A stretch of 14,585 bases of DNA from a virus, in the UHGV virus genome UHGV-0166592; one strand, given 5' to 3'. This document shows, piece after piece, positions 1 through 14,585 of this stretch. A model generated the notes under the pieces. The model saw only the letters and a list, made by a program, of their open reading frames with translations, made no database searches and was not told where the DNA came from. How positions within the stretch are numbered: the first letter of the stretch is position 1; the number at the start of each line of letters is the position of its first letter. The position numbers and the translations under genes were made by a program.

Positions 1-49
1 GTCGCACAGCTCAACGTGCGGATGTTTACCTAAAGAAAATGTCGCCATG

Positions 50-916
50 TTACTCACCCTGTGGATCATGATATTCAACGCACGCCTGTAGCGTGTTTTC
101 AATCAGCGTGGCAACCGTCATCGGGCCAACGCCGCCCGGAACAGGCGTAATGTATGAGGCGCGTTTAGCCGCGTCTTCAAACACGACGTCGCCCACAACT
201 TTGCCATTTTCCAGACGGTTGATGCCGACATCAATCACAATTGCGCCTTCTTTGATCCAGTCACCAGGAATAAAGCCCGGCTTGCCGACGGCAACGATCA
301 GTAGATCGGCATTTTCTACGTGGTGACGCAGATTTTTAGTGAAACGGTGGGTCACGGTAGTGGTGCAACCTGCCAGCAGCAGTTCCATGCTCATTGGGCG
401 ACCGACGATATTCGATGCGCCAATCACCACGGCGTTAAGGCCAAAGGTATCAATGTTGTAACGCTCAAGCAGCGTGACGATACCGCGCGGGGTGCAGGGA
501 CGCAGACGTGGCGCGCGCTGGCACAGGCGACCGACGTTGTAAGGATGGAAACCGTCCACGTCTTTGTCCGGATGAATACGTTCCAGCACTTTGACGTTAT
601 CAATACCCGCCGGTAACGGCAGTTGAACCAGAATGCCATCAATGGTGTTGTCGGCATTCAGCGCATCGATAAGCTCCAGCAGCTCCGCTTCGCTGGTGGT
701 TTCCGGGAGGTCATAAGAGCGGGAGACGAACCCGACTTCTTCACAAGCCTTGCGTTTGCTTGCGACATAAATTTGCGATGCAGGGTTGCTACCCACCAGC
801 ACAACGGCCAGTCCTGGCGCCCGCAGTCCGGCTGCAATACGCGCCTGAACTTTTTGAGCAACTTCAGAGCGCACCTGCTGCGCAATCGTTTTACCGTCAA
901 TAATCTTTGCTGCCAT
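50..916 (-). CDS. folD: Bifunctional 5,10-methylene-tetrahydrofolate dehydrogenase / 5,10-methenyl-tetrahydrofolate cyclohydrolase FolD
   Basis: 288-aa ORF, ATG at 916..914, TAA at 52..50. The translation ([19 protein letters not shown] ... [16 protein letters not shown]) matches my recollection of E. coli FolD almost residue for residue. Confidence 0.95.
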
Positions 917-1127
917 CAGAGAGAGGATTCCATCTGTTACGTAGGTCGAAGGGGATGTGTCTATTTTGTCAGAAGCGTGGCGCGCTGTCAGTTTTCGTTT
1001 TCTGAAAAGTAAAACCTTCTGTACCTGGCTGATTCACACCTATCATGATAACCGTCGTTGGTTTGCCGCCATAGTGAGCTACATCAGATGCGGTCGTACA
1101 CTTGTTCAGCAACTGGTTCAAAAGCCA

Positions 1128-1155
1128 TTGACTCAGCAAGGGTTGACCGTATAAT
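1128..1155 (+). promoter_or_regulatory. Candidate sigma70 promoter of the tRNA-Arg gene
   Basis: -35 TTGACT (1128..1133), 16-nt spacer, perfect -10 TATAAT (1150..1155), about 30 nt upstream of the mature tRNA 5' end at 1187. Confidence 0.55.
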
Positions 1156-1186
1156 TCACGCGATTACAGCACACCGTGGTATCAAT

Positions 1187-1263
1187 GCGCCCTTAGCTCA
1201 GTTGGATAGAGCAACGACCTTCTAAGTCGTGGGCCGCAGGTTCGAATCCTGCAGGGCGCGCCA
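1187..1263 (+). tRNA. argU: tRNA-Arg (anticodon UCU)
   Basis: 77-nt sequence GCGCCCTTAGCTCAGTTGGATAGAGCAACGACCTTCTAAGTCGTGGGCCGCAGGTTCGAATCCTGCAGGGCGCGCCA. It has a cloverleaf-compatible acceptor stem, a TCT anticodon in the CTTCTAA loop, a GGTTCGAATCC T-arm and encoded CCA. I recall argU as a lambdoid (DLP12-type) integration site. Confidence 0.95.
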
Positions 1264-1278
1264 TTACAATTCAATCAG

Positions 1279-2442
1279 TTACGCCTTCTTTATATCCTCC
1301 ATAATTCCAGAGTGGGACATATTTGGGACATTATCACCAAAAATGTCGTCTATTTTCCTCGCATGCTCTGTCAAATGATTAGGCGCAAGGTGAGCATACC
1401 TACGAACCATTTCTATGGACTCCCATCCGCCCATTTCCTGAAGCACTGATAATGGGACGCCTGACTGAATCAGCCAGCTTGCCCAGGTGTGTCTGAGGTC
1501 ATGGAAACGGAAATCTTCAATTCCTGCACGACGACAAGCTGATAGCCATGATGTCTTGCTGTCGATGCGCATCTTCCTGACCGCAGGCGTTGATGTTCCA
1601 TCTGCTCGCTTAGCCGCCTTGGTATGTACAAACACCCATTTGTGATGCTTGCCTATTTGATCACGCAACACTTTACAGGCGGTATCGTTCAGCGCCACAC
1701 CAATGGCGCGGTTTGATTTGCTCTCTTCTGGATTCACCCAGGCAACTCGTCGCTGCATGTCGATTTGTTGCCATTCCAGATTTATGATGTTCGACTTTCT
1801 CAGACCAGTTGCCAGCGCAAACTTGACGACAGATTTCAGTGGTTCGGGGCACTCATCAATAAGGCGTTTTGCTTCCTCCTTTTCCAGCCATCTGACTCGC
1901 TTGTTTCTGACCGCTGGTATCTTGATGACAGGCGCTTTTTCCAGCCACTTCCAGTCGCGTTCTGCAGCACGGAGAATGGCCTTTATCATGGCAAGATGCT
2001 TTGCCTTTGTCTGAGTTGATACTGGCTTTGGTTCATAAACAGGCGGTTCTTTACCTTTCCTGATGGCGGCCCGAACTTTCTGTTTCCATATTTCTTTCGT
2101 CTTTCTGTTATGCATTCTGCTTACAGCAGAGTAAATCTTTGCCTCCGAGATATCTTTAAGCCTTATACCCTCAAAATGTTCAAGCCAGAACTCAATCCGG
2201 CTTTTATCTGAATCGAGAGATTTTTTATCAGCCTTTTCCTCAAGCCATCTTAGGCAGGCCTCTTCAAAAGTGACATCAGGTAAATCCCCTAGCTTTTCTA
2301 CTCGCCAGAGTTCTGCTTTTCGCTTGTCGTGCAACTCCTGAGCTTGCCGCTTGTCCTTTGTGCCAAGAGATTCCTTAATTCGTTTCCCGCCCGGGAGCGA
2401 ATACGAGGCATACCATATTTCATTTCTGCGGAAGAGTGACAT
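1279..2442 (-). CDS. int: Tyrosine-type site-specific integrase (lambdoid, IntD-like)
   Basis: 387-aa ORF with the C-terminal catalytic region [39 protein letters not shown] (R..H..R..Y signature of tyrosine recombinases). The N-terminus [31 protein letters not shown] matches my recollection of DLP12 IntD. RBS GAGGAAAG precedes the ATG at 2442. Confidence 0.95.
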
Positions 2443-2669
2443 TTTCTTTCCTCTGTTATGCCATCACCCGCGCTCACCTGGACAGTATGCAGCGGAGACT
2501 GAAGAGCCGCAATGCAGGCTTGTCGTGTTGTGAGGTAAGGAGATTTATTCTTAGTGGGATCTTTACGTGTTGCCTGAAGACGCCCTGTGCGTATCCAGTT
2601 AATGGCAGTCGGTCTGGATATCTTGAGAAAATGACAGGCCTCATCGAGTGTGAGGCTGTATGGCTCCAT
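2298..2669 (-). CDS. xis: Excisionase-family DNA-binding protein (Xis/AlpA-like HTH)
   Basis: Start chosen at the internal ATG 2669..2667 ([37 protein letters not shown]...), preceded by GAGGTG and overlapping the upstream stop as TAATG. The reading frame has no stop until 2298, so it runs 145 bp into int in another frame; the true C-terminus is uncertain. Confidence 0.55.
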
Positions 2670-2974
2670 TATTTCACCTCTTGTTGTGACATTGTTGAAA
2701 AATGGATACCAGCTCGTTGCTGCCAGACGATCCAACCGAGAGTCATATCCCATGCCATGTATTCGTTATCGCCGTTTTTTGCTCTCCGACGATCTACTAA
2801 GTCACCGAAACGCTTTTCCATGAATAATTCATAAGCTTCGCGTTCATCTGGTTCTACTTCCAGAGATAGGAGTGCGATTTCATAAGCACGGCGCTCAATA
2901 TCGTCTCGCACGTCAAGGCTGCTGATACGCTCTTTAATTTCTTTAATCAGTTCTTTGTCGGTAAAAGTGGTCAT
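2669..2974 (-). CDS. YfdT-like prophage protein, function unknown
   Basis: 101-aa ORF, translationally coupled at both ends (TAATG overlaps). The length and position match my recollection of the CPS-53 yfdP-yfdT block (YfdT is 101 aa). Confidence 0.65.
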   Translation of the reverse strand: MTTFTDKELIKEIKERISSLDVRDDIERRAYEIALLSLEVEPDEREAYELFMEKRFGDLVDRRRAKNGDNEYMAWDMTLGWIVWQQRAGIHFSTMSQQEVK

Positions 2975-3336
2975 TATGCTCCAGCCTCCGGTGCTTTTGG
3001 CATTACTGCCCAGTGAGTGATATTGACGTTTTCAAGGTCCCCGACCTGAAATGTCCACTGCCATTCTCCGGTTTCTTTTTGTCCCCAGGTGTACCAGAGA
3101 GAACGCCAGCCAATCAGCCAGCCTTCTCCATTAGCATCAAATAACAGAACACTTTCATTTGCTGGCGGCAGTTCAGCTGACACTGGTATTACTTTGTTTT
3201 CCAGTGCTGTACATTTAGCTTCAAGCGCATCGAATTTACGTACCAGGTATTCAGCATCTGTTTCATTCACTTTCAGATCTCGCGGTACACATCTCCCACG
3301 AAGAAACCCTTCCATTTCGAAAACATTCATGCGCAT
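2974..3336 (-). CDS. YfdS-like protein (DUF551-like C-terminus)
   Basis: 120-aa ORF. The C-terminal ...NITHWAVMPKAPEA resembles the W-x-P-x-P end I associate with DUF551 phage proteins. Its start overlaps the stop of the upstream HD-domain gene. Confidence 0.65.
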   Translation of the reverse strand: MRMNVFEMEGFLRGRCVPRDLKVNETDAEYLVRKFDALEAKCTALENKVIPVSAELPPANESVLLFDANGEGWLIGWRSLWYTWGQKETGEWQWTFQVGDLENVNITHWAVMPKAPEAGA

Positions 3337-3863
3337 TTGCGTAACTCCGATAAATCGTTAAAACGTTCCATAAACATCCCGTAGGCATGACCCGGTGCCA
3401 GTGGAATCACGTTGAACATCTCTGTTGCCGGGATGCCTTCCAGTACAGGCCAGAAAGAGCCATCATCAAGCCCGAGATCGCGGCGTTCGGTTGCCAGCAT
3501 AATGAGATCGGCATATTTCACTGGCGTGCTCATAACAGGAGGTAACCCGTATTTCTCACGGATTACGGCGTCTATTTTTTCTTCCATACGTTTATAGTCA
3601 GGAAGAAGTCGTTTCAGTGGTGCGGGGATGTCCTGGCAATATGCTTCTGTTGCATCATGCATTAAAGCTTCAAAAGCAAATTCCTGCGGCACCAGCTGGC
3701 TGCAAAGAACCGCATGTTGGGCGACGCTGTAGAAGTGCGAAAGATGACCGGCAAAGCGACAGATATTTGAAAGGGAAACCGCGATATCGTTAATAACGAT
3801 GTCGTCTTTATTTATCCTGTCATAATAAAAATGCTTCCCGGAAAAAGTTTTAATAAATGACAT
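3327..3863 (-). CDS. yfdR: HD-domain phosphohydrolase, YfdR-like (5'-nucleotidase family)
   Basis: Start placed at ATG 3863..3861 (MSFIKTFSGKHFYYD...), which has RBS GGAGAA 5 nt upstream and gives 178 aa. The ORF-track start at 3890 is a GTG. Carries an HD-type metal-binding region (NICRFAGHLSHFYSVAQHAVL ... LMHDATEAY). Confidence 0.8.
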   Translation of the reverse strand: MSFIKTFSGKHFYYDRINKDDIVINDIAVSLSNICRFAGHLSHFYSVAQHAVLCSQLVPQEFAFEALMHDATEAYCQDIPAPLKRLLPDYKRMEEKIDAVIREKYGLPPVMSTPVKYADLIMLATERRDLGLDDGSFWPVLEGIPATEMFNVIPLAPGHAYGMFMERFNDLSELRKCA

Positions 3864-3956
3864 TTTGTTCTCCACGTATATGCACTGCACCGCGCTGAAT
3901 TCTGGTAAAAGGAAGCCCTAACCATCCGGTGATTATTGAGTTAATTACGTTTCCAT

Positions 3957-3978
3957 AAATGCCCCCGCAGGGGCATTT
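3957..3978. repeat. Perfect 9-bp inverted repeat AAATGCCCC-CGCA-GGGGCATTT between the yfdQ-like and yfdR-like genes
   Basis: Arms 3957..3965 and 3970..3978 are exact reverse complements. No U-run follows on either strand, so it is not a classic intrinsic terminator. Confidence 0.6.
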
Positions 3979-3990
3979 GCAGTAATGAAA

Positions 3991-4815
3991 TCAGGCGGTG
4001 AAAGTACCAATAAAGGTTTCTACTTTGCTGTCTTTGAATTTCTCAACAAGCAGATCACGAAATTCGTTAGCCATTTCTTCCTGCACCGCTTCCAGCTGAA
4101 TAATGCGCAGAACCAGTACAGGACGATCGCCAGTGATAATGCTGAGGCGTAATTTAAACGGACGTTCTTTCAGACCTTCAAACGGAACGCATTTAAATTC
4201 AAATGCCACTGGCATAATGTCTTTGGTCTTCGCTTCGACAGACTCCATCAGGGAGCGTTTGCCGCTGAAGTCATTATCTTCAAAATCAGCGGTCTGGTTT
4301 GCTTCAATCGTGATTTTACGGACTGCCGCAGCCGCTTTTGTTGCTTGAATGGCGTCACCATTAGCATCAAAGCCCACAAGGTAGTCGGCCCAGTCTTCGA
4401 TCCATTCTGCCAGTGACTTCTGGGAGTTACGCTCGCCGTTAACAGACAACAGAGCAGAGAACGGTGCTGTCTTTTTCAGTTTGAGAGTGGCAGTGTTATC
4501 TGCGTGACCTGGTTCATCAATAGTACCCAGGTTAAGCACACTGACGGCTCGCATATTATCGGCATCGATAAAGCAGCGGGTGCCTTCATCTGCAAGATCT
4601 TTAGAATAACGGGTAAAGTCATCGATGCTGGCAGTGGAAAGCGCACCACGGAAACGGAAGCGATTTAAATTAAATTTTTCCAGATCATGAATGCGGAAAT
4701 TCTCAGGCAATGCCACAGCATCGGCACCAATCTTACTGATAATTTCATTAACACCCTGAGCAGAAATAAGGGCATGGATTTGATTAATTGCGGTTGCGTC
4801 TAAGTTCTGAGACAT
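3991..4815 (-). CDS. yfdQ: YfdQ-like protein (DUF2303-type), function unknown
   Basis: 274-aa ORF with RBS GAGGA 7 nt upstream of ATG 4815; the length and translation fit my recollection of CPS-53 YfdQ. Confidence 0.75.
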
Positions 4816-4880
4816 AATAAGTCCTCACTATATAAAGATATTCAGTGATGAGATAAATAATCAGTTTATTAAGAACGATA

Positions 4881-5243
4881 TTAATGACCTGCTGCGCGTA
4901 GTTTTCCGTCAGGTTCACCGGCAAGAGTCAGTAATTGTCCCTGGTCTTCCTGCAGAATAGTCAGGCGACCACCGCGATTGACATACATCGGCGTTTCGGT
5001 GGTGTCTTCTTCGGAAATTTTCCCGCGGTTAGTTGGGCGAACATATGAGAGTTTGTGTTTGATTTTCACACGGTTCTCATCAAACGGTTCGATTTCCAGA
5101 TTGAGTGAGACCTTCCCTTTGGTTTTCGTGTTCATCACACCGGAAGCGACCTCACTGAGAACTGCGCCGATTTTGGTTTCAAATACGCCGCCGTCCAGCT
5201 CCCCGATAAATGCCTGCACATCAGTACTGCGTTCGCTAGCCAT
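4881..5243 (-). CDS. YfdP-like protein, function unknown
   Basis: Start placed at ATG 5243..5241 (MASERSTDVQAFIGELDGG...), which has a strong RBS GAGGAG 6 nt upstream and gives 120 aa. The upstream extension of the ORF track to 5408 lacks an RBS. Confidence 0.65.
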   Translation of the reverse strand: MASERSTDVQAFIGELDGGVFETKIGAVLSEVASGVMNTKTKGKVSLNLEIEPFDENRVKIKHKLSYVRPTNRGKISEEDTTETPMYVNRGGRLTILQEDQGQLLTLAGEPDGKLRAAGH

Positions 5244-5292
5244 TTTGCTGCTCCTCATCATATCGACCCTGCAAGGTCGGTTGGTTTCTCCA

Positions 5293-5379
5293 CAAAACAG
5301 AGAAGAACACCTGCGGTGGCAGCCGCCCGGATGGATTGGGTTATGAGCCCGTCGTCCGGTGATGCTCTTCTCTGTTTTG
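5293..5379. repeat. Long inverted repeat: 14-bp arms CAAAACAGAGAAGA / TCTTCTCTGTTTTG separated by 59 nt
   Basis: Arms 5293..5306 and 5366..5379 are exact reverse complements. It lies in the 5' leader of the yfdP-like gene on the minus strand. Confidence 0.75.
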
Positions 5380-5380
5380 C

Positions 5381-5432
5381 AAAAAAGGACGGTACCAGCC
5401 GGAAGCAAGGGTACAAACTGGTACCGCCAGGA
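5381..5432 (-). terminator. Candidate intrinsic terminator in the left-operon leader
   Basis: On the minus-strand RNA a 9-bp stem (CGGUACCAG / CUGGUACCG, arms 5418..5426 and 5390..5398, extendable to 11 bp with one G-U pair) is followed by UCC and then UUUUUU (complement of 5381..5386). The 19-nt loop is larger than typical. Confidence 0.4.
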
Positions 5433-5645
5433 CTACACACAGCATAAAGTTGTGGTGCCGGGTGCCTCCCGGTGCCTGGCGAAGGTTGCACACCAGGCGG
5501 GTGGGTATCCACAGAAGGTCGACTGTCAGCCTCAACCTTAACCCGCGTGCGCTGAGCCGCATTCACCACAACGCTAAGGATTCTCTCTGGTTGAAAATAC
5601 TTAGCTGTTATGTGCCTGCTTTTAGCCACATCAGGCGAGGTGGAC

Positions 5646-5697
5646 CTGGTTATTCCCCAACAACAAGGATTCGGTTAATCTGGTTATCCCCAACAAC
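5646..5697 (+). repeat. Two direct repeats CTGGTTAT(T)CCCCAACAAC upstream of the 144-aa gene
   Basis: Copies at 5646..5664 and 5680..5697 are identical except for one extra T and are 34 bp apart. They end 16 nt before the ATG at 5713 and are a candidate regulator-binding site. Confidence 0.6.
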
Positions 5698-5712
5698 GCA
5701 AAAGGAAAAGAA

Positions 5713-6147
5713 ATGTCCGGTAATATCTACACGCTGTACAAATCCCACTGTGAAAATGTTGGAAAGTATCGGGGCATTGAAATCAGTGGGGTAGTGTCAT
5801 CAGTCGAAATAAGCAAAGTGGAATCAAGGGCAACATTACTTACTCTTCTGGACCTTGTCTTACATGAGCACCGGAAGAAATTCGGTACTCCCTATAATCA
5901 GTTGAATGGGAAAAAGGCTCTGGTTCACCTTATTCTGATGAAGCATCACTGGATGCCAAAACAGATTAATGAGATGAAATTTGATGAACTTCTTCTTTCA
6001 ATTCAGGATGAACTCACACTTGATAAAATAAGCGTAACCGCCCAGAAATTTTTAGATTATCGAGACTGGAGATCACAAATTCATCACTTTGATGATTTTG
6101 ACGAAAATGAATGGGATCCTAATTTGTCTGCACAATATCTAAAGTAA
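5713..6147 (+). CDS. Hypothetical 144-aa protein; AT-rich cargo gene in reverse orientation
   Basis: 435-nt ORF in an AT-rich segment, with RBS AAAGGAAAAG before ATG 5713. A 144-codon ORF in AT-rich DNA is unlikely by chance. I recognise no family. Confidence 0.6.
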   Translation: MSGNIYTLYKSHCENVGKYRGIEISGVVSSVEISKVESRATLLTLLDLVLHEHRKKFGTPYNQLNGKKALVHLILMKHHWMPKQINEMKFDELLLSIQDELTLDKISVTAQKFLDYRDWRSQIHHFDDFDENEWDPNLSAQYLK

Positions 6148-6325
6148 CATCCTGTGATAAAACCGTGATTTCCTGATCCAGTTTTTTTAAGGAGTCTATT
6201 GTTTCCTGTCGATAAGACAGCACTTCACGAAGCTGGTTTATAGCTGCCAGCTTCTTTGTCATCCGCTCATAAATTTCCTCATCTGTGTAGCCAGGCGCGA
6301 CGATTTTGGGTTCTGTTTTGTGCAT
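6119..6325 (-). CDS. Hypothetical 68-aa protein; candidate first gene of the leftward early operon
   Basis: ATG 6325..6323 with RBS GAGGAG 7 nt upstream; codon usage looks E. coli-like. Its 3' end overlaps the 144-aa gene convergently by 29 nt. No arginine-rich motif, so it is not an obvious N homologue. Confidence 0.4.
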   Translation of the reverse strand: MHKTEPKIVAPGYTDEEIYERMTKKLAAINQLREVLSYRQETIDSLKKLDQEITVLSQDVTLDIVQTN

Positions 6326-6370
6326 TTCACATCTCCTCAAGTTATCAGTTACTTGTTGATGGGGACCAGA

Positions 6371-6383
6371 TTGTTAAAGAGCT
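6371..6383 (-). promoter_or_regulatory. boxA-like antitermination element (minus-strand RNA AGCUCUUUAACAA)
   Basis: The 12-mer GCTCTTTAACAA on the minus strand is identical to the rrn/consensus boxA core as I recall it (TGCTCTTTAACAA). It lies directly 3' of a hairpin and 45 nt upstream of the RBS of the 68-aa ORF. Confidence 0.45.
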
Positions 6384-6410
6384 AAGCGTCCTGTAGGGCG
6401 CTTTTTTGTT
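6384..6410 (+). terminator. Intrinsic terminator on the plus strand, downstream of the 144-aa gene
   Basis: Stem GCGTCC / GGGCGC (6386..6391 and 6396..6401, one G-U pair), loop TGTA, then TTTTTTGTT (6402..6410). The same hairpin on the minus-strand RNA sits immediately 5' of the boxA-like element. Confidence 0.6.
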
Positions 6411-6490
6411 GCTAACGAATCACCCTAGACTTTATATGCCCCAGGCGGCTACTTCGTGGGCGTCCTGCCTGTTCGTTATCTTTGATATAA

Positions 6491-6519
6491 AATCTAACTT
6501 AACTTAGTTATTATGGCAA
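6491..6519 (-). promoter_or_regulatory. Candidate pL-like promoter with overlapping operator-like palindrome
   Basis: On the minus strand: -35 TTGCCA (6519..6514), 17-nt spacer, -10 TAGATT (6496..6491). The near-palindrome CTAACTTAACTTAG (6494..6507) overlaps the spacer and -10 and resembles the OR palindrome at 7222..7235. Further CTTAG copies lie at 6539, 6552 and 6572. Confidence 0.35.
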
Positions 6520-6572
6520 GAGAAAACACCAAACTTTTCTTAGTTCGGTGCCTTAGTTAGAGAAGAGAGGTC

Positions 6573-7199
6573 TTAGAGTTCGTATTGAACTCCTTTGACT
6601 ACACCAATGATAAGGCAATTACCATTGATAGGGATGTTGGGATACCGAGGATTTAATGGCACTAAAAACTTTTGAGGGCCATCGATGACTAATTTTTTTA
6701 CTGTAGCTTCGTTTGTTCCATCAAGTCGAGCGATGACTATTTTTCCATGACGAGGTTCTGCATCTGGATCTACAATCACTGTTGCGCCTTCTGGTATTGT
6801 TGGGAGGCCATTAGGGTTAGTCATGGAGTCACCTTTAACCTCTAATGCAAATGAGTTATCACCAATCTTTAATGATGTATCTACCCACTTGTCCACTTCA
6901 CTAAACACTTCTGCTGCCCTGCACTCAGTAAACTGCCCAGCCTGAACCCACGATATTACAGGAACTCTGCGCATGTTTGTGACGAGTTTGCCTTCAAACT
7001 CAGCACCATAAAGAATGTAATCTATTGACGTATTGAAGAACTTCGCTAATTTCGAAAGTGCCTCCCCACCAGGGGTATTGATGTCTTTCTCCCAGTACCC
7101 CACAGCAACGTCGCTTACTCCACAAAATTTACCCAATTCTTTCTGGGACGTTCCGGTAACTCTTCTCAGAGCTTTTATACGCTGACCAACCGTTTCCAT
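6573..7199 (-). CDS. cI: CI-type prophage repressor (N-terminal XRE-family HTH, C-terminal S24 LexA-like peptidase)
   Basis: 208-aa ORF. The N-terminus (QRIKALRRVTGTSQKELGKFCGVSDVAVGYWE) is an HTH; the C-terminus has the S24 Ser/Lys dyad context (GDSMTNP ... TVKKLVIDG). It is divergent from the cro-like gene. Confidence 0.9.
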   Translation of the reverse strand: METVGQRIKALRRVTGTSQKELGKFCGVSDVAVGYWEKDINTPGGEALSKLAKFFNTSIDYILYGAEFEGKLVTNMRRVPVISWVQAGQFTECRAAEVFSEVDKWVDTSLKIGDNSFALEVKGDSMTNPNGLPTIPEGATVIVDPDAEPRHGKIVIARLDGTNEATVKKLVIDGPQKFLVPLNPRYPNIPINGNCLIIGVVKGVQYEL

Positions 7200-7296
7200 A
7201 GGAGCACCATTTCTTGAATTGCTAAGTAATCTTAGTTTTTATTGACCAAAGATAGATTTGTAATTAGCATCTAATAAAACTTAGTTTGGAGGGCGT
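7200..7296. promoter_or_regulatory. Divergent cI/cro control region (OR-like) with operator palindromes
   Basis: 97-bp AT-rich interval between the divergent cI and cro starts. It contains the inverted repeat CTAAG-TAAT-CTTAG (7222..7235), the palindrome AAACT-T-AGTTT (7277..7287) and a candidate -35 TTGACC (7242..7247). Exact pR/pRM positions are not resolved. Confidence 0.6.
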
Positions 7297-7497
7297 ATGA
7301 CAACTGACGATATCGAAAGCTACTTCGGCAGTATTGAGAAAGTTGCTGCTTTTTTCGGCATAACAACTGAAGCCGTTTATCAGTGGCGAAACCGTCCGGG
7401 CCAGTTAATTCCAAAAGGACGTGCAGCAGAAGCTGCATATAGAACTTGCGGACGGTTGCCATTTAAACCTGAGCTTTATGAAAAATCTAATGGATAA
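7297..7497 (+). CDS. cro: Cro-like small HTH regulator (YdaS-type)
   Basis: 66-aa ORF divergent from cI, with RBS GGAGGG before ATG 7297. HTH-like segment GSIEKVAAFFGITTEAVYQWRNR. Confidence 0.8.
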   Translation: MTTDDIESYFGSIEKVAAFFGITTEAVYQWRNRPGQLIPKGRAAEAAYRTCGRLPFKPELYEKSNG

Positions 7498-8086
7498 ATC
7501 GATTAACAGAAACCACAGAACGATGAGGCTAACCGTGGGTAAGCATCACTGGAAAGTAGAAAAACAGCCTGAGTGGTACGTGAAAGCTGTCAGAAAAACT
7601 ATCGCAGCGTTGCCGGGTGGTTACGCTGAAGCAGCTGACTGGCTGGATGTAACAGAAAACGCATTATTTAACCGCCTTCGTGCCGATGGCGATCAGATTT
7701 TCCCGCTGGGATGGGCAATGATTTTGCAACGTGCTGGTGGAACTCACTTCATTGCTGACGCTGTGGCGCAGTCTGCAAATGGCGTCTTTGTGTCTCTTCC
7801 TGACGTCGAGGATGTGGACAACGCCGATATTAACCAGCGCCTGCTGGAAGTCATTGAACAGATTGGCAGTTATTCCAGACAGATTCGTTCGGCAATCGAA
7901 GACGGTGTGGTGGAACCGCATGAGAAGACAGCAATTAACGACGAGCTGTATCTCTCAATTTCGAAGCTGCAGGAGCATGCAGCACTGGTCTACAAAATCT
8001 TTTGCGTTTCAGAAAGTAGTGACGCCCGCGAGTGTGCAGCTCCGGGCGCCGTGGCGTGTCGTGACTGTGGAGAAACTAACGCATGA
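7478..8086 (+). CDS. CII-like / YdaT-family early regulator (start uncertain)
   Basis: The ORF immediately follows and overlaps cro. Possible starts are 7421, 7478 and 7490; none has a strong RBS. Its position after cro and its size fit the phage CII/YdaT-type regulators as I recall them. Confidence 0.5.
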
Positions 8087-8421
8087 ACAGTTTAACAACA
8101 CACTACCGTCGCTCGCAACTGATTGCGCTTCCTGTACCGGGTGGAAAAGCGAAGGTGGAGTATTGCTATGCAGTTAATGTACCAGGTGACAGGGAAATTG
8201 TAACCCACAGCTTTGCTGAGTGGGCTGTGGGTGATTTCAACCGGCAGAAGGAGACAGTCCTTTGCGACAAGTTAACCGCTGGTTCAAAGATCACTACGGA
8301 GTGCCCGTCAGAGTCATTCGTTGGGAGCCGGAAACACAACGAGTTATCTACCTCCGCGAAGGCTATGAGCATGAGTGCTTCAGCCCGCTCGAACAGTTTC
8401 GTCGTAAATTCAGGGAAATAG
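8083..8421 (+). CDS. Hypothetical protein, frame 1 (overlaps a better-looking alternative frame in its 3' half)
   Basis: ATG 8083 overlaps the upstream stop (ATGA), with GGAG 10 nt upstream. The C-terminal third translates to low-complexity S/A-rich sequence, suggesting that part is not the genuine frame. Confidence 0.3.
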
Positions 8422-8441
8422 AGGTCGGTCATGAGCACTAA
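8262..8441 (+). CDS. Candidate small protein, DUF4222-like, non-ATG (TTG) start
   Basis: The frame-3 translation [58 protein letters not shown] looks protein-like. There is no in-frame ATG; TTG 8262 lies 8 nt after a strong RBS AAGGAGA (8248..8254). It ends TAA 8439..8441, overlapping the replication gene start. Confidence 0.3.
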
Positions 8442-9372
8442 ATTAACCGGCTATGTATGGGATGGTTGCGCTGCATCAGGCATGAAATTATCCAGCGTGG
8501 CAATTATGGCCCGCCTGGCTGATTTCAGTAATGACGAAGGTGTGTGCTGGCCATCAATTGAAACCATTGCCCGCCAGATTGGCGCGGGGATGAGTACCGT
8601 CAGAACGGCTATCGCACGGCTGGAAGCAGAAGGCTGGTTAACGCGTAAGGCGCGTCGCCAGGGTAACCGCAATGCGTCGAATGTTTATCAGCTTAACGTT
8701 GCGAAGCTTCAGGCAGCGGCATTTTCTCAACTGTCAGATTCTGACCCGTCAAAATCTGACGCATCAAAATCTGACCCGTCAAAATTTGATGCGTCGAAAT
8801 CTGGCAAAAAAGCGGGTTTTCACCCGTCAGAATCTGGTGGGGATCCGTCAGTAAAATCAAAACATGATCCGTCAGATAAAAAAACTTCTCGTCCGGACGC
8901 TTCGCAACCGGACACGCAGACGGCTGAACAGGATTTTTTAACTCGCCATCCTGATGCGGTTGTATTCAGCCCTAAAAAGCGCCAGTGGGGGACGCAGGAT
9001 GATTTGACCTGCGCACAGTGGCTCTGGAAAAAAATCATCGCCCTGTACGAGCATGCCGCCGAATGTGACGGCGAGGTGGTTCGTCCCAAAGAACCGAACT
9101 GGACAGCCTGGGCAAACGAAATTCGCCTGATGTGTGTGCAGGATGGTCGTACTCATAAACAAATCTGCGAGATGTACAGCCGCGTCAGTCGCGATCCGTT
9201 CTGGTGCCGTAACGTGCTCAGCCCGTCGAAGCTGCGGGAAAAATGGGATGAGCTTTCCCTGCGCTTATCGCCGTCCATCAGCACATACACAGAAAAACGC
9301 GAAGACCCGTATTTCAAATCCAGTTACGACAACGTGGACTACAGCCAGATCCCGGCAGGATTCAGGGGGTGA
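8431..9372 (+). CDS. Replication initiation protein (N-terminal winged HTH, C-terminal DnaT-like domain)
   Basis: 313-aa ORF with RBS GAGG 6 nt before ATG 8431. The N-terminus (VAIMARLADFSNDEGVCWPSIETIARQIGAGMSTVRTAIARLEAEGWL) is the wHTH of phage initiators; the C-terminus (TCAQWLWKKIIALYEHAAE...) resembles DnaT-type domains. The central linker is encoded by iteron-like repeats. Confidence 0.8.
   Translation: MSTKLTGYVWDGCAASGMKLSSVAIMARLADFSNDEGVCWPSIETIARQIGAGMSTVRTAIARLEAEGWLTRKARRQGNRNASNVYQLNVAKLQAAAFSQLSDSDPSKSDASKSDPSKFDASKSGKKAGFHPSESGGDPSVKSKHDPSDKKTSRPDASQPDTQTAEQDFLTRHPDAVVFSPKKRQWGTQDDLTCAQWLWKKIIALYEHAAECDGEVVRPKEPNWTAWANEIRLMCVQDGRTHKQICEMYSRVSRDPFWCRNVLSPSKLREKWDELSLRLSPSISTYTEKREDPYFKSSYDNVDYSQIPAGFRG
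8731..8885 (+). repeat. Iteron-like 15-bp repeats inside the replication gene; candidate origin
   Basis: Five tandem 15-bp units at 8731..8805 (e.g. CCGTCAAAATCTGAC, GCATCAAAATCTGAC, CCGTCAAAATTTGAT), then three spaced copies at 8824, 8845 and 8869, followed by an A-rich tract. Confidence 0.6.
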
Positions 9373-9374
9373 GC

Positions 9375-9863
9375 ATGAGTCTTTTGAATGAAGTTCAGAA
9401 ATTCATTGAAGCCCATCCGGGGTGTACTTCCGGAGACATTGCGGATGCTTTTGCAGGTTACTCACGACAGCGCGTTCTGCAGTCAGCAAGCAAGTTACGT
9501 CAGAGTGGGCGTGTGGCTCACCGTTGTGAAGGGGATACACGCAGACATTTCCCGCGCCTGACTGAGAGAGCGCAGGAGCCGGAACCACAACCAGTTCGTG
9601 AAACCAGACCTGTGCGCAATTTCTATGTCGGCACTAACGATCCACGGGTGATTTTGTGCCTGACCCGCCAGGCTGAAGAACTGGAGTCCAGGGGCCTATA
9701 CCGTCGTGCTGCAACGGTGTGGATGGCGGCATTCCGTGAAAGCCACTCCCAGCCAGAACGAAACAATTTTCTGGCGCGTCGTGAGCAGTGCTTACAGAAA
9801 AGCAGCAAGCGCGCTGCATCGGGTGAAGAGTGGTATCTGTCAGGGAATTACGTGGGGGCTTAA
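9375..9863 (+). CDS. PerC-like transcriptional regulator
   Basis: Start placed at ATG 9375 (GTG 9369 is possible). The segment AEELESRGLYRRAATVWMAAFRESHSQPERNNFLARREQCL resembles the PerC/Pch motif as I recall it. Its stop overlaps the next start as TAATG. Confidence 0.5.
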   Translation: MSLLNEVQKFIEAHPGCTSGDIADAFAGYSRQRVLQSASKLRQSGRVAHRCEGDTRRHFPRLTERAQEPEPQPVRETRPVRNFYVGTNDPRVILCLTRQAEELESRGLYRRAATVWMAAFRESHSQPERNNFLARREQCLQKSSKRAASGEEWYLSGNYVGA

Positions 9864-10516
9864 TGAGTAATAAATATTGCCAGGCGCTGGTGGAACTGCG
9901 GAACAAACCAGCCCATGAACTGAAGGAAGTGGGCGATCAGTGGCGCACGCCGGACAACATTTTCTGGGGAATTAACACCCTGTTTGGCCCGTTTGTTCTG
10001 GATCTGTTCACTGACGGTGATAACGCCAAATGTGCTGCGTATTACACGGCGGAAGACAACGCGCTGGCGCATGACTGGTCAGAACGTCTTGCGGAGCTAA
10101 AAGGTGCTGCCTTTGGTAATCCCCCATACAGCCGCGCCAGTCAGCATGAGGGGCAATACATCACCGGCATGCGTTACATCATGAAACATGCCAGTGCCAT
10201 GCGTGATAAGGGCGGGCGCTATGTTTTCCTGATCAAAGCTGCCACCAGCGAAGTGTGGTGGCCGGAAGATGCAGATCATATTGCTTTTATTCGCGGGCGT
10301 ATTGGTTTTGAACTGCCTGCCTGGTTTATCCCGAAGGATGAGAAGCAGGTGCCGACAGGCGCTTTCTTCGCTGGTGCTATTGCTGTTTTCGACAAGACCT
10401 GGAAGGGACCGGCAATCAGCTACATCGGGCGCGATGAACTTGAGGCATGTGGTGAGGCGTTTCTGGAGCAGGTTCGTCAGCAGGCGGAAAAACTGGTCAG
10501 GGAGATGGCGGCATGA
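9863..10516 (+). CDS. Phage Dam-type DNA N6-adenine methyltransferase
   Basis: Start at ATG 9863 (MSNKYCQALVELRNK...). Contains the catalytic NPPY motif (AFGNPPYSR) and an upstream WRTPD segment typical of phage Dam-family enzymes. Confidence 0.85.
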   Translation: MSNKYCQALVELRNKPAHELKEVGDQWRTPDNIFWGINTLFGPFVLDLFTDGDNAKCAAYYTAEDNALAHDWSERLAELKGAAFGNPPYSRASQHEGQYITGMRYIMKHASAMRDKGGRYVFLIKAATSEVWWPEDADHIAFIRGRIGFELPAWFIPKDEKQVPTGAFFAGAIAVFDKTWKGPAISYIGRDELEACGEAFLEQVRQQAEKLVREMAA

Positions 10517-10839
10517 CGACGTTAACTCAATGCCAGCAGCAGGTGCTGGATATGCTGATTTCTTATCAGAAAGAACGTGGTTTCCCGCCAACCAATCAGG
10601 AGGTGGCAACCATGCTGGGATACCGTTCGGTGAATGCAGCGGTGGAGCATCTTCGTGCGCTGGAGAAAAAAGGCGTCATCACGATAAAGCGTGGCGTGGC
10701 CCGGGGGATAACGCTTCATACCGCGGTGAAGGACGACGACAGCGAGGCGGTCGGGATTATCCGCTCACTGCTTGCCGGTGAGGAAAACGCCAGGCTGCGT
10801 GCAGCCCACTGGTTACATGAGAGGGGCCTGAAAGTATGA
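10513..10839 (+). CDS. LexA N-terminal-like winged-helix DNA-binding protein
   Basis: 108-aa ORF; QQQVLDMLISYQKERGFPPTNQEVATMLGYRSVNAAVEHLRALEKKGVI resembles the LexA DNA-binding domain, with no peptidase domain. ATGA overlap with the Dam stop. Confidence 0.6.
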   Translation: MTTLTQCQQQVLDMLISYQKERGFPPTNQEVATMLGYRSVNAAVEHLRALEKKGVITIKRGVARGITLHTAVKDDDSEAVGIIRSLLAGEENARLRAAHWLHERGLKV

Positions 10840-11225
10840 AGCTGATTCTGCCTTTTCCGCCCAGCGTGAACACGTACTGGCGACACCCCAACAAAGGGGC
10901 GTTTGCTGGTAAGAGCCTGATAAGCGCGGCGGGGCGAAAATTCCAGAGTGCGGCGTGCGCAGCAATAGTTGAGCAGTTACGTCGTCTGCCGAAACCAACG
11001 TCGGCACCTGCTTCAGTGGAGATCGTGTTGTTTCCTCCGGATAACCGGATCCGCGATCTGGACAACTATAACAAGGCGCTGTTTGACGCCCTGACCCACG
11101 CGGGTGTGTGGGAAGACGACAGCCAGGTGAAAAGAATGCTGGTGGAGTGGGGACCGGTTATCCCGGAAGGGAAGGTCGAGATCACTATCAGTAAGTACGA
11201 GAAAACGGCGGGTGCAGCCGCCTGA
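10836..11225 (+). CDS. rusA: Holliday junction resolvase RusA
   Basis: 129-aa ORF; the N-terminal LPFPPSVNTYWRH and the Asp-rich region (IRDLDNYNKALFDALTHAGVWEDDSQV) fit RusA. ATGA overlap with the upstream gene. Confidence 0.85.
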   Translation: MKLILPFPPSVNTYWRHPNKGAFAGKSLISAAGRKFQSAACAAIVEQLRRLPKPTSAPASVEIVLFPPDNRIRDLDNYNKALFDALTHAGVWEDDSQVKRMLVEWGPVIPEGKVEITISKYEKTAGAAA

Positions 11226-11244
11226 TCAAGAGGAGAAACGAAGT

Positions 11245-12087
11245 ATGAATAATCTGATGGTCATTGATGGTATTGAAGTTCGTCGTGATGCTTATGGGCG
11301 TTACAGCCTGAACGATCTGCATCGGGCTGCTGTTGCATCTGGTGCAAATGCCAGAACTAAGGAGCCGGGAAAGTTTCTTTCCAGCCAACAGATTACTGAG
11401 CTGGTTCAGGAATTGATCGATACCCAAAATTTGGGTGTCGGTTCATTCAATGAAACTACCCAAAATTTGGGTAGTAAACCAGTAAGTAAAATAGAAGGGC
11501 GGAATGGAGGAACGTATGTCTGCAAGGAACTGGTGTATGCCTATGCAATGTGGATCAGCCCGTCATTCCATCTGAAGGTGATCCGTACTTTCGATATGGT
11601 AACCAGCGCACCGGAAAAATTATCCGGGCAGGCTGCTGACAAGATGCAGGCTGGAGTGATTCTGCTGGACTTTATGCGCAGGGAGTTAAACCTGTCTAAC
11701 TCTTCAGTGCTTGGGGCCTGTCAGAAACTCCAGGAGGCTGTTGGCTTACCGAATCTGGCACCGCGCTATGCCATTGATGCTCCTGCTGACGCGCCTGATG
11801 GCTCAAGCCGCCCCACGCTGTCACTGAGTGCATTGCTGAAGCAGTATGGTATCCGCCTGACAGCTAATCAGGCATATCACCAGATGGTGAAGCTGGGGAT
11901 CGTCGAGCAGCGCGAACGATACAGCCGTACCGCGATTAACAACATCAAAAAATTCTGGTCGCTGACGGCGAAAGGCTGCATGTTCGGCAAGAACATCACC
12001 AGTCCTGCAAATCCGCGCGAGACGCAGCCGCATTTCTTCGAATCCCGATTCCCTGAGCTGTTAAAGCTGCTCGATACCGTACATTGA
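11245..12087 (+). CDS. KilA-N domain protein (antirepressor-like)
   Basis: Start at ATG 11245 with RBS AGGAG 9 nt upstream. The N-terminal region (YSLNDLHRAA ... KELVYAYAMWISPSFHLKVIR) is KilA-N-like. Confidence 0.75.
   Translation: MNNLMVIDGIEVRRDAYGRYSLNDLHRAAVASGANARTKEPGKFLSSQQITELVQELIDTQNLGVGSFNETTQNLGSKPVSKIEGRNGGTYVCKELVYAYAMWISPSFHLKVIRTFDMVTSAPEKLSGQAADKMQAGVILLDFMRRELNLSNSSVLGACQKLQEAVGLPNLAPRYAIDAPADAPDGSSRPTLSLSALLKQYGIRLTANQAYHQMVKLGIVEQRERYSRTAINNIKKFWSLTAKGCMFGKNITSPANPRETQPHFFESRFPELLKLLDTVH
11421..11473. repeat. Two copies of the 16-bp near-palindrome TACCCAAAATTTGGGT inside the KilA-N gene
   Basis: Exact copies at 11421..11436 and 11457..11472, 36 bp apart. Each has half-sites ACCCAAA / TTTGGGT. 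Confidence 0.7.
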
Positions 12088-12088
12088 G

Positions 12089-13084
12089 GTGACCGTGAGA
12101 GCACTACTGACCCCTGAAATTGCCCCGCGTATGGGGATCGTATTGTTCAGACCAGGTTCAGAGCTGATGCCCCTGTTTATGCAGGGGCGTGTCCTGCTGG
12201 AGCCTGAGCCGGAACGTTATTCATCTTTCGCCAGTGGTGCCGTTCCGGCGGCATCACAACCGCTGGCGGATGATCCTGCCGTTCGGGCCGTGTTCCGCAA
12301 TGAGGCAGTGATCCGTCGTGCTGGTGGCGTGGAATGTCTTGAAAGCTGGTTACTTCGTGAAAAAGGCTGCCAGTGGCCTCATTCCGACTGGCACAGCGAG
12401 AACATGACCACAATGCGACACGCGCCGGGCGCAATCCGTCTGTGTTGGCACTGCGATAACCAGTTGCGTGATCAGTTCACGGAACGGCTGGAATCAATGG
12501 CAACGGATAACTGTGCCCACTGGGTGTTATCTGTCGTGCGTCGGGATCTCGGTTTTGATGACAGTCACGTTGTGACAATGCCGGAACTGTGCTGGTGGCT
12601 GATTCGTAATGACCTGGCGGATGCCTTACCGGAAAGTGCAGCCCGTAAGGCACTGAGATTACCGAAGCCGGTTGTGCCGTCTGTCACCCGGGAGAGTGAC
12701 CTTGTTCCTTCGGTTCCTGCCACCAGCATTATCCAGGATAAAGCGAAAAAGGTGCTGGCGCTGAAAGTGGATCCAGAGTCGCCGGAGTCTTTTATGTTAC
12801 GCCCAAAACGTCGCCGCTGGGTTAATGAAAAGTACACGCGCTGGGTTAAGACACAGCCGTGTGCATGTTGTGGAAAGCCTGCTGATGATCCCCACCACCT
12901 GATAGGCCATGGTCAGGGTGGAATGGGTACAAAAGCGCATGACCTCTTTGTGTTGCCTTTGTGCAGAAAGCATCACGACGAGCTGCATGCGGATACCGTG
13001 GCATTTGAAGAGATGTATGGCTCCCAGCTGGAGCTGATATTTCGTTTTATCGATCATGCGCTGGCAATAGGCGTACTGGCGTAA
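12089..13084 (+). CDS. DUF968-like protein with Cys/His-rich C-terminus (start uncertain)
   Basis: 331-aa ORF with a GTG start at 12089 and a weak RBS. The C-terminus CACCGKPADDPHHLIGHGQGGMGTKAHDLFVLPLCRKHHDELH fits DUF968/HNH-like prophage proteins as I recall them. Confidence 0.65.
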   Translation: MTVRALLTPEIAPRMGIVLFRPGSELMPLFMQGRVLLEPEPERYSSFASGAVPAASQPLADDPAVRAVFRNEAVIRRAGGVECLESWLLREKGCQWPHSDWHSENMTTMRHAPGAIRLCWHCDNQLRDQFTERLESMATDNCAHWVLSVVRRDLGFDDSHVVTMPELCWWLIRNDLADALPESAARKALRLPKPVVPSVTRESDLVPSVPATSIIQDKAKKVLALKVDPESPESFMLRPKRRRWVNEKYTRWVKTQPCACCGKPADDPHHLIGHGQGGMGTKAHDLFVLPLCRKHHDELHADTVAFEEMYGSQLELIFRFIDHALAIGVLA

Positions 13085-13097
13085 GTGGAGAACGAGC

Positions 13098-13850
13098 ATG
13101 AACCTTGAAGCCTTACCAAAATATTACTCCCCAAAATCTCCAAAATTGAGCGATGACGCACCGGCGACAGGCTCAGGTGGTTTAACGATTACGGATGTGA
13201 TGGCTGCGCAGGGGATGGTGCAGTCGAAAGCACCGCTTGGGTTTGCCTTATTCCTGGCAAAAGTTGGTGTTCAGGATCCTCAGTTTGCGATTGAAGGTCT
13301 GCTCAATTACGCGATGGCAATGGATAACCCGACATTGAACAAATTGAGTGAAGAAACCCGGTTACAGATCATCCCTTACCTTGTGAGTTTTGCCTTTGCT
13401 GATTATTCCAGGTCTGCGGCAAGTAAGGCTCGCTGTGAGCATTGTGCTGGTACTGGATTTCATAGTGTATTGCGCGAAGTGGTGAAACACTCCAGAAGCG
13501 GGGAATCTGTTATCAAGGAAGAGTGGGTGAAGGAATTATGTCAGCATTGCCATGGTAAGGGAGAAGTCAGCACGGCTTGCAGAGGGTGTAAGGGTAAAGG
13601 CATTGTCCTGGATGAAAAAAGAACCCGGCTTCATGGCGCGCCTGTTTATAAGATTTGTGGGCGTTGCAATGGAAACCGGTTTAGTCGTTTACCGACCACA
13701 CTGGCACGACGTCATGTCCAGAAGCTGGTACCAGACCTGACTGATTATCAGTGGTACAAAGGATATGCAGACGTCATTGATAAACTGGTAACAAAGTGCT
13801 GGCAGGAAGAAGCATTCGCTGAAGCACAATTGAGAAAGGTGACGAGATAA
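13098..13850 (+). CDS. Late-gene antitermination protein Q
   Basis: 250-aa ORF with RBS GGAG before ATG 13098. The N-terminus MNLEALPKYYSPKSPKLSDDAPATGSGGLTITDVMAAQGMVQSKAPLGFALF matches lambdoid Q proteins as I recall them; Cys-rich zinc-binding region CEHCAGTG ... CQHCHGKG ... CRGCKGKG. Confidence 0.85.
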   Translation: MNLEALPKYYSPKSPKLSDDAPATGSGGLTITDVMAAQGMVQSKAPLGFALFLAKVGVQDPQFAIEGLLNYAMAMDNPTLNKLSEETRLQIIPYLVSFAFADYSRSAASKARCEHCAGTGFHSVLREVVKHSRSGESVIKEEWVKELCQHCHGKGEVSTACRGCKGKGIVLDEKRTRLHGAPVYKICGRCNGNRFSRLPTTLARRHVQKLVPDLTDYQWYKGYADVIDKLVTKCWQEEAFAEAQLRKVTR

Positions 13851-13881
13851 GTGATTTTCACCGAAGATGGCGACATGATGC

Positions 13882-13910
13882 TTGCATTTCTCAAAAAATA
13901 TGGATAAGAT
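13882..13910 (+). promoter_or_regulatory. Candidate pR'-like late promoter
   Basis: -35-like TTGCAT (13882..13887), 17-nt spacer, -10-like TAAGAT (13905..13910), about 30 bp after the Q stop. The match to consensus is weak; assignment rests mainly on position. Confidence 0.3.
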
Positions 13911-13955
13911 TTTCCCAACGATGGGCTTTGTATGTCTACCGTTGATGAGTCCAAG

Positions 13956-13990
13956 AACCCGCCGCCGAGCGGGTTAAATTATTTTTTCTT
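13956..13990 (+). terminator. Candidate tR'-like intrinsic terminator
   Basis: 7-bp stem AACCCGC / GCGGGTT (13956..13962 and 13969..13975), 6-nt loop, then AAATTATTTTTTCTT. It lies about 70 nt after the candidate pR'. Confidence 0.5.
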
Positions 13991-14004
13991 ACACGGGGAT
14001 ATGG

Positions 14005-14535
14005 ATGTTATACCGAGATCTTTTGCCTATTTTCTCAGAAAGACCCATATTTAAAGCTCCTGAGGCTGAAAGAATACTTCGTGAGCAATATTCTATCGCC
14101 GCCCCCACTCCTGTAATTCAGGAGATTTATTATGGATTGGCAGGTTATGACAGATTTCAGGAGCTTTATGGGGATCTTAATATTGACCAAATCGAATGGA
14201 AATTGATTGAACTTCCCACTAAAAATTTTTTAACTATCGGGGATAATGCTACTTACCCTGATTTTTTGCATGAGGTCGTTGAAGATTTCACAACCCGTAA
14301 AGGCGATGTATTTATGGATGATGAAATAAAAGCGCATTGGTGTAATTTTGGCACATGGTGTGAACCTCCATTTTTTATAGATCGAGCTTTGCTGAAAAGT
14401 AATACAACAGGGCTTCATTTAATGGAAGGGCATACAAGAGTTGGAACCCTGTTAGGGGCAGTTAAGTATAACTTCGTTAAGCTTGCTAATACTCATAAAA
14501 TTTATTATGCGCAAGCAAAAGAATGTATTAAATAA
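14005..14535 (+). CDS. Hypothetical 176-aa protein; AT-rich cargo gene downstream of Q/tR'
   Basis: ORF with RBS GGGGA 5 nt before ATG 14005 and TAA at 14533..14535. It is markedly more AT-rich than the flanking phage genes. I recognise no family. Confidence 0.65.
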   Translation: MLYRDLLPIFSERPIFKAPEAERILREQYSIAAPTPVIQEIYYGLAGYDRFQELYGDLNIDQIEWKLIELPTKNFLTIGDNATYPDFLHEVVEDFTTRKGDVFMDDEIKAHWCNFGTWCEPPFFIDRALLKSNTTGLHLMEGHTRVGTLLGAVKYNFVKLANTHKIYYAQAKECIK

Positions 14536-14585
14536 GTTGAGTGAAATTACTGTTTTTTTTTAACAATACTTACCGCGTTCTCGCG

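Follow-up and report, generated by a model that had tools for sequence, protein, structure and literature searches.

Among the closest described systems is the yfdP-yfdQ-yfdR-yfdS-yfdT block of CPS-53 (KplE1), a defective prophage of Escherichia coli K-12. K-12 YfdR binds domain I of the initiator DnaA, and multicopy expression of a minimal set, yfdQ and yfdR together with either yfdS or yfdT, inhibits initiation at oriC (Noguchi and Katayama, 2016; PMC4776307). The original prediction for the locus described here invoked a YfdR-DnaA interaction and inhibition of initiation, which agrees with this work; its statement that overexpression of the block inhibits initiation applies to that set, but not to yfdP, which is dispensable. 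YfdR binds directly, in a Phe46-dependent manner; this was reproduced with purified protein, which competes only ‘moderately’ with DiaA and DnaB (PMC4776307). Deletion of yfdQRST gives no initiation phenotype; the DnaA-related effect has been seen with multicopy expression alone, and by the authors' own account it may be an artefact (PMC4776307). The same study already proposed a phage device directed against host replication, pointing to phage SfV, which it named as a carrier of YfdQRST homologues; this idea is not new, and the published function of YfdR and the block has been restated (PMC12122000). Earlier work has also noted that the block is frequent in lambdoid early-left operons. In the K-12 lysogen, yfdPQ is expressed under the control of the host factor SrsR (PMC9181523).

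We analysed a 14,585-nt stretch of viral DNA (UHGV virus genome UHGV-0166592; hereafter the window), whose features are collected in Table 1. At 2669-5243 it carries, as claimed, five consecutive minus-strand ORFs of 120, 274, 178, 120 and 101 aa, and their proposed match to yfdP-yfdT is borne out by colinearity with P-Q-R-S-T of K-12 CPS-53. Alignment with the K-12 proteins gave high rather than poor identity, at 99.2% (P), 99.3% (Q), 99.4% (R), 96.7% (S) and 96.0% (T) of amino acids with no indels, and by blastn positions 2613-5262 form a single colinear 2650-bp segment that is 97.3% identical to CPS-53. Judged from these alignments, the similarity is far beyond chance, and the identity of the genes as the yfdP-yfdQ-yfdR-yfdS-yfdT early block is practically certain. 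The dN/dS values against K-12 are 0.02-0.13, showing that all five genes are under purifying selection. The assignment is correct but ordinary: the block is a known and widespread one, with copies in 3299 of 5426 complete E. coli genomes, and publications or plain annotations already cover its genes and gene order, the HD domain, the interaction with DnaA, functional-phage carriers such as SfV and its early-left prevalence. The value of the locus as a discovery is small; the modest value that it has lies in its context.

Table 1. Features of the window discussed in the text, in order of position.
Feature	Position	Strand	Description
argU	1187..1263	+	tRNA-Arg(UCU); integration site, attL side (ARAGORN, Rfam)
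int	1279..2442	-	IntD/P22-type tyrosine integrase; Phage_integrase 160 bits; intD annotated in related genomes
xis	2298..2669	-	Excisionase-like HTH gene; HTH_17; overlaps int; arrangement as in annotated SfV xis
yfdT	2669..2974	-	101 aa; no domain matches
yfdS	2974..3336	-	120 aa; C-terminal DUF551 domain
yfdR	3327..3863	-	178 aa from ATG with GGAG Shine-Dalgarno; mechanical ORF from upstream GTG, 187 aa
Hairpin	3957..3978	-	GC-rich, 9 bp, AAATGCCCC-TGCG-GGGGCATTT; read directly from sequence
yfdQ	3991..4815	-	274 aa; DUF2303
yfdP	4881..5243	-	120 aa from ATG with GAGGAG Shine-Dalgarno; mechanical ORF from TTG, 175 aa
Segment deleted in K-12 CPS-53	5263..8663		Two colinear blastn segments, abutting in K-12
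STnc100-like structured RNA	5379..5602	-	Leader upstream of yfdP; RF02076, 40.3 bits, E 6e-7, full-length
Variable inserted cassette	5698..6365		144-aa plus-strand ORF 5713-6147; 68-73-aa minus-strand ORF 6119-6340
Candidate PL promoter	6491..6519	-	TTGCCA-17-TAGATT; promoter scan; operator-like CTAACTTAACTTAG at 6494-6507
CI-type repressor	6573..7199	-	HTH_3 + Peptidase_S24
Iterons	8734..8804		15-bp period, TCAGATTTTGA; inside O-like replication gene 8431-9372

Overlapping stop/start codons, which had been claimed for the operon, occur at two of its four internal junctions (R/S, 10 nt; S/T, 1 nt) but not at the other two, where the genes lie 65 nt (P/Q) and 127 nt (Q/R) apart. A further 1-nt overlap joins yfdT to xis, whose ATG lies within the yfdT stop (TAATG), and on this reading of the junctions translational coupling runs from yfdR through xis. 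The hairpin in the 127-nt yfdQ-yfdR spacer comes directly after the yfdQ stop; it was not flagged in the terminator scan and may serve as an attenuator or mRNA stabiliser.

The five genes are co-oriented with xis and int and lie left of cI, in what had been called an early-left operon. This description holds in so far as a PL candidate with a cI-type operator is present: the motif CTAAN5CTTAG is present in three copies only, one at PL and two at PR (7222-7235, 7271-7284), with 0.03 occurrences expected. The lambdoid early-left arrangement, that is cI with an adjoining leftward promoter bearing the PR operators, can thus be recognised, and we infer the activity of the promoter from its sequence. 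The operon is, however, not clean or contiguous, with a convergent gene and an sRNA-like terminator element before yfdP. The former is ORF 5713-6147 of the inserted cassette, which runs convergently with the left operon. The cassette is low in GC; its two ORFs fall into PHROG 5286 and 1744 and have no Pfam or PADLOC match, and the closest genome has a different gene in place of the cassette. PADLOC likewise gave no match for the five block proteins, and a role in anti-phage defence was rejected. The RNA element ends in a hairpin and U6 terminator and has a fold z-score of -3.56; it lies below the RF02076 gathering score (40.3 versus 47 bits), Rfam at gathering thresholds returning the tRNA only, and is best called STnc100-like. 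Sub-threshold STnc100 matches are found at the homologous place in SfV, ST64B and phiES15, the last of which is without yfdPQR. Because this terminator-like structure and the convergent gene precede yfdP and an N-like antiterminator was not recognised, co-transcription of the block from PL is not established. The prophage genes recognised here include cI, cro, cII-like, O-like, Dam, RusA and Q. The window stops just past the Q antiterminator, and none of the early genes within it is disrupted; in the closest complete genome, the folD-argU site is likewise occupied by a lambdoid prophage of full length.

The block had been treated as one module, but its distribution is that of an evolutionary mosaic. 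When IMG/VR was scanned with the YfdQ alignment, all copies retrieved were 99-100% identical, and these were used for counts of block composition: among 80 loci with identical YfdQ, P is present in 80, R in 77, S in 53 and T in 32, and all five genes in 30. Distant gene neighbourhoods were taken from tblastn of GenBank phages instead. There, a YfdP-like ORF immediately precedes YfdQ in phages of Vibrio, Xanthomonas and Halomonas and in Stx phages; in the first three groups, as well as in ArgO145, the pair occurs without YfdR, YfdS or YfdT. YfdQ and YfdP are found in 184 and 180 phage records with matching taxon profiles, and YfdR in 337 with a different profile. Propagating phages that carry the block include SfV (orf28-32), SfIV, Stx2c phages, PhiR49_1, cdtI and 2H10. 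Homology searches thus portray YfdP-YfdQ as a widely conserved phage gene pair, often near ssb, exonuclease and recombinase genes, YfdR as an independently distributed and much more widespread phage HD enzyme, and YfdS and YfdT as variable, exchangeable accessory genes.

We interpret the locus as the early block of an SfV/CPS-53-type lambdoid prophage at argU, and we consider this explanation as a whole, including the regulation and function proposed for it, to be somewhat probable. The block would be silent in the lysogen; upon induction it would be transcribed leftward with xis-int, if the STnc100-like terminator upstream of yfdP is passed. Since the proteins are 96-99% identical, their functions are carried over from K-12. 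YfdR would bind DnaA domain I at the Phe46 surface used by DiaA and DnaB and, together with YfdQ and YfdS or YfdT, would lower initiation at host oriC, which in turn would favour replication of the phage via its own iteron origin and O-like initiator (PHROG 391); the iterons at 8734-8804 are the probable phage origin. Inhibition of host initiation can be put forward only tentatively as the natural role of the block in phage growth. Homology between YfdS and YfdT, considered as the reason why either one suffices, was rejected (BLASTP E 0.31, no similarity); YfdS belongs to PHROG 583 (E 5e-82), with a marginal match to PF04448 (DUF551; 22.1 bits against a gathering score of 22, residues 50-117), and YfdT to PHROG 660. 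Whether YfdR-DnaA antagonism plays any part in phage development would best be studied in inducible prophages of this type, such as SfV.

The HD phosphohydrolase signature predicted for YfdR is complete (H50, H69-D70, D78, D119) and aligns with the solved HD-domain protein Atu1052 (2gz4; E 1.4e-13), and a single substitution, R16K, separates the protein from K-12 YfdR. With this catalytic motif intact, YfdR probably still hydrolyses (deoxy)nucleoside monophosphates, although weakly. YfdR might then be mainly a nucleotide-pool enzyme, a dNMP/NMP phosphatase like T5 Dmp or YfbR, with DnaA binding incidental or seen on overexpression only, and with neighbours that are functionally unrelated early accessory genes. 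Besides the retention of all metal and catalytic residues, this explanation draws on the match to PHROG 318, annotated ‘deoxyribonucleoside 5' monophosphate phosphatase’ (E 2e-109), on the decoupling of YfdR from YfdP and YfdQ in distribution, and on the yfdQRST deletion, which is without replication phenotype (PMC4776307). The 337 phage records, moreover, include Bacillus, Caulobacter, Rhizobium and Pseudomonas jumbo or virulent phages, whose hosts differ in their DnaA proteins, and the presence of homologues in many such phages of unrelated hosts points to nucleotide metabolism as the ancestral role of YfdR. However, YfdR falls below the curated cut-offs of PF12917 YfbR-like (24.3 versus 25.9 bits) and PF13023 HD_3 (17.0 versus 22.5) and far below that of the NCBIfam 5'-deoxynucleotidase equivalog NF003009 (19.9 bits, cut-off 122), so that by profile scores it is a member of the HD superfamily and not a YfbR equivalog. 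Its nucleotide affinity is also much lower than that of YfbR (literature quoted in PMC4776307), its dNMP phosphatase activity being described as weak, and DnaA binding is direct, Phe46-dependent and seen with purified protein (PMC4776307). We therefore regard a primarily nucleotide-directed role as rather unlikely.

YfdP and YfdQ invite a different reading, in which the pair, possibly with YfdR, supplies an unrecognised recombination, repair or end-protection function in place of a missing Red/Erf-type module. Between cI and xis, no canonical recombination module (exo/bet/gam, erf/abc, recT) was found, which places the prophage in the ‘no Rec module’ class (PMC12315714); RusA alone is present, in the right arm. 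The prophage DNA is rich in Chi sites, the pair in distant phages lies beside ssb, a DnaQ-like exonuclease gene or recT-exo-ssb, and a yfdQ deletion was reported to be sensitive to MMS and H2O2 (PMC4776307). YfdQ matches PF10065 (DUF2303) over residues 7-272 at 309.7 bits (gathering score 26.6), and a solved homologue (PDB 9o7m, ‘YfdQ Protein’; E 1.2e-44) forms a large assembly of 36 chains. On the other hand, the pair co-occurs with complete Rec modules in ArgO145 and, by eye, with a putative Erf-like ORF in Xanthomonas phage Tabio, and from such co-occurrence the authors of PMC12315714 argue that a hidden recombinase is unlikely. The AF2 model of YfdQ (pLDDT 79.9) gave no informative fold match and did not resemble Rad52, Red-beta, RecT, Erf, Sak4 or Gp2.5 in fold. 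YfdP is assigned to PHROG 204 and its homologues carry the precomputed Pfam entry PF27127; its model (pLDDT 64.7) was too poor for a fold search, which was dropped, and weak sequence matches to a PARP14 macro-domain (E about 0.2) were taken as chance. A hidden substitute for the recombination module is very improbable on this evidence.

A more far-reaching reading would give the pair a part of its own: YfdP-YfdQ might be an ancient two-gene cassette whose product, a large homo-oligomeric assembly, acts on phage DNA during replication or recombination, and which was joined to YfdR in Rec-less enterobacterial lambdoids with a single O-like initiator, where YfdR would strip DnaB and DiaA from DnaA, shut oriC and hand the helicase to the phage origin. 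This scheme is speculative, and we consider it quite improbable. If true, it would make the block a genuine host-takeover device and not an overexpression curiosity.

The regulation of yfdPQ described in K-12 has to be read against the 3.4 kb that CPS-53 has lost, which held the RNA element, the inserted cassette, cI, cro, the cII-like gene and the 5' part of the O-like gene. As a consequence of this loss, the K-12 block is severed from PL and lies beside the iterons, whose 11-mer is identical to the ‘SrsR box’ of the K-12 yfdO/yfdP spacer (PMC9181523). The K-12 SrsR sites are thus origin iterons juxtaposed by the deletion, and SrsR regulation of yfdPQ cannot apply here. The window represents the undeleted arrangement from which the K-12 remnant derives, and the regulatory setting of K-12 yfdPQ, with its SrsR boxes, is really a phage origin brought adjacent by deletion. 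That the block is cargo of benefit to the lysogen, expressed under stress so that host replication is slowed or oxidative or acid stress is better withstood, rather than for lytic growth, is highly improbable: CPS-53, yfdQ and yfdS deletions reportedly raise sensitivity to H2O2 or acid (PMC4776307), the K-12 lysogen expresses yfdPQ under SrsR and purifying selection acts on the block even in that defective prophage, but the SrsR sites owe their place to the deletion, and in the prophage described here the block follows a promoter under a cI-type operator and has coupling to xis-int, as is typical of induced early genes.

Compared with known systems, the window has the five genes in the same order and orientation, and with the same lengths and spacers, as K-12 CPS-53. 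The two elements differ in integration, via IntS/TorI at argW in CPS-53 and by an IntD-type integrase at argU here, and in the 3.4 kb immunity and origin segment, which the window keeps and whose loss left the CPS-53 block cut off from PL and abutting the origin iterons. In SfV, SfIV, PhiR49_1, Stx2c-converting phages, cdtI and 2H10, the block is 97-98% identical in nucleotides and likewise lies between xis-int and the cI region, whereas the yfdP-cI region, immunity genes and virion modules differ; SfV has Mu-like tail genes, and the closest relative of the window's prophage has lambda-like ones. The same early-left P-Q-R trio is found in the ‘no Rec module’ lambdoids Salmonella ST64B (sb35-sb37) and phage LLS (gp37-39), and ST64B also has an STnc100-like RNA upstream, as in the window, although nucleotide identity is about 66-77% and the genes downstream of sb35 differ. 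At the level of proteins, YfdR has the HD metal-binding motif and overall domain in common with dNMP phosphatases of the YfbR and phage T5 Dmp type, and databases name it accordingly; it differs from YfbR in its sub-threshold family scores and its reportedly much weaker nucleotide affinity. Lambda P, Bacillus subtilis SirA, host DiaA/HobA and Dps resemble YfdR in that they bind the initiator and reduce initiation (PMC4776307), but they share no sequence or fold with this HD-domain protein. Lambda P binds DnaA domain III, whereas YfdR binds domain I, where SirA and DiaA occupy the same surface (Phe46 in E. coli, Phe49 in B. subtilis; PMC4776307).

The five minus-strand ORFs predicted to correspond to the yfdPQRST block of the cryptic Escherichia coli K-12 prophage CPS-53 do so, and alignment establishes the identity of the genes. 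With Shine-Dalgarno-preceded ATG starts, the ORFs have the anticipated lengths (120, 274, 178, 120 and 101 aa), and the proteins align without indels to those of K-12 at amino acid identities of 99.2% (YfdP), 99.3% (YfdQ), 99.4% (YfdR), 96.7% (YfdS) and 96.0% (YfdT). Window 2613-5262 forms one colinear DNA segment with K-12 (97.3% identity; comparison region taken from a complete O16:H48 genome), and changes within the block are mostly synonymous (dN/dS 0.02-0.13 per gene), which indicates purifying selection on all five genes. The overlapping stop and start codons proposed for this operon are present at yfdR/yfdS (10 nt), yfdS/yfdT (1 nt) and yfdT/xis (1 nt), but not at yfdP/yfdQ, where the spacer is 65 nt, or at yfdQ/yfdR, where a 127-nt spacer carries a 9-bp GC hairpin (3957-3978).

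Features of the prophage and its flank in the window
Feature	Position	Strand	Remark
folD	50-916	minus	host gene
tRNA-Arg(UCU) argU	1187-1263		prophage starts directly after
IntD/P22-type integrase	1279-2442	minus
Excisionase-like HTH gene	2298-2669
yfd block	2669-5243	minus	five ORFs, next to excisionase-like gene
470-nt stretch without convincing gene			between yfd block and variable cassette
STnc100-like RNA	5379-5602	minus	leader upstream of yfdP
Small variable cassette	5698-6365		between 470-nt stretch and repressor gene
Cassette ORF, 144 aa	5713-6147	plus	PHROG 5286
Cassette ORF, 68-73 aa	6119-6340	minus	PHROG 1744
PL-like promoter	6519-6491		just left of cI
Operator-like motif, PL	6494-6507
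CI-type repressor	6573-7199	minus
Operator-like motifs, PR	7222-7235, 7271-7284		between cI and cro
cro	7297-7497		followed by cII-like gene
O-like replication initiator	8431-9372	plus
Iterons	8734-8804		within O-like gene
PerC-like, Dam, LexA-DNA-binding-domain-like, RusA, KilA-N and DUF968 genes			between O-like gene and Q
LexA-domain protein, 108 aa	10513-10839	plus
Q antiterminator	13098-13850
ORF, 176 aa	14005-14535	plus	immediately 3' of Q
Chi sites, prophage	7733, 9886, 11138, 12320, 12591	plus
Chi sites, prophage	10242, 12720	minus
Chi site, folD	692	plus
Chi site, folD	793	minus

The block is matched in 3299 of 5426 complete E. coli genomes (at least 80% of its length in 1942) and, among GenBank phages, is 97-98% identical in SfV (orf28-32), SfIV, PhiR49_1, PhiR29 and Kati, with a slightly shorter match in fifteen Stx2c-converting phages, cdtI and 2H10. 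Given this wide occurrence and the published descriptions, the yfd genes are ordinary, and every point raised by the original prediction was already known. The block is a mosaic. Four phages, Vibrio phage 34E29.1, Xanthomonas phage Tabio, Halomonas phage H4907 and Stx phage ArgO145, each encode a homologue of YfdP (phmmer E 3e-19 to 7e-43) directly upstream of one of YfdQ, with YfdR, YfdS and YfdT absent beside the pair. YfdQ (184 records) and YfdP (180) have near-equal taxonomic profiles in GenBank phages, and most of the 337 YfdR records come from other phages, those of Bacillus, Caulobacter, Rhizobium, Pseudomonas and Stenotrophomonas, which include many large virulent ones. In 80 IMG/VR loci whose YfdQ is 99-100% identical, YfdP was found in all 80, YfdR in 77, YfdS-like proteins in 53 and YfdT-like proteins in 32, with all five in 30; no mutual homology was detectable between YfdS and YfdT.

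The K-12 locus is itself a derivative. Because K-12 homology jumps from 5262 to 8664 with nothing between, resuming over 8664-10129, CPS-53 has lost 3.4 kb (window 5263-8663) by a clean deletion that leaves CATCATA joined to ACCGCAAT (positions 11593-11594 of the K-12 sequence compared). The segment, retained here, holds the leader RNA element, the inserted cassette, cI, cro, the cII-like gene and the 5' part of the O-like gene. K-12 has a second truncation after window 10129, within the Dam methylase gene. Four 'SrsR boxes' (TCAGATTTTGA) have been mapped in the K-12 yfdO/yfdP spacer (PMC9181523), and the same 11-mer recurs here five to six times with a 15-bp period, as iterons that are probably the phage origin. 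The strongest K-12 SrsR site thus appears to be what remains of a phage origin. These boxes adjoin yfdP in K-12 only because of the deletion, and the regulation of K-12 yfdPQ should therefore not be transferred to the present prophage.

Early-left control would instead depend on cI. The PL-like promoter (TTGCCA-17-TAGATT) includes CTAACTTAACTTAG, and a 14-bp motif, CTAAN5CTTAG, occurs once at PL, twice at the PR candidate and nowhere else in the window (0.03 expected). These sites are probably CI/Cro operators, and their sharing by both promoter candidates supports control of the leftward early transcript by cI. Two obstacles, the cassette and a structured RNA, lie on the path of that transcript between candidate PL and yfdP, and no N-like antiterminator was recognised in the window. 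The low-GC cassette, whose longer ORF is convergent with the left operon, is replaced by a different gene in the closest genome; neither of its ORFs matched Pfam or PADLOC, and its position, like that of lambda rex/sieB, makes an exclusion or defence gene possible. The RNA is a full-length match to Rfam STnc100 at 40.3 bits (E 6e-7), below the gathering score of 47 bits and hence termed STnc100-like, with a fold z-score of -3.56 and a 3' end formed by a hairpin and U6 terminator. STnc100 and its relative PasD have been described as prophage-encoded sRNAs. The same element, again sub-threshold, occupies the homologous position in SfV and ST64B, and it occurs in Cronobacter phage phiES15, which lacks yfdPQR; the element therefore belongs to the early-left leader and not to the yfd block. 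In a related genome, PGAP labels the equivalent stretch a 'frameshifted hypothetical protein', probably a mis-call of this RNA.

The predicted HD signature of YfdR is present (H50, H69-D70, D78, D119), and the protein can be aligned to Atu1052, an HD-domain protein of solved structure (2gz4; E 1.4e-13); its PHROG match is 318, 'deoxyribonucleoside 5' monophosphate phosphatase' (E 2e-109). Since it scores slightly under the Pfam YfbR-like and HD_3 cut-offs and far under the NCBIfam 5'-deoxynucleotidase equivalog cut-off, YfdR is by sequence an HD-superfamily protein and not a YfbR equivalog, in agreement with its reported weak nucleotide affinity (PMC4776307). The proposed link to DnaA and replication initiation is that of Noguchi and Katayama (Front Microbiol 2016; PMC4776307): YfdR binds DnaA, requiring Phe46 in DnaA domain I, and multicopy yfdQ and yfdR with yfdS or yfdT inhibit oriC initiation in wild-type and over-initiating mutants, yfdP being dispensable. 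Deletion of yfdQRST gave no initiation phenotype, and the authors conceded that the overexpression effect might be an artefact (PMC4776307). In later papers YfdR is cited as a prophage protein that competes with DnaB for domain I of DnaA.

In the most likely mechanism, loss of CI at induction would open PL, and the early-left transcript would carry the yfd genes with xis and int, if PL transcripts reach yfdP. By analogy with the K-12 experiments on near-identical proteins, YfdR would then bind DnaA domain I at its Phe46 surface and, assisted by YfdQ and either YfdS or YfdT, reduce initiation at oriC, to the advantage of the iteron origin and O-like initiator of the phage itself; the timing and the gain to the phage are inferred only. 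YfdR may additionally be a weak (d)NMP phosphatase, and its broad distribution favours the rival reading that it is chiefly a nucleotide-pool enzyme. A second rival holds that YfdP-YfdQ serves DNA metabolism, in a way so far unrecognised, in lambdoid phages that lack Rec genes and are rich in Chi; the neighbours of the pair in distant phages (ssb, a DnaQ-like exonuclease, or recT-exo-ssb) hint in that direction. A YfdQ homologue, ~40% identical and closest to the Xanthomonas phage protein, has been solved (PDB 9o7m, 36 chains), for which our literature search found no publication; a structural search with the YfdQ AF2 model (pLDDT 79.9) returned no informative neighbour. The YfdP model is poor. 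The C-terminal 40 residues of YfdP (81-120; window 4881-5003, minus) are among its best conserved (EEDTTETPMYVNRGG.LT) and yet are predicted disordered (pLDDT < 50), as would suit a segment that becomes ordered only when bound to a partner, perhaps YfdQ. The third rival makes the block cargo benefiting the lysogen under stress.

The O-like gene, which has partial PHROG matches of DnaD-like and primosomal type, is the sole replication-module gene in the window; no gene resembling P, DnaC or DnaB lies downstream of it there, and the phage may therefore rely on host helicase loading. The 108-aa protein, kept in SfV (orf42), consists of a LexA-type DNA-binding domain only (PF01726, 69 bits), lacks the S24 self-cleavage domain and could be a non-cleavable LexA mimic. 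The slot downstream of Q is the site of Stx and other cargo genes in related phages; here it holds the 176-aa ORF, of very low GC (0.38), which matches PHROG 8867 (unknown function) and gave no match in Pfam or PADLOC.

Noguchi and Katayama proposed that the genes once served an ancestral propagative phage, naming SfV as a homologue carrier (PMC4776307). Chi sites (GCTGGTGG) number nine in the window against 0.48 expected from shuffles, and the prophage accounts for seven (in ~13 kb), of which five lie on the plus strand; exo/bet/gam, erf and recT are absent from the prophage in the window. The yfd-type genes are typical of, though not restricted to, phages without a recognisable recombination module (PMC12315714), and the Chi richness and absent recombination genes match this 'no Rec module' lambdoid class.

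Follow-up and report, generated by a model that had tools for sequence, protein, structure and literature searches.

What is transcribed between the repressor gene of a lambdoid prophage and yfdP, the first gene of its early-left operon? The question is raised by a stretch of 14,585 nucleotides (hereafter the window), a lambdoid prophage that belongs to the SfV/SfIV/ST64B/mEp460 group and is integrated beside tRNA-Arg(UCU) (1187-1263) with the integrase gene adjoining. Its LexA-type repressor gene (6573-7199, minus strand) is followed by the early-left genes, and the ECs1072 gene (5713-6147, plus strand) lies between the repressor gene and yfdP. The YfdP protein matches phrog_204, and its gene has the ribosome-binding site GAGGAG at 5256..5251 and an ATG at 5243..5241 on the minus strand, both of which a first-pass annotation of this DNA had correctly placed after a long stem-loop. 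In the same leader, that annotation had described a terminator-like hairpin and had compared the arrangement with a tL-type terminator followed by a processing site or a put-like antitermination RNA. Here, we describe two RNA modules that precede yfdP on the minus strand: module A (5381..5602), a predicted small RNA gene, and module B (5286..5386), a three-way-junction RNA of 101 nt.

Leader-matching sequence was present in 2860 of the 5426 complete E. coli genomes searched (about half). The CPS-53 prophage of strain K-12 was checked for this leader, and only the last 20 nt before yfdP were common to both. When the whole window was scanned with Rfam at curated thresholds, only the tRNA at 1187 was detected. 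Folding further suggested a small hairpin, CGACCU-UGCA-GGGUCG (5264..5279, minus strand), between module B and the ribosome-binding site; its stems vary among variants, and GCAG is retained in 51 of 57 distinct variants.

The predicted small RNA gene upstream of yfdP

The hairpin and UUUUUU reported by the first-pass annotation were found on the minus strand at the place it had given. The structure (5428..5381) has a 13-bp stem (5428..5416 with 5400..5388), composed of 10 Watson-Crick and 3 G.U pairs and including a 9-bp perfect run, a 15-nt loop, a C and a U6 tract at 5386..5381. It folds at -20.5 kcal/mol (z = -4.2), and none of 200 shuffled sequences folded as well. A simple terminator scan, which accepted loops of at most 8 nt, overlooked it. 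On the plus strand, no T run was present after the hairpin. The hairpin is common to mEp460, cdtI and Stx2c phages, from position 5429 onward.

An experimentally characterized RNA is available for comparison. E. coli K1 RS218 expresses sRNA-17, a 193-nt, ArcA-modulated RNA of a mEp460-type prophage, which was mapped by RACE and gave a Northern signal in the lysogen (PMC7719688). The published full-length primers map to mEp460 L006:1854-2047, directly upstream of yfdP. This RNA starts with CGTTGTGGTGAATGCG, and its 3' RACE end is ...GGTACCGCTCTTTT (PMC7719688); the equivalent ends in the window are 5573 and 5381, and the equivalent RNA (5573..5381) is 193 nt long. In the mEp460-type prophage copy, whose terminator is ~97% identical to that of the window, sRNA-17 ends within the homologous U tract. 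In addition, sRNA-17 was expressed in wild-type RS218 and yfdP was almost without reads (Table 1, PMC7719688), a pattern which fits efficient termination in the lysogen. The published 3' end and the silence of yfdP bear out the claim that the hairpin is a terminator, and we assign the hairpin and U6 tract (5428..5381) as the predicted Rho-independent terminator of a small RNA gene. The description of this hairpin as a mere tL-type stop in the leader has to be revised, since it would form the 3' end of a discrete sRNA gene instead. Expression of yfdP was also reported to rise 95-fold in an sRNA-17 deletion mutant (PMC7719688); the deletion primers leave the hairpin in place, and the mutant carries an inserted resistance cassette. 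As read-through from the cassette may cause a polar rise of yfdP, this mutant is not a measure of terminator strength.

A permissive Rfam scan aligned model positions 1-206 of STnc100 (RF02076) to 5602..5379 with 40.3 bits (E 2.8e-7), a score below the gathering threshold of 47, and the terminal hairpin of the model coincided with the terminator hairpin at 5428..5381. The bona fide STnc100 in Klebsiella phage 2 LV-2017 scores 81.2 bits. Folds and the Rfam consensus define a core domain of the sRNA (5449..5572, minus strand), which is closed by a long-range helix between GUUGUGGUG (5572..5564) and CACCACAAC (5457..5449), and a hairpin, CCGGGAGGCACCCGG (5472..5458), is stacked on this helix. An alignment of the sRNA family showed conserved 5' and 3' blocks, as well as the compensatory pair GUUGCGGUG/CACCGCAAC in the closing helix of P1 and SJ46. 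Besides the closing helix and the terminal hairpin with its U tail, the window RNA has the conserved core UGGUGAAU ... CACCGGGAGGCACCCGGCACCA; its STnc100-type centre is common to ST64B, phiES15, P1, SJ46 and the bona fide STnc100 of the Klebsiella phage. Because this centre is an STnc100-type core, the GC-rich 5400-5560 segment appears to be the body of the sRNA and the hairpin its terminator. The first-pass annotation had noted this segment as unusually GC-rich, with ORFs that did not look coding. Both observations hold (GC content peaks at 0.63 in 5440-5559 and is ~0.45-0.5 on either side; no Pfam match was found), and the assignment of the segment to an sRNA body is what has to be added to them.

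Just before the terminator, the single-stranded linker UGCUGUGUGUAGUC (5431..5444, minus strand) matches E. coli RprA at all 14 nt in an alignment with the K-12 rprA gene; weak RprA matches also occur in relatives. This linker is a candidate seed or Hfq site. We searched 5560-5720 for a sigma-70-like promoter of the sRNA and found none, and the 5' end of the sRNA may therefore be processed rather than primary. A pseudoknot considered in 5645..5612 was rejected: this stretch has 76% identity to the lambda DNA that directly precedes sieB and is more simply explained as the promoter region of the opposite-strand gene ECs1072. An identity with PasB was also rejected, as the sequence of the PasB Northern probe is absent from the window. 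Low-scoring Rfam matches to ftsZ-DE, DicF (15.7 bits, at the terminator hairpin) and the hairpin ribozyme were considered noise.

The window RNA and sRNA-17 have the same locus directly upstream of yfdP, the same strand, closing helix and length (193-194 nt), and an identical 5' 16 nt (CGTTGTGGTGAATGCG). They differ in the central ~110 nt, where the window has an STnc100-type core (CACCGGGAGGCACCCGG) and the RprA-like linker, whereas sRNA-17 lacks both; BLAST identity with mEp460 begins only at 5429. No Rfam relative was reported in the sRNA-17 paper, and the downstream stem-loop was not described there (PMC7719688). With STnc100 and PasD, the window RNA shares the full-model alignment, the conserved core, the terminal hairpin and the location in a prophage. 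However, the described copies of these RNAs are in the late region near Q, stx and lysis genes, whereas the window copy is in an early-left leader. In a preprint, PasD and STnc100 are members of a single family of late-region prophage sRNAs (10.64898/2026.05.13.724894). Based on the Rfam alignment and primer mapping, we assign module A as a predicted sRNA of ~190 to 220 nt, the STnc100-like version of sRNA-17 in the window and a divergent relative of STnc100/PasD. The window copy would extend this family to early-left leaders and tie sRNA-17 to it.

Structure and conservation of module B

Immediately after the hairpin, the first-pass annotation had reported a 14-bp perfect inverted repeat enclosing 59 nt. 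This repeat is present (5379..5366 with 5306..5293), and it forms the centre of a longer stalk of 25 to 26 bp (5386..5361 with 5311..5286), the first 6 nt of which are the U tract of the terminator. The stalk carries two arms, and the entire 101-nt element folds at -50.2 kcal/mol (z = -7.2; none of 200 shuffled sequences was as good). Arm 1 (5327..5359, minus strand) holds a 24-nt core, GACGGGCUCAUAACCCAAUCCAUC, at 5353..5330. Arm 2 (5313..5326, minus strand) is the hairpin GCGG-CUGCCA-CCGC, which measures 14 to ~39 nt in relatives; its length and sequence vary among them with the pairing retained.

We aligned 49 distinct long-type variants, all of which fit the same three-way junction with a stalk, arm 1 with the core, and arm 2. 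When scored against the structure that we specified, 95.6% of cells pair, compared with 41-54% when the partners were slid. Changes on both sides were detected at 10 pairs in this alignment, with sliding of partners, which is not phylogeny-aware, as the control. Compensatory examples include C-G/A-U (26:17), G-C/C-G (34:15) and, at the base of arm 1, A-U/G-C (16:29); the basal stem of arm 1 covaries, with A-U to G-C in 16 of the 49 variants. Pairing in the stalk is 95.4% across variants, often with one internal mismatch (27/49 at one position). The first-pass reading had been staked on conservation of the inverted repeat in related phages, with covariation across homologous prophages as a further check, and it gains from both results, as the repeat is retained among the 49 variants, with compensatory pairs, and the pairing collapses on sliding.

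The core, GACGGGCTCATWAYCCAATCCAYC, was found in at least 120 viral contigs and 23 species-representative genomes belonging to at least 14 genera: Escherichia, Shigella, Citrobacter, Enterobacter, Kosakonia, Mixta, Buttiauxella, Leclercia, Phytobacter, Pseudescherichia, Raoultella, Pseudocitrobacter, Erwinia and Klebsiella. No recovered copy departs from this sequence, despite widely differing flanks and genera; all copies of module B were collected with the 24-mer core as the search pattern, and invariance of the core within the set is therefore partly built in. BLAST searches showed that the interior of module B recurs in many phages with differing upstream and downstream neighbours: the upstream sRNA and the downstream gene change from phage to phage, and module B is unchanged. 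In Klebsiella and Pantoea phages, the interior of module B is located in the late region. We also tested for a fixed linkage between STnc100 and module B, and found STnc100 upstream in only one of 16 Klebsiella-type loci and IsrJ in three. No match to module B was detected in a scan of 5150-5800 with Rfam 15 (E up to 10). Module B is an independent, mobile and widely conserved RNA element, which is apparently undescribed.

Existing annotations treat the region differently. According to them, it codes for a small protein, which is called a 'frameshifted hypothetical protein' by PGAP and corresponds to SfIV_34 and PHROG 33599. Several phage records annotate ORFs across the stretch, and phrog_33599 matches residues 82-117 of the ORF at 5258-5629 with an E value of 4e-15. 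However, every frame is interrupted in at least one of the 49 variants, and in seven of them all three frames contain stops. Indels are not multiples of three, and the spacing between the core and the 3' strand is spread over all three values modulo 3 (25, 18 and 6 variants). Substitutions are paired across the stems, no Pfam match was found, and PGAP itself marks the ORF as frameshifted. We consider it extremely unlikely that the region is coding. The match to phrog_33599, which is the sole PHROG match of ORFs here, overlies the structured element and is best explained by ORFs called over module B.

Another possibility is that the inverted repeat works at the level of DNA, as a cruciform, a recombination site or module junction, or a protein site, or that it is a functionless, decaying tRNA pseudogene. 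Mosaic breakpoints cluster at the edges of the module B region (5429 and ~5280), tRNA remnants are common in the upstream variants, and the plus strand also folds well (z = -5.0), all of which would be in line with such an origin. Against it, the minus-strand fold is the better one, with 25 stalk pairs versus 14 and -50.2 versus -44.8 kcal/mol, and conserved G.U pairs, such as the U.G at one stalk position in 44 of the 49 variants, would turn into A-C mismatches if the opposite strand were the RNA. The conserved G.U pairs and the weaker plus-strand fold favour reading module B as RNA from the minus strand. In addition, arm 2 changes its sequence and length and keeps its pairing, and the core is unchanged in every recovered copy across genera, which would not be the outcome of decay. 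A role as DNA or a pseudogene thus appears very doubtful.

The relationship of module B to tRNA genes

The core of module B contains GGG-CUCAUAA-CCC (5350..5338), in which a 7-nt loop is placed on three G-C pairs. A 14-nt segment of the core, CGGGCTCATAACCC, is identical to the anticodon stem-loop of metY, the initiator tRNA of E. coli K-12; in the corresponding test of the anticodon stem-loop, CGGGCUCAUAACCC gave the 14 nt identical to K-12 metY. The genomic context of some relatives points in the same direction. At each of 13 Klebsiella-type loci, a tRNA array precedes the element, which follows the last tRNA by 5-6 nt and has the same junction on a 7-bp closing stem, with an (A/G)CCA tail in all 12 distinct sequences. 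Given this short stem and the CCA within tRNA arrays, the Klebsiella-type element is presumably matured like a tRNA. In the window copy, the stem has 25-26 bp instead, and the ACCA that follows it is not conserved. In Klebsiella and Pantoea copies, G.U replaces the third G-C pair of the anticodon-like stem.

We analysed the window with ARAGORN, which called only tRNA-Arg(UCU) at 1187-1263 and not module B, and the Rfam tRNA model had no match in 5150-5800 with E up to 10. Since neither detector calls module B a tRNA, the term tRNA-like is used here for its architecture and context and not for family membership. A further connection involves the position of the sRNA. At three loci (L109, L103 and L130), the unit found there shares the closing stem GUUGUGG/CCACAAC and is called by ARAGORN as a tRNA with a 44- to 46-nt insert; with the Rfam tRNA model, the L109 unit reaches 43.9 bits. 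Our literature search yielded no relevant report of a tRNA-fMet mimic or of a tRNA-like leader in prophages.

Several tRNA-like phage RNAs are matured with tRNAs, including the P1 C4 and P4 CI RNAs and the stable RNAs of the T4 tRNA cluster. Module B resembles these in being a small structured RNA within phage transcripts, and the Klebsiella type, which ends a tRNA array, has an acceptor-like stem and CCA. On the other hand, the Rfam C4 model gave no match, module B is without a D arm or T loop, and its anticodon-like arm copies tRNA-fMet.

The resemblance to the initiator tRNA may itself be the function. Module B would then imitate the anticodon arm of initiator tRNA in trans, for example as a decoy for tRNA-fMet nucleases (VapC/MvpT of Shigella and Salmonella) or as a ligand of the 30S P site/IF3 or MetRS, and the yfdP leader would be a convenient place for expression at the time of induction. 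The 14-nt identity with metY includes three G-C pairs typical of initiator tRNA, the unpaired bases are identical in every recovered copy from at least 14 genera, the neighbouring genes vary, and the element occurs in tRNA arrays with a CCA end. Phage tRNAs are known to counter anticodon nucleases. However, Klebsiella and Pantoea copies have G.U for the third G-C, and past the three pairs the stem is unlike tRNA-fMet; the match may have been inherited from an ancestral tRNA gene. We therefore regard mimicry as unlikely. In its widest form, to which we also give a low probability, module B would represent a new class of phage tRNA-like sRNAs that mimic initiator tRNA, and STnc100/sRNA-17 would be tRNA-derived too, because some phages have the same closing stem in a tRNA-like gene. 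Such an RNA might be released by tRNA-processing enzymes (Klebsiella type) or from the long stalk (yfdP-leader type), and might act on a host factor that reads tRNA-fMet, e.g., as an anti-defence decoy at prophage induction.

Transcription and proposed processing across the sRNA/mRNA boundary

Operator-like repeats (ACTAAG...CTTAGT) were detected at two places, between the repressor and cro genes and immediately downstream of the repressor gene. The second set flanks the sequence TTGCCA-17-TAGATT (6519..6491, minus strand), which, judging from these motifs, is likely pL and lies ~1.1 kb upstream of the terminator. Transcripts initiated at pL would have to cross the terminator to reach yfdP, from which we infer read-through; the earlier proposal that delayed-early transcription must bypass this terminator agrees with the position of the likely pL. 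After pL, the minus strand has GCTCTTTAACAA at 6382..6371, which we take to be an rrn-type boxA, assuming the general boxA consensus. The adjacent hairpin at 6402..6385 was considered as a boxB, and is better read as a plus-strand terminator.

With these elements in place, the leader could be viewed as a tL-type terminator within the pL transcript combined with a put-like antiterminator RNA or a nut-like site. The location of pL upstream of the terminator and of boxA after pL would suit this view, and module B precedes the entire early-left operon. Between pL and yfdP, we recognised no protein resembling N; the sole ORF there encodes 68 aa of unknown function, and an RNA-based antitermination device would therefore make sense. 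The order of the elements speaks against it: module B starts within the U tract of the terminator, ~1.1 kb from pL, and, being transcribed after the terminator, cannot suppress it. Strong minus-strand intrinsic terminators downstream (1200-5240) were not found. The known put RNAs are ~70 nt long, have two stems and are located upstream of the terminators they suppress (PMC9378689), whereas module B is a 101-nt three-way junction. A comparison of module B with HK639 putL gave a local score of 20, against 18.6 +/- 2.2 for shuffled sequences, and a weak BLAST match to HK639 (E 0.9) was discarded as it falls in a CDS and not in putL. The presence of the core at the ends of tRNA arrays with a CCA tail also ill suits a polymerase-bound leader RNA. 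Like the put RNAs of HK022 and HK639, module B is a structured RNA from the early leader of a lambdoid phage without an obvious N protein, but it is unlike them in stems, length, position and sequence. Antitermination by put RNAs depends on the zinc-binding domain of the RNA polymerase beta-prime subunit. On these grounds, the put-like RNA suggested by the first-pass annotation was abandoned, and we consider antitermination by module B distinctly improbable.

The reading that we prefer, with moderate confidence, joins the two modules: an sRNA terminator is followed by a tRNA-like leader RNA, whose stalk would be processed when transcription reads through. In the lysogen, the terminator would confine transcription to the sRNA, shielding yfdP and the genes beyond, and would supply the 3' end of the sRNA, a stem with a U tail that is typical of Hfq-dependent sRNAs. 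After induction, transcripts from pL would read through the terminator, possibly with the help of a complex of Nus factors assembled at the rrn-type boxA (6382..6371), which is a lead only. On the read-through RNA, the U tract could pair with GGAGAA and thereby complete the stalk, which may serve as a processing site with RNase III as the obvious candidate enzyme. Cleavage would part the sRNA from the mRNA, and its product would be a stable small RNA or else a yfdP message with a structured 5' end. The conserved loop may engage a conserved cellular partner; relatives in tRNA arrays might reach a similar product via tRNA maturation. We thus favour module B as a processed tRNA-like RNA which would mark the sRNA/mRNA boundary.

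RNase III acts as a processing enzyme on the stalks of the lambda N leader, of T7 and of pre-rRNA, and a stalk of more than 20 bp that carries a conserved RNA resembles these, which is why processing, one of the alternatives named by the first-pass annotation, is favoured. With 25-26 pairs, the stalk offers the ~20 bp or more of near-continuous double-stranded RNA that RNase III uses. As in the known systems, a structured RNA is enclosed by the stalk, here ahead of the first early-left gene; the stalk differs from those systems in that there is no sequence relationship, the apex is a three-way junction, the processing is putative, and the relatives in tRNA arrays have only a 7-bp stem. Considering the stalk mismatch in 27 of 49 variants and the Klebsiella type without a long stalk, cleavage by RNase III cannot be the universal function of the element. 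Conservation of the loop across these different forms suggests a conserved trans-acting partner.

These results have several implications. The annotation of the locus can be corrected from a 'hypothetical/frameshifted protein' to an sRNA gene followed by a structured RNA. Module B represents a well-supported RNA motif which is absent from Rfam 15 and is present in temperate phages of many enterobacterial genera, and a motif so conserved points to a specific partner that can be searched for directly. Finally, the arrangement offers a simple view of how the boundary between RNA genes expressed in the lysogen and the induced early-left operon may be organized in phages that lack N.

Early promoters, boxA and long-range complementarity

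We found that the repressor gene is flanked on both sides by operator-like repeats (ACTAAG N CTTAGT, window 6491-6570 and 7222-7287). The minus strand has a pL-like promoter, TTGCCA-17-TAGATT (6519..6491), and the plus strand a pR-like one (7242-7270). Some 100 nt past the pL start, the minus-strand sequence GCTCTTTAACAA (6371-6382) is identical to the rrn-type boxA; this sequence occurs in 18 of the loci compared. The hairpin beside this boxA-like element (6384-6403) reads as a plus-strand terminator.

Minus-strand RNA also contains AAUCUGGUCCCCAUCAACAA (6353-6372), complementary to UUGUUGGGGAUAACCAGAUU (5677-5696) about 660 nt further downstream. This pair brackets an inserted block composed of a 68-aa ORF and ECs1072 on the opposite strand, and UUGUUGGGGAUAACCAGAUU is repeated once more 33 nt on (5645-5663).

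Sequences flanking the sRNA and module B

The STnc100-like sRNA is preceded by a region (window 5611-5681) that is shared, at 76% identity, with P22-like phages and with phage lambda, where it maps to about 34.40-34.47 kb, immediately ahead of the start of sieB. In the window, this region immediately precedes the plus-strand gene ECs1072 (phrog_5286), and is probably a shared promoter region of an opposite-strand gene expressed in the lysogen. At its 5' end, the sRNA has a hairpin (5567-5614, minus strand; z -3.6), and relatives have longer hairpins at the same spot. GUUGUG is used both by this hairpin and by the closing helix of the sRNA core, and the two predicted pairings are mutually exclusive.

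Module B, the conserved three-way-junction RNA upstream of yfdP, is overlain by part of an ORF (5258-5629, minus strand), and the match of this ORF to PHROG 33599 ("unknown function") is confined to that part. PHROG 33599 is probably a family of spurious ORF calls over non-coding RNA. A small hairpin (5264-5279, minus strand) separates module B from the RBS of yfdP. Its stems vary among phages; its loop retains GCAG in 51 of the 57 distinct variants, and some module B variants have a similar UUGCAG loop in arm 2.

RNA genes in relatives

In three IMG/VR contigs (L109:1077-1203, L103 and L130), the sRNA position is occupied by a gene resembling a tRNA: its D and T arms are canonical, a 44- to 64-nt insert replaces the anticodon arm, and it is closed by GUUGUGG/CCACAAC, the same stem as in the sRNA. 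Three Klebsiella-type contigs (L028, L030 and L110) have an IsrJ-family sRNA (56-60 bits) directly upstream of tRNA arrays ending in module B, such that IsrJ, the array and module B form small RNA-gene islands downstream of Q. In phage ST64B (L003:409-597), a C4 antisense RNA (79.7 bits) adjoins IsrK (64.3 bits), with the cro-side genes lying to their left; neither C4 antisense RNA nor IsrK had a match anywhere in the window itself.

RprA-like segment of the sRNA

The linker preceding the sRNA terminator, UGCUGUGUGUAGUC (window 5431-5444, minus strand), is a 14-nt exact match to E. coli RprA. The counterpart sRNA of phage LLS (L009, about 1960-2010) has 26 nt in common with RprA, extending into the terminator stem. 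A pairing region of RprA may be copied in some of these phage sRNAs.

What the first reader, a model, noticed from the sequence alone, without database searches (positions are those of the whole stretch)
5590..6420. Reverse-oriented AT-rich cargo gene with its own terminator inside the leftward early operon
The 144-aa ORF (5713..6147) is on the plus strand, opposite to every flanking early-left gene. It is clearly more AT-rich than its neighbours, is preceded by two direct repeats CTGGTTAT(T)CCCCAACAAC, and is followed 240 bp later by a strong plus-strand terminator (6384..6410). Its 3' end overlaps a convergent 68-aa ORF by 29 nt. This is the slot between the immunity region and the recombination-side genes, where lambdoid phages often carry exclusion or defence cargo. 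I recognise no family for the protein, so it is a candidate for an undescribed single-gene (or gene plus antisense partner) exclusion system.
Basis: partly seen in the sequence, partly recalled or inferred. Interest (0 to 1): 0.75.

Follow-up and report, generated by a model that had tools for sequence, protein, structure and literature searches.

The report
Reverse-oriented prophage cargo gene cassette
This is a real, swappable accessory gene of unknown function that sits backwards inside a prophage's early operon, in a conserved "frame" of flanking sequences that many related phages use to carry other small genes; it has not been shown to be a defence gene.

Summary
The window is an SfIV/SfV/e14-like lambdoid prophage at tRNA-Thr. 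Segment 5644-6413 is a replaceable cassette between the predicted pL/cI region and the early-left genes. Related phages carry other genes there.

The 144-aa ORF is not family-less. It belongs to NCBIfam NF033230 (ECs1072 family) and PHROG 5286, both uncharacterised. It is under purifying selection (dN/dS 0.20). Its confident all-helical model has no match in PDB or BFVD, and it has no Pfam or PADLOC hit.

Homologues always lie antisense inside a lytic operon, in four different operon contexts. They are nearly always convergent with a YdfC-family small ORF. The 68-aa ORF here is that YdfC-family gene, but close YdfC relatives also pair with unrelated cargo, so it is not a cargo-specific antidote.

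The "two direct repeats" are a degenerate 34-nt duplication of a conserved, unannotated ~90-nt upstream element. That element precedes more than 20 unrelated reverse-oriented cargo genes.

Best reading: a lysogen-expressed moron in a "noncontiguous operon" layout, like phi80 TaiEcA/AtiEcA. An exclusion or defence role is plausible (about 0.3) but untested.

The parts
5379..5602 (-). STnc100/PasD-like prophage sRNA element in the conserved left flank. It borders the cassette and is not part of the cargo.
   Evidence: Rfam RF02076 matches full length (1-206 of 206) at 40.3 bits, below the gathering score of 47, E 1e-6. The same hit appears in SfV and phage Evi.
5609..5645 (+). Conserved upstream domain (TGTGCCTG..CCACaTCAGGCGaGGTGG) of the cargo 'frame'. 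In canonical copies it ends in TGGTATCTT, which looks like an extended -10.
   Evidence: Alignment A5 of 30 copies has invariant GCCTG, CAC.TCAG and GTGG. 81 of 112 viral-contig hits carry the extended element.
5639..5712 (+). Diverged 34-nt tandem duplication (5639-5672 and 5673-5712). It holds the two direct repeats (5646-5664, 5680-5697), a weak candidate -10 TAATCT (5676-5681) and the Shine-Dalgarno AAGGA (5702-5706).
   Evidence: Repeat family D4. The repeat core resembles the leader variant TCCCTACAACAAGGAGGA. The leader is unstructured, z = +2.05. The promoter score of 5.9 is no better than the shuffle median of 6.09.
5713..6147 (+). ECs1072-family cargo gene: 144 aa, soluble, all-helical.
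   Evidence: NF033230 at 1.7e-46 and PHROG 5286 at 1.5e-90. dN/dS is 0.20 against the E. albertii allele. AF2 model has pLDDT 86.5 and pTM 0.84.
6119..6325 (-). YdfC-family small gene (68 aa). It is the first ORF of the predicted pL operon and converges on the cargo with a 29-nt overlap.
   Evidence: 39% identical to annotated ydfC of PPompW and Evi-type phages. PHROG 1744. A YdfC-like ORF converges on an ECs1072 homologue in 33 of 36 loci.
6352..6372 (-). Third, inverted copy of the repeat core (AATCTGGTCCCCATCAACAAG), 27-47 nt upstream of the ydfC-like start codon.
   Evidence: Inverted repeats I4 and I8; motif count against shuffles.
6384..6410 (+). Plus-strand intrinsic terminator. It would stop cargo transcription before pL/oL and cI, and it lies in the pL leader.
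   Evidence: The E. albertii copy has a C-to-U change that keeps the pair as G.U only in plus-strand RNA (read from the sequences). On the minus strand the tail is AGCTCTTTAAC, which has no U-run.
6414..6477 (.). Conserved right boundary of the swappable segment. It is the 5' leader of the predicted pL transcript.
   Evidence: Homology with SfV resumes at 6414-6477. The same block appears in Yersinia and Pectobacterium loci.
6484..6545 (-). Predicted pL (TTGCCA-17-TAGATT, 6519..6491) with operator-like repeats shared with the cI/cro intergenic region.
   Evidence: Promoter scan. Repeat families D1 and D3 link 6484-6545 with 7222-7286.

Best explanation
Region 5644-6413 is one allele of a swappable accessory-gene cassette, a 'moron'. 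It sits in a conserved frame between the prophage's predicted pL/cI immunity region and its early-left genes.

**The frame**
- On the left: an upstream promoter/leader element. Here it is degenerate and partly duplicated, which produces the two direct repeats.
- On the right: a convergent YdfC-family small gene that belongs to the pL operon, followed by a one-way plus-strand terminator.

**The cargo**
The cargo is a 144-aa soluble all-helical protein of the uncharacterised ECs1072 family.

**Inferred operation**
- In the lysogen, pL is repressed. The cargo is then transcribed rightward from its own weak promoter and stops at 6384-6410 before reaching pL and cI.
- On induction, pL transcription runs antisense through the cargo and through the 29-nt overlap, which would damp cargo expression.
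- This is the 'noncontiguous operon' logic shown experimentally for phi80 TaiEcA/AtiEcA.

**Protein function**
The biochemical activity is unknown. My best single guess is a cytoplasmic, lysogen-expressed factor that acts on incoming phages (superinfection exclusion or abortive infection) by binding a protein or nucleic acid.

**Sub-confidences**
- Cassette, moron and antisense architecture: about 0.85.
- Expressed mainly in the lysogen: about 0.6.
- Anti-phage role: about 0.3.
For: **Shown**
- The slot is variable, with sharp homology breaks at 5643 and 6414.
- The slot flanks occur in 1945 of 5426 complete E. coli genomes. The gene itself occurs in 422.
- The protein is real. dN/dS is 0.20 with dS 0.86 against an E. 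albertii allele. That allele's left flank and leader are 97-98% identical.
- The exhaustive profile search gives 76 cluster representatives, mostly stand-alone and about 145-155 aa.
- Homologues are antisense inside lytic operons in four contexts:
  - the slot between cI and the early-left genes;
  - the early-right operon between cII and O in Sakai Sp4;
  - between Q and the holin in Serratia, ST64B and Klebsiella phage KPP5665-2;
  - a P2-like early operon in Pantoea.
- A convergent YdfC-like ORF is present in 33 of 36 loci.
- The same upstream element precedes lone reverse-oriented genes. The upstream neighbour is on the opposite strand in 57 of 68 loci and the downstream neighbour in 68 of 74.
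- The plus-strand terminator is present.

**Weak or indirect**
- SieB and a BRCT-domain gene are stacked beside homologues in the same orientation.
- A Sakai microarray lists ECs1072 among genes whose signal changes with growth phase, by -2.13 (PMC2241611).
- Precedent for the layout and its regulation: PMC11364771, section 13.
Against: - No convincing sigma-70 promoter is predicted upstream in this window. The best candidate, TTCCCC-17-TAATCT, scores at the shuffle median. The canonical TGGTATCTT of the element is disrupted here.
- There is no expression data for this allele.
- There is no similarity to any known defence protein, by PADLOC, Pfam, PDB or BFVD.
- Most other cargo in the same frame has no defence link. 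It includes a BssS family member, DUF1883, a Zn-ribbon protein and orphans.
- YdfC does not co-vary with cargo type. A cognate immunity partner like Ati is therefore not supported.
Confidence: 0.45

Rival explanations
1. Lysogenic-conversion or host-physiology factor. The ECs1072 protein modulates a host process such as regulation, stress response or biofilm formation rather than acting on phages. It would be one of many small 'moron' proteins delivered by the same frame.
For: - Cargo behind the same leader includes a BssS-family protein (Pfam BssS family) and DUF1883. Most of the rest are orphans, and only SieB is a known exclusion protein.
- No family member gives a meaningful PADLOC hit.
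- The allele is very highly conserved in E. coli: 316 genomes at 99% nt identity or above. That is not the pattern expected under arms-race diversification.
- dN/dS is 0.20.
Against: - No homology or fold match points to any host pathway.
- The family is found only in temperate-phage contexts, next to immunity regions.
Confidence: 0.22
2. Prophage self-regulation. The cargo protein, or simply its convergent transcription, tunes the prophage's own lytic operon. It would act as a lock on pL, pR or pR' read-through or on induction timing, with YdfC as part of that circuit.
For: - The gene is always antisense inside a lytic operon, whichever operon that is.
- It almost always overlaps a YdfC-like ORF at the 3' end.
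- Q expression lowered TaiEcA levels in the phi80 precedent.
Against: - Many related phages carry a different cargo in the slot, or no reverse-oriented cargo at all. mEp460 has only a minus-strand gene there.
- Unrelated proteins occupy the same frame, so the protein itself is unlikely to be a core regulator.
- Purifying selection on the protein argues against a role for transcription alone.
Confidence: 0.13
3. Two-gene toxin/antidote or abortive-infection module. ECs1072 is the effector and the convergent YdfC-like protein is its cognate neutraliser, made only when the lytic operon fires.
For: - The pair is kept together in four different operon contexts and in several genera.
- The layout matches phi80 TaiEcA/AtiEcA.
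Against: - Closely related YdfC-like proteins (cluster 16) sit next to both ECs1072 and unrelated cargo.
- YdfC also occurs without ECs1072, in Evi and PPompW phages.
- Three ECs1072 loci have no YdfC hit: L021, L023 (where an IS1 follows the gene) and L035, which is only a weak family match.
- The arrangement is neither the co-directional type II layout nor a small hydrophobic type I toxin. The maximum 19-residue Kyte-Doolittle hydropathy is 0.84.
Confidence: 0.1
4. Chance ORF or decayed remnant with no function.
For: - No convincing promoter is predicted.
- The upstream element is degenerate in this allele.
Against: - dN/dS is 0.20 across dS 0.86.
- The family has 76 cluster representatives, mostly about 145-155 aa, with conserved R54, G66, A69, H72 and W134.
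- The AF2 model is confident.
- The ORF is intact in 416 E. coli genomes.
Confidence: 0.02

Closest known systems
phi80 TaiEcA/AtiEcA 'noncontiguous operon' (He et al. 2024, PMC11364771)
   Same: - A prophage gene is transcribed against a lytic operon that it interrupts.
- A small operon-sense gene lies next to it.
- The reverse gene is made in the lysogen and falls when the operon is driven.
- ECs1072 homologues also occur in the Q-controlled late region.
   Different: - There is no sequence relationship. phi80 is not among the tblastn hits.
- TaiEcA is 26 kDa; this protein is 17 kDa.
- No anti-phage phenotype is known here.
- The small neighbour (YdfC-like) is shared with unrelated cargo, so it is not shown to be a counter-defence.
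Classical lambdoid morons and exclusion genes next to the immunity region (lambda rexAB, P22/Rac sieB, HK97 gp15, BTP1 BstA)
   Same: - It is an accessory gene at the immunity region, present in some relatives and absent in others.
- Its base composition is atypical.
- It has its own terminator.
- SieB occupies the same slot beside a homologue.
   Different: - rexAB is co-transcribed with cI, and lambda sieB is co-directional with pL (from my own knowledge of those systems). This gene is antisense to the operon.
- No homology to any of them appears in Pfam or PADLOC.
NCBIfam NF033230 'ECs1072 family phage-associated protein' / PHROG 5286
   Same: Full-length membership well above the curated cutoff. 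All 47 aligned relatives match PHROG 5286.
   Different: Nothing differs. However, the family is a 'hypothetical equivalog' with no assigned function, and I found no paper on it.
YdfC of the Qin dicBF operon (E. coli K-12)
   Same: The 68-aa ORF shares the N-terminal EPxIIAPxYTDEELYEWM-type motif and 39% identity with annotated ydfC genes. It is a promoter-proximal gene of an early-left operon, as in dicBF (PMC5069750).
   Different: Here it overlaps an antisense cargo gene at its 3' end. The function of YdfC is itself unknown.

Membership tests
NCBIfam NF033230 (ECs1072 family) / PHROG 5286 | HMM score above the curated cutoff over the full length | tested here: met
   157.8 bits against a cutoff of 70, covering residues 4-144 on profile positions 2-142 of 142. 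PHROG 5286 at 1.5e-90, 1-144 of 144.
Moron (Juhala/Hendrix sense) | Present in some and absent in other closely related phages, at a sharp junction | tested here: met
   Homology to SfV breaks at 5643 and resumes at 6414. Related phages carry other cargo in the slot.
Moron (Juhala/Hendrix sense) | Own transcription terminator | tested here: met
   The plus-strand hairpin at 6384-6403 plus a T-run. This is a prediction only.
Moron (Juhala/Hendrix sense) | Own promoter, expressed from the repressed prophage | tested here: inconclusive
   The best sigma-70 candidate scores 5.9, equal to the shuffle median. Canonical copies of the element have TGnTATnnT, and Sakai has TATAAT at the same place. The only expression evidence is an indirect microarray listing of the Sakai homologue.
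Moron (Juhala/Hendrix sense) | Base composition different from neighbouring genes | tested here: met
   38.4% GC against 46-53% for the early-left genes. cI and cro are 43%.
Catalogued anti-phage defence systems (PADLOC-DB 2.0) | HMM match to a component of a known or candidate system | tested here: not met
   There are no hits for the protein or for the 68-aa ORF. Of 47 family members, only two give chance-level hits, with E of 0.015 or worse.
Defence/counter-defence noncontiguous operon (Tai/Ati type) | Reverse-oriented gene interrupting a lytic operon, with an adjacent small operon-sense gene | tested here: met
   Seen in the window map and in four operon contexts.
Defence/counter-defence noncontiguous operon (Tai/Ati type) | The small neighbour is a cognate partner specific to the reverse gene | tested here: not met
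   Closely related YdfC-like genes pair with ECs1072 and with unrelated cargo alike.
Defence/counter-defence noncontiguous operon (Tai/Ati type) | Anti-phage phenotype that the partner neutralises | not testable with these tools
   This needs cloning and phage challenge.
Toxin-antitoxin (type I or II) | Co-directional bicistron (type II), or a small hydrophobic toxin with an RNA antitoxin (type I) | tested here: not met
   The genes are convergent and both encode conserved proteins. The protein is hydrophilic, with GRAVY -0.47 and a maximum 19-residue hydropathy of 0.84.
Rfam RNA families (for the upstream element) | Covariance-model match | tested here: not met
   No Rfam 15 hit covers 5603-5712 or canonical copies of the element at E <= 1.

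The most novel reading that the evidence does not exclude
The conserved ~90-nt upstream element and the convergent YdfC-like gene together form a portable 'docking frame'. Temperate phages of Enterobacterales and Aeromonas would use it to insert and exchange lysogen-expressed genes antisense inside lytic operons.

On this reading the element is a new cis-regulatory unit: an extended -10 promoter plus a covarying stem at the Shine-Dalgarno sequence. It would couple cargo expression inversely to lytic transcription. ECs1072, the frame's commonest cargo, would be a new-fold anti-phage or phage-competition protein.
Probability: 0.22. Interest if true: 0.75.

Novelty: new member of a known kind. 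Interest (0 to 1): 0.5.

Why it matters
About 8% of complete E. coli genomes (422 of 5426) carry this exact gene. About 36% (1945 of 5426) carry the slot. The ECs1072 family has no known function, no detected homologue of known function and no recognisable fold.

The more useful outcome here is the frame rather than the single gene. The conserved upstream element, the YdfC-like gene and the terminator together mark dozens of small, uncharacterised, probably lysogen-expressed prophage genes in several genera.

If the frame really gives lysogen-specific expression that lytic transcription switches off, three things follow:
- it is a simple handle for finding prophage accessory, exclusion or conversion genes;
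- it is a natural example of antisense-coupled regulation;
- it supplies a ready set of candidates for phage-challenge screens.

Tried and rejected
**Function of the protein**
- Sequence homology found nothing. This covered Pfam for single proteins, Pfam on all 47 members, phmmer against PDB, and the 47-sequence profile against PDB.
- PADLOC found nothing for the protein or the family.
- Literature searches for ECs1072, WP_000016389, phrog_5286 and NF033230 returned only one microarray table.

**Partner gene**
- BLASTP between the E. coli and Serratia small ORFs found nothing. The relationship only appeared with an iterated HMM.
- That HMM drifted. It pulled in some non-YdfC ORFs, clusters 1-7, so pairing counts for non-ECs cargo are upper bounds.

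**Upstream leader and repeats**
- A structured 5' leader in the window is rejected. It is less structured than 199 of 200 shuffles.
- I considered CsrA or Hfq (ARN) binding motifs from the CA-rich repeats and AAGGA. Nothing tests this, so I dropped it.
- I considered an RfaH ops site inside CAGGCGG. The commonest variant lacks the essential T6, so I rejected it. This rests on my own knowledge of the ops consensus.
- RNAalifold on the leader alignment gave only an invariant GCCUG/CAGGC stem with no covariation.
- The strand on which the covarying stem acts could not be decided from G.U asymmetry.

**Other**
- Invertible segment or transposon, suggested by the inverted repeat copies: both orientations were never seen among hundreds of genomes and no invertase is nearby, so I rejected it.
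- The search for related loci with the 47-sequence alignment failed because it had no conserved 7-10 column stretch.
Full report
**1. Observation**

All the stated features are in the sequence.
- The 144-aa ORF is at 5713..6147 (+), with AAGGA six bases before the ATG.
- The 68-aa ORF (ATG at 6325, stop at 6119-6121, minus strand) overlaps it by 29 nt.
- The repeats CTGGTTAT(T)CCCCAACAAC are at 5646-5664 and 5680-5697.
- A plus-strand hairpin at 6384-6403 is followed by TTTTTTGT.
- The gene is 38.4% GC, against 46-53% for the early-left genes. cI and cro are also low, at 43%.

I add two observations. A third, inverted copy of the repeat core lies at 6352-6372, upstream of the 68-aa ORF. A second plus-strand hairpin lies at 6229-6254.

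**2. Context**

The window is an SfIV/SfV/e14-like lambdoid prophage integrated beside tRNA-Thr, downstream of proA. The map is:
- integrase at 1279..2442 (-);
- yfdT, yfdR, yfdQ and yfdP-like early-left genes, all on the minus strand;
- the cassette;
- an S24/HTH repressor at 6573..7199 (-);
- cro at 7297..7497 (+);
- ymfL and replication genes, on the plus strand.

A pL-like promoter, TTGCCA-17-TAGATT at 6519..6491 (-), sits among operator-like repeats shared with the cI/cro intergenic region. The 68-aa ORF is therefore the first ORF of the leftward operon, and the 144-aa gene lies antisense inside that operon.

**3. The slot is variable**

- Homology with SfV ends at 5643 and resumes at 6414-6477.
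- In that interval SfV has an 80-aa plus-strand ORF and orf33.
- PhiR29 has a 242-aa plus-strand gene.
- mEp460 has a 122-aa HTH gene on the minus strand.
- E. coli G1/2 has ECs1072 plus a BRCT-domain gene.
- Yersinia has an ECs1072 homologue plus SieB.
- The flanks occur in 1945 of 5426 complete E. coli genomes. This gene occurs in 422, nearly all at 95% nt identity or above.

**4. The protein**

- It belongs to NCBIfam NF033230 ('ECs1072 family phage-associated protein', a hypothetical equivalog) and PHROG 5286, which has no assigned function.
- A word-indexed search found only 14 clusters.
- An exhaustive profile search found 76 representatives at 50% clustering, mostly stand-alone proteins of about 145-155 aa.
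- Named sources are Escherichia, Salmonella, Yersinia, Pectobacterium, Proteus, Morganella, Pantoea, Serratia and Klebsiella phages.
- Conserved positions are L50, R54, L64, G66, A69 and H72, plus an invariant W134 in a C-terminal acidic ..EWDP motif.
- Against the E. albertii allele, dN is 0.169 and dS is 0.863, giving a ratio of 0.20.
- That allele's left flank and leader are 97-98% identical and its right side is 88-90% identical. This is a real protein under purifying selection, and its alleles are exchanged inside conserved flanks.
- It is hydrophilic, with pI 6.4 and no hydrophobic segment.
- AF2 with 17 sequences gives pLDDT 86.5 and pTM 0.84, all helical.
- There is no Pfam, PDB-sequence or PADLOC relationship.
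- I found no paper on the family beyond one microarray table.

**5. A consistent genomic habit**

Every homologue I could place lies antisense within a lytic transcription unit:
- between the repressor and the early-left genes (Yersinia, Pectobacterium, Proteus, E. albertii);
- between cII and the O-like replication gene in the early-right operon of Sakai Sp4, where ECs1072 is now tagged ECs_5703;
- between Q and the holin (Serratia, ST64B, Klebsiella phage KPP5665-2), where it is unannotated in the two phage records;
- inside the early operon of P2-like Pantoea prophages.

In 33 of 36 loci a YdfC-family ORF converges on it, usually overlapping its 3' end. The shared motif ..EPxI..(P/G)xY/L..EEL..W(M/L) is visible by eye in E. 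coli, Evi, Serratia, Yersinia, Pectobacterium, Proteus, Pantoea and Sakai. Many of those 36 loci are near-duplicates, so the independent evidence is the four contexts and about eight genera.

The 68-aa ORF is 39% identical to annotated ydfC genes. ydfC is a promoter-proximal gene of unknown function in the Qin dicBF operon (PMC5069750).

The pairing is not specific, however. Closely related YdfC-like proteins sit next to ECs1072 and also next to unrelated cargo: BssS-like, 164-aa, 78-aa and 65-aa proteins. YdfC also occurs without ECs1072.

**6. What the 'direct repeats' are**

Upstream of ECs1072 homologues there is a conserved element. It also lies upstream of other reverse-oriented cargo:
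- SfV's 80-aa ORF;
- Yersinia SieB;
- a 66-aa Zn-ribbon ORF in phage Evi that the GenBank record misses.

The element reads TGTGCCTG-N9-CCACCTCAGGCGGCGGTGGTATC. It is followed by a short stem-loop whose 3' arm runs into the Shine-Dalgarno sequence, then about 8 nt, then the start codon.

- An exact-pattern scan of IMG/VR gave 112 hits. 81 of them carry the extended element.
- Those hits are followed by 52 distinct proteins. ECs1072 is the commonest family, with 12 of them. Others include DUF1883, BssS, a Zn-ribbon protein, a two-TM protein and many orphans.
- The unit is typically a lone reverse gene next to a repressor/cro pair. The upstream neighbour is on the opposite strand in 57 of 68 loci and the downstream neighbour in 68 of 74.
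- It is present and unannotated in cultured phages of Aeromonas, Edwardsiella, Shigella (SfII), Yersinia and Klebsiella.
- No Rfam family matches it.
- The stem covaries: UCUUGG/CCAAGA, UCCUC/GAGGA, CCUCUGUU/AACAGAGG, CCUUUUA/UAAAAGG, GCUGG/CCAGC and CUGUGGUUC/GAACCAGAG.
- The motif TGnTATnnT is kept in all variants, and Sakai has TATAAT there.

The last point suggests an extended -10 promoter. I could not decide whether the stem acts in the cargo mRNA, in the antisense lytic transcript, or as DNA.

In this window the element is degenerate. GGTGG is followed by ACCTGGTTATTCC instead of TATC. The loop-plus-SD part (CCCCAACAACAAGGA; compare the variant TCCCTACAACAAGGAGGA) is duplicated with a 34-nt period. 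The stem is lost (-2 kcal/mol) and the leader is unstructured. The best promoter candidate, TTCCCC-17-TAATCT at 5653/5676, is no better than chance.

**7. Terminator**

The hairpin at 6384-6403 has its U-run only on the plus strand. The E. albertii copy carries a C-to-U change that keeps the pair as G.U only in plus-strand RNA. It lies in the predicted pL leader and would let pL transcripts pass. I infer that it insulates pL/oL and cI from cargo read-through.

**8. How it most likely works**

Shown:
- the cassette is swappable;
- the protein is conserved;
- the gene is placed antisense in lytic operons;
- it converges on and overlaps a YdfC-like gene;
- it has a plus-strand terminator.

Inferred:
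- the gene is transcribed in the lysogen while the lytic operon is silent;
- it is damped by convergent lytic transcription after induction.

This behaviour was shown experimentally for phi80 TaiEcA, which interrupts the Q-controlled operon next to the small AtiEcA (PMC11364771). The molecular activity of ECs1072 is unknown. An exclusion or abortive-infection role is the best single guess, because of the slot, the SieB neighbour and the Tai precedent. I put it at only about 0.3. Nothing links the protein to known defences, and most co-framed cargo looks like miscellaneous small accessory proteins.

**9. Rivals**

- Host-physiology or conversion factor: 0.22.
- Prophage self-regulation through the antisense arrangement: 0.13.
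- Effector/antidote pair with YdfC: 0.10, weakened.
- Chance ORF: 0.02, excluded.

**10. Novelty and score**

The family is already catalogued but uncharacterised. The arrangement is a moron in a noncontiguous-operon layout, which is a known kind. What is new here:
- the family-wide rule that the gene lies antisense within a lytic operon;
- the near-constant YdfC neighbour;
- the conserved, unannotated upstream element shared by many cargo families.

These make the locus a reasonable experimental target but not a demonstrated new system. Interest is 0.5.

Noticed in passing
window 5609-5712; canonical copies at e.g. L029:2896-2981, L026:7545-7630, L136:2500-2580, L137:2500-2575: A conserved, unannotated ~90-nt element: TGTGCCTG..CCACCTCAGGCGGCGGTGGTATC, then a covarying stem, then the Shine-Dalgarno sequence. 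It precedes more than 20 unrelated small reverse-oriented genes next to the immunity region of temperate phages from Escherichia to Aeromonas. It is not in Rfam 15. GCCUG/CAGGC and CCACC/GGUGG could form an H-type pseudoknot, but both are invariant, so there is no covariation test.
   Followed up: partly
window 5379-5602 (-): A full-length but sub-threshold match to the prophage sRNA STnc100 (RF02076): 40.3 bits against a gathering score of 47, E 1e-6. It lies in the conserved left flank. The 123-aa ORF at 5258..5629 (-) and the RefSeq 'frameshifted hypothetical protein' there are probably not coding. The same element follows DicF in phage Evi (L019 4248-4433).
   Followed up: partly
window 6414-6477: A block conserved between heteroimmune phages of E. 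coli, Shigella, Yersinia and Pectobacterium (..ATGCCCCAGGCGGCTACTTCGTGGGCGTCCTGCCTGTT..), just downstream of the predicted pL. It shares a CAGGCGG core with the cargo upstream element. It could be a nut/put-like or processing site in the pL leader.
   Followed up: no
L019 (phage Evi) 2708-2908 (-): The annotated plus-strand ORF at 2573..2929 is probably wrong. The opposite strand encodes a 66-aa CxxC..CxxC zinc-ribbon protein behind a canonical copy of the upstream element, divergent from ydfC.
   Followed up: partly
L009 (ST64B) 2845-3279 and L010 (KPP5665-2) 2818-3291: ECs1072-family genes are unannotated in these GenBank phage records. They lie between Q and the holin, antisense to sb50 and GP45, which are YdfC-like.
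   Followed up: partly
window 6183-6189 and the equivalent position in Yersinia loci (L011-L013): A run of seven T on the plus strand, 36 nt after the cargo stop codon. On the other strand it encodes the conserved Lys-Lys of the YdfC-like ORF. It may be a second, embedded stop signal for the cargo transcript.
   Followed up: no
L022 (E. coli G1/2) 4379-5269 (+): A 296-aa BRCT-domain protein is stacked after ECs1072 in the same slot. It partially matches the PADLOC candidate system PDC-S48 (E 2.4e-7).
   Followed up: no
L003 (SfV) 5832-6020: Strong Rfam hits to isrK (64 bits) and the C4 antisense RNA (82 bits) lie inside SfV 'orf37, immunity region'. This indicates a P1/P7-type c4-ant secondary immunity module that the corresponding stretch of this window does not have.
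   Followed up: no
protein P0004 (163 aa); L023 3996-4693: A chimeric protein joins residues 1-118 of ECs1072 to a tail-fibre-assembly (PF02413) C-terminus. Separately, an IS1 sits immediately after the gene in strain AR_0369 and truncates the prophage.
   Followed up: no

Follow-up and report, generated by a model that had tools for sequence, protein, structure and literature searches.

A consensus boxA in the predicted pL leader of an N-less lambdoid phage, fused to a convergent terminator and preceded by a conserved leader RNA

Introduction

The rrn-type antiterminator is composed of boxB, boxA and boxC, with a hairpin 5' of boxA and a GU-rich boxC 3' of it. The boxA of phage lambda is weaker, with the sequence CGCUCUUA. 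Untranslated RNA is a substrate for Rho. Antitermination by put RNA is factor-independent and requires the zinc-binding domain of the beta' subunit.

Protection of long untranslated RNA from Rho through boxA has been demonstrated both for rRNA (PMC4807359) and for CRISPR arrays (PMC7665894). A different outcome has been described for suhB, where a consensus boxA lies in the mRNA leader no more than 50 nt from the start codon, a distance that was used to select regulatory boxAs, and where the Nus-factor complex represses translation and promotes Rho termination (PMC5725501). The boxA itself is thus already known, as are bare boxAs in rRNA operons, suhB, CRISPR arrays and, at the level of sequence, phage T7. 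What is new here, judged by sequence comparison, is the occurrence of a boxA in the predicted pL leader of N-less phages of the SfV/e14 type, together with its apparent fusion to a convergent terminator as a portable module found at mosaic junctions.

Genome context and promoter region

The window, that is, the whole stretch of 14,585 nt analysed here (UHGV virus genome UHGV-0166592), represents the early region of a temperate lambdoid phage of the SfIV/SfV/e14-like type. Identity to Escherichia phage vB_EcoM-689R6 is 99.5% over 2 kb, and mosaic relationships exist with mEp460 and the Shigella phages SfIV and SfV. The leftward genes comprise those for integrase, excisionase and an HD-family hydrolase in addition to yfdQ-like and yfdP-like genes, while the rightward side carries cro, a CII/YmfL-like gene, replication genes and the Q antiterminator (13098..13850). 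The features discussed below are listed in Table 1.

Table 1. Positions of the features described in the text.
Feature	Position	Strand	Evidence or remarks
yfdP-like gene, first delayed-early leftward gene past the terminator	4881..5243	-	
Strong leftward intrinsic terminator ahead of the yfdP-like gene	5381..5428	-	13-bp stem, U6 tail, -20.5 kcal/mol, z -3.1
Convergent 144-aa gene	5713..6147	+	phrog_5286; equivalent to SfIV ORF-36
First leftward ORF, 68 aa	6119..6325	-	phrog_1744; not arginine-rich; ATG at 6325
Nearer hairpin after the 144-aa gene, inside the opposite-strand 68-aa ORF	6229..6254	+	-15.6 kcal/mol, z -4.07
boxA 12-mer	6371..6382	-	GCUCUUUAACAA, exact match; extended 17-mer GCUCUUUAACAAUCUGG covers 6382..6366
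Intrinsic terminator for rightward (convergent) transcription	6384..6409	+	stem 6384..6403 into T6 run 6402..6407
Conserved 70-nt three-way-junction leader RNA	6411..6480	-	covariance model, 81 bits, E 4e-26
Candidate early leftward promoter pL	6491..6519	-	promoter scan
Operator-like CTTAGTT repeats near pL	6503, 6539, 6552 (span 6503..6558)	.	repeat count
cI-type (LexA/S24) repressor gene	6573..7199	-	phrog_4, E 1.7e-56; labelled cI in near-identical phage
cro	7297..7497	+	

The convergent 144-aa gene lies within a stretch of low GC content (0.35-0.42), and its counterpart was listed as unique to SfIV in the study of that phage (PMC3851460). Upstream of it is a 114-aa ORF with a TTG start (5450..5794, plus strand), annotated as ORF-35 in SfIV, whose N-terminal segment is arginine-rich (RRLHTRRVGIHRR). 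This ORF is encoded on the convergent strand, a position that does not fit an N analogue. Searches with PHROGs and Pfam and a scan for arginine-rich segments yielded no N-like protein in the window or its left operon.

The candidate pL has a -35 hexamer TTGCCA (6519..6514), a spacer of 17 nt and a -10 hexamer TAGATT (6496..6491), with a predicted start near 6486..6483. The related loci that were compared possess a sigma-70-like promoter at an equal spacing ahead of the leader RNA, which starts approximately 20 nt past the -10 hexamer and downstream of the repressor gene; the promoter and operator sequences differ between loci. The window contains the repeat CTTAGTT six times, where 1.2 copies would be expected. 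Of the six, five flank cI, three of them surrounding pL and two others lying on the opposite side of the repressor gene at 7231 and 7280, between cI and cro. This distribution fits a role for the repeats as repressor operators on both sides of cI. An earlier reading of the operator as ACTAAG-N7-TTAGT was discarded, the actual repeat being CTTAGTT.

The boxA sequence

The minus strand at 6383..6371 reads AGCTCTTTAACAA, within which GCTCTTTAACAA is matched perfectly at 6382..6371. This sequence was recovered in 1 of 200 dinucleotide-preserving shuffles (expected count 0.01), and no second site within two mismatches of it was found elsewhere in the window. Its 11-mer agrees with the published gamma-proteobacterial consensus, GYTCTTTAANA (PMC5725501). 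The boxA is in the sense orientation approximately 100 nt downstream of the predicted sigma-70 promoter with its operator-like repeats, a layout that is kept in related loci. It is followed by the 68-aa ORF, for which a GGAG Shine-Dalgarno sequence is located 33 to 36 nt, and the ATG 45 nt, 3' of boxA. The initial annotation, made from the window alone, had proposed an exact boxA identical to the consensus, a candidate pL at about 6491..6519 and the placement of boxA between that promoter and the first leftward ORF; the match holds, as does the predicted layout, and the promoter was recovered by a promoter scan among the CTTAGTT repeats.

Other components of known antitermination sites were sought in the window. 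No boxB stem-loop was present 3' of boxA, where the following sequence UCUGGUCCCCAUCAACAAGUAACUGAUAAC contains no hairpin, nor was boxB found elsewhere in the window. No GU-rich boxC was seen on inspection of 6370..6326, the sequence downstream of boxA. The window likewise lacked a pR-side second boxA and any short boxA of the lambda kind, the sole match being a chance-level CGCTCTTTA at 2928.

The adjoining hairpin

When read on the plus strand, the hairpin at 6384..6403 has a stem of 8 bp with a folding energy of -11.5 kcal/mol (z -2.27), and T6 comes next. In the RNA that carries boxA, a C.A mismatch takes the place of a G.U pair and the fold is reduced to -7.5 kcal/mol (z -0.25), the level of shuffled sequences. 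Among 22 unique variants of this hairpin, the strand opposite boxA gives the stabler fold in 21 (median -12.4 vs -7.5 kcal/mol) and the T-run is always on that strand. A convergent ORF ends beside the hairpin in all contexts, such as the 243-aa CDS of PhiR29_1, which ends 20 nt from it, and a 171-aa ORF of Kp4882-1, which ends 16 nt from it. In a crude, ORF-based test, the next 1 kb contained a convergent ORF of 145 aa or more in all 13 unique loci with the combined hairpin and boxA, hereafter the module, vs 38 of 91 loci that had no module (Fisher p = 4e-5). The stabler fold and T-run opposite boxA, together with the adjoining convergent ORFs, indicate that the hairpin is the terminator of the convergent inserted genes.

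The stem energy, the T6 run and the convergent genes next to the hairpin variants bear out the proposal of the initial annotation that the plus strand carries an intrinsic terminator, and the comparison supports its suggestion that one DNA element serves both strands, in the form of a compact terminator/boxA module. The likeness it had drawn to the hairpin-then-boxA order of rrn leaders was not upheld, since all but one of the variants favour the other strand and boxC is absent. In phage contigs generally, consensus boxAs were modestly enriched for GC hairpins that end no more than 6 nt upstream of them (17 of 93 contexts; Wilcoxon p = 0.0015).

A further plus-strand hairpin (6229..6254), with a 9-bp stem and a weak T tail, lies 80 nt past the 144-aa gene. 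It is probably the first terminator of that gene, ahead of 6384..6409. This hairpin, the leader RNA at 6480..6411 and the leftward terminator at 5428..5381 had all gone unremarked in the initial annotation.

Conservation of boxA in related prophages

A total of 134 loci carrying the leader RNA were scanned for the module, which was detected by its A-run and hairpin only, with no requirement for boxA. Conservation of the 12-mer in relatives had been suggested as a check on its significance: the module was present in 24 of these loci and boxA follows the hairpin in all 24, in 22 as the exact 11-mer and in two with a single C10A change, although many copies are close homologues and the counts therefore overstate the number of independent events. 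Variation occurs in the hairpin loop, at the linker base and at some positions of the stem, whereas boxA is constant. With one genome per species, a sense boxA was found within 650 nt after the leader RNA in 16 of 86 loci, against 0.45 expected. Across 1.3 Mb of phage and IMG/VR loci, every exact 11-mer occupied the same position and orientation after the leader RNA. A boxA also follows the leader RNA where the hairpin is missing, 13 nt after it in a Kluyvera prophage and 5 nt after it in a Xenorhabdus prophage.

A distant search using 6330..6500 revealed that boxA and the hairpin recur in differing flanks. In PhiR29-type phages the homology begins exactly at boxA, and in Klebsiella phage Kp4882-1 the 42-nt module alone is present, within a different pL leader. 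Homology stops directly past GCTCTTTAACAATCTGG, giving at least seven unrelated downstream contexts. The early leader of phage T7, downstream of promoter A3, contains the identical 17-mer (T7 nt 812..828). In IMG/VR contexts other than the module, TGG follows the 14-mer in 22 of 89 (p = 3e-20; approximately 15 distinct contexts among those listed). The 17-mer in common with T7 and the frequent TGG suggest an extended boxA common to phages. The conservation in every module copy and the identity with T7 argue that the 12-mer is not a chance match, and the comparison as a whole supports the view that boxA is a real, conserved element, sense-oriented in the predicted pL leader.

Several peculiarities of individual leaders were also observed. 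In many module variants (e.g. L004) a perfect palindrome of 10 bp, TGGATATCCA, comes directly after boxA and ahead of the point of divergence; the window does not have it. The pL leader of Kp4882-1 (L005 2500..2640, a record marked UNVERIFIED) contains the module and lacks the 70-nt RNA; its flanks resemble the leaders of mEp237 and SPN3UB, as if the RNA had been deleted. Leaders of the SPN3UB, mEp237 and Kp4882 types (L008, L009, L005, L084 and L099) exhibit a recurrent motif, AAACGTTCCGCTGGCC(A/G)GCG, which forms a palindromic CGCTGG/CCAGCG stem approximately 60 to 110 nt after the position of the RNA core.

The leader RNA

The leader RNA is predicted to pair in the window as P1 (6477-6472/6419-6414), P2 (6469-6467/6461-6459) and P3 (6445-6441/6428-6424). 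The three-way junction is supported by an alignment of 98 distinct copies, in which paired cells amount to 95.6%, against 71.8% for shuffles and no more than 42% once the partners had been slid, and compensatory changes occur in 10 of the 14 pairs. P1 falls into three sequence classes (RCGAA/UUCGY, GUCAUC/GAUGAC and CCACC/GGUGG), P2 is an invariant hairpin, GGC[AGGAC]GCC, and P3 is a variable 5-bp stem; conservation extends to the junction sequences CACGAAGUAGCYG and AUGA. Promoter context served to assign the strand of the RNA, as G.U vs C.A pairs were not decisive. Inspection of the junction sequences showed that they do not fit hammerhead or other ribozyme cores, nor a C/D-box or k-turn reading of AUGA. 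The occurrence of GGA in the P2 loop and in GGAUGA might conceivably be read as a CsrA site. A search of 5500..8500 against Rfam 15 with E values up to 10 returned only chance-level matches, none of them at the RNA or boxA.

A 22-nt core, GGCAGGACGCCCACGAAGUAGC, is invariant. Exact copies of the core GGCAGGACGCCCACGAAGTAGC were found in no fewer than 120 contigs of IMG/VR and, among genomes representing individual species, in 92 stretches. Almost all of these genomes belong to Enterobacterales, with genera spanning Escherichia, Xenorhabdus, Yersinia, Pantoea and Pectobacterium. In a further distant search, the 81-nt region of the element (6405..6485) had matches in 1842 of 5426 complete E. coli genomes (34%). 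Derivatives of K-12 carry the RNA in prophage e14, between ymfK and ymfJ, where there is no annotation. The e14 of E. coli DH1 (L138 3009..3075) has the variant GTAGCCCGCCCGGTACGTACGAAGACCGGG and no boxA. Each prophage has one copy, and no second copy on the pR side was found in the window or in the 92 genome loci. The only two core matches outside Enterobacterales were from Chryseobacterium sp. 18061 (L270) and Pseudomonas lundensis I31 (L281); the former also has the enterobacterial terminator/boxA module, and contamination or misassembly seems likely. In the papers searched on SfV, SfIV and e14 no link to nut, boxA or this leader RNA was found, and the RNA is apparently undescribed.

Neither boxA nor an N-like arginine-rich motif was present in 151 of 180 unique leader-RNA loci (~84%). 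As most carriers lack boxA, some of them despite convergent ORFs, boxA is not essential for operons with the leader RNA. In three Xenorhabdus prophages (L306, L298 and L305) the RNA is followed by a consensus boxA, within a stretch that runs from approximately 40 to 180 nt after the core. In L306 and L298, this boxA is succeeded by a conserved hairpin, GAUUCAGGCAUUCUUGAAUC, and then by an N-like gene (phrog_271); in L305 it is succeeded by a canonical boxB, GCGCUGAAAAAGCGC, constituting a nut site. Two or all three of these prophages also have, on the pR side at a distance of 1.1 to 1.25 kb, an exact boxA in the opposite strand that looks like a nutR.

The untranslated leftward transcript and downstream terminator

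From the stop of the 68-aa ORF (6119) to the terminator at 5428..5381, the leftward RNA would be untranslated for approximately 690 nt, over which it is antisense to the convergent insert. Within this stretch are segments rich in C and poor in G, such as Rho uses. The terminator itself lies approximately 140 nt before the yfdP-like gene and is kept in loci of the SfIV, 689R6 and PhiR29 types. Its presence implies that antitermination of some kind is needed for the early leftward genes. Across the loci compared, sense-strand terminators downstream of the leader RNA were not enriched over antisense ones.

Comparison with described systems

The phage site resembles the rrn leader boxA in its identical 12-mer, its promoter-proximal position, the lack of any phage protein and the expected protection of untranslated RNA from Rho. 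It differs in having no boxC, in the weakness of the preceding hairpin and in belonging to an operon that is mostly translated. The phage boxA is followed by AUCUGG, unlike that of rrn, where the sequence after boxA is presumably UUUAUCAG. The boxAs of CRISPR arrays, in Salmonella and many other genera (PMC7665894), are similarly stand-alone, with no boxB or N, and precede a long Rho-sensitive untranslated transcript. Unlike these, the untranslated stretch of the phage is antisense to a convergent insert, and boxA is fused back-to-back with the terminator of that insert. In T7, the 17-mer lies after promoter A3 and before gene 0.3, in the early transcript made by the host polymerase of a phage that also lacks N; T7 is however virulent, and its site has unrelated flanks and no convergent terminator. 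With nutL of lambda and P22 the locus shares the map order of cI, oL/pL, boxA and first leftward gene, but the window has neither a boxB after boxA nor N, and its boxA is the full rrn consensus. In the 5' untranslated region of suhB, too, a consensus boxA and a start codon are separated by no more than 50 nt (PMC5725501), whereas the comparative pattern among the phages points the opposite way to repression of translation and promotion of Rho termination.

The leader RNA resembles putL of HK022 and the putL-like RNA of HK639 in being a structured RNA of approximately 70 nt, beginning no more than approximately 10 nt from the start of pL in N-less phages, and all have in common two short motifs, of which CGAAC(A)GGC is at the 5' end and GGAUGA is at the 3' end. 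The put RNAs nevertheless form two tandem stem-loops, whereas the RNA of the window forms a three-way junction, and the covariance model R1 gave no match to putL and putR of HK022 or to the annotated putL-like RNA of HK639. The HK639 record also annotates, beside the putL-like RNA, an 'M3-like RNA' downstream of a CII-like gene (L137 37910..37969).

Proposed role and alternative explanations

The role assigned to boxA is based on what was observed: an identical sequence, its position, its conservation, and its association with convergent genes. From these we infer Nus-factor binding and Rho protection, and consider it reasonably probable that boxA is an N-independent site of the rrn/CRISPR type which shields the pL transcript from Rho across the antisense of the insert. 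On the plus strand, the hairpin and T-run would stop transcription of the convergent insert before it reached pL and cI. On the minus strand, boxA, situated past the hairpin, would bring NusB, NusE, NusA and NusG, as well as SuhB, to RNA polymerase, and the Nus-bound polymerase would be resistant to Rho across approximately 0.7 kb of untranslated antisense RNA, from the 68-aa ORF to the next leftward genes. The association with convergent inserts fits such a shield. A boxA that acts with no N protein is not expected to pass the strong terminator at 5428..5381, so that boxA would not be the whole of the antitermination system.

The leader RNA may supply what boxA lacks. A put-like, polymerase-modifying role is attractive given its position, the invariance of its core across hosts and the terminator downstream, but is weakened by the lack of enrichment of sense-strand terminators and by the coexistence of the RNA with an N-like gene or nut site in Xenorhabdus. 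In one version, boxA and the 70-nt RNA would form a single antitermination site in which the RNA acts in the manner of put to carry polymerase past 5428..5381 and boxA adds protection from Rho. That the RNA begins a few nucleotides into the pL transcript, as does putL, that its 22-nt core is invariant across enterobacterial genera, suggesting a host target, that a strong terminator is located further down and that N is missing from most carriers would all be expected of such a site; its dissimilarity to the put sequences of HK022 and HK639, its single copy with none on the pR side, its presence alongside N/nut in two loci, the ~84% of carriers with no boxA and the terminator counts make us hold this version with considerable doubt. 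Equally tentative is the wider suggestion that the RNA represents a new class of cis-acting RNA, distinct from put, that binds a host factor or RNA polymerase and drives early antitermination in N-less lambdoid prophages, the terminator/boxA module having been added at Rho-sensitive gaps created by convergent inserts.

The 12-mer might be a functionless passenger on a mobile terminator cassette that is spread by recombination and kept for its role on the plus strand, as would suit a module found at mosaic junctions and always beside convergent genes, with a hairpin clearly optimised for the plus strand and many near-identical copies. A random flank would however be very unlikely to match all 12 positions of the rrn consensus and all 17 of the T7 sequence, or to stay invariant beside a variable loop and linker, and the Kluyvera and Xenorhabdus prophages keep boxA after the leader RNA with no hairpin; we regard this explanation as unlikely. 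Repression of the kind described for suhB, in which Nus factors at boxA would repress translation of the 68-aa ORF, promote Rho termination and damp the left operon, is compatible with a boxA 45 nt before a start codon, within the distance used to select regulatory boxAs (PMC5725501), and with the good Shine-Dalgarno sequence of that ORF. At least six other contexts of the module nevertheless lead straight into the 3' end of the convergent gene with no sense ORF, so that the feature common to the contexts is an untranslated stretch and not a start codon, and the repressive role appears somewhat less credible still. The position of boxA equals that in lambda nutL, and related Xenorhabdus prophages pair the leader RNA with boxA, a hairpin, an N-like gene (phrog_271) and a pR-side boxA, as would be anticipated if the boxA were one half of a nut site for an N-like protein. 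For the window this is highly improbable: boxA is not followed by a hairpin, the left operon contains no arginine-rich N-like ORF, and the pR side is without a boxA of its own.

Conclusions

The survey suggests that phages, T7 among them, have an extended boxA consensus, GCUCUUUAACAAUCUGG, and brings to light a leader RNA that is very common, strongly covarying and unmatched in Rfam 15. As this RNA is present in E. coli K-12, its function is directly testable in a standard strain. If the proposed shielding of the pL transcript from Rho is correct, N-less temperate phages would still exploit the host Nus machinery by means of a bare rrn-type boxA, and boxA would move as a portable two-strand module together with inserted convergent genes. 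This would explain how the early operon tolerates convergent inserts without suffering Rho polarity.

Follow-up and report, generated by a model that had tools for sequence, protein, structure and literature searches.

The interval 8083..8441 of the DNA analysed here (14,585 nucleotides of the virus genome UHGV-0166592, hereafter the window) very probably encodes two independent proteins and represents a dual-coding segment that is conserved in the early-right operon of lambdoid phages of the e14/SfII type. Both genes are on the plus strand. The first, ymfM, occupies 8083..8421 in frame 1 and specifies 112 amino acids followed by a TAG stop (8419-8421); it is the orthologue of b1148 of Escherichia coli K-12 and matches PHROG family phrog_1170 over its full length with an E value of 3.8e-70. 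The second occupies 8262..8441 in frame 3, starts with TTG, ends with TAA (8439-8441) and specifies a 59-aa protein of the DUF4222 (RgdR) family (Pfam PF13973). The two genes overlap by 160 nt, and the DUF4222 gene extends 20 nt past ymfM into the next gene.

As a whole, the window represents a lambdoid prophage of the e14/SfII type: a tRNA-Arg gene and an integrase stand at its left end and are followed by a cI-like repressor, a cro-like gene and ymfL; the dual-ORF interval lies in its early-right operon. The window DNA is 96-100% identical to that of thousands of E. coli prophages. The region 8040-8480 is 100% identical to the isolated phage vB_EcoM-689R6 and approximately 98-99% identical to Shigella phages SfII and SfIV; the prophage is of the full-length phage type and not an e14 remnant. 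Upstream of the interval, ymfL (7535..8086, plus strand; coordinates as given by PGAP for a 99.7%-identical APEC O78 prophage) encodes a CII/CP76-like regulator, which matched Phage_CP76 of Pfam with E 1.2e-13 and the NCBIfam model phage_reg_YmfL with 167.7 bits against a cut-off of 90. Downstream, the gene at 8431..9372 (plus strand) encodes a replication-initiator-like HTH protein (O-like/primosomal; Pfam HTH_36, E 4.2e-11), is named as a replication or primosomal protein in phage records, and starts within the last codons of the DUF4222 gene. A scan of 7800-8600 detected no sigma-70-like promoter and did not locate the promoter of the reported antisense sRNA; its one terminator candidate, a weak hairpin on the minus strand, is no more than chance would produce. 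Rfam gave no match in the interval at the gathering score, the tRNA being its sole hit in the window. A minus-strand ORF of 90 aa (8166-8438) was open in only 21 of 33 unique relatives and varied in length, so we regard it as the shadow that a coding region usually casts on the opposite strand.

The K-12 reference annotates only ymfM at this locus, and lists the frame-1 ORF as b1148, "cell division inhibitor YmfM" (SfiC). Genomes annotated by PGAP, among them further K-12 derivatives, have the frame-3 ORF alone ("DUF4222 domain-containing protein", WP_001250269.1 in the APEC O78 prophage mentioned above), and 8087-8261 is left empty. In the phage records it is the frame-1 ORF that is annotated for SfII and Kati, and the frame-3 ORF for 689R6. 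None of the records examined (the K-12 reference, PGAP genomes and phage records) had both ORFs annotated together. The 112-aa ORF, a 63-aa version of its N-terminal part and DUF4222 each have a PHROGs family of their own, and none of the three families has a known function. Since one DNA would encode both ymfM and a separately initiated RgdR-family gene while each annotation holds one, these annotations are incomplete and frame-specific mutants are needed; thousands of E. coli, Shigella, Klebsiella and Enterobacter prophage annotations would each miss one of two real genes.

The first-pass annotation had tentatively placed the 59-aa frame-3 peptide with DUF4222-type proteins, and the Pfam search bore this out (E 8.6e-19; 67.3 bits, the gathering score being 27; positions 3-52 of the 53-position profile). 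It had also described frame 3 as having no ATG, only a TTG at 8262 with a ribosome binding site 8 nt upstream. This agrees with our reading: the open part of the frame begins only 27 nt upstream of the TTG and contains no ATG, and an AAGGAG Shine-Dalgarno sequence (8248..8253, plus strand) stands 8 nt before the TTG. The start codon occupies the same position in all relatives; of the unique ORFs, 61 have ATG there and 21 have TTG, and one further sequence type has GTG. In the printed junctions most sequence types have an SD-like purine-rich stretch before this start, the Pantoea/Mixta type being the one that does not. AlphaFold2 modelled the protein as an SH3/Tudor-like barrel (pLDDT 80.7). 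The ORF is conserved, its start codon keeps its place and in another gene arrangement (see below) it is free-standing; of the options offered at first pass, the TTG-initiated small gene is the one that we retain.

The start of ymfM is probably a coupled one, as had been proposed: its ATG (8083) overlaps the TGA of ymfL (8084-8086) in the sequence ATGA (8083-8086), and a GGAG Shine-Dalgarno sequence (8069..8072, plus strand) is found 10 nt before the ATG, within the 3′ end of ymfL. In a six-sequence alignment the GGAG block and the ymfM ATG were the best-conserved DNA of the junction. Orthology to K-12 b1148 was evident from both sequence and synteny, the order cI-like gene, cro-like gene, ymfL, ymfM and replication gene being shared with e14. 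The two ymfM ORFs differ at 6 nt and by three amino acids, all three of them in the tail; the N-terminal domains are identical. This domain, the conserved coding part, corresponds to codons 1-60 (8083..8262, plus strand). Residues Q12, P17, G20, Y29 and V49 were invariant in an alignment across five sequence types. AlphaFold2 returned pLDDT values of 70-86 for residues ~10-60, dropping to ~60 at 61-67, and a model with three strands and a helix spanning 42-66. A full-library profile search showed that YmfM homologues form a small family whose members are either 55-68 or 108-120 aa long, and that free-standing homologues of 55-68 aa, equivalent to the N-domain, are called as genes. The ratio pN/pS, calculated from pooled Nei-Gojobori counts over the first 55-60 codons, was 0.30 (15 sequences of one type), 0.45, 0.48 and 0.12 in frame 1, against ~0.7-1.5 for the same region in the other two frames.

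These data bear on the possibility that DUF4222 is the only gene present, with the frame-1 ORF an annotation artefact and 8087-8261 an untranslated spacer. The stretch left unannotated by PGAP in thousands of genomes would agree with such a reading, as would the lack of amino-acid conservation in the ymfM tail; moreover, the frame-1 ORF had no Pfam match, and NCBIfam contained no model matching it (nor one matching the frame-3 ORF). We nevertheless consider it very unlikely. It is contradicted by the frame-1 pN/pS of 0.12-0.48, clearly higher in the other frames, by the residue pattern kept across five sequence types, by the free-standing homologues and the predicted fold, by the conservation of the ATGA start and GGAG, and by an avoidance of stops that is specific to the overlapped arrangement and is described below. 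The doubt about frame 1 implied by the first-pass annotation was justified for the tail, which is not conserved protein sequence; the first ~60 codons are a real conserved domain, and selection keeps the whole ORF open.

We compared 32 loci from genomes of different species, 80 viral contigs and several E. coli variants. About 13 genera were represented, the 32 loci coming from Escherichia, Shigella, Atlantibacter, Citrobacter, Buttiauxella, Enterobacter, Kosakonia, Raoultella, Pseudescherichia, Leclercia, Silvania, Pantoea and Mixta; the 32-locus set also contains two records with implausible organism labels. The overlapped arrangement was found at 95 loci with 72 unique DUF4222 DNAs, including the 32 species-genome loci and 62 viral contigs. 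At all of these ymfM is in the +1 frame of DUF4222 and the third frame is closed. Among 82 unique ymfM ORFs, 79 are 108-116 aa long, 74 have the ATGA start, and in 73 the distance from the stop to the next in-frame ATG is 9 nt, although the downstream genes belong to several unrelated families. In one sequence type (L004, L005 and L038) frame 1 has no stop and runs into an ash/Rha gene.

This distribution is difficult to reconcile with a pseudogene or a sequencing indel, i.e. with one ancestral ORF broken around 8230-8265, as the first-pass annotation had suggested among its options. Such an origin could explain why two halves are conserved in different frames and why the DUF4222 start is not ATG in the window lineage. 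However, the two-frame layout is present in 2037 E. coli records covering at least 80% of the query, at the 95 loci of many genera and in isolated temperate phages (SfII, SfIV, Kati and vB_EcoM-689R6), purifying selection persists on both halves, and most relatives use ATG. The comparative data thus refute the pseudogene reading, to which we assign a negligible probability. A single long ORF, which might have been expected in homologous prophages, was not what these contained: ymfM and DUF4222 are in different frames at the 95 loci and in-frame fusions are rare in the databases. Nor did the comparison give a frame-1 protein conserved over its full length with a frame-3 peptide that is not; both frames are conserved, in different ways.

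A programmed −1 frameshift was considered as well. Ribosomes initiating at the ymfM ATG would shift to frame 3 around 8240-8265 and produce a fusion of ~118 aa between the N-domain and DUF4222. All overlapped loci do have DUF4222 in the −1 frame of ymfM, the databases contain a few proteins in which the two are fused in frame (P0001-P0005, P0011 and P0049), and the RNA of 8225-8300 (76 nt) folds better than its shuffled versions with z of −2.5. These fusions are uncommon, with 1-14 members each, and the point of frame change varies among P0001-P0005, which is what errors or mutants would give. As the first-pass annotation had noted, there is no canonical slippery heptamer (X XXY YYZ) at the window junction; 30 unique junctions gave two isolated, non-homologous matches and no conserved site. 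In five loci (L035, L020, L038, L025 and L026) the DUF4222 frame opens only 0-6 nt before the start codon. An ATG, GTG or TTG is kept at that position, with an SD-like stretch in most relatives, and the two domains are encoded by separate genes in 17 viral-contig loci and in L042-L046. Finally, the RNA structure that could stimulate slippage was not conserved, z ranging from −3.1 to +1.0 in eight relatives. Frameshifting is thus largely refuted, and we regard it as most improbable. The same structural comparison disposed of another candidate. In the window RNA, GAAGGA (8247-8252) can pair with UCCUUU (8258-8263), covering the first two bases of the TTG; a hairpin sequestering the Shine-Dalgarno sequence was therefore considered as a coupling device and was rejected, no structure being common to the eight relatives.

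The two parts of ymfM carry distinct signatures of selection. The tail (codons 61-112, 8263..8418, plus strand) is the +1-frame reading of the DUF4222 gene. Its low complexity had been pointed out at first pass, and the last 52 residues are indeed Ser-rich (12 S); residues 68-112 are predicted to be disordered, with pLDDT of ~33 in the AlphaFold2 model. Within the overlap pN/pS was 0.10-0.32 in the DUF4222 frame and 1.1-4 in the ymfM frame, the latter values being similar to those of the unused third frame. Synonymous diversity in DUF4222 was not depressed (pS of 0.55 against 0.38 upstream). This, together with the resemblance of the tail frame to the unused one, indicates that the amino-acid sequence of the tail is unconstrained. 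The comparison of the window with K-12 gave the same picture on a small scale: three differences upstream of the overlap are all synonymous in frame 1, and three differences within it are all synonymous in frame 3 and non-synonymous in frame 1. Each frame carries a signature of selection that neither chance nor the other frame explains (for ymfM, the low pN/pS of the N-domain and the avoidance of stops described next), but amino-acid-level constraint within the overlap was not found in both.

What is selected in the tail is the absence of stops. For a sequence that encodes the DUF4222 protein with the codon usage of E. coli, a +1 frame free of stops over the overlap is expected with a probability of ~0.055. 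Stops in this frame were found in none of the 72 unique overlapped sequences and in 15 of the 19 unique sequences in which the two genes are separated (Fisher, 7e-14; since the loci are phylogenetically related, this test and the codon counts below overstate independence and the P value is only indicative, though the difference is plain). Codon choice in DUF4222 followed the same rule. Valine before a codon starting with A was encoded by GTT or GTC in 83 of 83 cases. Leucine before A was encoded by CTT or CTC (20 of 20) and never by CTG, which was used in 21 of 33 cases when the next codon started with C. Two DUF4222 sequences of the separated arrangement (L042 and L047) are also without internal +1 stops. 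Overall, the comparisons show that the coexistence of two open frames is not due to chance, and that the ymfM frame is kept open only where ymfM actually runs through.

In the separated arrangement, observed in the 17 viral contigs and L042-L046, a free-standing YmfM-N gene (59 aa) and DUF4222 are kept apart by a Rha/ANT gene, and every junction is a stop/start overlap. The Rha/ANT gene uses the same "ACCGGAGGGC...ATG" signal as DUF4222, and the first codons of the two genes are alike (MVRQMN and MRELN, respectively). The shared "ACCGGAGGGC...ATG" signal and the similar first codons suggest that the separated form may have arisen by insertion at the DUF4222 start. It provides a built-in control: constraint on the +1 frame vanishes when an inserted gene separates the two ORFs. 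In the overlapped form nature offers a clean case of an ORF segment in which selection acts solely against stops, the amino-acid sequence being unconstrained. This mode of selection is relevant to gene finders and to overlapping-gene tests based on dN/dS.

We propose the following explanation. ymfM would be translated by coupling to ymfL through the ATGA overlap, and its product would consist of a folded N-terminal domain of ~60 aa followed by a disordered tail of ~50 aa. The DUF4222 protein, a small SH3/Tudor-like barrel, would be initiated de novo inside ymfM at its own AAGGAG and TTG. The tail, being the +1 reading of the DUF4222 gene, would be free to drift in amino-acid sequence; selection would forbid stops in it, and in this way ribosomes translating ymfM would always cross the DUF4222 gene. 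They would terminate 9 nt before the next ATG, in frame with the next gene and within its Shine-Dalgarno sequence. The putative coupling junction (8419..8433, plus strand) comprises the ymfM TAG at 8419-8421, the 9-nt spacer and the ATG of the next gene at 8431-8433 in the same frame; the spacer together with G8421 forms GAGG (8421-8424). By this route the tail would carry ribosomes from ymfL and ymfM over the embedded gene and keep the replication gene translationally coupled, a proposal that we consider evenly balanced. Two observations count against a bridge of this kind: the replication gene has a Shine-Dalgarno sequence of its own, and ribosomes translating DUF4222 would, in the 59-aa forms, also end near the replication-gene ATG.

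A composition-level role of the disordered tail is the main alternative to the bridge. Both genes would then be real, and the tail would stay open because YmfM depends on a disordered C-terminal extension rich in Ser and Thr, be it for stability, for localisation or for binding to a target. Its near-constant length, a composition that stays rich in S, T and A, and the predicted disorder would fit such a role, and the published filamentation was obtained with the full 112-aa ORF. On the other hand, the N-domain stands alone as a 55-68-aa protein in other phages, the composition of the tail follows for the most part from the conserved codons of DUF4222, the tail frame has the same pN/pS as the unused one, and the position of the stop tracks the ATG of the next gene and not a protein feature. 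We therefore hold an active tail to be rather unlikely.

The bridge can be compared with two known situations. The ATGA junctions of trp genes bring about translational coupling by stop/start overlap. The passage from ymfL to ymfM likewise uses ATGA, and ymfM ends 9 nt before the next ATG; the proposed bridge differs in requiring ~50 otherwise meaningless codons over an embedded gene, an arrangement of which we found no description. The lambda genes Rz and Rz1 form an embedded out-of-frame pair in which both frames encode constrained functional sequence. As in that pair, a gene with its own Shine-Dalgarno sequence and start lies inside a longer gene in another frame and both are conserved; in contrast to it, only one frame of ymfM/DUF4222 is constrained in amino-acid sequence and the other is constrained only against stops. 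In the searchable literature no paper links ymfM to DUF4222 or to an overlapping gene, and we found no earlier description of the pair. Likewise, no paper was found that combines ymfM with ribosome profiling, nor did we find profiling or peptide data that would show expression of either product directly.

RgdR (ECs_1581) is the one DUF4222 protein to have been characterised. It is encoded by prophage CP-933C/Sp7 of EHEC O157:H7 and has been reported to activate LEE1 and the T3SS, to repress motility and to bind DNA weakly. Both RgdR and the window protein match DUF4222 (E 2e-23 and 8.6e-19, respectively), both are small and prophage-borne, and both genes are located directly upstream of the replication gene of their element. 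BLASTP aligned the two proteins with 41% identity over 49 aa (E 3e-11). RgdR differs in being 99 aa long, with N- and C-terminal extensions, and in belonging to a P4-like element; the window protein has 59 aa. The RGD tripeptide of RgdR (residues 20-22) is important for T3SS activation. No RGD motif occurs anywhere in the 59-aa window protein. The BLASTP alignment starts at residue 24 of RgdR and residue 8 of the window protein, and upstream extrapolation puts VNR opposite RGD; a counterpart of the tripeptide is probably absent.

The window locus is orthologous to ymfM (b1148)/SfiC of K-12 e14 and has the same synteny. For K-12, the 339-nt ORF is regarded in the reference annotation, and likewise in the functional paper, as a single gene with a single product, but the second half of the window ymfM is primarily the DUF4222 gene in another frame. 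When expressed from pBAD24, the cloned K-12 ymfM ORF prevents Z-ring formation and makes cells filamentous. Ansari et al. placed the ymfM "open reading frame" in this vector and deleted ymfM by recombineering, and earlier library clones had spanned ymfL′-ymfM-ymfN′. Judging from the coordinates, the ymfM ORF insert, if cloned from start to stop, would also carry the Shine-Dalgarno sequence, the TTG and codons 1-53 of DUF4222, that is the whole Pfam domain, and for this reason the published data do not say which polypeptide blocks Z-ring formation. The SfiC activity of cloned "ymfM" is not yet assignable to YmfM rather than to the embedded DUF4222 protein. By our estimate the filamentation polypeptide is probably the YmfM N-domain; the DUF4222 protein is a distinctly weaker candidate, and little is left for both or neither. 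A less probable reading, put forward only tentatively, is that SfiC, the SOS-associated division inhibitor assigned in 2020-21 to the 112-aa YmfM, is or requires the embedded 59-aa DUF4222 protein, the YmfM tail being a "bridge ORF". Any "ymfM" clone based on the ORF as annotated would contain the DUF4222 protein as well, and any such deletion would take it away.

The ymfM locus was taken to close the 35-year-old question of sfiC identity, and assignment of the filamentation phenotype to one polypeptide needs frame-specific mutants. In silico translation identified a suitable substitution for each frame. C8268T changes Gln3 of DUF4222 to a stop codon and is silent in ymfM (Asp62), and C8309G changes Ser76 of ymfM to a stop codon and is silent in DUF4222 (Val16).

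Joining of the YmfM N-domain and DUF4222 in a single frame is rare in public assemblies, where it was seen in database proteins P0001-P0005, P0011 and P0049. The point at which the frame is switched differs among P0001-P0005, which suggests that these fusions are assembly errors or mutants. More divergent fusions are represented by P0011 (four members) and P0049 (one member, from a metagenome).

A different extension of frame 1, the frame of ymfM, is found in the locus from E. coli O26 RM8426 (L005:1244-2395), where PGAP calls a gene for a "Rha family phage regulatory protein" of 383 aa; loci L006 and L038 carry the same annotation. As annotated, its coding sequence begins with a coupled ATG like that of ymfM and continues across the entire DUF4222 gene in the +1 frame. 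Strain 2313 (L004) has an almost identical upstream region, and the annotation there is of DUF4222 plus an ash-family gene. Since frame 1 has no stop ahead of the next gene in this sequence type (L004, L005 and L038), the 383-aa protein could be either a real fusion or the product of an over-extended start.

In the separated arrangement, in which a Rha/ANT gene lies between the YmfM-N gene and DUF4222, the Rha/ANT gene is started by the signal ACCGGAGGGC...ATG (L042-L046:2634-2690). The same signal starts DUF4222 in the overlapped arrangement (comparison locus L012:1470-1520), and the first codons are similar, MVRQMN in the inserted Rha/ANT gene versus MRELN. The shared signal and these codons would fit insertion of a Rha/ANT cassette immediately behind the start of DUF4222.

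DUF4222 genes are located directly upstream of a replication gene in lambdoid and P4-like elements alike. In the P4-like element of E. coli O157:H7 Sakai, rgdR (ECs_1581; L127:23304-23603) shares 4 nt with the beginning of the primase gene. This placement in both element types hints at a link between DUF4222 genes and replication control.

At the DUF4222 start itself, the Shine-Dalgarno sequence GAAGGA is able to pair with UCCUUU (window 8247-8263), a stretch that extends over the TT of the TTG start codon. Folding of the 76-nt segment around this pairing gave a z of -2.5 relative to shuffled sequences; the structure showed no conservation among eight relatives. Antisense to DUF4222, a 90-aa ORF with a GTG start was considered (window 8166-8438, minus strand). 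It is probably not a gene, because only 21 of 33 unique relatives keep its frame open and the length of the ORF is variable.

According to a deep-sequencing study, no cis-antisense sRNA candidate of K-12 is more abundant than ECS003, which measures about 70 nt on Northern blots and whose coding region lies opposite the ribosome-binding site of ymfM. The region equivalent to this ymfL/ymfM junction locus lies at about 8000-8110 of the window, on the minus strand. In a consensus scan of window 7800-8600, neither strand showed a sigma-70-like promoter. Lambda OOP RNA, antisense to the 3′ end of cII, is similarly placed to ECS003.

At the left end, a gap of 15 nt separates a tRNA-Arg gene (anticodon TCT, window 1187-1263) from a minus-strand ORF of 387 aa (window 1279-2442). 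As this ORF corresponds to the integrase of a related phage, the site is presumably the prophage attachment site. Two compared loci, L012 and L023, carry the enterobacterial phage module in genome contig records labelled Vagococcus sp. and Geobacteraceae MAG; these records are probably contaminating or mis-binned contigs.

Follow-up and report, generated by a model that had tools for sequence, protein, structure and literature searches.

Our analysis indicates that the repeat array located inside the replication initiator gene of this prophage probably provides the iterons of a theta replication origin of the lambda type. An earlier note made from the DNA alone had proposed that a likely origin sits within the initiator gene, in the manner of ori-lambda in gene O, and comparative sequence evidence now argues for that proposal. 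The arrangement introduces no new principle but varies the classical lambda design. The window, i.e., the whole stretch of 14,585 nucleotides that was analysed, consists of a host flank and of an SfII/SfIV-like lambdoid prophage, with the following genes:

50-916, minus strand: folD, a host gene at the window start
1187-1263: tRNA-Arg(tct) gene, ahead of the prophage genes
1279-2442, minus strand: integrase gene, then the early-left genes
6573-7199, minus strand: S24/HTH repressor gene
7297-7497: Cro gene
7421-8086: CII-like gene
8083-8421: small ORF between the CII-like gene and the initiator
8431-9372, plus strand: replication initiator gene, 313 aa, of the SfIV gp41 type with lambda-O-like architecture (ORF list and translation)

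The initiator gene follows the cro and CII-like genes in the early-right operon, and on its 3' side come a PerC-like ORF, Dam, a LexA-DBD-only protein, RusA, KilA-N, DUF968/HNH, and the Q antiterminator. The gene is 98.6% identical in nucleotides to gp41 of Shigella phage SfIV, and genes that are 98 to 99% identical, named either "replication protein O" or "primosomal protein," are carried by Shigella phages SfIV and SfII and by many E. coli phages. Its product belongs to phrog_391 ("replication initiation O-like," E 5.6e-135) and is organized as follows:

8431-8727, plus strand: N-terminal winged helix-turn-helix (wHTH) DNA-binding domain, aa 1-99 (Pfam, AF2, Foldseek)
8728-8985, plus strand: linker between the domains, predicted to be disordered, about aa 100-185, coding over all DNA elements of the array region
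8986-9270, plus strand: C-terminal helical domain, homologue of the lambda O C-terminal domain (tblastn, BLASTP, AF2)
9343-9369, plus strand: C-terminal motif SQIPAGFRG, like the end of host DnaT (BLASTP)

In the N-terminal domain, Pfam HTH_36 matched aa 23-70 (E 4e-11), which places the array inside the initiator gene and after the wHTH, as the earlier note had it. The AF2 model of this domain (pLDDT 70-90) shows helices and a beta-wing, and its top Foldseek matches are dimeric wHTH proteins of the MarR/ArsR type, a likeness that fits palindromic sites. Phage_rep_O (PF04492), the Pfam family that lambda O does match, gave no match on the initiator N-domain. The linker has AF2 pLDDT values below 50 at residues 103-184, and both its length and its peptide sequence differ among homologues; the position of the array in this predicted disordered linker suggests that coding constraint is weak there. 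Residues ~131-277 align with the C-terminal domain of lambda, 434, and 933W O, with 35.6% identity for the C-terminal domain against these O genes by tblastn (E 1e-18) and an E value of 3e-26 for the initiator against lambda O by pairwise BLASTP. AF2 predicts helices at 189-280, with a disordered tail after the C-terminal domain, and this domain is carried by 2645 representative proteins. Searched against the PDB, its profile found no match and a single-sequence search matched only MarR-type proteins, to the N-domain, while Foldseek of the initiator model returned winged-helix matches only, with no DnaT among the fold matches.

The array itself consists of abutting 15-bp units followed by a distal copy, each built around a 13-bp palindromic core with the ideal form GTCAGA-N-TCTGAC:

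8733-8805: tandem array of five 15-bp iterons, the fifth degenerate, with cores from 8733, 8748, 8763, 8778, and 8793
8733: iteron core 1, 13 bp, GTCAGATTCTGAC
8748: iteron core 2, 13 bp, GTCAAAATCTGAC
8763: iteron core 3, 13 bp, ATCAAAATCTGAC
8778: iteron core 4, 13 bp, GTCAAAATTTGAT
8793: iteron core 5, 13 bp, GTCGAAATCTGGC
8826-8838: sixth iteron (distal, full copy), GTCAGAATCTGGT, the best conserved copy in the family

Tandem Repeats Finder detected a period of 15 at 8740-8803 (4.3 copies, 81% matches) and also a period of 30 (88% matches, score 100), and the repeat search gave six in-register copies spaced by 15, 15, 15, 15, and 33 bp. Five tandem copies and three spaced ones followed by an A-rich tract had been described in the earlier note; all were recovered by the repeat search and in the sequence, except that a single spaced copy is complete, the others being half or degenerate. 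Each core has 4 to 6 complementary pairs out of 6, with 4 in the copies at 8763 and 8826. When the core was searched on both strands with up to 3 mismatches, 9 of the 13 matches in the window fell within 8733-8838 (106 bp), at 6 positions, with a chance expectation of 5.1 over the whole 14.6 kb. The six full iterons lie within aa 101-136 of the initiator ORF and encode the peptide SDSDPSKSDASKSDPSKFDASKSG, the translation agreeing with the low-complexity peptide noticed earlier. Within each palindrome, the centres of the two 6-bp half-sites are separated by only 7 bp, a closer spacing than winged-helix dimers typically have on their sites, which leaves the initiator stoichiometry uncertain.

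Further elements lie between the tandem array and the distal iteron, and after the latter:

8806-8820: A6-N5-T4 element, AAAAAAGCGGGTTTT, between the tandem array and the distal iteron
8842: GATC box 1, GATCCGTCAGTAAAA, holding an iteron left half-site
8856-8868: degenerate iteron-like copy, ATCAAAACATGAT
8866: GATC box 2, GATCCGTCAGATAAAAAAA, holding an iteron left half-site
8878-8884: A7 run, at the end of the GATC-box element

Similar A4-N5-T4 palindromes are found at the equivalent place in several relatives, and the A6-N5-T4 element, which resembles a terminator hairpin when read on the minus strand, is possibly a DNA bend. Two GATC sites are present in 65 of 82 loci, the whole window showing no enrichment of GATC (54 observed versus 57 expected), and the segment 8842-8884, comprising the GATC boxes and the A7 run, is a candidate opening or loading zone. 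The A-rich tract of the earlier note does exist as this A7 run, but it is short (7 to 10 bp) and its region is not a minimum of duplex stability. Nearest-neighbour stability of 40-bp duplexes revealed no lambda-like 40-bp AT-rich unwinding region beside the array, where the ranks, from 1806 to 9728 of 14545, are unremarkable. No DnaA box was found within ~650 bp of the array, the nearest like site (1 mismatch) being at 8066-8074, and no known RNA family was found in the array region.

The evidence that carries the proposed origin comes from the comparison of relatives, collected from annotated phages, from contigs with diverged homologues, and from a set with a single genome for each species (80 loci), and covering many Enterobacterales. 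Across 87 distinct loci, the core CA[AG]A-N-T[CT]TG occurs 363 times in a 250-nt linker window (16.7/kb), with a modal spacing of 15 bp, against 5 times (0.08/kb) in the remainder of these genes, i.e., an ~200-fold enrichment in the linker; these counts are over related prophages that are not phylogenetically independent, and the effect sizes are very large. Codon use points the same way, since TCA/TCT make up 85% of serine codons in the linker versus 32% elsewhere in the same genes. Third codon positions are conserved at 0.88 in the distal iteron and GATC box 1, close to positions 1 and 2 (0.91 and 0.95), and at 0.75 in GATC box 2, whereas in the N-domain they reach 0.50 to 0.58 against 0.83 to 0.91 for positions 1 and 2. 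In the distal iteron, nearly every base of CCAGAATCTGG, wobble included, is at least 90% conserved over 82 distinct loci. Moreover, in phiP27, Stx2 KH16-043, and locus L166, a copy is read in another frame and codes for LQNL and not SESE. The linker peptides vary by group (SKSDP, PSNID/PSTVD, SESEP, RSxSE, RPETE) while the DNA palindrome persists, its half-sites changing symmetrically from group to group (GTCAGA/TCTGAC, TTCAGA/TCTGAA, TCCAGA/TCTGGA, GTCAA/TTGAC). Taken together, these observations rule out an explanation by the peptide alone. Most tandem copies have been lost in two close relatives, P0015 and P0070, which may be defective or may indicate that the distal copy is sufficient. An IMG/VR scan yielded loci with an identical N-domain only and thus informs on the stability of copy number, not on diversity.

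The array is also linked to the DNA-binding domain that would recognize it. In every relative, the array and the GATC boxes accompany the HTH_36 N-domain whatever the C-terminal type, of which at least four are swapped (lambda-O-like, Pfam Phg_2220_C, the phiP27 type, and a Proteus/Providencia type), and the recombination joint lies directly after the GATC/A-tract block. The same joint inheritance of array and N-domain is known for the origin-specificity modules of lambdoid phages. The initiators of phiP27 and Stx2 KH16-043 illustrate this exchange: they have a homologous N-domain (44 to 61% identity) and a 15-bp iteron array in the linker, but their C-terminal domain and tail are different, and DnaC-like and DnaB-like genes come next. 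In addition, where the recognition helix reads STVI in place of STVR and the wing GQR in place of GNR, the outer flanks of the iteron are T..A and not G..C in 7 of 7 loci; such covariation of the recognition helix (Arg to Ile) and of the wing (Asn to Gln) with the outer base pair is suggestive and, with the joint inheritance of array and N-domain, gives indirect support to binding of the iterons by that domain. Altogether, core enrichment, wobble conservation, copies in another frame, and linkage to the N-domain show that selection acts on the DNA, in keeping with what iterons bound by the initiator at a lambda-type origin would lead one to expect.

Among the alternatives, the one that fares best, although we regard it as unlikely, is that the repeats are sites bound by the initiator for control (autoregulation, transcriptional roadblock, copy control or handcuffing, or exclusion of related phages) and that the duplex opens elsewhere. 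It draws on the array having no adjoining AT-rich unwinding element, on the iterons of plasmids, which are known to serve both initiation and control, and on the AT-rich regions present elsewhere in the window, e.g., 6475-6514 and 7227-7266. These regions, however, correspond to the repressor/cro intergenic and promoter areas, the GATC boxes and A tract travel with the array through the swaps of C-terminal domain, as for a self-contained origin, and the homologous position in lambda is the origin.

A second alternative, to which we give very little credence, is that the palindromes are bound by another protein or act as single-strand hairpins, for instance as a site where a primosome of the PriA type assembles with the help of the DnaT-like tail. 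The single strand 8725-8890 does fold better than shuffled sequences (z = -4.19, none of 200 shuffles as good), the initiator does have a DnaT-like end, and DNA-binding proteins (CII-like, PerC-like, LexA-DBD) are encoded nearby. Nevertheless, tandem palindromes will fold strongly in any case, the array is inherited with the initiator N-domain and not with the neighbouring genes, which vary by locus, and the iteron flanks covary with the recognition helix. Least probable of all is that the repeats are a by-product of slippage in a low-complexity pentapeptide linker (SKSDx)n with no DNA function, because, although the array does code for a repetitive peptide in a predicted disordered linker and the number of pentapeptides varies from 0 to 8 among close relatives, conservation at wobble positions equals that at positions 1 and 2, serine codons are fixed at TCA/TCT, the palindrome is kept with symmetric half-site changes while the peptide varies by group, copies exist in the other reading frame, and the isolated, non-tandem sixth copy is the best conserved.

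We propose a model in which the array acts as the iteron part of the prophage origin. The initiator would be made from the rightward early transcript (cro, the cII-like gene, the small ORF, and the initiator), and dimers of its N-terminal winged-helix domain would bind the 13-bp cores, five abutting at 15 bp and the sixth 33 bp after the fifth. As 15 bp represents ~1.4 helical turns, neighbouring dimers would sit on nearly opposite faces of the DNA, and such a disposition could result in a compact wrapped nucleoprotein complex like the lambda O-some. The duplex would then be strained or opened in the conserved segment of GATC boxes and A tract (8842-8884), and the lambda-O-like C-terminal domain together with the DnaT-like motif would bring host DnaB-DnaC directly, a direct recruitment that we propose because the phage is without a P-type loader or a helicase. 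Against this model count the missing AT-rich unwinding region, the lack of a nearby DnaA box, the closely set half-sites, and the relatives in which most tandem copies are gone.

The absence of a P- or DnaC-type loader gene after the initiator had been noticed earlier, with the suggestion that the rest of the prophage be searched; neither the window nor the complete genome of SfIV contains a helicase or loader gene, a result that seed and Walker-A screens of the relatives bear out. Phage SfIV, which has the initiator module and no annotated helicase or loader, is viable. The same note had called the C-terminal domain DnaT-like, which has to be revised, as the globular part is lambda-O-like and only the last ~9 residues match DnaT. 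A DnaT-like globular domain was rejected on three grounds: Pfam DnaT (PF17948, the three-helix DNA-binding domain), which DnaT itself matches, gave no match on the initiator, BLASTP against DnaT aligned nothing but the tail, and the hhalign probability dropped from 80% with the tails to 0.08% when they were removed.

The tail, by contrast with the globular part, closely resembles that of DnaT. By BLASTP, the initiator ends in SQIPAGFRG and DnaT of MG1655 in SQIPPGFRG (8 of 9 residues identical), and in the family member P0136 the match to DnaT extends to the last 30 aa (18/30 identical, E 7e-8). P308, G310, F311, and R312 are invariant in the alignment of full-length lambda-O-like initiators, and the tail SEPDxxIPxGFRG is invariant among DnaT orthologues. 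Moreover, the DnaT-like tail is borne by two unrelated phage C-terminal domains (lambda-O-like and Phg_2220_C) and hence, with the DnaT CTD, by three globular domains. In the 53 loci with a GFR tail that were sampled, a DnaC-like gene lies downstream in one and a lambda-P-like or DnaB-like gene in none, whereas a loader or helicase gene is present in all 11 loci with another tail. The P0109 type, abundant in E. coli, pairs the GFR tail with a DnaC-like gene, and no loader or helicase gene accompanies a third type of tail, WKE...AA, either (23 loci, two variant forms included).

DnaT is thought to recruit DnaB-DnaC, the way in which it does so is stated to be unknown, and the residues beyond 153 have been given a role only in cooperative ssDNA binding (PMC13377028, PMC4132743). 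A tentative hypothesis, judged from these sequence matches and possible though doubtful, is that the initiator tail mimics that of host DnaT, IPxGFRG being a handle that might bind DnaC or DnaB-DnaC and so recruit the host helicase. The tail match is the more valuable lead of this study, since a phage protein that has the tail alone provides a testable interaction motif. If this mimicry is true, prophage initiators would identify the long-sought element of DnaT that passes DnaB-DnaC to the preprimosome, and a loader-free class of lambdoid origin would be defined. DnaT nevertheless differs from the initiator, as the resemblance concerns the last 9 residues, nearly identical, and up to 30 terminal residues in family members, the globular parts being without similarity, and as DnaT is brought to forks by PriA/PriB and not by sequence-specific binding of duplex DNA.

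Few replication modules are commoner than this one in prophages of E. coli, Shigella, Salmonella, Klebsiella, and their relatives, one 90%-identity cluster alone comprising 5414 sequences, and it is found in the serotype-converting Shigella phages SfII and SfIV. A defined origin would provide a handle for studies of prophage induction and replication, would explain replicon specificity and incompatibility among such prophages, and would offer a minimal one-gene replicon for vector design. Weigel and Seitz, in FEMS Microbiol Rev in 2006, reportedly classified phage replication modules and may list initiator-only lambdoid ones. The SfIV genome paper called orf41-45 a replication module without further analysis, and none of the Eru1-3 replication types of Stx phages, in whose description iterons are not discussed, matches the HTH_36/iteron module (PMC8044961). 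In the searchable literature, we found neither experiments on this initiator family or its origin nor the phrase "initiator-solo."

Among the systems that resemble this one are iteron plasmids (pSC101 RepA, R6K pi, RK2 TrfA, P1 RepA), in which a winged-helix initiator binds tandem iterons and uses host DnaB-DnaC without a loader of its own. Their iterons, 17 to 22 bp long, are placed outside the rep gene next to DnaA boxes and an AT-rich region, unlike the 15-bp intragenic iterons described here, which have no nearby DnaA box and no AT-rich block. The resemblance to ori-lambda, and to the origins in the O-type genes of phi80, 82, P22, and 933W, lies in the dyad-symmetric iterons in the linker-coding middle of the initiator gene, the annotated ori-lambda iterons occupying the equivalent linker of gene O. 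The layout is also shared, with an N-terminal DNA-binding domain, an iteron linker, and a C-terminal recruitment domain, as are the homology of the latter domain and the position of the gene after cro and cII-like genes. The two nevertheless differ in the N-domain (Phage_rep_O in lambda O, HTH_36 here), in the iterons (four of 18 bp at a 20- to 24-bp period in lambda, abutting 15-bp units with 13-bp palindromes here), and in the end of the protein (NTDWIYGVDL in lambda O, a DnaT-like tail here). Where lambda has a 40-bp AT-rich region and a P gene, this prophage has neither, and its initiator gene carries six full sites together with half-sites.

In three related initiator loci, an iteron copy lies out of the usual reading frame (gene position 452 in L005, 467 in L006 and 449 in L166) and codes TLQNL or TRQNL. 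These out-of-frame copies provide direct evidence that what is kept is the DNA motif rather than the peptide that it encodes. In the A1 alignment of full-length, lambda-O-like initiators, five otherwise near-identical proteins (P0015, P0019, P0031, P0064, and P0070) have few or no tandem copies, yet all five retain the GATC boxes together with the distal copy. Either these array-poor initiators belong to defective prophages, or they point to the distal element as the essential core.

The candidate origin and the genes that follow the initiator contain the following features:

8806-8826, element AAAAAAGCGGGTTTTCACCCG, an A6-N5-T4 palindrome that separates the array from the distal iteron
9369-9863, ORF whose last 60 aa are PerC/ANR-like and whose first 100 aa are uncharacterised (phrog_23071)
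9830-10516, phage Dam methyltransferase gene, shortly downstream of the initiator
10513-10839, 108-aa protein consisting of a LexA DNA-binding domain only (Pfam E value, 2.9e-19)

The palindromic element was scored by the scan as a terminator-like hairpin on the minus strand, and several relatives carry similar A4-N5-T4 motifs at the equivalent position. As a single strand, the region 8725-8890 folds into a structure far more stable than those of shuffled controls (minimum free energy of -25.6 kcal/mol, z = -4.19), as expected from its tandem palindromes, and this folding may be of importance after unwinding. The two GATC sites (8842-8845 and 8866-8869) are 24 bp apart, and the pair is kept in 65 of the 82 related origins. 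Many relatives (L002, L003, L004, and others) also carry a Dam gene shortly after the initiator gene; SfIV, the Shigella phage with a near-identical initiator, has no Dam gene just downstream of it. Together, the conserved GATC pair and the downstream phage Dam gene hint that the candidate origin could be under methylation control.

The PerC/ANR-like ORF and the initiator stop codon share an ATGA overlap, and such an ORF follows the initiator in many relatives, not in all. The 108-aa protein, of which SfIV gp43 is a homologue, is devoid of the S24 peptidase domain; it could act as a LexA mimic or interferer.

Further upstream, the window contains:

50-916, host gene folD
1187-1263, tRNA-Arg(tct) gene
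1279-2442, minus strand, integrase, at the prophage left end
5713-6147, ORF of unknown function (phrog_5286)

Since the integrase at the left end adjoins tRNA-Arg(tct) and host folD in the segment 1-2442, this tRNA gene is probably the prophage integration site. Four DnaA-box-like 9-mers (one mismatch), all on the plus strand, lie within ~400 bp at 5286-5692 and include the direct repeat GGTTAT(T/C)CCCCAACAAC at ~5648 and ~5682, just upstream of the phrog_5286 ORF. This cluster is not obviously an origin and is possibly a regulatory site.

A second recurrent initiator tail, ...W(K/Q)(E/Q)xxQRxxGxxAA, was observed at gene ends in L004, L106, L112, L129, L131, L147, L152-L161, L170, and L171, only in loci without any nearby loader or helicase gene. 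DnaT-like tails accompany either the absence of a phage loader or the presence of a DnaC-like loader, and they occur on initiators whose C-terminal domains are of two unrelated types (lambda-O-like and Phg_2220_C). In the initiator studied here, this tail (aa 305-313, window 9343-9369) reads SQIPAGFRG and is nearly identical to SQIPPGFRG, the C terminus of the Escherichia coli primosomal restart protein DnaT.

Follow-up and report, generated by a model that had tools for sequence, protein, structure and literature searches.

The prophage gene at 9375-9863 is a copy of yfdN, a two-domain early gene of lambdoid phages of the SfV/mEp460 type. It lies on the + strand of the window, by which we mean the whole 14,585-nucleotide stretch of UHGV virus genome UHGV-0166592 that was analysed. 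Our best explanation, offered tentatively and held at somewhat less than an even chance, is that YfdN serves the phage as an early DNA-binding regulator that uses a PerC-type core, by a mechanism that we infer from its architecture, its position, and the behavior of PerC-family proteins. Control of host virulence as its primary function is improbable. A predicted winged helix and a near-constant pairing with DNA methyltransferases of unrelated families provide handles for genetic study in SfV and mEp460, both of which can be cultured.

Identity and distribution of the gene

9375..9863, + strand: yfdN-type gene, 162 aa (open reading frame, Pfam, PHROG, and comparison with K-12 YfdN)

The open reading frame runs from ATG 9375 to the stop codon TAA at 9861-9863 on the + strand, exactly where a sequence-only reading of this DNA had placed it, and encodes 162 aa. 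RefSeq starts yfdN at GTG 9369 (164 aa). ATG 9375 appears the more credible start because AGGGGG at 9364-9369 stands 5 nt 5′ of this ATG and overlaps the GTG, and because divergent YfdN homologues all begin MSL... The same reading had called the gene PerC-like on the basis of an LE..GLYRRAA..W motif. The motif is literally present at residues 103-116 (L-E-S-R-G-L-Y-R-R-A-A-T-V-W; nt 9681-9722; LESRGLYRRAATVW), and the family assignment holds up against Pfam-A, in which PerC (PF06069) is the sole match for the protein (E=6.6e-9, 36.3 bits against a gathering cut-off of 22.6 bits). This match covers residues 98-149 and positions 5-56 of the 90 in the profile, leaving positions 57-90 unmatched. 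PHROG 1324, described as "transcriptional activator," matches over the full length (residues 1-161, 9.7e-78). A PDB sequence search with window YfdN returned no match at E<=10, and PADLOC gave no match for YfdN.

Window YfdN and E. coli K-12 YfdN (b2357), the latter encoded in the cryptic prophage CPS-53/KpLE1, share 97% identity across 164 residues. Matches to the yfdN DNA occur in 2668 of 5426 complete E. coli genomes (2547 at full length), where RefSeq labels the product "PerC family transcriptional regulator" and often names the gene yfdN. Matching phage records number 49, among them SfV (orf40), mEp460 (gp44), and Stx2c-converting phages, with nucleotide identities of 97.5-97.8% between the window gene and the SfV and mEp460 copies. 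Among 5.8 billion proteins searched, there were hundreds of near-identical clusters under the same name. A profile search of 1.84 billion cluster representatives recovered only 159 clusters at E<=1e-3, about 40 of which are 133-165 aa long and retain both domains at 23-47% identity to window YfdN. Among these relatives the two-domain architecture and the C-terminal tail are conserved down to ~25% identity, and so is the genomic position. Scans of viral contigs with four divergent homologues (P0130, P0184, P0206, and P0232) found nothing, and tblastn of P0184 against sequenced phages found only SfV, mEp460, and the Stx2c group. Many database entries (P0024, P0033, P0057, P0106, and others) have yfdN fused to or truncated with the initiator N-terminus, RusA, or Dam. 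These are probably deletions or frameshifts in decaying prophages and account for the stray "HTH_36/GntR/PaaX + PerC" domain strings that precomputed annotations contain.

As an identification this is not new and contributes nothing further: existing annotation already gives this gene the name yfdN or the label PerC family, both in several phages and in about half of all complete E. coli genomes. Previous studies called yfdN "the K12 unique PerC homologue" (PMC5931665), and UniProt-derived text lists YfdN as uncharacterised (bioRxiv 10.1101/2025.05.07.652715). Over-expression of yfdN produced a glycogen-accumulation phenotype, either an excess or a deficiency (PMC2853380). A five-gene region of UTI89 that includes yfdN2 was enriched in a filamentation screen (PMC6206680), and in CFT073 yfdN is among the nitric-oxide-responsive prophage genes (PMC5320621). 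These published phenotypes are indirect and settle no function.

Domain architecture and predicted structure

9375..9554, + strand: predicted winged helix-turn-helix domain, residues 1-60 (AlphaFold2, Foldseek, weak MarR-type sequence matches)
9555..9641, + strand: variable Pro/Glu-rich linker, residues 61-89 (AlphaFold2 confidence, homologue alignment)
9642..9821, + strand: PerC-type core of three helices, residues 90-149 (Pfam at nt 9666-9821, AlphaFold2, PchE and PchA alignments)
9831..9857, + strand: conserved C-terminal tail W-Y-L-S-G-N-Y-V-G (homologue alignment, AlphaFold2)

In an AlphaFold2 model of window YfdN, built with a 20-sequence alignment, the N-terminal domain consists of helices at residues 3-13, 19-25, and 31-44 followed by a beta-hairpin (47-52/55-60), at pLDDT 81-89. 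Foldseek matches this domain to winged helices of the ArsR/SmtB, MarR, MecI/BlaI, DsrD, and SSV1 F-93 types at ~2 A over ~60 residues, with superpositions that include SmtB, MepR, MecI, DsrD, and F-93; the E-values are weak (0.03-0.2) and the fold class is uniform. Sequence matches to MarR-type HTH families over residues 6-68 are likewise weak (phrog_1687, 8e-5; NCBIfam BilQ, 0.003, scoring 17 bits against a cut-off of 125), and no Pfam winged-helix family matches window YfdN at E<=1. The domain has a net charge of +3, with +6 on the recognition helix and wing (family mean +3.2), and the net charge is positive for both YfdN domains. The model and its structural matches thus support a winged helix-turn-helix of MarR/ArsR-like fold at residues 1-60, where the sequence-only reading had suspected an extra winged helix over about 60 residues; DNA binding by this domain is only predicted. 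So far unannotated, the predicted winged helix is a modest addition to the existing annotation.

The linker is modelled with low confidence (block mean pLDDT 44-70, falling under 50 at residues 64-79), and its length differs from one homologue to the next. The PerC core that follows forms helices at residues 90-105, 109-122, and 126-149 (pLDDT ~90), and structure matches to the model place its fold in a TPR/MIT-like class. Such folds usually bind protein rather than DNA, and three-helix matches are generic. The tail has the consensus L-[AS]-G-[RN]-[YF]-x-G, each Gly being present in 39/45 divergent homologues, yet residues 150-162 have low model confidence and are modelled as disordered. This combination of conservation and predicted disorder suggests that the tail may be a docking or short interaction motif.

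These properties of the core and tail bear on the possibility that YfdN is an ANR-like anti-activator or modulator, whose PerC core would not itself activate but would attach to a regulator of host or phage origin, such as an AraC-type activator, H-NS, or RNA polymerase. The NCBIfam model ANR_neg_reg (NF033650) matches residues 96-141 (E=9.4e-5), TPR/MIT-like cores are typical of peptide-binding modules, and the conserved disordered tail suggests docking; the authors of a study in which a PICI PerC-family protein repressed LEE1 also suspected ANR-like function (PMC11773190). However, the match scores 22.2 bits, below the curated cut-off of 32, and for this reason ANR family membership was not adopted for YfdN. 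ANR proteins are small and single-domain whereas YfdN also bears a winged helix, and the Pch authors mention, as unpublished observations, that Pch neither co-precipitated with H-NS nor bound Ler (PMC4764244). We regard an ANR-like role as unlikely.

The early operon and its neighboring genes

The window carries a lambdoid prophage integrated at tRNA-Arg(tct) (1187-1263) near folD, with an integrase gene at 1279-2442. Carriage by a prophage, as proposed from the letters alone, is borne out by this tRNA, the integrase, and cI/cro/cII, O-like, Dam, RusA, and Q genes, all of which are present. The gene order is integrase, early-left yfdT to yfdP homologues, cI, cro, a cII-like gene, and phrog_1170, followed by O-like, yfdN, Dam, a protein with a LexA DNA-binding domain (LexA-DBD), RusA, KilA-N, DUF968/HNH, and Q. 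The same order is found in SfV, mEp460, K-12 CPS-53, and 36 to 50 metagenomic and genomic loci.

6573-7199, minus strand: cI, S24 peptidase
7242..7270, + strand: predicted pR-like promoter TTGACC-17-TAGCAT, between cI and cro (consensus scan only)
8431..9372, + strand: O-like replication initiator (HTH_36; phrog_391)
9863..10516, + strand: phage Dam-family N6-adenine DNA methyltransferase

The O-like stop codon TGA (9370-9372) ends 2 nt before the yfdN ATG, the yfdN Shine-Dalgarno sequence lies within the last O-like codons, and the yfdN stop overlaps the Dam ATG (TAATG). By this arrangement yfdN appears to be translationally coupled to O-like upstream and to Dam downstream. A consensus scan of the + strand from 7270 to 11300 predicted no further promoter or terminator, and we therefore read yfdN as part of the pR early operon. 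Since it lies in that operon and has no predicted promoter of its own, yfdN should be switched on together with the early lytic genes and should stay silent in a stable lysogen.

Other features of the prophage accompany this arrangement. The argU site is shared with DLP12, folD (50-916) is only ~270 bp from tRNA-Arg tct, and the integrase is intD-type. In several matching genomes the same ends span ~20 kb including sfm/fim fimbrial genes, a block that the window's strain background appears to be without. The longest cII-like open reading frame (7421-8086, from GTG 7421) overlaps cro (7297-7497) by 77 nt; RefSeq gives ymfL in a near-identical APEC O78 prophage a later start, at ~7535 in window coordinates, which is the more likely one. 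Inside the O-like gene, 8719-8880 holds about six repeats with a 15-bp period (consensus TCTGACCCGTCAAAA) and internal dyad symmetry, which encode a repetitive SDxSKSDxSK peptide. By analogy with lambda O, this array looks like origin iterons embedded in the initiator gene. At 10513-10839 (+) lies a 108-aa protein with a LexA DNA-binding domain only (PF01726, 2.9e-19) and no S24 peptidase domain, which from its domain content could, when made from the phage early operon, repress SOS boxes in the manner of a LexA that cannot be cleaved. Finally, GC content falls to 0.38 at 14001-14500, the most AT-rich stretch of the window, just 3′ of Q (13098-13850); an H-NS-bound late-promoter or cargo region is plausible there.

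The place of yfdN beside the initiator is that of lambda P, and YfdN might accordingly be a replication accessory that bridges the O-like initiator and the host helicase. In 36 related lambdoid loci yfdN always abuts or overlaps the initiator, and no P, DnaB, or DnaC homologue was found in the window. However, Salmonella prophages (L044 and L045) carry an O-like gene, a true Phage_lambda_P, and a yfdN-type gene in series, and the Klebsiella homologue (L040) has AlpA on one side and recombination genes on the other, at a distance from all replication genes. On these two grounds we rejected YfdN as a lambda-P substitute. Moreover, window YfdN has no Phage_lambda_P Pfam match, SfV and mEp460 combine the same YfdN (95-98% identical) with different initiators, and at least three initiator C-terminal types occur alongside a single YfdN type. 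The idea is essentially refuted, and we leave it only a very small probability. Nor is there evidence for a specific partnership between YfdN and its initiator: their co-variation is only moderate (Spearman 0.4-0.6), as expected for adjacent genes, and there are clear counter-examples, namely SfV and mEp460, and two loci (L034 and L033) in which a window-like initiator N-terminus accompanies a divergent YfdN.

The initiators themselves show a mosaic arrangement. Those of L002, L010, L031, L032, L034, and L038 have unrelated N-terminal and middle parts and a conserved ...IPxGFRG end, and the last ~24 residues of the window (9301-9372) and SfV initiators are exactly or nearly identical, in codons that hold the yfdN Shine-Dalgarno sequence. 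The IPxGFRG tail may mark a junction at which modules are exchanged by recombination, or it may have a function of its own.

On the downstream side, a DNA methyltransferase gene directly follows the yfdN-type gene in 42/46 informative loci, a count drawn from loci that carry a yfdN-type gene. Among the remaining loci, 2/46 have the methyltransferase one gene further and 2/46 have none (L010 and L011). The junctions are overlapping or abutting in the loci checked, usually with overlapping stop and start codons, and the downstream enzymes belong to four unrelated Pfam families:

Dam (PF05869) downstream of yfdN: window, SfV, and L042
MT-A70 (PF05063) downstream of yfdN: most IMG/VR loci, L050, and L052
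D12 (PF02086) downstream of yfdN: L037
C5 (PF00145), alone or fused to D12, downstream of yfdN: L044 and L048; one gene away in Klebsiella L040

The genes at window 9863-10516 and in L008, L037, L040, L042, L044, L048, L050, and L052 occupy one slot, with non-homologous replacement of the methyltransferase.

This near-constant neighbor raises the possibility that YfdN is a partner or controller of a phage orphan DNA methyltransferase, affecting its timing, its level, or its targeting to DNA. Direct adjacency in so many loci and across four unrelated families favors such a role. So does K-12, where yfdN is followed by yfdM, a methyltransferase fragment, and so does Klebsiella, where the yfdN-type gene is away from the replication genes and still two genes upstream of a C5 methyltransferase. 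However, the sampled loci come from related lambdoid phages and their counts are not independent. There are also yfdN-type genes with no methyltransferase (the two loci above), and a LexA-DBD gene directly follows yfdN in 8 of the top 15 E. coli genome matches. A recombination-prone cargo slot between conserved genes predicts the same pattern, such that the observations are compatible both with a functional link and with a cargo slot that has conserved genes on either side. We consider a role as partner or controller of the methyltransferase unlikely.

An early DNA-binding regulator of phage genes, our preferred though tentative reading, is favored by the Pfam and PHROG identity, the two-domain model, the positive charge, and the conserved early-operon position. 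Under such a model YfdN would be made only on prophage induction or on infection of a new cell, and its winged helix would bind DNA. The PerC core might then act as Pch does at LEE1, where Pch relieves H-NS/StpA/Hha silencing (PMC4764244), by remodeling or displacing H-NS-type silencing complexes or another bound protein. Phage early-to-middle genes would thereby be expressed, possibly including the adjacent methyltransferase. GC content is 0.51-0.57 over 8001-13000, and because the yfdN region is not AT-rich, a need for counter-silencing there is not evident. Furthermore, both DNA binding by the winged helix and action on H-NS are inferred, the Foldseek E-values for the winged helix are weak, and the core belongs by generic matches to a class that more often binds protein. 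The Pch mechanism may also not transfer, as YfdN has only the first ~50 residues of PerC/Pch in common.

Virulence and the relation to PerC-family proteins

PchE (ECs_1588, 90 aa) and PchA (ECs_1091, 104 aa) of the Sakai genome served as comparison proteins. BLASTP aligns window YfdN residues 94-145 with PchE 1-52 (38% identity over 52 residues) and residues 100-143 with PchA 7-50 (39% identity over 44 residues), whereas the C-terminal half of PerC/Pch finds no alignment in window YfdN with either the Pfam profile or BLASTP. The core motif LE-x-[KR]G-x-YRRAA-x2-W is present in all three proteins (LESRGLYRRAATVW in the window, LEKKGLYRRAAERW in PchA, and LEAKGFYRRAAARW in PchE). At 162 aa, with winged helix and linker added, window YfdN departs from the ~90-105 aa single-domain PerC format. 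Because only the ~50-residue core is common, and a winged helix, a linker, and another tail take the place of the rest, its sequence marks YfdN as a PerC-domain protein rather than a PerC/Pch orthologue.

The sequence-only reading had gone further and suggested that a prophage-borne PerC-like gene could tie the state of the prophage to virulence control in the host. On this view YfdN would be an activator that turns on host virulence loci such as LEE. In its favor, the PerC-family core of YfdN is genuine and 38-39% identical to those of PchA and PchE, ler is indeed activated by group 1 Pch and by PerC (PMC5931665, PMC4764244), and Uhlich et al. deleted yfdN from a K-12 ler::lacZ reporter strain as a precaution (PMC5931665). 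However, the C-terminal half of PerC/Pch, corresponding to the unmatched profile positions 57-90, is missing from YfdN. Activation of ler is also restricted to group 1 Pch and PerC, with PchE giving <2-fold and PchD none (PMC5931665; also PMC6265319), and the PICI PerC-family protein EcCIMP1_025 represses LEE1 (PMC11773190). Across complete E. coli genomes, ler is found in 697/5426 and yfdN in 2668, so that at least 1971 of the 2668 carriers (74%) are without ler/LEE; K-12 also carries yfdN. Furthermore, yfdN lies in the pR operon, which is repressed in the lysogen, and group 1 pchA sits elsewhere, in a cargo position beside IS629 near lysis genes.

Given core-only similarity, mostly LEE-less carriers, and the pR-operon position, the proposed link between prophage state and virulence control is unsupported, and we consider an activator of this kind quite unlikely. 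Cross-talk from YfdN to PerC-responsive promoters is unproven rather than excluded, and if YfdN does affect host virulence genes, it would do so incidentally, in those hosts, a minority, that have such loci. A prophage gene that carries the label "PerC family" should not for that reason be taken for a virulence regulator, because most carriers are LEE-less, only a ~50-residue core is common, and other non-group-1 homologues are inactive or repressing. One broader possibility is that proteins of the YfdN type (winged helix, PerC/TPR-like core, and docking tail) form a conserved class of their own among lambdoid early regulators, with a phage-centered role in methyltransferase control or targeting or in sequence-targeted counter-silencing, and that the short virulence regulators PerC and Pch are stripped-down derivatives of this phage and satellite lineage. 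Taken jointly, these propositions are doubtful, and we put them forward as speculation.

Compared with K-12 YfdN, SfV orf40, and mEp460 gp44, the window gene shows essentially no difference and is the same gene, in the same local order of O-like, yfdN, and methyltransferase. The K-12 copy lies in a decayed prophage with truncated neighbors (yfdO and yfdM fragments), whereas the window prophage is intact-looking and sits at argU.

PerC (EPEC pEAF) and PchA/B/C have in common with YfdN the helical core A-x2-LE-x-[KR]-G-x-YRRAA-x2-W ... R-x2-C, and all belong to PF06069. In contrast to YfdN, PchA is a single-domain protein with a second C-terminal region that YfdN is missing, Pch and PerC are demonstrated activators of LEE1/ler, and pchA is carried as cargo close to lysis genes while yfdN is an early-operon gene. 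In Sakai (L046), pchA is at locus positions 33366-33680 on the minus strand, isolated beside IS629 copies between the Q/tRNA region and the Sp4 lysis genes.

PchE and PchD (EHEC groups 3 and 2) and PICI-borne PerC-family proteins such as EcCIMP1_025, as YfdN does, combine a PerC core with replication-proximal operons of mobile elements, and their behavior is not that of LEE activators (PMC5931665, PMC6265319, PMC11773190). PchE differs in being without a winged helix and in lying after SSB and before capsid genes in the 15-kb element Sp7. Its over-expression leads to repression of csgD and curli and to higher flagellar expression (PMC6265319, PMC7369912). In Sakai (NC_002695.2, L006, record 1594711-1610171), pchE is at locus positions 41773-42045 in the 15-kb "untypable prophage" Sp7, whose order is integrase, primase, SSB, pchE, major capsid, protease, portal, adaptor, and terminase; by gene content, Sp7 resembles a capsid-forming phage satellite. 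In the same SSB-to-capsid position as pchE, two "plasmids" (L004 and L005) carry short PerC genes.

Beyond the PerC family, HTH + TPR regulators of the PlcR/Rap/AimR type are like YfdN at a generic fold level only; YfdN has one and a half TPR-like repeats and no evident peptide-signal system. The ANR family (e.g., Aar; NF033650) weakly resembles the YfdN core, at a score below the family cut-off (22.2 vs. 32), and both are small, helical, positively charged modules, whereas ANR proteins have no DNA-binding domain.

Follow-up and report, generated by a model that had tools for sequence, protein, structure and literature searches.

Genetic organization of the prophage locus

The DNA analyzed in this study (14,585 nucleotides; hereafter the window) spans the left two-thirds of a lambdoid prophage that is inserted at argU. 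This attachment site, located between folD and the integrase gene, is of the DLP12 type. The genes of the CI-like repressor and the Q antiterminator are separated by those encoding, in order, a CII-like regulator, a replication protein, Dam, RusA, KilA-N and DUF968. The main landmarks of the prophage are as follows:

50-916, minus strand: folD
1187-1263: tRNA-Arg(TCT) gene, argU
1279-2442, minus strand: integrase gene
5713-6147, plus strand: AT-rich ORF (144 aa)
6573-7199, minus strand: gene of the CI-like repressor
9830-10516: Dam-type methyltransferase gene (PF05869) of the early-right operon
13098-13850, plus strand: gene of the Q antiterminator (250 aa) of the QuuQ/SfV-Q type (PF03589, E 1.7e-53; phrog_127, E 6e-108), annotated as "antitermination protein" in identical E. 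coli loci
13995-13999, plus strand: Shine-Dalgarno sequence GGGGA, 5 nt before the ATG, as read from the sequence
14005-14535, plus strand: ORF176, with an ATG start, encoding a soluble acidic protein of 176 aa (20.5 kDa, pI 5.4; PHROG 8867)

A preliminary description of this sequence had placed a 176-aa ORF downstream of Q, and ORF176 is indeed present there. Its direct neighbors are Q on one side and a 64-aa ORF on the other, and the lysis genes are located ~2.7 kb further downstream. The same description had considered the ORF more AT-rich than its flanks, which is borne out by its composition: the G+C content of ORF176 is 0.369 (0.282 at third codon positions) versus 0.489 for the window and 0.478-0.569 for the neighboring genes. 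Only 0.3% of 531-bp windows are equally AT-rich and all of them overlap ORF176, which is thus the most AT-rich stretch of the window.

Two further observations concern other genes of the prophage. The product of the 144-aa ORF (5713-6147) matched only phrog_5286 (E 1.5e-90) and no Pfam family; this ORF is flanked by the early-left genes on one side and the CI-like repressor gene on the other, in a region with a local G+C content of 0.37-0.42, and it may be another cargo gene at a rex/sieB-like position. The prophage also encodes two DNA methyltransferases: the Dam-type enzyme (PF05869) of the early-right operon and an N6/N4 enzyme (PF01555), whose gene is located downstream of ORF176, in the late leader region (10212-11273 of the identical locus L001).

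Candidate late promoter and terminators

A detailed inspection of the region between Q and ORF176 revealed a candidate late promoter and the remains of a terminator:

13882-13925, plus strand: candidate pR', comprising a -35 sequence TTGCAT (13882-13887), a 17-nt spacer and a -10 sequence TAAGAT (13905-13910)
13917-13925, plus strand: AACGATGGG, the predicted start site and sigma70 pause element, 6 nt (TTTCCC) after the -10 sequence
13956-13975, plus strand: ancestral tR' stem-loop AACCCGC CGCCGA GCGGGTT, found in a terminator scan (-11.7 kcal/mol)
13976-13989, plus strand: left insertion junction with a displaced and interrupted T-tract, AAATTATTTTTT
14573-14585, plus strand: start of the cassette's own terminator (CCGCGTTCTCGCGG-T7), which straddles the window end

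The pR' of lambda (TTGACT, 17 nt, TAAATT, TGACTC, AACGATGGG) has the same spacing and an identical 9-mer, and the segment is 92-94% conserved in SfV, mEp460 and Stx2c phages. A scan with consensus promoters called no promoter on the plus strand; the candidate pR' was missed because its -35 sequence matches the consensus at only 3 of 6 positions. Judging by the shared layout, this segment probably functions as a promoter. The hexamer AACGAT at +1 to +6 presumably corresponds to the -10-like pause element of lambda, which makes position 13917 the likely start site, assigned by homology of architecture. According to work of the Roberts laboratory on sigma70-dependent promoter-proximal pausing in lambda, Q reportedly engages RNA polymerase at the pause element. 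ORF176 starts at about +89 from the predicted start site. The 29 nt between the tR' stem and the ATG leave no room for a promoter of its own, so transcription would have to come from pR', and given the lambda-like pR' layout upstream, coupling of ORF176 to Q is plausible.

The stem-loop at 13956-13975 has its homolog in SfV and Ayreon, where it is annotated as a terminator. The preliminary description had ORF176 begin 15 nt after the T-run of this hairpin. A T6 run does occur at that distance (13984-13989), but it is split from the stem by AAATTA. The proximal tail that follows the stem is TTAAATTA in the window versus TTTTTTTG in SfV. The T-tail score of the window stem (TTAAATTATTTTTT) is 2.37, compared with ~5.0 for the tR' of SfV, mEp460 and Stx2c phages (tail TTTTTTTG) and 5.05 for the cassette terminator, CCGCG-TTCT-CGCGG followed by T7. 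The latter is complete in the identical locus L001 (9724-9744).

In a second E. coli allele of the gene the old stem has decayed further (-6.8 versus -11.7 kcal/mol), and the Salmonella copy is alike, with a degenerate hairpin upstream and a terminator downstream. With the U-tract of the old tR' removed and a new terminator placed after the gene, expression of ORF176 may be partly Q-independent. We infer that the functional tR' is now the one 3′ of ORF176, which would place the gene in the Q-independent leader transcript. This leaky-leader arrangement is not family-wide, since tR' is intact upstream of the copies in Klebsiella and Enterobacter prophages, and in Hafnia (L006, 7900-9460) the homolog, together with an unrelated reverse-strand gene of 197 aa, lies between Q and the pR' leader with its tR'. 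Being upstream of pR', the Hafnia homolog is outside the late transcript. It starts 35 nt after the Q stop codon and is preceded by a promoter-like sequence, TTGTCC-17-TAAAAT.

Within ORF176 itself the scan detected a terminator-like hairpin on the plus strand (14108-14124; CTCCTG-TAATT-CAGGAG followed by ATTTATTATG), which probably arose by chance, as 2 such sites were found versus 0.9 expected. A search of the region against Rfam returned no RNA family.

ORF176 as an acquired cassette

The interval between Q and the lysis genes of lambdoid phages carries Shiga toxin and other conversion genes, which makes a recurrent unfamiliar occupant of this interval worth identifying. The comparison of this interval among related phages, proposed in the preliminary description, revealed the same Q-pR'-tR' module with differing cargo. 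The intergenic DNA next to Q in SfV, mEp460, Ayreon and fifteen Stx2c-converting phages shares 92-94% identity with positions 13852-13975 of the window. In the alignment with SfV, homology ends right after the tR' stem and restarts ~633 bp later at GCAGTACGG, just before a homolog of orf47 (64 aa) and the PF01555 DNA methyltransferase gene. The inserted DNA and the contents of the slot in related phages may be summarized as follows:

13976-14585, plus strand: inserted cassette (~633 bp), extending about 25 bp past the window end
Prophage in the window: ORF176 cassette
SfV: slot empty
mEp460 and Stx2c phages: unrelated gene of 138-141 aa (phrog_4748), with a copy of the tR' hairpin on either side

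In Stx2c phages, phrog_4748 is followed by the methyltransferase gene and then by stxA/stxB. Since the slot is empty in SfV and holds another gene in mEp460 and the Stx2c phages, ORF176 is an indel-type, AT-rich, separately acquired cassette, in agreement with the cargo position and separate acquisition envisaged in the preliminary description. These comparisons establish ORF176 as a horizontally acquired mobile cargo gene located at the pR' leader. Among 5426 complete E. coli genomes, 694 carry the Q-pR'-tR' module; of these, 215 have phrog_4748 and 90 have ORF176 (a prevalence of 1.7% in E. coli).

The hairpin and T-tract copies around phrog_4748 are near-identical (2600-3330 of the mEp460 locus, L018; 4600-5330 of a Stx2c phage locus, L017). 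Two such copies flanking the gene suggest that recombination at this hot spot targets the terminator sequence itself.

ORF176 resembles other lambdoid morons (stx, phrog_4748) in its slot after Q-pR'-tR', indel polymorphism, AT-richness and possession of its own terminator. It differs from them in (i) the lack of its own promoter (29 nt to the hairpin), and (ii) its insertion inside the terminator U-tract, whereas tR' is intact in mEp460 and Stx2c phages and a second hairpin copy follows the cargo. Unlike stx, it encodes a cytoplasmic product and not a secreted toxin.

The ORF176 gene and its product

Copies of ORF176 in the 90 E. coli genomes are always single-copy, chromosomal and full-length, and are always annotated as hypothetical. 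They fall into two alleles (95.9% nucleotide sequence identity; 22 nucleotide and 11 aa differences; dN/dS 0.33), the second of which is represented by 8 genomes. The N-terminus, MLYRDL, is kept in homologs, and no evidence against translation was found. Taken with the Shine-Dalgarno sequence, the 286 clusters of homologs and the confident AF2 model described below, these data demonstrate that ORF176 is a genuine gene. All 11 substitutions between the alleles are located in residues 14-96, and hence the 80 C-terminal residues are identical. This pattern fits a constrained ParB/sulfiredoxin (Srx)-like domain, described below, and a more plastic N-terminal domain.

The profile and structure searches proposed in the preliminary description matched ORF176 to no lysis or structural family. 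More specifically, (i) searches of Pfam, PHROG and NCBIfam returned no lysis, structural or toxin family; (ii) the features of holins, endolysins and spanins (transmembrane segments, muramidase and spanin domains) are absent (maximum KD19 0.55; no Pfam match); (iii) neither a signal peptide nor a transmembrane segment was found, leaving a secreted virulence factor unsupported; (iv) no recognizable effector domain was identified; and (v) 0 families of the PADLOC-DB v2 defense models were matched at E<=1. Searches of Pfam, NCBIfam, PADLOC and PDB sequences with ORF176 and with profiles of 16, 88 and 95 sequences yielded nothing beyond PHROG 8867. A literature search, by accession and for ParB-like anti-defense proteins, returned nothing on this family, expression or phenotype data included.

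Predicted fold and conserved motifs

The AF2 model of ORF176 is of high confidence (pLDDT 94.1, pTM 0.89) and allows two domains and two conserved elements to be delimited:

14005-14175, plus strand: N-terminal helical domain (residues ~1-57), with four helices
14182-14532, plus strand: predicted divergent ParB/Srx-like domain (residues ~60-176)
14320-14382, plus strand: Box I-like element, consisting of helix 106-115, loop GTWCEPP and strand FFID
14425-14439, plus strand: EGHTR motif (residues 141-145), the putative equivalent of the Box II GxxR phosphate-binding P motif

The order of secondary structure elements in the second domain (strand 63-71, helix 106-115, loop GTWCEPP, strand 123-126, strand 137-141, helix 143-155, strand 163-171) fits the ParB/Srx core, and the predicted three-dimensional core is similar to solved ParB/Srx structures. 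Structural matches in this superfamily, with scores in parentheses, were the ParB-like domain of PadC (6ryk; 5.6) and pNOB8 ParB-N (5k5d; 5.1), followed by sulfiredoxin (4.1 and 3.8), SbnI (4.0), KorB (3.6), the serine kinase SerK (3.6), BrxU DUF262 (3.3), Osa (3.2) and Atu1540 (2.8). Each match covers about 75 aligned residues and the individual scores are modest; a Foldseek search of the PDB gave no significant match, the best being sulfiredoxin. Ten members of the ParB/Srx superfamily were nevertheless placed in the first fifty of 48,164 chains, a result that chance does not explain.

Nine positions are invariant in an alignment of 95 sequences: Y55, W112, W118, E141, G142, H143, T144, R145 and L149. 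Five of them form the EGHTR motif, located at the turn from strand 137-141 to helix 143-155, i.e. at the position of Box II. The residues found at this position elsewhere are GERR in ParB, GCHR in sulfiredoxin, GHGR in phage ParB_N proteins and DGQQR in DUF262. In the Box I-like element W112 and W118 are invariant, and T117 and P122 are kept in at least 90% of sequences.

Profile comparison with hhalign placed EGHTR on AGERR of canonical ParB (P 0.057, a single comparison), with the Box I-like helix-loop falling on ParB SIxxxGxLQPxxV (P 0.057) without similarity at the level of residues. A phage ParB_N profile, built from a PF02195 gene of an Enterobacter prophage, was aligned in the same register, with EGHTR on AGHGR (P 0.006, again a single comparison). 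The GxxR register is the same in three independent alignments; the hhalign probabilities are low (1-6%), and the sequence evidence is thus supportive of a ParB/Srx relationship, being consistent and not conclusive.

The preliminary description could place the protein in no family. This holds for Pfam, NCBIfam and the PDB, where no match was found, and has to be amended with respect to PHROG 8867 and the predicted divergent ParB/Srx fold. Searches with the Pfam ParB models (PF02195 or related) gave no match at E<=1 in 88 and a further 10 relatives, Pfam and NCBIfam searches with ORF176 itself were empty, and so was a sequence and profile search of the PDB for the family. A few relatives showed weak matches to CUE and DUF1281, below threshold.

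In a survey of ParB-fold proteins (PMC12704722), three elements are distinguished: Box I, a base-contacting helix-loop, Box II, containing GxxR, and Box III. The Box III P motif (ENxQRxDL) is absent from ORF176, whose chain stops at residue 176, directly behind the last strand. The fold is compatible with this absence, as Box III is often missing in orphan ParB-fold proteins (PMC12704722). According to the same survey, such orphans are enriched on prophages and plasmids, and bind CTP, ATP or GTP unpredictably. The survey was seeded with PF02195, which the ORF176 family does not match, and the family is therefore outside its scope.

Orphan single-domain ParB/Srx proteins (PadC, pNOB8 ParB-N, sulfiredoxin, phage ParB_N with AGHGR) are the closest known system. 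ORF176 shares with them (i) the predicted core, i.e. a strand, a Box I-like helix-loop, two strands, GxxR at the start of a helix and a final strand, and (ii) an invariant motif of the [DE]GxxR type; like many of these orphans, it is small, has no Box III and belongs to a family enriched on prophages and plasmids. It differs from them in its own N-terminal helical domain and 25-residue insert, a tryptophan-rich Box I-like element (HWxxxGTWxxPP), the absence of PF02195 or any other Pfam match, and the lack of a fused HTH, nuclease or methyltransferase domain. [quoted passage not shown] DUF262/GmrS-type ParB_n NTPases (DGQQR; GmrSD, BrxU, SspE) and Osa of plasmid pSa are more remote: in contrast to these, ORF176 has no nuclease (HNH/DUF1524) partner, is far smaller, shows no sequence similarity and has no PADLOC match. 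The Tai tail-assembly-interference system was also considered and rejected, as it sits upstream of the packaging module and not after Q.

The C-terminal domain probably has a ParB/Srx-type fold, and we are slightly inclined to believe that it binds NTP through EGHTR. With moderate confidence, the ORF176 family may be regarded as a new, very divergent branch of this fold. Alternatively, the resemblance may be coincidental, the protein having an unrelated or new fold, as would be the case for an adaptor or immunity protein devoid of nucleotide binding. We consider this unlikely, since the top structural matches of two independent models belong to the same small superfamily, and all three alignments match the invariant motif precisely to GxxR, where the strand turns into the helix.

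Homologs and their genetic context

A profile search of 1.84 billion representatives (E<=1e-3; 50% identity clusters) identified 286 homologous clusters from many phyla, none of which has an annotation or Pfam domain above threshold. Most relatives are 165-185 aa long, and some (~260 aa) have an extra C-terminal helical region. Close homologs (47-59% identity) occur only in Enterobacteriaceae, namely in Hafnia, Klebsiella, Salmonella, Enterobacter, Citrobacter and Kluyvera, and all enterobacterial copies are AT-rich relative to their flanks. In the enterobacterial loci examined in which Q is present, the homolog is the first ORF after Q, in five genera, and it precedes the lysis cassette wherever the locus still has one. 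This position holds across two unrelated Q families (PF03589 in the window, PF06323 elsewhere) and differing holins. The copy with 59% identity (L022) is located in a prophage remnant that has lost Q and kept a promoter-like leader, and the Salmonella copy (a cluster of 132 member sequences) is intact in a degraded prophage with broken late genes.

Other relatives were found in environmental and free-living bacteria, including Streptomyces, Colwellia, Vibrio, Halarcobacter and Gemmataceae. The distant relatives occur as single genes in mobile or variable regions, with the following settings:

Colwellia element: homolog adjoining genes of a KAP NTPase, DUF4365 and a relaxase
Island: homolog with a type I restriction-modification system, a Cap4-type nuclease and transposases
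Plasmid-like region: homolog with ParDE, an integrase and IS110
Resolvase/integrase island: homolog present
Vibrio plasmid cassette array (integron-like): homolog present
Streptomyces linear plasmids: twenty with a homolog

Many of the Streptomyces homologs are subterminal, within ~6-30 kb of one end of the linear plasmid that carries them; examples are the copies at 6.4 kb of a 152.7-kb plasmid and at 365.5 kb of a 371.8-kb one.

No conserved partner gene was detected across the loci compared. Two candidates were rejected, as their members are mutually unrelated: the ~175-aa genes upstream of the homolog in two distant loci, and the 197-aa reverse genes of the Hafnia and Klebsiella loci. A GNAT acetyltransferase gene adjoins the homolog in Halarcobacter (L003, 8633-9058), on a Vibrio plasmid (L028, 6604-7125) and on a Streptomyces plasmid (L029, 5403-5891), where 1 nt separates the two genes. 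Identity among the three GNATs is only ~19%, and a specific partnership is therefore not supported.

One Enterobacter prophage (L024) contains, in addition to the ORF176 homolog after Q, a PF02195 ParB_N gene (AGHGR) followed by a PF20691 (TAGT) gene (8003-9647), both located before the terminase gene. This pair may constitute a DNA-modification module.

Possible role of ORF176

We propose that a cassette composed of a Shine-Dalgarno sequence, a gene and a terminator was inserted into the pR' leader of a lambdoid prophage at argU. Its product would be a cytoplasmic protein of two domains, a helical bundle followed by a highly divergent ParB/sulfiredoxin-fold domain; in the latter, a nucleotide-triphosphate pocket is most likely built from EGHTR (GxxR) and the helix-loop ahead of it. 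On this view ORF176 is neither a toxin nor a lysis or structural protein, and would instead work as a switch or enzyme that depends on NTP. The insertion would have swapped out the old U-tract of tR' and put a strong terminator 3′ of the gene, and pR' transcripts would in consequence read through ORF176 and end at the new terminator. Lysogens would then express the gene to some extent, and expression would become strong under Q; for uninduced lysogens of the E. coli prophage, we are marginally more skeptical than confident that such expression occurs.

The most likely role of the protein would be an accessory one, in the conflict of mobile elements with their hosts, with protection of the lysogen likelier than counter-defense. 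A benefit on the side of the host is suggested by the intact copies in prophages that are degraded or lack Q, and by the stand-alone relatives located beside defense and toxin-antitoxin genes. The lack of an effector domain, a partner gene and a PADLOC match argues against a conflict role, which, taken as a whole, we put forward tentatively and with a little more doubt than conviction. Protection of the lysogen is in itself rather doubtful, and a function as a counter-defense or DNA-modification helper distinctly improbable. For the overall reading, i.e. a self-contained, acquired cargo cassette in the pR' leader encoding an NTP-binding ParB/Srx-like protein with a role in mobile-element conflict, the grounds for belief and for doubt are about equal.

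A different possibility is that ORF176 serves the phage and is strictly late, being made only after Q antitermination and acting for the benefit of phage DNA, either as an NTP-dependent partner of the DNA methyltransferase encoded two genes downstream or as an anti-restriction factor at work before packaging. The placement after Q, as the first gene of the late region in five enterobacterial genera, the intact tR' upstream of the Klebsiella and Enterobacter copies, and the PF01555 methyltransferase gene downstream in E. coli and Hafnia are all consistent with this, as is the frequent fusion of phage ParB-fold domains to N6_N4 methyltransferases (PMC12704722). However, the methyltransferase gene and orf47 are residents of the phage lineage, present without ORF176 in SfV, mEp460 and the Stx2c phages, and the copies of Klebsiella, Salmonella and Enterobacter have no adjacent methyltransferase gene. 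Persistence of the gene in prophage remnants devoid of Q and the occurrence of distant homologs outside phages also argue against a strictly late role, which we regard as quite improbable.

A lysogenic-conversion factor comparable to Stx, i.e. a toxin or host-directed effector freed at lysis, would agree with the position relative to Q, pR' and tR', which is that of the cargo region of Stx2c phages, and with the presence of the gene in ExPEC/APEC strains such as IHE3034 and 789. Such a role is nevertheless very unlikely for a protein that has no signal peptide or transmembrane segment, bears no likeness to toxin families, is predicted to have a nucleotide-binding fold, and belongs to a family widespread in free-living bacteria (Streptomyces, Colwellia, Halarcobacter, Gemmataceae). 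Finally, it is hardly credible that ORF176 is a non-functional leftover, a decaying or untranslated ORF carried in the prophage, as its hypothetical-only annotation, its AT-rich and probably H-NS-silenced DNA and its occurrence in just 1.7% of E. coli genomes might suggest, given that it is full-length in 90 of 90 genomes, with a dN/dS of 0.33, a good Shine-Dalgarno sequence, a confident AF2 model and nine positions invariant in 95 sequences from many phyla.

Returning to the mobile-element conflict reading, its most far-reaching form is that ORF176 founds an unrecognized family of about 300 clusters, none of them picked up by PF02195, whose members are NTP switches with a stand-alone ParB/Srx fold and act as single-gene immunity or counter-immunity factors of mobile elements. 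A terminator swap would have coupled the E. coli member to the constitutive pR' leader, so that lysogens produce it uninduced. In this extended form the proposal is speculative and rather unlikely to be correct in every part.

As a moron at an established hot spot, ORF176 is of an ordinary kind; the protein family to which its product belongs is, by contrast, unstudied. If the protein binds nucleotides and affects phage or plasmid infection, it would be a minimal, single-gene member of the ParB-fold conflict systems; if it has no such phenotype, it would be one more hypothetical moron. The arrangement at the pR' leader would illustrate, in a simple natural case, the capture of a constitutive phage promoter by a cargo gene, through loss of the tR' U-tract and gain of a new terminator. 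The family itself is unmatched in Pfam, NCBIfam and the PDB, and with it the ParB/Srx NTP-binding fold appears to reach further than the PF02195-seeded survey could show.
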